DNA from: Myxococcota bacterium
Lineage (GTDB): Bacteria; Myxococcota_A; Polyangia; Polyangiales; Sandaracinaceae
Assembly (NCBI GenBank): GCA_036149055.1
Contig: JAYZQJ010000263.1
Coordinates: 1-17,154 of the forward strand
Length of the DNA stretch: 17,154 nt
Direction of reading: 5' to 3'
Below are positions 1 to 17,154 of this stretch, piece by piece. A program made the translations under genes and the position numbers. Below the pieces are notes generated by a model. It was given only the letters and a program-made list of their open reading frames with translations, searched no databases and had not been told where the DNA came from. Each line of letters opens with the position of its first letter. Position 1 is the stretch's first letter.

Positions 1-36
1 CACCCGGAGCGGAGACAGGTCTGACGGCGCAGCGGG

Positions 37-69
37 GGGGAGGGGGTTGAAAAGCCCCTCCCCACAAAC
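37..69 (-). repeat. REP-like hairpin element immediately downstream of the cytochrome stop (may continue left of position 37)
   Basis: GGGGAGGGG (37-45) pairs with CCCCTCCCC (55-63). The minus strand reads TGA-GTTTGTGGGGAGGGGCTTTTCAACCCCCTCCCC, similar to the elements at about 9631-9720 and 16995-17154. Confidence 0.55.
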
Positions 70-1284
70 TCAGCCCCCCCAGCGGGTGCGGAGGGCGTCG
101 AGGTCTCCGTGGCAGGTGCGACAGGCCCGGGCGTTGCTCTGCAGGGCCGGGAGACACGAGGCGACGAAGCCCGGCGGGTGCGGGCTGACGCCGGCGCCGA
201 TGCCGAGCGCGCCGTGGCACTGCACGCAGTCGCGCTCGGCGTGGCAGCTGGCGCAGGCGTTCATCGCGCGGCGGGCCTCGAGGCCGTGCAGCACCGGGCC
301 TCGCACCCAGACCGCGTTGGGCGGGTGGTAGCGCTCGGCGGCGCGGACGTCCGGGGCCGAGAGCGGCGAGAGCCCGAGCCGGGCGTGACACTCGGTGCAG
401 AACCGCGAGGTCTCGTGGCAGCTCGTGCAGCGCGGCTGATCCCGCCTCGCCTGCGCGACGTGGGTGGTGAGGTAGTCGCCGGGGTGCACGCGGCGGGGGC
501 GGACGCGGCCGTCGTGGCAGTCGGCGCAGTCGGACTCCTGGTGGCACTCCCCGCACATCCCGCCCTGGTCGGCGCCGACCCAGCGATGCCGGACCAGCCA
601 CTCGTGGTCGTGGCGCATGCCGAAGAGCCACTCGGGCGGGTTCAGCTCGCCCTCGGGCCAGCGGGTCCGCAGCATGCCGTCGGGGCGGGTCAGGTGGCAG
701 GTCTCGCACTCGGCGGGGGCCGTCGCCTCCGCCGCGAAGCCGGGGGGCCCGTGGCACTCGAAGCACTGCCGCATCGTGGGCAGGTGCTCCCGGGTCGCGA
801 GGCCCGCGCGGCCGACGCCCTGGTGACAGGTGAGGCATCGCATGCCGTCCTCCACGTGCTGGCGGTGGGAGAAGCGGAGGCGCGCGGTCGGGAAGTCCGA
901 GGCCGGGACGAGCTGATCGCCGCGCTCGCCGAAGCCCTGGTGGCAGGTCGCGCAGCGGGTCTCGCGGTCGGGGGCGTCGCGGTCGAGGTCGGCGGCGTGA
1001 CAGGGCTGGCAGCTGTCCTCCGGCGGGATGAGCAGATCCTCCGCCCGCTCGCTCACGCCGGCGCCGCGGTGACAGCGCACGCAGCGCAGCTCGCGGTGCG
1101 CCGGGAGCGCGTGGTCCATGCGGAGCGCGATCCGTTGCGGCGGGTAGACCACCGGCGAAGGCAGGCGGGGCACGTCGGTCGCGGCGGCCGGCGGCCGGCT
1201 CTGTCCTCGAGCGCCGCGGTGCGCGCCGAGCACCGCCGCGGAGGCGAGCGCCAGGAGAGCCAGACAGGTCGTCGCGCGCCTCAT
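70..1284 (-). CDS. Secreted multiheme c-type cytochrome with 13 CxxCH motifs (404 aa)
   Basis: Likely start is ATG at 1284, overlapping the upstream stop (ATGA). Signal peptide MRRATTCLALLALASAAVLGAHRGARG. Motifs: CVRCH, CQPCH, CATCH, CLTCH, CFECH, CETCH, CGECH, CADCH, CTSCH, CTECH, CASCH, CVQCH, CRTCH. c3/c7-type His pairs MDHALPAH and FSHRQH. Confidence 0.95.
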   Translation of the reverse strand: MRRATTCLALLALASAAVLGAHRGARGQSRPPAAATDVPRLPSPVVYPPQRIALRMDHALPAHRELRCVRCHRGAGVSERAEDLLIPPEDSCQPCHAADLDRDAPDRETRCATCHQGFGERGDQLVPASDFPTARLRFSHRQHVEDGMRCLTCHQGVGRAGLATREHLPTMRQCFECHGPPGFAAEATAPAECETCHLTRPDGMLRTRWPEGELNPPEWLFGMRHDHEWLVRHRWVGADQGGMCGECHQESDCADCHDGRVRPRRVHPGDYLTTHVAQARRDQPRCTSCHETSRFCTECHARLGLSPLSAPDVRAAERYHPPNAVWVRGPVLHGLEARRAMNACASCHAERDCVQCHGALGIGAGVSPHPPGFVASCLPALQSNARACRTCHGDLDALRTRWGG

Positions 1285-2678
1285 CGCCACGTGTCCACCC
1301 TCAGCGCGAGGACCGCGCGGAAGCGGTTGCCGATCACCCGGCTCGCCGCGTGCTGCAGCTCGGCCAGGACCAGGGTCTCCGGGCTCAAGCGGAAGCGGCC
1401 GCTCAGCACCTCGGACACCACGGTGCCGTAGAGCTGCTCCCGGTTGGGGTCGTCGAAGTGCCAGACCGACACGTCGAGCCCGAGCTCGAGCCACCCGAGC
1501 AGCGGACGGCGCACGTCGAAGGACACGCCGGCGAGCGGGCCGAGCGCGCCGCTCCACGCGAACCCGGTGGCGCCGAAGCGGAAGCCCTCCCAGCGCGCGC
1601 GGAACCATCCGTCGATCCCGGCGTCGAGATCCTCGCCGAACGGCGGCCCGAGCTCCGCCCGTCGACCCCTGAGCGCCCCACCCACGGTGAGATCGTCGCT
1701 GAGCTTCCAGCGCGCCCCGAGGTCCGCCTGGTCGATGGGGGCCACCACGAACCACGCCCAGATGGTCCCGGGATCGAAGCGCGGCACGTGCCGCGAGACC
1801 CCGGCGCGGACGAGGAAGGTGTCGTCACCCACCGCCGCGCGCCCGGACGCCGCGATGACCTCGCTGGTCAGCAGGTCCCAGACCCCGTTGGCGTCGAGCC
1901 GCAGCCAGTCGACCGGTTGGCTCGAGGCGGCGCCCGAGACCCGCGAGAGCACCTCGCCGTCGGTCTCCCACATCTGTCGGAACCCCACCCGCAGCTGCAG
2001 CGCTCGGCCGGGCCCGCCGGCCACCGACGCCCCGGCGACCCAGGTGTCGATCGGCGGATCGGCCCAGGGCACGTCCTGCGCGTCGAGCCGGATCGCCCCC
2101 GGCAGCTCCGAGCGCGGGGTGCCGGCGAGGCTCGTGCCCCGGACGAGCAGCCCGCCGAGCGCCTCGAGCCGGACCCACGACGCGGGCACCACCCGGACGC
2201 TCAGCCCGTCGAAGCGCGCGAAGCCGATGTCGTCGAGCGCCAGCTGACGACCGAGCCGCGCCGACGTGCCGAGGGGCAGCCCCGACGTCTCCACCCACAC
2301 CGCGGGCACGTCGAGCCGGGTGTCGGCCGCGAGCGGCTGCCAGGCGCCCGGATCGTCGGCGTCCACCGCGTTCACGCAGAGCTCCGCGTCCAGCAGGCAC
2401 GTCTCGCCGAAGTCCTGCTCGAGCCGCAGCTGAGCCTCCGCCGTCACCCGGAGCACCCGGCCCTCGTCGTCCGGCTCCTCGAGGTCGTGGCTGAGCCGCA
2501 GCGCGAGCCGGGAGAGCAGCCGTCGCCGCGCCCAGAACGCCCGCGCGCCGGGAGAGCGCACCTCGTAGACCTGGAAGCTGGTGTCGGTGTCCAGCTCGAC
2601 GTCGAGCGCCCGCGCGACCGGCGCGCCGATCCCGACGCTCGCCAGCGCGCAGCTCAGCGCGATCCAGGGGCGCGCCAC
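1281..2678 (-). CDS. Probable outer-membrane beta-barrel protein (465 aa), candidate porin partner of the cytochrome
   Basis: GTG start and signal peptide ending ARA|LD. Many alternating amphipathic strand-like segments (LRVTAEAQLRL, LRLDANGVWD, LELGLDVSVWHF). C-terminal strand with late aromatic (VLALRVDTWR). LGRQ..DG motif typical of such barrels. Translationally coupled to the cytochrome. Confidence 0.75.
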   Translation of the reverse strand: MARPWIALSCALASVGIGAPVARALDVELDTDTSFQVYEVRSPGARAFWARRRLLSRLALRLSHDLEEPDDEGRVLRVTAEAQLRLEQDFGETCLLDAELCVNAVDADDPGAWQPLAADTRLDVPAVWVETSGLPLGTSARLGRQLALDDIGFARFDGLSVRVVPASWVRLEALGGLLVRGTSLAGTPRSELPGAIRLDAQDVPWADPPIDTWVAGASVAGGPGRALQLRVGFRQMWETDGEVLSRVSGAASSQPVDWLRLDANGVWDLLTSEVIAASGRAAVGDDTFLVRAGVSRHVPRFDPGTIWAWFVVAPIDQADLGARWKLSDDLTVGGALRGRRAELGPPFGEDLDAGIDGWFRARWEGFRFGATGFAWSGALGPLAGVSFDVRRPLLGWLELGLDVSVWHFDDPNREQLYGTVVSEVLSGRFRLSPETLVLAELQHAASRVIGNRFRAVLALRVDTWR

Positions 2679-2689
2679 GTCCGGTCAGC

Positions 2690-3145
2690 TCACGCGTCGC
2701 TCGAGCGGCGCGCTCCGTAGCGTTGCGCGAGGGCGTCGTCCCAGGCGTCGGCCACCCGGCCCACGTTGCGGATGAGGCCGTCCACCTCCGAGGCGTCGAG
2801 GTCGCGCACCGAGCGCTCGGAGACCACCACCACCTCGCCGCCGCTGATCGCGAACGCGGCCCCGACCAGCTTGGCGGCGTTGGCCTCGAGCAGCTCCCGC
2901 GACAGGGCCGGCACCTGGTCGGCGGCCGGGAGGTGGATCACCGGCGCCACCACCCGGATGCGCCCCTCGGTGAGATCGCCGCTCGGGGCGTGCACCGCGA
3001 TCAGGATGCGCGCGCTCCCGCGCCGCAGCGCGTACGCCACGTGGCCCTCCCGCTGCGTCCGGCTCGACGCCGGATCGATCCCGAGCCCCCGGATCGTCCG
3101 CTCCACCAGGCCGACCGCGTTCTCCACGTCCGCATCTGCGCTCAT
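2690..3145 (-). CDS. YbjN/CesT-like (type III chaperone fold) protein (151 aa)
   Basis: ATG at 3145 with GGAG shortly upstream. Sequence YALRRGSARILI...IRVVAPVIHLP...LSRELLEANA..LVGAAFAI...RSVRDLDASEVDGLIRNVGRVADAWDDAL matches the YbjN/CesT pattern. Stop lies 11 bp before the barrel gene start. Confidence 0.8.
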   Translation of the reverse strand: MSADADVENAVGLVERTIRGLGIDPASSRTQREGHVAYALRRGSARILIAVHAPSGDLTEGRIRVVAPVIHLPAADQVPALSRELLEANAAKLVGAAFAISGGEVVVVSERSVRDLDASEVDGLIRNVGRVADAWDDALAQRYGARRSSDA

Positions 3146-3234
3146 GCGGTGATCTCCGTCGAGCGGCGCCGCGGTGTCAAGCCGAAGGTGCCGCGGCTGG
3201 ACGGCGGCCCGGGAGAGGCCCAAGCTCGCGGCCC

Positions 3235-3897
3235 GTGCTCGACGCCGCCTTCGACGCCCTCACGCAGCAGCTCACCGACGCGGACGGCGGCGCCGATCTC
3301 GACCGGGCGCGTGAGGCCTTCTGCGCGCGGACCGGCGACTTCGGCCTCGAGGACGCCTTCTACGAGGCGCGCACCCGGGCGCTCTTCGACTTCTGGCTCT
3401 GCGACTGGGTCGGCGCCGACGGCACCCGCCCCCCGACGCGCAACCGCGACCCCGCGCTCGCCGAGGTGGCGGCCGCCTGTCTCCACGCCGAGCGCGGCCT
3501 CTTCCGGGTGGTCGACGCCGAGCCGCTCCAGGTCGAGGAGCTGGTCTTCGGCGCCCGGGTGCGGCTTCCGTCCGGGCTCTCGGAGCGCTTCCGCCCCGGC
3601 GACGTCTTCGACGGACGGCTGCTCATCGTATCGGGATCGATTCAGGTCACACCGGGCGCGCTCTTCCATCCCCCCGAGGCGCACGAGGCCCTCGACGCCC
3701 TCCTGCCCGACGTCCGAGGGCTGGGGCTCGGGCGGAGCGAGATCCTCGACGGCCTGCTCCGGATGCGCATGCGGCTGCACCGGTTCACGAGCATCCGGCC
3801 GCGCCACCTGTACCGCCTCGACGCGCTCCTGGAGCCCGACATCAACAGCGCGGGCTGGGCGAAGAAAGCGCAGTCATTCTCGACGAATGAGCGCTGA
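3235..3897 (+). CDS. Hypothetical protein (220 aa)
   Basis: GTG start, GC3-biased codons and globular composition. Divergent from the YbjN-like gene and convergent on rnpB. No family recognised with confidence. Confidence 0.75.
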   Translation: MLDAAFDALTQQLTDADGGADLDRAREAFCARTGDFGLEDAFYEARTRALFDFWLCDWVGADGTRPPTRNRDPALAEVAAACLHAERGLFRVVDAEPLQVEELVFGARVRLPSGLSERFRPGDVFDGRLLIVSGSIQVTPGALFHPPEAHEALDALLPDVRGLGLGRSEILDGLLRMRMRLHRFTSIRPRHLYRLDALLEPDINSAGWAKKAQSFSTNER

Positions 3898-3940
3898 AGC
3901 CAATTCTTGGGTGAGGTTCTGCCGCCCGGCCTCTGTCCCC

Positions 3941-3977
3941 AAAAAGCGACGGCGCCCCCCGAGATGGGAGGCGCCGC
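3941..3977 (-). terminator. Intrinsic terminator of rnpB
   Basis: Minus strand GCGGCGCCTCCC-ATCTC-GGGGGGCGCCGT followed by CGC-TTTTT, directly after the 3' strand of P1. Confidence 0.8.
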
Positions 3978-4379
<402 letters not shown>

Positions 4380-4455
4380 CCGCTGAGGTAACCCGGCCCC
4401 GCGAGGCGCGCACGCGAAAAGTTGACCGGATCGGCGCGCTCGATACCGTCGGCTC

Positions 4456-5685
4456 GTGCGTCCCCTCCGCCTCGCGATCGTCTGTGTGCTCCTCGGCCTC
4501 GGCTGCGGTGGGGAGGCCGCGCCACCGGCGGCGACGGTCGACGCGGGCGCGCCCGCCGAGGTGACCACCGCGCCGCCGGCCCCGTCCGCGCGACCGGCGC
4601 GACCGGAGCCGCCCACCCCCGCGGCGCGCCCGGCGGTGGTGGCCCGCGCCGGTGACGTGGTCTCGGTGGCGGCGGGCACGTTGAAGGTGGGGAGCCGCCC
4701 GGGGGTGCCGCACCGCCGCCCGAGCGTCGAGGCGGATCTGACCCCGCTCGCGCTGCCGGCGTTCGACATCGACCGTCTCCCCTACCCGAACGATCCCGAC
4801 CAGGAGCCCCGGCTCGCCGCCACCCGCGCGGAGGCGGCGCAGCTCTGCGAGGCGCGCGGCCGCCGGCTCTGCGACGAGCTCGAGTGGGAGCGCGCGTGCC
4901 GCGGCGACGGCGACGACGAGTTCGCGACCGGGGACGCCCTCGACCTCGAGGCGTGCGTCGCCGACCCGACCGCCTGCCCCTCCGAGCTGGGCGTGCTCGA
5001 CCTCGGCGTCCGCGCGCCCGAGTGGACGGCGAGCGACGCCGACGAGCGCCTCGCCCGGCTCGAGCGCACCGCGGTGGTGCGCGGCGGGCGCCCGGACTCC
5101 AGCCTGGCGTCGCACCGCTGCGGCGCGCGCCACGTGAAGAACCCGGCCGGCGGAGGCCGCGCCCTCGCCTTCCGCTGCTGCGGCGGCGAGGCGCCCTCGG
5201 TGAGCTACCCCGACGTGGGCGTGCGCCGGCTCTGGCGCGACCTCGAGGACGTCGGCGCCGAGCGCTGGCGCGAGATCCTGGCCTCGGTGCCCGAGCTGGC
5301 GCCCTACGCGCAGGACTTCGTCCCGTACGGCGAGACGGCGGCGCTGCGGGCGCTGGCGCGCGGCGGGGCGAGCGAAGAGGACATGCAGTGGGAGCTGACC
5401 CGGCACCCCTTCGCGTGGTCGCCGTCGACCGGCGAGGAGGTCTGGATCGTGTCGGGCCGAGGCGGCGACGTCTCGCTGCTCGCCGCGCTCTACACCCACC
5501 CGGACGGCAGCTTCTCCCACGCGGCCAGCTTCTTCGTGCGTGAAGAAGAGCCGCCCCCCTTCGCGGTGCTCCGCACCCGGGCGTCCCGCGGAGAGCTGCT
5601 CTGGTCGACCTGCTGGGGCTGCGCCGGCGAGAGCGGCGTCGTCCGCTTCGCCGAAGACGCCACCATCGTCATCGCCCAGCAGTGA
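4456..5685 (+). CDS. Lipoprotein with formylglycine-generating-enzyme (FGE/SUMF1)-like domain (409 aa)
   Basis: Lipobox LGLG-C and Pro/Ala linker. Motifs AFDIDRLPYPN, EAAQLCEARGRRLCDELEWERAC, GVLDLG...EWT, VVRGG and AFRCC, followed by an additional C-terminal domain. Confidence 0.88.
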   Translation: MRPLRLAIVCVLLGLGCGGEAAPPAATVDAGAPAEVTTAPPAPSARPARPEPPTPAARPAVVARAGDVVSVAAGTLKVGSRPGVPHRRPSVEADLTPLALPAFDIDRLPYPNDPDQEPRLAATRAEAAQLCEARGRRLCDELEWERACRGDGDDEFATGDALDLEACVADPTACPSELGVLDLGVRAPEWTASDADERLARLERTAVVRGGRPDSSLASHRCGARHVKNPAGGGRALAFRCCGGEAPSVSYPDVGVRRLWRDLEDVGAERWREILASVPELAPYAQDFVPYGETAALRALARGGASEEDMQWELTRHPFAWSPSTGEEVWIVSGRGGDVSLLAALYTHPDGSFSHAASFFVREEEPPPFAVLRTRASRGELLWSTCWGCAGESGVVRFAEDATIVIAQQ

Positions 5686-5706
5686 GCCCCAGGCTCACTT
5701 CGTTCT
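5681..5706 (+). terminator. Possible weak intrinsic terminator
   Basis: AGTGAGCC-CCA-GGCTCACT hairpin spanning the stop codon, followed by TCGTTCT. Confidence 0.35.
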
Positions 5707-5923
5707 GCGGGTCTCGTCCGGCTGCGAATTGGCTCTCGCAAAGGCGCAAGGCCGCCAAGGGGCTGGGGGGCGACGGGGAGGCGGCTGGCCGCCGGGTTCA
5801 CGATCGCCGGCTTCGTGCTGTGGGTCTCGTCGGGCTGCGAATTGGCTCTCGCAAAGACGCAAGGACGCAAAGGGGCCGGGGGGCCTCGGGGTGGGGGCTG
5901 GGCGCCGGAGTCACGATCGCCAG
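5698..5923. repeat. Two tandem imperfect 113-bp direct repeats
   Basis: Copies at 5698-5810 and 5811-5923 share CTTCGT.CTG.GGGTCTCGTC.GGCTGCGAATTGGCTCTCGCAAAG.CGCAAGG.CGC.AAGGGGC...TCACGATCGCC. Confidence 0.9.
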
Positions 5924-5928
5924 CAATC

Positions 5929-6156
5929 TCGGACTCTGACTCGGACTCTGACTCGGGCTCGGAGTCGGTCGCGGAGGCGGACTGTGGCTCGGGTTCGGAC
6001 CGTGGCTCGAGGTGGGACTCGGCGCCGGTCTCGGAGCGGGTCTCGGAGTCGGACTCGGACTCGGCGTCGGTTTCGGTCTCGGTCTCGGACTCGGACTCGG
6101 ACTCGGTCTCGGATTCGGATTCGGTTTCGCGCTCGGGCTCGGGCTCGCTGTCGTTC
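5929..6156. repeat. Degenerate hexamer tandem array (TCGGNN)n, about 38 units
   Basis: Units such as TCGGAC, TCGGTC, TCGGGC and TCGGAT stay in 6-bp phase over about 230 bp. Confidence 0.9.
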
Positions 6157-6237
6157 GGAGCTGGCGTCGCACTCGGAGACCGAGTCGGGCCTCGCCGGTG
6201 ACTACACGGGGCGGCGGGCCCGTGGTAGCCCGAGATC

Positions 6238-6993
6238 ATGCGGTATGGACGGGTCGAGCACGGGGGCCGGGCGCGCTGGGCGCGCTTCGATGGGGAGCGG
6301 GCGATCCTGCTGGACCGCGCCCCCTGGGACGGCGGAGAGGCGGACGGGGAGACGACGGGCGCCAGGCGGCTCGCGCCGGTCGCGCCGAGCAAGATCGTGT
6401 GCGTGGGCCGGAACTACCGGGCGCACGCCGAGGAGCTCGGCAACGAGGTGCCGGCCGAGCCCCTGCTCTTCCTCAAGCCGCCGAGCACGCTGCTCGCGTC
6501 GGGGGACGACGTCGTCTGGCCGGCGGCCTCCGAGCGGGTGGACTTCGAGGGCGAGGTCGCGGCGGTGATCGCGCGGCCGATGAGGGACGTGACCCCCGAG
6601 GCGGCGGCCGCCGGAGTGTTCGGCCTCACCTGCGCGAACGACGTGACCGCGCGCGATCTCCAGCGGGCCGACGTGCAGTTCACCCGCGGCAAGGGCTTCG
6701 ACACGTTCTGCCCGGTCGGCCCGTGGATCGAGACCGAGACCCCGGCGCTCGACGCGGTGGTGCTGCGGACCCGGGTGGACGGCGAGCTCCGCCAGCAAGG
6801 GCGCACCGCGCAGATGGTCTGGGGGATCGCGGCCTTGATCTCCTACATCTCAGGCGTCATGACCCTCGAGCCGGGCGATCTCGTGCTGACCGGGACCCCC
6901 GAGGGCGTGGGCCCGCTGTCCCCCGGTCAGCAGGTCGAGGTCGAGATCGAGGGGGTCGGGACGCTCGTGCACGGCGTCCGTACTTCGCCGTAA
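6238..6993 (+). CDS. Fumarylacetoacetate hydrolase (FAH) family protein (251 aa)
   Basis: Motifs PSKIVCVGRNYRAHAEE, PLLFLKPPS, VDFEGEVAAVI, CANDVTARDLQ, RGKGFDTFCPVGPW and TLEPGDLVLTGTPEGVG. Confidence 0.97.
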   Translation: MRYGRVEHGGRARWARFDGERAILLDRAPWDGGEADGETTGARRLAPVAPSKIVCVGRNYRAHAEELGNEVPAEPLLFLKPPSTLLASGDDVVWPAASERVDFEGEVAAVIARPMRDVTPEAAAAGVFGLTCANDVTARDLQRADVQFTRGKGFDTFCPVGPWIETETPALDAVVLRTRVDGELRQQGRTAQMVWGIAALISYISGVMTLEPGDLVLTGTPEGVGPLSPGQQVEVEIEGVGTLVHGVRTSP

Positions 6994-7086
6994 GAATCTT
7001 TACGCCGGGCCCATCGGCCCACCGACCCTCACGGGCGGCTCCCTTCTTTTCTTGCTAGTTTCGCGACGTTGAGTCCTGGGCCGCTC

Positions 7087-7102
7087 TGGCACGCCCCTTG
7101 AT
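7087..7102 (+). promoter_or_regulatory. Putative sigma54 (-24/-12) promoter of the FG-GAP lipoprotein gene
   Basis: TGGCACG-CCCC-TTGAT versus consensus TGGCACG-N4-TTGCW (one mismatch, correct spacing). It lies 48 bp before the GTG start; RBS AGGAG at 7141-7145. Confidence 0.65.
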
Positions 7103-7150
7103 TCAGACGCGCGCGCGGGCCCACCTCGCCCGCCCCCCGTAGGAGCACTC

Positions 7151-9268
7151 GTGACACCAATTCGACGACTCGCCCTCCCCACCCTCGCCGCGCTCGCCGC
7201 CGCGGGGCTCCCGGGCTGCTTCGAGAGCCACCAGCTCGGCGGCGGCACCGACCCGGGCGACGGCTCGGTCGTCGTGCTCCCCGACGGCCGGGTGGTGCGG
7301 CCGGACGCGGGGCCGCCCCCGGGGGACGCCGAGGTTCCCTTCGACGCCGACCTGCGACCCGACAGCGGGATCGACTCCGGCCTCGACCTCGACGCGGGGC
7401 CCGACGCCTCCGGGCGCGACGCCGAGCCGCCGCTGCCGCGCGCGCCGGATCCGACGACCTGCCGCATCGAGCCCGACATCTTCCCCTTCACCGACCCGGT
7501 GATGGAGGTCCGCTGGCCGGACGGCCCGATCGAGCACGACTCGTCCGTGCACGTGTGCGCCACCCCGGTGGTGATCGACGTCGACCCCTCCGACGGGCTC
7601 GACGACCCGGTCGTCGGCTTCATCAGCTACGCCACGCTGCGCGGCGAGGAGCGCGGCATCCTGCGCATCTGGAACCCGCGCACCCACACCACGATCAGCC
7701 ACCCGTCGGACCCGATGGAGCTCGGCATCTTCGAGGCTACGGGCAACATCGCGGCGGGCGACATCGACGGCGACGGCTTCGCCGAGTTCGTGGGCATGGG
7801 CGTCTACTCGGGCACCATCGCCATCAACCACGACGGCTCGGTGCTCTGGCACTCGCCCTACCCGACCGTCACCGACCGCGGTGAGCGCTGGGCCCGCACC
7901 ATCGGGACGACGGTCTCGCTCGCCGACCTCGAGGGCGACGGCACCGTCGAGGTGATCAGCGGCCGCAACGTGCTCGAGGGCATCGACGGCACCCGTCGCT
8001 GGACCGGCGACTCCTCGATCACCACCCGCGGCACCAACGAGTTCCTCGGGCCGATCAACTGCGTGGCCGACCTCGACGGGGACGGCACCCAGGAGGTCAT
8101 CGCCGGCCGCACCGCGTTCCGCGCCGACGGCACCGTGATGTGGAACCAGACCGGCATGGGCGACGGCCTCTGCGCGGTGGCCGACCTGCTGACCACGAAC
8201 CCGGGCCCCGAGGTGATGCTCAGCTCGCGCGGCTACCTCTACGTCCTCAGCGGCGCGGACGGCTCCATCCTCTGGTCACGCATCATCGAGGGGCGCAGCT
8301 CCATCTCGGGCGGCATCGGCGGCGCGCCGACGGTGGCCGACTTCGACGGCGACGGGCGGCCCGAGGTCGGGATCGCGCACGGCGGCCGCTACGGCGTGTA
8401 CGACCCGAGCTGCACCGGCACCGGCACCCCCGCCGGCTGCGCGGCCCGCGGGCTGCTCTGGGCGACGCCCACCGGCGACGAGTCGTCGAGCGGCACGGGG
8501 TCCAGCGTCTTCGACTTCAACGGGGACGGCCGGGCCGAGGTCGTCTACAACGACCAGTACTTCTTCCGCGTGTACGACGGCACGACCGGCCGCGCGATCT
8601 TCGAGCACGCCAACAGCTCGCGCACCCGCACCGAGAACCCGGTGGTCGCCGACGTGGACAACGACGGAGACGCCGAGATCGTCTTCAGCGCCAACGCCGA
8701 GGCCGGCTTCATCCGCGACTTCTGGACCGACCCGGGCGTCGAGATCTGGGGCGACGCGCGAGGCCGCTGGGTCGGCGCGCGCCGCATCTGGAACCAGCAC
8801 ACCTACCACATCACCAACGTGGAGGAGACCGGCCGGATCGCCTCGCCCGAGACGCGGAGCTGGACGGTGCTCAACGCCTACCGGCAGAACCTGCGCGAGG
8901 GCGCCGACGTCCTGGTCGTGCCCGATCTCTGGGGCGGCCGGGGCACCTACGAGTGCACCTCGCCGGGCCGCGCGCGGATCTCGATCGAGGTCGCCAACTA
9001 CGGCCTGGAGCGCGTCGGCGCCGGGGTCGTGGTCGGCTTCTACCGCGGTCGTCCGGGCCTGGGCGAGCGCGTCGGAGAGGCGCGCACCACCCGCACCCTC
9101 GAGCCCATGGGCGACAGCGAGGTGATCACCTTCGAGGTCGACCTCGCCGGAGAGGTCGTCGACTACTGGGCCGTGCTCGACGACCCGACCGACGTGATGG
9201 GCGGCTCGGTCGCCGAGTGTCGGGAGTCGAACAACGAGGTGCTCATCTGGCGCCCGAGCTGCCCTTGA
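7151..9268 (+). CDS. FG-GAP/VCBS Ca-binding beta-propeller lipoprotein with C-terminal CARDB/Ig-like domain (705 aa)
   Basis: Lipobox LPG-C and Asp/Gly/Pro linker. Ca-loops DIDGDG, DLEGDG, DLDGDG, DFDGDG, DFNGDG, DVDNDG plus two degenerate ones. Conserved RIWNQHTYHITNV. C-terminal VANYG...V.FY.G...VAECRESNNE is CARDB-like. Confidence 0.9.
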   Translation: MTPIRRLALPTLAALAAAGLPGCFESHQLGGGTDPGDGSVVVLPDGRVVRPDAGPPPGDAEVPFDADLRPDSGIDSGLDLDAGPDASGRDAEPPLPRAPDPTTCRIEPDIFPFTDPVMEVRWPDGPIEHDSSVHVCATPVVIDVDPSDGLDDPVVGFISYATLRGEERGILRIWNPRTHTTISHPSDPMELGIFEATGNIAAGDIDGDGFAEFVGMGVYSGTIAINHDGSVLWHSPYPTVTDRGERWARTIGTTVSLADLEGDGTVEVISGRNVLEGIDGTRRWTGDSSITTRGTNEFLGPINCVADLDGDGTQEVIAGRTAFRADGTVMWNQTGMGDGLCAVADLLTTNPGPEVMLSSRGYLYVLSGADGSILWSRIIEGRSSISGGIGGAPTVADFDGDGRPEVGIAHGGRYGVYDPSCTGTGTPAGCAARGLLWATPTGDESSSGTGSSVFDFNGDGRAEVVYNDQYFFRVYDGTTGRAIFEHANSSRTRTENPVVADVDNDGDAEIVFSANAEAGFIRDFWTDPGVEIWGDARGRWVGARRIWNQHTYHITNVEETGRIASPETRSWTVLNAYRQNLREGADVLVVPDLWGGRGTYECTSPGRARISIEVANYGLERVGAGVVVGFYRGRPGLGERVGEARTTRTLEPMGDSEVITFEVDLAGEVVDYWAVLDDPTDVMGGSVAECRESNNEVLIWRPSCP

Positions 9269-9282
9269 AGGATGCTCGGAGC

Positions 9283-9603
9283 ATGAGCGACGAGGACACG
9301 AGCGACGAAGGCGTGCCGCCCAAGCGCGACGAAGCGCAGCAGGCGAAGGAAGAGCTGTTCGAGGCGATCGATCACTTCAAGAACGCCGCCTCGATCCTCT
9401 TCCAGCGCGCGACGACCGACCCCGCGGTGAAGAACGCCCGCAAGGAGGCGGAGCGGGTGGCGAAGAAGCTGGGCGACGCCGCCGAGCCGCTCGCCAAGCA
9501 GCTCACCGACGAGCTGGGGCGGCTCACCAAGGACGTGATGAAGGCGGTCGACGGCGCCAAGCGCAAGCCGACCCAGCCGCCGCCGAGCGACGAAGAGGAG
9601 TGA
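9283..9603 (+). CDS. Small alpha-helical hypothetical protein (106 aa)
   Basis: ATG at 9283, 14 bp after the previous stop. MSDEDTSDEG...AKEELFEAIDHFKNAASILFQRA...LAKQLTDELGRLTKDVMKAV forms amphipathic helices; typical codon bias. Confidence 0.8.
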   Translation: MSDEDTSDEGVPPKRDEAQQAKEELFEAIDHFKNAASILFQRATTDPAVKNARKEAERVAKKLGDAAEPLAKQLTDELGRLTKDVMKAVDGAKRKPTQPPPSDEEE

Positions 9604-9630
9604 AGGTGCGGCAATTATTGCCGCACCTTC
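9602..9630. repeat. Perfect 14-bp inverted repeat between convergent genes (terminator or protein-binding site)
   Basis: GAAGGTGCGGCAAT-T-ATTGCCGCACCTTC. Confidence 0.8.
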
Positions 9631-9720
9631 CACGCGCGTGAGCGCGTGAGATGGGGTGGGAGCCCGAGCCGGCTTTGCCGGTCGGGCGGGAGGGGGCGCA
9701 TGCCCCCTCCGGAGACTGAG
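9631..9720 (-). repeat. REP-like composite hairpin element downstream of the ALDH gene
   Basis: Plus-strand stems GGAGGGGGC-GCAT-GCCCCCTCC (9689-9710), CCCGA-G-CCGGC-TTT-GCCGG-TCGGG (9663-9686) and CACGCGC-GTGA-GCGCGTG (9631-9648). Confidence 0.7.
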
Positions 9721-9723
9721 CCG

Positions 9724-11286
9724 CTACGAGAGGAGGCGGCCGAGGCGCTCGCCGAGGCTGCCCCGGGCGTAGATGGCGCGGACGGCGCGCCGCATGCCGC
9801 TCACCATGGCCGGGCGGTACGGGAACCAGAAGGGATCCCGGGCCGGCATCGACACCCGCTCGGTCCCGAGGTGCTTGGCCTCGCACATGCCGCGCAGGCT
9901 CTCGGCGCCGTGGATCTTGCCGTAGCCGCTCGCCTTCACCCCGCCGAAGGGCGCCTCGGCGACCGCGTAGCCGATGATCACGTCGTTGACGAGCACCATG
10001 CCGGCGCGGACGCGCTCGCCGATGGCCCGGGCGCGCTCGCGGTCCTGGCTGAAGACGTAGGCGGCGAGCCCGAGGTGGCTGTCGTTGGCGAGCGCGATGG
10101 CCTCCTCGTCGTCGGCCACCCGCATGATGGGGACGATGGGGCCGAAGATCTCCTCGCGCATGACCGCCATGTCGTGCCCGCAGCCGGTGAGCACGGTGGG
10201 CTCGAAGAACTGCCCCTCGCGGTCCGGCCGGCCGCCGCCGCAGCGGAGCTGAGCGCCGCGCGACACCGCGTCCTCGATGAGCCGCGTGGCGTTGTCGATC
10301 TGGGGCGGGAAGATGATGGCCCCGAGGTCGACGTCGCCGAGCGGATCGCCCTGCCGGAGCTCGCGGGTCAGCGCCACGACGCGCTCGACGAAGCGGTCGT
10401 AGATGGCGTCCTGAGCGTAGACGCGCTCGACCCCGATGCAGACCTGGCCCGAGTTGGCGAAGCCGCCGAACACCACGCCCCGGGCGGCGCGCTCGAGGTC
10501 CGCGTCGTCGCAGACGATCACCGGCGCCTTGCCGCCGAGCTCCATCGTCGCCTCGATCAGGCGCTCACCGCAGGCGGCCGCGACCTTGCGTCCGGTCTCG
10601 ACGCCGCCGGTGAAGACGATCTTGTCGACCCCGGCGTCGATCAGCGCGGCGCCCGTCTTGCCGTCCCCGGTCACCACCGAGAAAAGGTCGTCGGGCAGCC
10701 CGGCCGCGTCGTAGAGCTCCTTCGCCTTCAGCGCGATGAGCGGGGTGACCTCGCTCGGCTTGAGCACGACGCCGTTGCCGGCGACGAGCGCAGCGAGCAC
10801 GTCGCCCATCGGGATGACGAACGGGAAGTTCCAGGGCGAGATGATCCCGATGACCCCGCGCGGCTGATACAGGACCTCGGCGCGGCGGTGCTTGAGGAGG
10901 TGCAGGCTCAGCTCGCGTGGCGCGAGGATCCCGGGGGCCTCGCGCGCATACCAGGTGGCGAGGTCCGCGGTGATGAAGACCTCGTGCGCCAGCGCCTCCG
11001 CCCGGGGCTTGCCGCACTCGCGGGCGATGAGCTCCACCACCTCGTCGGCGCGGGCCACGATCTCGTCGCGGAACCTCCGCACCCGCTCGCAGCGCTCCTC
11101 GATGGGCAGGAGCGCCCAGGCCTCCTGGGCTCTCCTCGCCCGGGTGACCGCGTCACGGACGCGCGCGGCGTCCATGACGGGCACCTCCCCCAGCAGCTCG
11201 CCGGTGGCCGGCGCGTAGCTCCTGATGACGTCCCGCGGCGCGTCGTCCTGCGTCCCCTCGCCTCGTGCCTGCCTGATCCAACCCAT
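9724..11286 (-). CDS. NAD(P)-dependent aldehyde dehydrogenase family protein (520 aa)
   Basis: Motifs GIISPWNFP, VVLKPSE, FTGG, MELGGKAP (catalytic Glu), FANSGQVC (catalytic Cys), EEIFGP and APFGGVKASGYG. Substrate not assignable. Confidence 0.97.
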   Translation of the reverse strand: MGWIRQARGEGTQDDAPRDVIRSYAPATGELLGEVPVMDAARVRDAVTRARRAQEAWALLPIEERCERVRRFRDEIVARADEVVELIARECGKPRAEALAHEVFITADLATWYAREAPGILAPRELSLHLLKHRRAEVLYQPRGVIGIISPWNFPFVIPMGDVLAALVAGNGVVLKPSEVTPLIALKAKELYDAAGLPDDLFSVVTGDGKTGAALIDAGVDKIVFTGGVETGRKVAAACGERLIEATMELGGKAPVIVCDDADLERAARGVVFGGFANSGQVCIGVERVYAQDAIYDRFVERVVALTRELRQGDPLGDVDLGAIIFPPQIDNATRLIEDAVSRGAQLRCGGGRPDREGQFFEPTVLTGCGHDMAVMREEIFGPIVPIMRVADDEEAIALANDSHLGLAAYVFSQDRERARAIGERVRAGMVLVNDVIIGYAVAEAPFGGVKASGYGKIHGAESLRGMCEAKHLGTERVSMPARDPFWFPYRPAMVSGMRRAVRAIYARGSLGERLGRLLS

Positions 11287-11332
11287 GGGATCACGCTAGC
11301 AGAGAAAACGACGCGCGCGCGGGGCGCGCAGG

Positions 11333-11905
11333 TCACTCGCCGAGGTAGTCCTTGAGCCGCGCGATGTCCTGGATCGCCGAGAGCTTCGCGAGCCCGGCGG
11401 TCTCGACCTGACGCACACGCTCGCGCGTGAGGTTCATGATCTCGCCGACCTCCTCGAGGGTGATGCCGCCACGGTCCGCCACGTCGAGGGCGCACGTCTC
11501 GGTCATCTCCCAGACCTCGAGGTCGGGGAAGTTCACCTTGATCGACCCACGCACCGGGTGGACGTCGATGTAGAGGTGGTACTTACAGGAGACGTACGGA
11601 CAGGGCCGCTCCATGTCCACGCAATCGGCGCGCGTACGCGGCTTCCAGTAGTCCGTCTCCGGGTAGAGCATCTTGCCCCGGTTCAGCTCGGTCTTGCTGA
11701 GCCGCCGGATCGAGATGGTCCGCGCCCGCGCGCGGCTGCGGCGCTTGCGACGCCCCCGCTTGCGGCGCGGCTGCTCCCCCTCGGTCGGCGTCGGCGCCAC
11801 CTCCGGCTCGCTCAGCGCCAGCGCGAGGGAGCCCTCGGTACGCGGCTCGCCCACCGCCACCGTCTGCTCCGTCGCCGTATCCATCGCCCCTCGTTCCTCC
11901 GCCAT
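11333..11905 (-). CDS. DNA-binding protein with Cys/His cluster and stand-alone sigma70 region 4 HTH (~190 aa)
   Basis: ATG at 11905 preceded by AGGAGG (alternative starts 11884, 11950). [28 protein letters not shown] is a region-4.2 motif. Also contains C-x6-CPYVSCKYH...TC and an Arg/Lys-rich tract; no sigma region 2. Confidence 0.88.
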
Positions 11906-11995
11906 CGTTCCTCCTACGGGCCAGCCCTCCCTGAGCTCGCCCCTGGACATCAGAAGTCTCGTTGACCGTCGCCCGGACCCACCCCGGGCGGCTCC

Positions 11996-12535
11996 CTACA
12001 CCACCGCTCGGGCCATCCGAGCGCGCAGCGACATCCGCTTCTCGATCCCCTCGAGCCGCCCCATCAGCTCCGCTCCGAGCTGACGCGCCTCCTCGAGGTG
12101 CTTCTTGGCGAACGCGTCCGCCGCGTCGCCCTCTCGCTCGCGCTGGGCGAGCACCCCCTCGACCGCCGTGAAGATCTTGTCCAGCTGTCGAGTGAGCTCT
12201 TCGAGATCTCCGCGCACGAACAGGAACTCGCGCTGGATCTCGTCCATCGTGTAGCCCTGTCCCATCAGCCGGCGGATCTCGTCGATCTGACGGACCACGC
12301 TCGCCGGGTAGAGGCCCTGGGAGCCACGCCGCTTGCCCTTGCGGGCCACGCGGACGCTCCGGGGCAGCAGGCCGAGCTGCACGTACTTCCGGAAGGTCGC
12401 CTCCGTGAGCTTGCCGCCGCGCGAGGTGAAGGCCTCGACGATCTGCTGGACCGTCATCCCCTCCGGATGCGCGCGCTCGATCGCCACGAGCTCTTGCTCG
12501 CTCCAACCGTCTCGTGTGGCTCCGGGGTGACTCAT
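11996..12535 (-). CDS. MerR-like winged-HTH transcriptional regulator (179 aa)
   Basis: MTVQQIV...LTEATFRKYVQLGLLPRSVRV...GLYPASVVRQIDEIRRLMGQGYTMDEIQ matches the MerR HTH pattern, followed by a coiled-coil region. Confidence 0.82.
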   Translation of the reverse strand: MSHPGATRDGWSEQELVAIERAHPEGMTVQQIVEAFTSRGGKLTEATFRKYVQLGLLPRSVRVARKGKRRGSQGLYPASVVRQIDEIRRLMGQGYTMDEIQREFLFVRGDLEELTRQLDKIFTAVEGVLAQREREGDAADAFAKKHLEEARQLGAELMGRLEGIEKRMSLRARMARAVV

Positions 12536-12596
12536 GGCTGCTCGTTCCAGCGTGGGCGGGATCGGCTCGTTGGATCCAACCTTTCGAACGACCGCG

Positions 12597-12626
12597 AATG
12601 TATTCCCTTGAATGGAATCGTGTCAA
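12597..12626 (-). promoter_or_regulatory. sigma70-type promoter (TTGACA-N18-TACATT) with a dyad in the spacer
   Basis: Minus strand TTGACA (12626-12621), 18 bp spacer, TACATT (12602-12597), inside an AT-rich island about 60 bp upstream of the MerR-like ATG. Dyad ATTCCCTT-G-AATGGAAT at 12602-12618. Confidence 0.75.
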
Positions 12627-12840
12627 ACAAAATGTGCAACGCGGGAACACTTAGCTATAAGCCCTGAAATTTGGCGTGTTTTCGGACCCCCTCGGCGGGT
12701 CGATCACTCACCTCGAGCCGGCAGATCGCGATCGCCCCGTGCTCGACGCGATCTCCGTGCTGCCCCGGCTCAGCCCCGATCGTTTGAAACGAACGGCGAT
12801 CGAGTTGCCGGCGAGCGAGTCGAAGGCCACCCTCCGGGCC

Positions 12841-13128
12841 ATGCGATCTCTCCTCTTCGGCGCCGCGCTCGGGCTCGCCCTGGCGGCGTGCAGCGACGGC
12901 AGCCGCGGAGACGGCCGGGTGGGCGAGGCGTGCCAGGAGGCGGACGACTGCCGCCACGGGCTCTGCGTCGGGGGCGTGGCCGGCGACGCCCCGGTCTGCA
13001 CCGTGAGCTGCGCCTCGACCGACGAGTGCCCTCGGGGCTGGGCGTGCTCGGGCCTGACGGGGGACAACGTGCTGGTGTGCACGCAGGGCGCCCCCACCCC
13101 GTTCGGCGTCGGCGCGCGCGAGGAGTGA
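12841..13128 (+). CDS. Small Cys-rich lipoprotein (95 aa)
   Basis: ATG at 12841 and lipobox LALAA-C. Eight further Cys in GEACQEADDCRHGLC...CTVSCASTDECPRGWAC...C, a myxobacterial-type disulfide-rich module. Confidence 0.85.
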   Translation: MRSLLFGAALGLALAACSDGSRGDGRVGEACQEADDCRHGLCVGGVAGDAPVCTVSCASTDECPRGWACSGLTGDNVLVCTQGAPTPFGVGAREE

Positions 13129-13247
13129 CGTCACCCCCGTGACGGGCGCCCGCGAGGCGACGCCTCCGGGGGCTCAGAATCCCGTGGAGCGGGTGGCGGG
13201 GCGCTTGCTACTGTCCCGCGCGTGAGGACTCGCGAGACGGAGGGCCC

Positions 13248-14267
13248 GTGCGAAGGATCGGCCTAGGCGTCGCCCTGCTCGGGCTCGCCGCGATGGTCCT
13301 GCCCGCGTTCGAGGTCGGCCTCGCGGGGTCGCCCAACGCCCTCCCCGCGGCCGGCGCCGCGCTCTTCGTGCTCGGGGCCGCGCTCTTCGGCCTCGGCCTC
13401 GCGCGAGATCCGGCCGGCATCGGGGATCCCCGCGCCTGGCGCCGCTTCCGGAAGAACCGGGGCGCGCTCGCCGGCGCGGTGCTGGTGCTCTTCGTCGGCT
13501 TCACCGCCTTCGTCGGCCCGCTGCTCGCCCCGCTCGACCCGAACGAGATCTTCGACGCCGGCCTGAACGGAGCCGGGGTCCCGGTGGGCCCGTCGGGGCA
13601 GTTCCTGCTCGGGGCCGACAACATCGGGCGCGACCAGCTCAGCCGCCTGCTCTACGGCGGCCGGGTCTCGCTCGCGGTGGCCTTCGGCGCGGTCGCCATC
13701 GCCGGCACCCTCGGGTTCTGCGCCGGCCTCTTCAGCGGCTACTTCCGCGGCGTGCTCGACGGGGCGATCATCCAGCTCATCAACTTCGTGCTCTCGCTGC
13801 CCTTCCTGCTGGTCGCCATCGCGCTCAACCGGGTCATCGAGAACCCCTCGCTCTGGACGCTCTGCGTGCTGCTCGGCGCCCTCGGCTGGACCCGGCTCGC
13901 GCGCGTGACCCGGGCCAAGACGCTGCAGGCCCGCGAGCTCGAGTACGTGCAGGCGGCGCGCGCCCTCGGCATGGGGCACATGCGCATCCTCTTCCGGCAC
14001 GTGGTGCCCAACGTGCTCGGGCCGGCCATCGTGCTCGGCACGACCCTCATCGCGGCGATGATCATCATCGAGAGCGCGATGAGCTTCCTCGGCCTCGGCG
14101 TGAAGCCGCCGACCGCGAGCTGGGGCTCGATGCTGCGGGACGGCCAGGAGTACATGGTCTACGCGCCGCGGCTCCTGCTCTGGCCGGCGCTCCTGATCGT
14201 GGCGACGGTCTTCGGCTTCAACCTGCTCGGAGAGGGGCTGCGCGATGCGCTCGACCCGAAGGAGTGA
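13248..14267 (+). CDS. Peptide/nickel ABC transporter permease, DppC/OppC-like (339 aa)
   Basis: AWRRFRKNRGALAG, LLGADNIGRDQLSRLLYGGRVSL, EAA-like EYVQAARALG, RHVVPN and FNLLGEGLRDALDPK. Confidence 0.95.
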   Translation: MRRIGLGVALLGLAAMVLPAFEVGLAGSPNALPAAGAALFVLGAALFGLGLARDPAGIGDPRAWRRFRKNRGALAGAVLVLFVGFTAFVGPLLAPLDPNEIFDAGLNGAGVPVGPSGQFLLGADNIGRDQLSRLLYGGRVSLAVAFGAVAIAGTLGFCAGLFSGYFRGVLDGAIIQLINFVLSLPFLLVAIALNRVIENPSLWTLCVLLGALGWTRLARVTRAKTLQARELEYVQAARALGMGHMRILFRHVVPNVLGPAIVLGTTLIAAMIIIESAMSFLGLGVKPPTASWGSMLRDGQEYMVYAPRLLLWPALLIVATVFGFNLLGEGLRDALDPKE

Positions 14268-16014
14268 GGCCTGGGCCGGCATGGCCGCGCTCGGCCTCTT
14301 CGCGGCGGTGGCGGCGCTCTTCGCGGTGTTCCTGCCGGACGCGCCCGACGGGCCGCGCTACCAGGGCGCCGGACACGAGACGCCCCAGCGCGGCGGCACG
14401 TTCGTCTTCCACCACGAGAGCGACCTGCGTGGCCTCGACCCACAGGTCGCCTACGACGAGATCAGCAACATGGCGGTCAAGCTCCTCTACGAGGGGCTGA
14501 TCGACTACGACCGCGACACGATGGAGCTGATCCCTCGGCTCGCCGAGGCGGTGCCGGAGCCGAGCGCGGACGGACGCACCTACCGCTTCCGCCTCCGGCG
14601 CGGCGTGCGCTTCCAGGACGATCCCTGCTTCGAGGGCGGCCGCGGCCGCGAGCTCACCGCGCACGACGTCCGCTGGTCGCTCGAGCACATGCTCCACCCC
14701 GACACCGGCTCGCCGGGCGTGACCTTCTTCGAGCTGCTCGAGGGGGTCGAGGCGTTCCGGGCTCGCGAGGCCAGCCACATCTCCGGCATCCGGGTGATCG
14801 ACCGCTACACGGTGGACCTCCGGCTCTCGCGCCCCGACCAGACGTTCCTCTACGCGATGGCGATGACCTTCGCCTACCCGGTCGCGCGCGAGGCCTACGC
14901 CCGCTACGGCGACGAGACCCGCCGCCACCCGGTGAGCACCGGCGCGTTCGTGCTCGAGAGCTGGGAGCCGGGCGTCGAGGCGACCTTCCTGCGCAACCCG
15001 AACTACTTCGAGGAGGGCCGGCCCTACCCGGACCGCATGGTCTACACGCTGAACCTGCGGCGCATCCCGGCGACGATGCGCTTCCGGAACGGCGACCTCG
15101 ACCACATCCACCGGCAGACGCCCGCCGACTACCTGACCCTGCGCGAGATGGAGGCCTGGGCGCCGTACCGGGAGGAGCGGCCCAAGATCAACATCTGGGG
15201 CGTCGAGATGAACACCCAGATGGCGCCCTTCGAGAACCGCCACCTGCGCCGCGCGGTCGCCTTCGCCATCAACCGCGAGCGGTGGCGGCGCGCCCGGGCC
15301 AACCGGCTCGTGCTCCAGGGGCAGCCCATCCCGCGGGCCCTCGAGCGCTTCTACGACCCCGACCTGCCCGGTCAGCACGAATACGACCTCGAGCGGGCGC
15401 GCGAGGAGATGCGCCTCGCCGGTCACCCCGACGGCCTCGACGAGCCGGTCGAGGTGTGGCTGGGCGAGGGCGAGACCGGACGCGCCTACGGCGAGCTGAT
15501 CCAGTCGGACCTCGCCGAGATCGGGATCACGGTCACCCTGCGCCAGGTCGCCTTCCCCATCTACCTCCAGGAGACCGGCAAGCCCGGCCAGGCGCAGATG
15601 CTGCTCGGCGGCTGGTCCATGGACTTCCCGGACCCGGCCAGCTTCCTCGACATCCTCTTCCACAGCCGCTCGATCCACCCCGAGGGCTCCCACAACCGGT
15701 CCTTCTACTCGAACCCCGAGGTCGACCGGATCCTCGACGAGGCGCGCGTGGAGTCGGATCACGAGCGGCGGGTGGCGCTCTACCGCGAGGCCTCTCGCAT
15801 CCTGGTCGACGACGCGCCGTGGGCGTTCATCTGGAGCGACATGGCGATGGAGATGTGGCAGCCCTACGTGCGCAACTACCGACCGCACAAGGTCTGGGAC
15901 AACTTCTACCGCGACGTCTGGCTCGATCTGCCGCGCCGGCGCGCGTCGCTGTCGCCCGCGGGTCGCCTCTCCCGGTTCGCGGCGGTGCTCACGCCCTTCG
16001 GAGGCCGCCGATGA
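14245..16014 (+). CDS. ABC transporter substrate-binding protein, family 5 (DppA/OppA-like; up to 589 aa)
   Basis: RGGTF, LDPQVAYD, LYEGLIDYD, PRLAE, DGRTYRFRLRRGVRFQDD, PVSTGAF, LRRAVAFAINRE and W.MDFPDP. Overlaps the upstream stop; alternative start at 14281. Confidence 0.95.
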   Translation: MRSTRRSEAWAGMAALGLFAAVAALFAVFLPDAPDGPRYQGAGHETPQRGGTFVFHHESDLRGLDPQVAYDEISNMAVKLLYEGLIDYDRDTMELIPRLAEAVPEPSADGRTYRFRLRRGVRFQDDPCFEGGRGRELTAHDVRWSLEHMLHPDTGSPGVTFFELLEGVEAFRAREASHISGIRVIDRYTVDLRLSRPDQTFLYAMAMTFAYPVAREAYARYGDETRRHPVSTGAFVLESWEPGVEATFLRNPNYFEEGRPYPDRMVYTLNLRRIPATMRFRNGDLDHIHRQTPADYLTLREMEAWAPYREERPKINIWGVEMNTQMAPFENRHLRRAVAFAINRERWRRARANRLVLQGQPIPRALERFYDPDLPGQHEYDLERAREEMRLAGHPDGLDEPVEVWLGEGETGRAYGELIQSDLAEIGITVTLRQVAFPIYLQETGKPGQAQMLLGGWSMDFPDPASFLDILFHSRSIHPEGSHNRSFYSNPEVDRILDEARVESDHERRVALYREASRILVDDAPWAFIWSDMAMEMWQPYVRNYRPHKVWDNFYRDVWLDLPRRRASLSPAGRLSRFAAVLTPFGGRR

Positions 16015-16994
16015 TCGAGCTCATCGTCAAGCGCACGCTCGTCGGCGTCGTCATCGTCTTCCTCGCGCTCTCGTCGATCTTCCTGGTCGCCAACGGCATC
16101 GGGGACCCGGCGGTGGCCACGCTCGGCGCCAACGCCAGCCAGGAGGCGCGCGAGGACTTCAGCCGCCGCTGGGGCCTCGACGAGGACCTCCACGTCCAGT
16201 ACCTGCGCTACCTCGGCGTGCTCCCCTACGGCGAGGGCATGGAGATCCCCTCCGGCTACCACGGCCTGCTGCAGGGCGAGCTCGGCATGAGCTTCCGCGA
16301 CAAGCAGAAGGTCGGCGACGTGGTCTGGCAGCGGCTGCCGCGCACCCTGCTCCTGAGCGGCATGGCCCTGACCTTCGAGATCTTCCTCGGCCTGCTCATC
16401 GGCACCCTCGCCGCGCTGCGCCGGGGCACCTTCCTCGACACCGGCTTCATGGGCATGGCCTACCTCGGCATCAGCATCCCGAGCTTCGTCTCGGGCCCGA
16501 TCCTGCTGATGGTGATGGCCTTCCGCCTCGGCTGGTTCCCGATCGGCGGCTACGGCGTCGGCTTCGCGGACCACGTCTATCACGCGCTCCTGCCCGCCTT
16601 CACGATGGCCATCCTCGGCGCGGCCACCTACGCCCGCATCATGCGCTCCGAGATGATCGAGACGATGCAGGCCGACTACATCCGGACCGCGCGCGCCAAG
16701 GGCCTCGGCCCGGTGCAGGTGGTCGTCGGCCACGGCGTGCGCAACGCGATGCTCCCCATCGTCACCCTGATGGGCCTGAGCCTCCCGTTCCTCGTCAACG
16801 GCGCGATCATCACCGAGGCCATCTTCAACTGGCCCGGCATGGGCCGCCTCGCCATCGAGTCGATCCACTCGCTCGACGTCCCGATGATCATGGGCGTCGT
16901 GCTCTTCGCCGCCGTCGCCGTCCAGGTCGGGAACCTGCTCGCCGACGTCGCGGTCGGCGCCCTCGACCCGCGCGTCCGCATGGGCGACGGCTGA
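16011..16994 (+). CDS. Peptide/nickel ABC transporter permease, DppB/OppB-like (327 aa)
   Basis: ATG at 16011 (ATGA overlap, GGAGG RBS). Motifs GDPA, GELGMSFR, RLPRTLLL, ARIMRSEMIE..QADYIRTARAKGL, ITEAIFNWPGMGRL and DPRVR. Confidence 0.95.
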   Translation: MIELIVKRTLVGVVIVFLALSSIFLVANGIGDPAVATLGANASQEAREDFSRRWGLDEDLHVQYLRYLGVLPYGEGMEIPSGYHGLLQGELGMSFRDKQKVGDVVWQRLPRTLLLSGMALTFEIFLGLLIGTLAALRRGTFLDTGFMGMAYLGISIPSFVSGPILLMVMAFRLGWFPIGGYGVGFADHVYHALLPAFTMAILGAATYARIMRSEMIETMQADYIRTARAKGLGPVQVVVGHGVRNAMLPIVTLMGLSLPFLVNGAIITEAIFNWPGMGRLAIESIHSLDVPMIMGVVLFAAVAVQVGNLLADVAVGALDPRVRMGDG

Positions 16995-17154
16995 GTTTTT
17001 CGGAGGGTTTGGTGCAAACCCTCCCCCCATTGGGCAAAGCGCCAATGGGGCCCCCCTCCCGACTCCGTCGGAGCTTCGCGCTGCGCGCTCGCTCCGCGAC
17101 CCCAGCGACGGGGCGCTGGGGGCCCTGCGGCTCGCGCTCGCGCTGCGCGCTCGC
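16995..17154 (+). repeat. REP-like composite hairpin cluster downstream of the ABC cassette (runs off the window)
   Basis: Stems GGAGGGTTTG-GTG-CAAACCCTCC (17002-17024), CCCCATTGG..GCAAAGC..CCAATGGGG (17025-17050) and CCCCAGCG..CGCTGGGG (17100-17121). TCGCGCTGCGCGCTCGC occurs twice (17076, 17138). Confidence 0.75.

Follow-up and report, generated by a model that had tools for sequence, protein, structure and literature searches.

Porin-cytochrome conduits are usually taken as marks of metal reducers and oxidizers. We asked whether two overlapping genes in a probable myxobacterium encode such a conduit, to which known type it would belong, and what it would do in a host that appears to be aerobic. 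The pair lies at one end of the window (the whole 17,154-nucleotide stretch of DNA analyzed here), with only 69 bases of contig beyond the cytochrome gene. The first-pass annotation had read it as a two-component conduit unlike MtrAB.

A gene pair for a predicted barrel and a 13-heme cytochrome

The features discussed below are as follows.

2690..3145, minus strand: YbjN/CesT-like chaperone-fold gene (Pfam PF22551 and PF10722), 11 bases upstream of the barrel gene
1281..2678, minus strand: outer-membrane beta-barrel gene, 465 aa, GTG start; most likely an OmbB-like (Pcc) porin, 22 predicted strands, no plug domain
2151..2297, minus strand: barrel residues 128–176, gap-free block against OmbB residues 92–140, holding the four invariant columns G143, R144, D157, and G176
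1749..1784, minus strand: barrel residues 299–310, loop with the conserved motif PxFDxxxIxxxF and a predicted grip on the last cytochrome hemes
1281..1284, minus strand: ATGA overlap of barrel stop and cytochrome start, read from the sequence
70..1284, minus strand: 13-heme c-type cytochrome gene, 404 aa, ATG start, signal peptide without a lipobox
694..1119, minus strand: N-terminal six-heme module, cytochrome residues 56–197, cytochrome c7/ActA-like, predicted to be mostly periplasmic and outside the barrel
109..612, minus strand: C-terminal seven-heme core, cytochrome residues 225–392, predicted to fill the barrel lumen

Third-position GC was 0.95 in both genes, the pattern of high-GC coding sequence, and only 0.77–0.78 in the long plus-strand ORFs over the pair, which we rejected as shadow ORFs. 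Both proteins begin with a signal peptide that, judged by eye, has a basic N-terminus, a hydrophobic stretch, and an Ala-X-Ala or Ala-X-Gly site. The ATGA overlap reported in the first-pass annotation is present on the minus strand (1284..1281) and may couple translation of the two genes. A start codon fell exactly 4 bases inside the barrel end in 69/78 related loci; these starts are putative, as the script picked the in-frame ATG or GTG nearest that position. The linkage on which the first-pass annotation depended was present: the two genes were adjacent in 19/20, 78/80, 49/49, and 22/22 loci and are kept together in many myxobacteria. All three non-adjacent cases sat at contig ends. The YbjN/CesT-like gene was present in 34/98 related loci, and is possibly co-transcribed with the pair without being an obligate part of it. 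Positions 1–3300 gave no match to a sigma-70 promoter or a terminator. RNA-library contigs from two studies covered parts of both genes and one crossed the junction, but such contigs cannot show transcription and were given no weight here.

The cytochrome contained exactly 13 CxxCH motifs, as first counted; of the genome's 17 open frames with at least 3, it had the most. Aligned homologues had 13 motifs (112/116) or 12 (4/116). The protein divides into two parts. Pfam Cytochrome_C7 matched two stretches of the N-terminal six-heme module. In sequence, and weakly in fold, the module resembles cytochrome c7 (PpcA, GSU1996) and the ActA protein of alternative complex III; an ActA Met lines up with Met171. 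Unlike that module, the seven-heme core had no clear counterpart among the solved structures covered by our sequence and fold searches, and Foldseek with the cytochrome returned no match at E 0.001 or better. The core was common to all relatives examined, including seven-heme forms that lack the N-terminal module (loci L131, L132, L134, L147, L148, and L161). Seven histidines outside the motifs (H225, H233, H267, H275, H320, H333, and H369) were invariant in 116/116 aligned homologues, giving seven putative distal ligands for seven core hemes.

Predicted barrel and complex

The barrel matched no Pfam or NCBIfam family. Those libraries gave nothing above cut-off among 39 distant homologues and no informative family for 20 cluster-type barrels, and no relative came up when the barrel and two barrel profiles were searched against PDB sequences. 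The transmembrane fold proposed at first reading was supported by the AlphaFold2 model, which has 22 long strands and no plug (pLDDT 94.1, pTM 0.86), the first strand starting at residue 25 directly after the signal peptide. Fold searches with the barrel matched beta-barrels exclusively. Foldseek gave generic barrels alone. Absence from these search lists, that for the cytochrome included, excludes no family. MtrB was among the top fold matches (Z 16.4, rmsd 4.9, 371 residues aligned), within 2 Z of ushers and SusC. The PxFDxxxIxxxF motif was near-invariant across the family alignment and, counted on the columns conserved in that alignment, picked out the barrel alone among the genome's 15,543 long open frames.

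Modeled alone, the cytochrome was weak toward its C-terminus (pLDDT 46–65 across residues 251–370). Modeled with the barrel, the pair scored 0.85 versus 0.00 for the best of 3 controls, where the mark for a complex was reached by 116/157 solved complexes and 2/215 mismatched pairs. The runs shared at least 91% of contacts with partner pLDDT of at least 78. The first-pass annotation had required a lumen able to hold a heme chain, and in the model the C-terminal half of the cytochrome fits inside it. Cytochrome residues 180–391 formed the interface with no contacts before residue 180, and the predicted polarity put the N-terminus in the periplasm and the C-terminus outward. All 22 strands contributed contacts, several of them at alternate, mostly polar positions. 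Three long outer loops of the barrel also touched the cytochrome, and the PxFDxxxIxxxF loop made the lowest-error contacts. All models were built without hemes, and resemblance to the solved MtrAB complex may account for part of the complex score. We consider it very probable that the proteins form a physical complex. Within it, the C-terminal half of the cytochrome is predicted to be inserted, with the last hemes reaching the outer mouth in the manner of MtrA.

Relation to known conduits and distribution in Myxococcota

Among the closest known systems is Geobacter OmbB-OmaB-OmcB (Pcc) (Liu et al. 2014, PMC4282303; Shi et al. 2014, PMC4245776). Shi et al. took BLAST similarity to OmbB at E < 0.01 as their criterion. 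Aligned by eye with the OmbB sequence printed in Fig. S2 of PMC4282303, the barrel was 17/49 identical without gaps over residues 128–176. Also by eye, OmbB matched 4/4 invariant columns of the barrel family at identical spacing. In the loop motif, again by eye, barrel residues 299–310 and OmbB residues 244–255 were 5/12 identical, including all five near-invariant residues, with the same internal spacing. The four columns at identical spacing make the barrel most likely an OmbB-family (Pcc) porin. Pcc porins have 18–22 predicted strands and partners with 5–14 hemes, ranges that take in both the 22 predicted strands of the barrel and the 13 motifs of the cytochrome directly downstream. As in OmbB-OmaB-OmcB, the porin gene comes first, followed by a multiheme cytochrome. 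The window pair differs in having no OmcB-like third gene (a two-gene Pcc needs none), 13 hemes where OmaB has 8, a 465-aa barrel with longer outer loops where OmbB has 403 aa, a Cys94/Cys101 pair conserved in the close family of the barrel, and a host that appears aerobic.

The design of the pair is not an unrecognized one, so the first-pass reading was overstated: the barrel carries the OmbB motif set, and as early as 2014 two-gene Pcc clusters had been predicted for Anaeromyxobacter and Kuenenia, with 12 or 14 hemes. The predictions include the Anaeromyxobacter group IV pcc (e.g., Adeh_3391/3392; 21 motifs, 12 hemes) and Kuenenia Kuste4024/4025 (22 motifs, 14 hemes). Like the window pair, these have just two genes, for a barrel and a 12–14-heme cytochrome, which have been proposed to cross the membrane with no outer cytochrome present. 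Anaeromyxobacter is also a myxobacterium. Their cytochromes are shorter (338–344 aa versus 404 aa with 13 hemes).

The first-pass judgment that the pair is unlike MtrAB held. MtrB_PioB (PF11854) matched neither the barrel, in Pfam and NCBIfam, nor anything elsewhere in the genome, the DmsE-family model TIGR03508 did not match the cytochrome, and MtrAB has 26 strands, 10 hemes, and the reverse gene order. The likeness to MtrAB, MtoAB, and PioAB lies in the architecture, with a cytochrome predicted inside a plug-less barrel and oriented outward by its C-terminus. The PCC3 and PCC4 clusters likewise combine a predicted porin with a multiheme cytochrome and, in He et al. 2017 (PMC5566968), carry a conserved five-helix inner-membrane protein and further multiheme cytochromes. 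The window locus encodes neither an inner-membrane protein nor any extracellular or additional periplasmic cytochrome. Cluster-type paralogues of the pair, in turn, sit among 23–34-heme cytochromes, an arrangement that recalls PCC3.

About half of 301 phylum genomes matched each gene. Both were found in 140 and neither in 139, with the cytochrome core alone in 14 and the barrel alone in 8, the last at weak E-values of 1e-5 or worse. The pair was single-copy in its own genome, most phylum genomes gave one core match, and genomes of 2.7–2.9 Mb (G100, G031) retained it. In a quick tree (SH-aLRT support only, midpoint root), window-type pairs formed a clade separate from the cluster-embedded paralogues and grouped broadly by family; some genomes carried such paralogues besides a window-type pair. 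The fetched flanks contained no other multiheme cytochrome in 96/98 related loci and further ones in 2/98. Recurring neighbors were of unknown or regulatory type, and no respiratory genes were recognized among them. Close homologues of both proteins (P0026, P0124) occur in Sandaracinus amylolyticus, a cultured species. A plasmid search with homologue P0375 returned nothing, and the cluster-type profile retrieved 8 proteins in a protein search, none named as Geobacter. Few names emerged from cluster look-ups for 20 distant homologues. An Atlas search placed P0026 and P0375 near Myxococcota clusters and P0375 also near Thermodesulfobacteriota clusters, which we treat as a lead only. We set aside the 869-aa homologue P0230 (a fusion) and the split barrels of L029, L038, and L044, which look like assembly frameshifts. 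The new elements are a stand-alone, mostly non-lipoprotein subfamily, in which a six-heme extension is optional and the seven-heme core, the predicted filling of the barrel, is constant, and its presence in a marine Sandaracinaceae-like host with aerobic-type oxidases; the conduit is not new in principle.

Proposed function and alternatives

The names of homologues point to Sandaracinaceae, Myxococcota, in support of the myxobacterial origin suggested at first reading. The host genome encodes four heme-copper oxidase family genes, and the organism occurs in seawater sequencing runs, which together fit aerobic life with no call for metal respiration; the bacteria are probably oxygen-breathing. 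One contig (C233) carries an ActA-like pentaheme cytochrome gene, an NrfD-family gene, and a heme-copper oxidase. NapC/CymA had no match in this 96% complete genome. PDB searches found no structure of the barrel family, and we found no experiment on any member.

On balance we favor a one-to-one outer-membrane conduit of the Geobacter Pcc (OmbB) type that most likely exports respiratory electrons. The seven C-terminal hemes would be enclosed by the predicted 22-strand barrel. The other six, at the N-terminus, would remain periplasmic and stand in for the separate periplasmic-side partner cytochromes of larger Pcc clusters. All seven core hemes would be bis-histidine, which would make the chain a wire and not a catalyst. 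Electrons would come from the quinol pool via alternative complex III or soluble periplasmic cytochromes. Under oxygen shortage, e.g., inside marine particles, they would be passed on to Fe(III) chelates, oxides, or humic-like acceptors.

The same conduit could instead run inward, with alternative complex III and the oxygen reductases receiving electrons drawn from Fe(II), reduced organic matter, surfaces, or other cells on the outside. The pair is encoded with no outer-surface cytochrome, as in the two-component oxidative MtoAB and PioAB (PMC5566968), it stands alone in 96/98 loci, and the oxidase genes and missing NapC/CymA match would suit this direction. Heme potentials cannot be read from sequence. 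However, OmbB complexes passed electrons across liposomes to Fe(III), and OmbB, the only tested member of the barrel family, serves Fe(III) reduction (PMC4282303); the Anaeromyxobacter two-gene Pcc also belongs to Fe(III) reducers, and we regard inward flow as fairly unlikely. A role with little respiratory flux, in which the pair senses the redox state of surfaces, prey, or neighbors or buffers electrons as a 13-heme capacitor, would be closer to housekeeping. The single copy, its retention in small genomes, the separate and broadly family-wise clade, and the unknown or regulatory neighbors are all consistent with such a role, yet neither fusion nor constant linkage ties the pair to a sensor, kinase, or output domain, and the tree was a quick one. 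We judge this role unlikely.

TonB-dependent barrels have 22 strands, the size predicted here, and fill the fold-search list. The cytochrome could serve a transport barrel as its plug or as a redox partner facing the periplasm, for example one reducing entering metal chelates, with no wire across the membrane. The three long outer loops in the model might also cap the last heme. Against this, TonB-dependent transporters have an N-terminal plug domain that the window barrel lacks, the barrel matches no TonB-receptor family and carries the OmbB motif, and in the model the cytochrome touches every one of the 22 strands, which leaves scant space for a channel. Transport is the reading we consider very unlikely.

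A predicted OmbB-like conduit missed by Pfam and NCBIfam matches in about half of sampled Myxococcota genomes, and in most loci examined it is on its own, with no respiratory neighbors. These myxobacterial lineages are regarded as aerobic predators and degraders. As a tentative possibility, the pair may be an ancient, vertically inherited, stand-alone outer-membrane wire apart from mineral-respiration clusters, with which aerobic predators take electrons from particles, prey, or kin or read their redox state, and whose minimal unit of barrel and seven-heme core may be the smallest self-sufficient Pcc conduit. The cultured S. amylolyticus, with its close homologues of both proteins, makes the system open to testing, and the naturally occurring versions with 7 or 13 hemes can readily be compared to learn how a Pcc wire is put together. 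If the conduit works, electron exchange with the outside would be a common trait of the phylum in seawater, sludge, and soil.

Gene pair and genomic setting

The window is one whole contig of a 9.9 Mb host genome with 73% GC and 96% completeness. The first-pass annotation had described a 465-aa gene overlapping a 13-CxxCH cytochrome gene by ATGA, and both ORFs were recovered: the terminal ATGA of the barrel ORF (2678..1281, minus strand, 465 aa) is the start of the cytochrome ORF (1284..70, minus strand, 404 aa, 13 CxxCH motifs). Third-position GC was 0.95 in both ORFs and differed in the shadow frames. The genome contained a single copy of the pair. Named homologues belonged in the majority to Sandaracinaceae and other Myxococcota, which agrees with the myxobacterial host thought probable at first reading. 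Window DNA, whole or in part, was present in 20 of the 24 runs listed (11 studies; one run is a possible source), which included seawater, marine metagenomes and invertebrate gut. A GC-rich hairpin repeat at 21-84, immediately 3' of the cytochrome stop, had 45 blastn matches in the genome; it is REP-like and may be both a transcript end and the cause of the contig break.

Other features of the window, with occurrence near the pair in related loci:
3978-4375, minus strand: RNase P RNA, class A (Rfam RF00010, 284.6 bits)
4456-5685, plus strand: protein with a formylglycine-enzyme-like domain, N-terminus lipoprotein-like (21/98 loci)
5690-6230: low-complexity intergenic repeat (>1000 short blastn matches genome-wide; high DNA and RNA run depth)
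6238-6993, plus strand: fumarylacetoacetate hydrolase family gene (14/98 loci)
7151-9268, plus strand: FG-GAP repeat protein of 705 aa, N-terminus lipoprotein-like (12/98 loci)
11333-12535, minus strand: gene with a sigma-70 region-4-like C-terminus
13248-16994, plus strand: peptide ABC transporter genes (permease C, binding protein, permease B)

The RNase P RNA gene accounts for the very high RNA-library depth over its stretch, and the FG-GAP gene was covered by long RNA-library contigs. Proximity of the 4456-5685 and 6238-6993 genes to the pair is probably local synteny. Upstream of the 11333-12535 gene, a 179-aa gene had no NCBIfam match and a MerR-type DNA-binding look by eye.

Predicted structure and relation to known conduits

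The barrel had no Pfam or NCBIfam matches. From a 138-row alignment, AlphaFold2 predicted 22 long antiparallel strands spanning residues 25 to 461 (pLDDT 94.1) and no plug domain, in line with the beta-barrel proposed from sequence. If both termini are periplasmic, the three long loops 90-119, 179-212 and 298-314 would face outward. Fold searches with the model returned outer-membrane barrels, namely FimD (Z 18.0), PapC (17.6), a SusC (16.6) and MtrB (16.4; rmsd 4.9, 371 aligned residues), matches that establish the barrel fold and not family membership.

ESMFold2 scored the barrel-cytochrome complex 0.85, whereas the top-scoring of three controls had 0.00; the threshold used was attained by 116/157 solved complexes and 2/215 mismatched pairs, rates that are approximate with the present alignments. 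Runs shared at least 91% of contacts, with partner pLDDT of at least 78. Predicted barrel contacts were confined to cytochrome residues 180-391 and involved all 22 strands, as would be expected of the conduit first proposed. The best contacts lay between barrel loop 301-313 and cytochrome residues 338-353 and 387, and between barrel residues 40-49 and 116 and cytochrome residues 298-304. These positions would place the last hemes at the barrel's outer mouth, the same polarity as described for MtrA (PMC12806980). The model contained no hemes, and its score may have been partly helped by likeness to solved MtrAB.

Among 116 aligned cytochrome homologues, 112 had 13 CxxCH motifs and four had 12. 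A c7/ActA-like module holds the first six hemes; outside the motifs it has four invariant His, while Met171 is near-invariant and His167 varies (83/116). The C-terminal core has exactly seven extra invariant His for its seven hemes, which suggests that these hemes are bis-His ligated and serve electron transfer only. Six relatives (L131, L132, L134, L147, L148 and L161, from families f27 and f43) have only the seven-heme half beside the same barrel type; this half is thus the barrel's constant partner, and these loci are candidates for a natural minimal conduit.

MtrAB identity was ruled out by MtrAB-family profile searches of the pair and the genome, which bears out the unlikeness to MtrAB claimed earlier. 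According to Shi et al. 2014 (PMC4245776), porins of Geobacter porin-cytochrome (Pcc) conduits have 18-22 predicted strands and partners with 5-14 hemes; that paper also describes two-gene Pcc clusters, with 12 hemes for Anaeromyxobacter and 14 for Kuenenia. We compared the barrel by eye with the porin OmbB, whose sequence Liu et al. 2014 print in their supplement (PMC4282303). OmbB 92-140 aligned gap-free with barrel 128-176 (17/49 identities), a block carrying G143, R144, D157 and G176, the sole invariant columns of the 138-row alignment, all of which match OmbB. OmbB 244-255 agreed with barrel 299-310 at all five near-invariant residues; this motif occurred in 106/138 family rows, its strict form in 0/20 cluster-type barrels (distant paralogues, described below), and within the genome in one of 15,543 long frames, the barrel itself. 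The blocks lie 156 residues apart in the barrel vs 137 in OmbB, consistent with the barrel's longer loop 179-212. From these by-eye matches, the barrel is most likely a member of the OmbB family, an assignment that concerns the barrel alone. PCC3 and PCC4 require an inner-membrane protein and additional cytochromes, according to PMC5566968, whereas the present locus lacks both.

Distribution and subfamilies in Myxococcota

A 12-13-heme gene adjoined the barrel in 19/20 loci, own locus counted, and among the best 80 cytochrome loci out of 121, the barrel lay directly upstream of the cytochrome in 78; the three unlinked cases lay at contig ends. The cytochrome immediately followed the barrel throughout two more sets of loci, 49/49 (29 top hits and 20 hand-chosen) and 22/22 (20 more hand-chosen weak hits and two shared). 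Across 301 genomes of the phylum, the barrel profile matched 148 at E 0.001 and the seven-heme core 154 at E 1e-20; 140 matched both, 14 the core only, eight the barrel only (all matches E 1e-5 or weaker) and 139 neither, counts that include kin and are non-independent. The linkage of homologues to cytochrome genes, named as a check at first reading, held in the loci examined. The pair is real and well supported as a physical module.

Weak-hit barrels and cytochromes were homologous to the window family over their full length (probability 99.6, E 1.4e-23, and E 2.2e-59, respectively). A quick core-domain tree of 90 rows (all L102-L170, every fourth of L021-L100, and the window; SH-aLRT only, midpoint root) split 70 rows including the window from 20 rows with support of 99. 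On the window side, a second multiheme gene occurred in 2/98 loci (flanks up to ~8 kb, many cut off early where contigs end) and 10/127 matched a crude lipobox pattern, vs other multiheme genes in 19/22 loci, some with 23-34 hemes, and the lipobox pattern in 14/22 for the weak-hit, cluster-type set. Several genomes contained both kinds. Broad grouping by family suggests vertical descent of the stand-alone side. Cluster-type paralogues among 23-34-CxxCH cytochromes (L150, L151, L153, L154, L155, L156, L165, L167-L170) are candidates for systems spanning the cell envelope, in Polyangiales as well as elsewhere in Myxococcota.

A YbjN-like gene recurred beside stand-alone pairs (34/98 loci), other recurring neighbours included uncharacterised genes, and no respiratory genes were recognised among recurring neighbours of the 98 loci. 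A conserved gene of ~129 codons lay 3' of the cytochrome in 33/98 loci (9132-9521 in the related locus L089); the window contig ends before its position.

Host respiration and proposed function

The host genome encoded four heme-copper oxidase family genes, and contig C233 carried an ActA-like pentaheme gene, an NrfD-family gene and an oxidase, a set we read as alternative complex III. Three large 10-11-heme proteins (L171, L172 and L173, on contigs C74, C14 and C75) had partial, below-cut-off similarity to ExtM and are possible periplasmic partners. No NapC/CymA match was found in this 96% complete genome, and the NrfA-family match was partial only. Judged from gene content, an electron-donor path into the conduit is plausible.

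The seven-heme core most likely conducts electrons through the outer membrane, with the six-heme module most likely docking periplasmic carriers. We rate export to outside acceptors as slightly more likely than not, since Fe(III) is reduced by the sole relative tested. Uptake of electrons from outside would use the same conduit and seems unlikely, a sensing or buffering role slightly more so, and it is improbable that the pair forms no true conduit.

In the openly accessible literature, we found no paper on Sandaracinaceae multiheme cytochromes, or on Polyangia multiheme cytochromes and extracellular electron transfer, and none on the present family was recognisable by title or abstract opening. 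A lake study (10.1101/2022.03.26.485925) reports the greatest richness of novel multiheme clusters in Myxococcota, and those clusters may include this cytochrome. The pair appears to be a variant of the already known Pcc kind, and its significance lies in its breadth across Myxococcota and in its aerobic-looking hosts.
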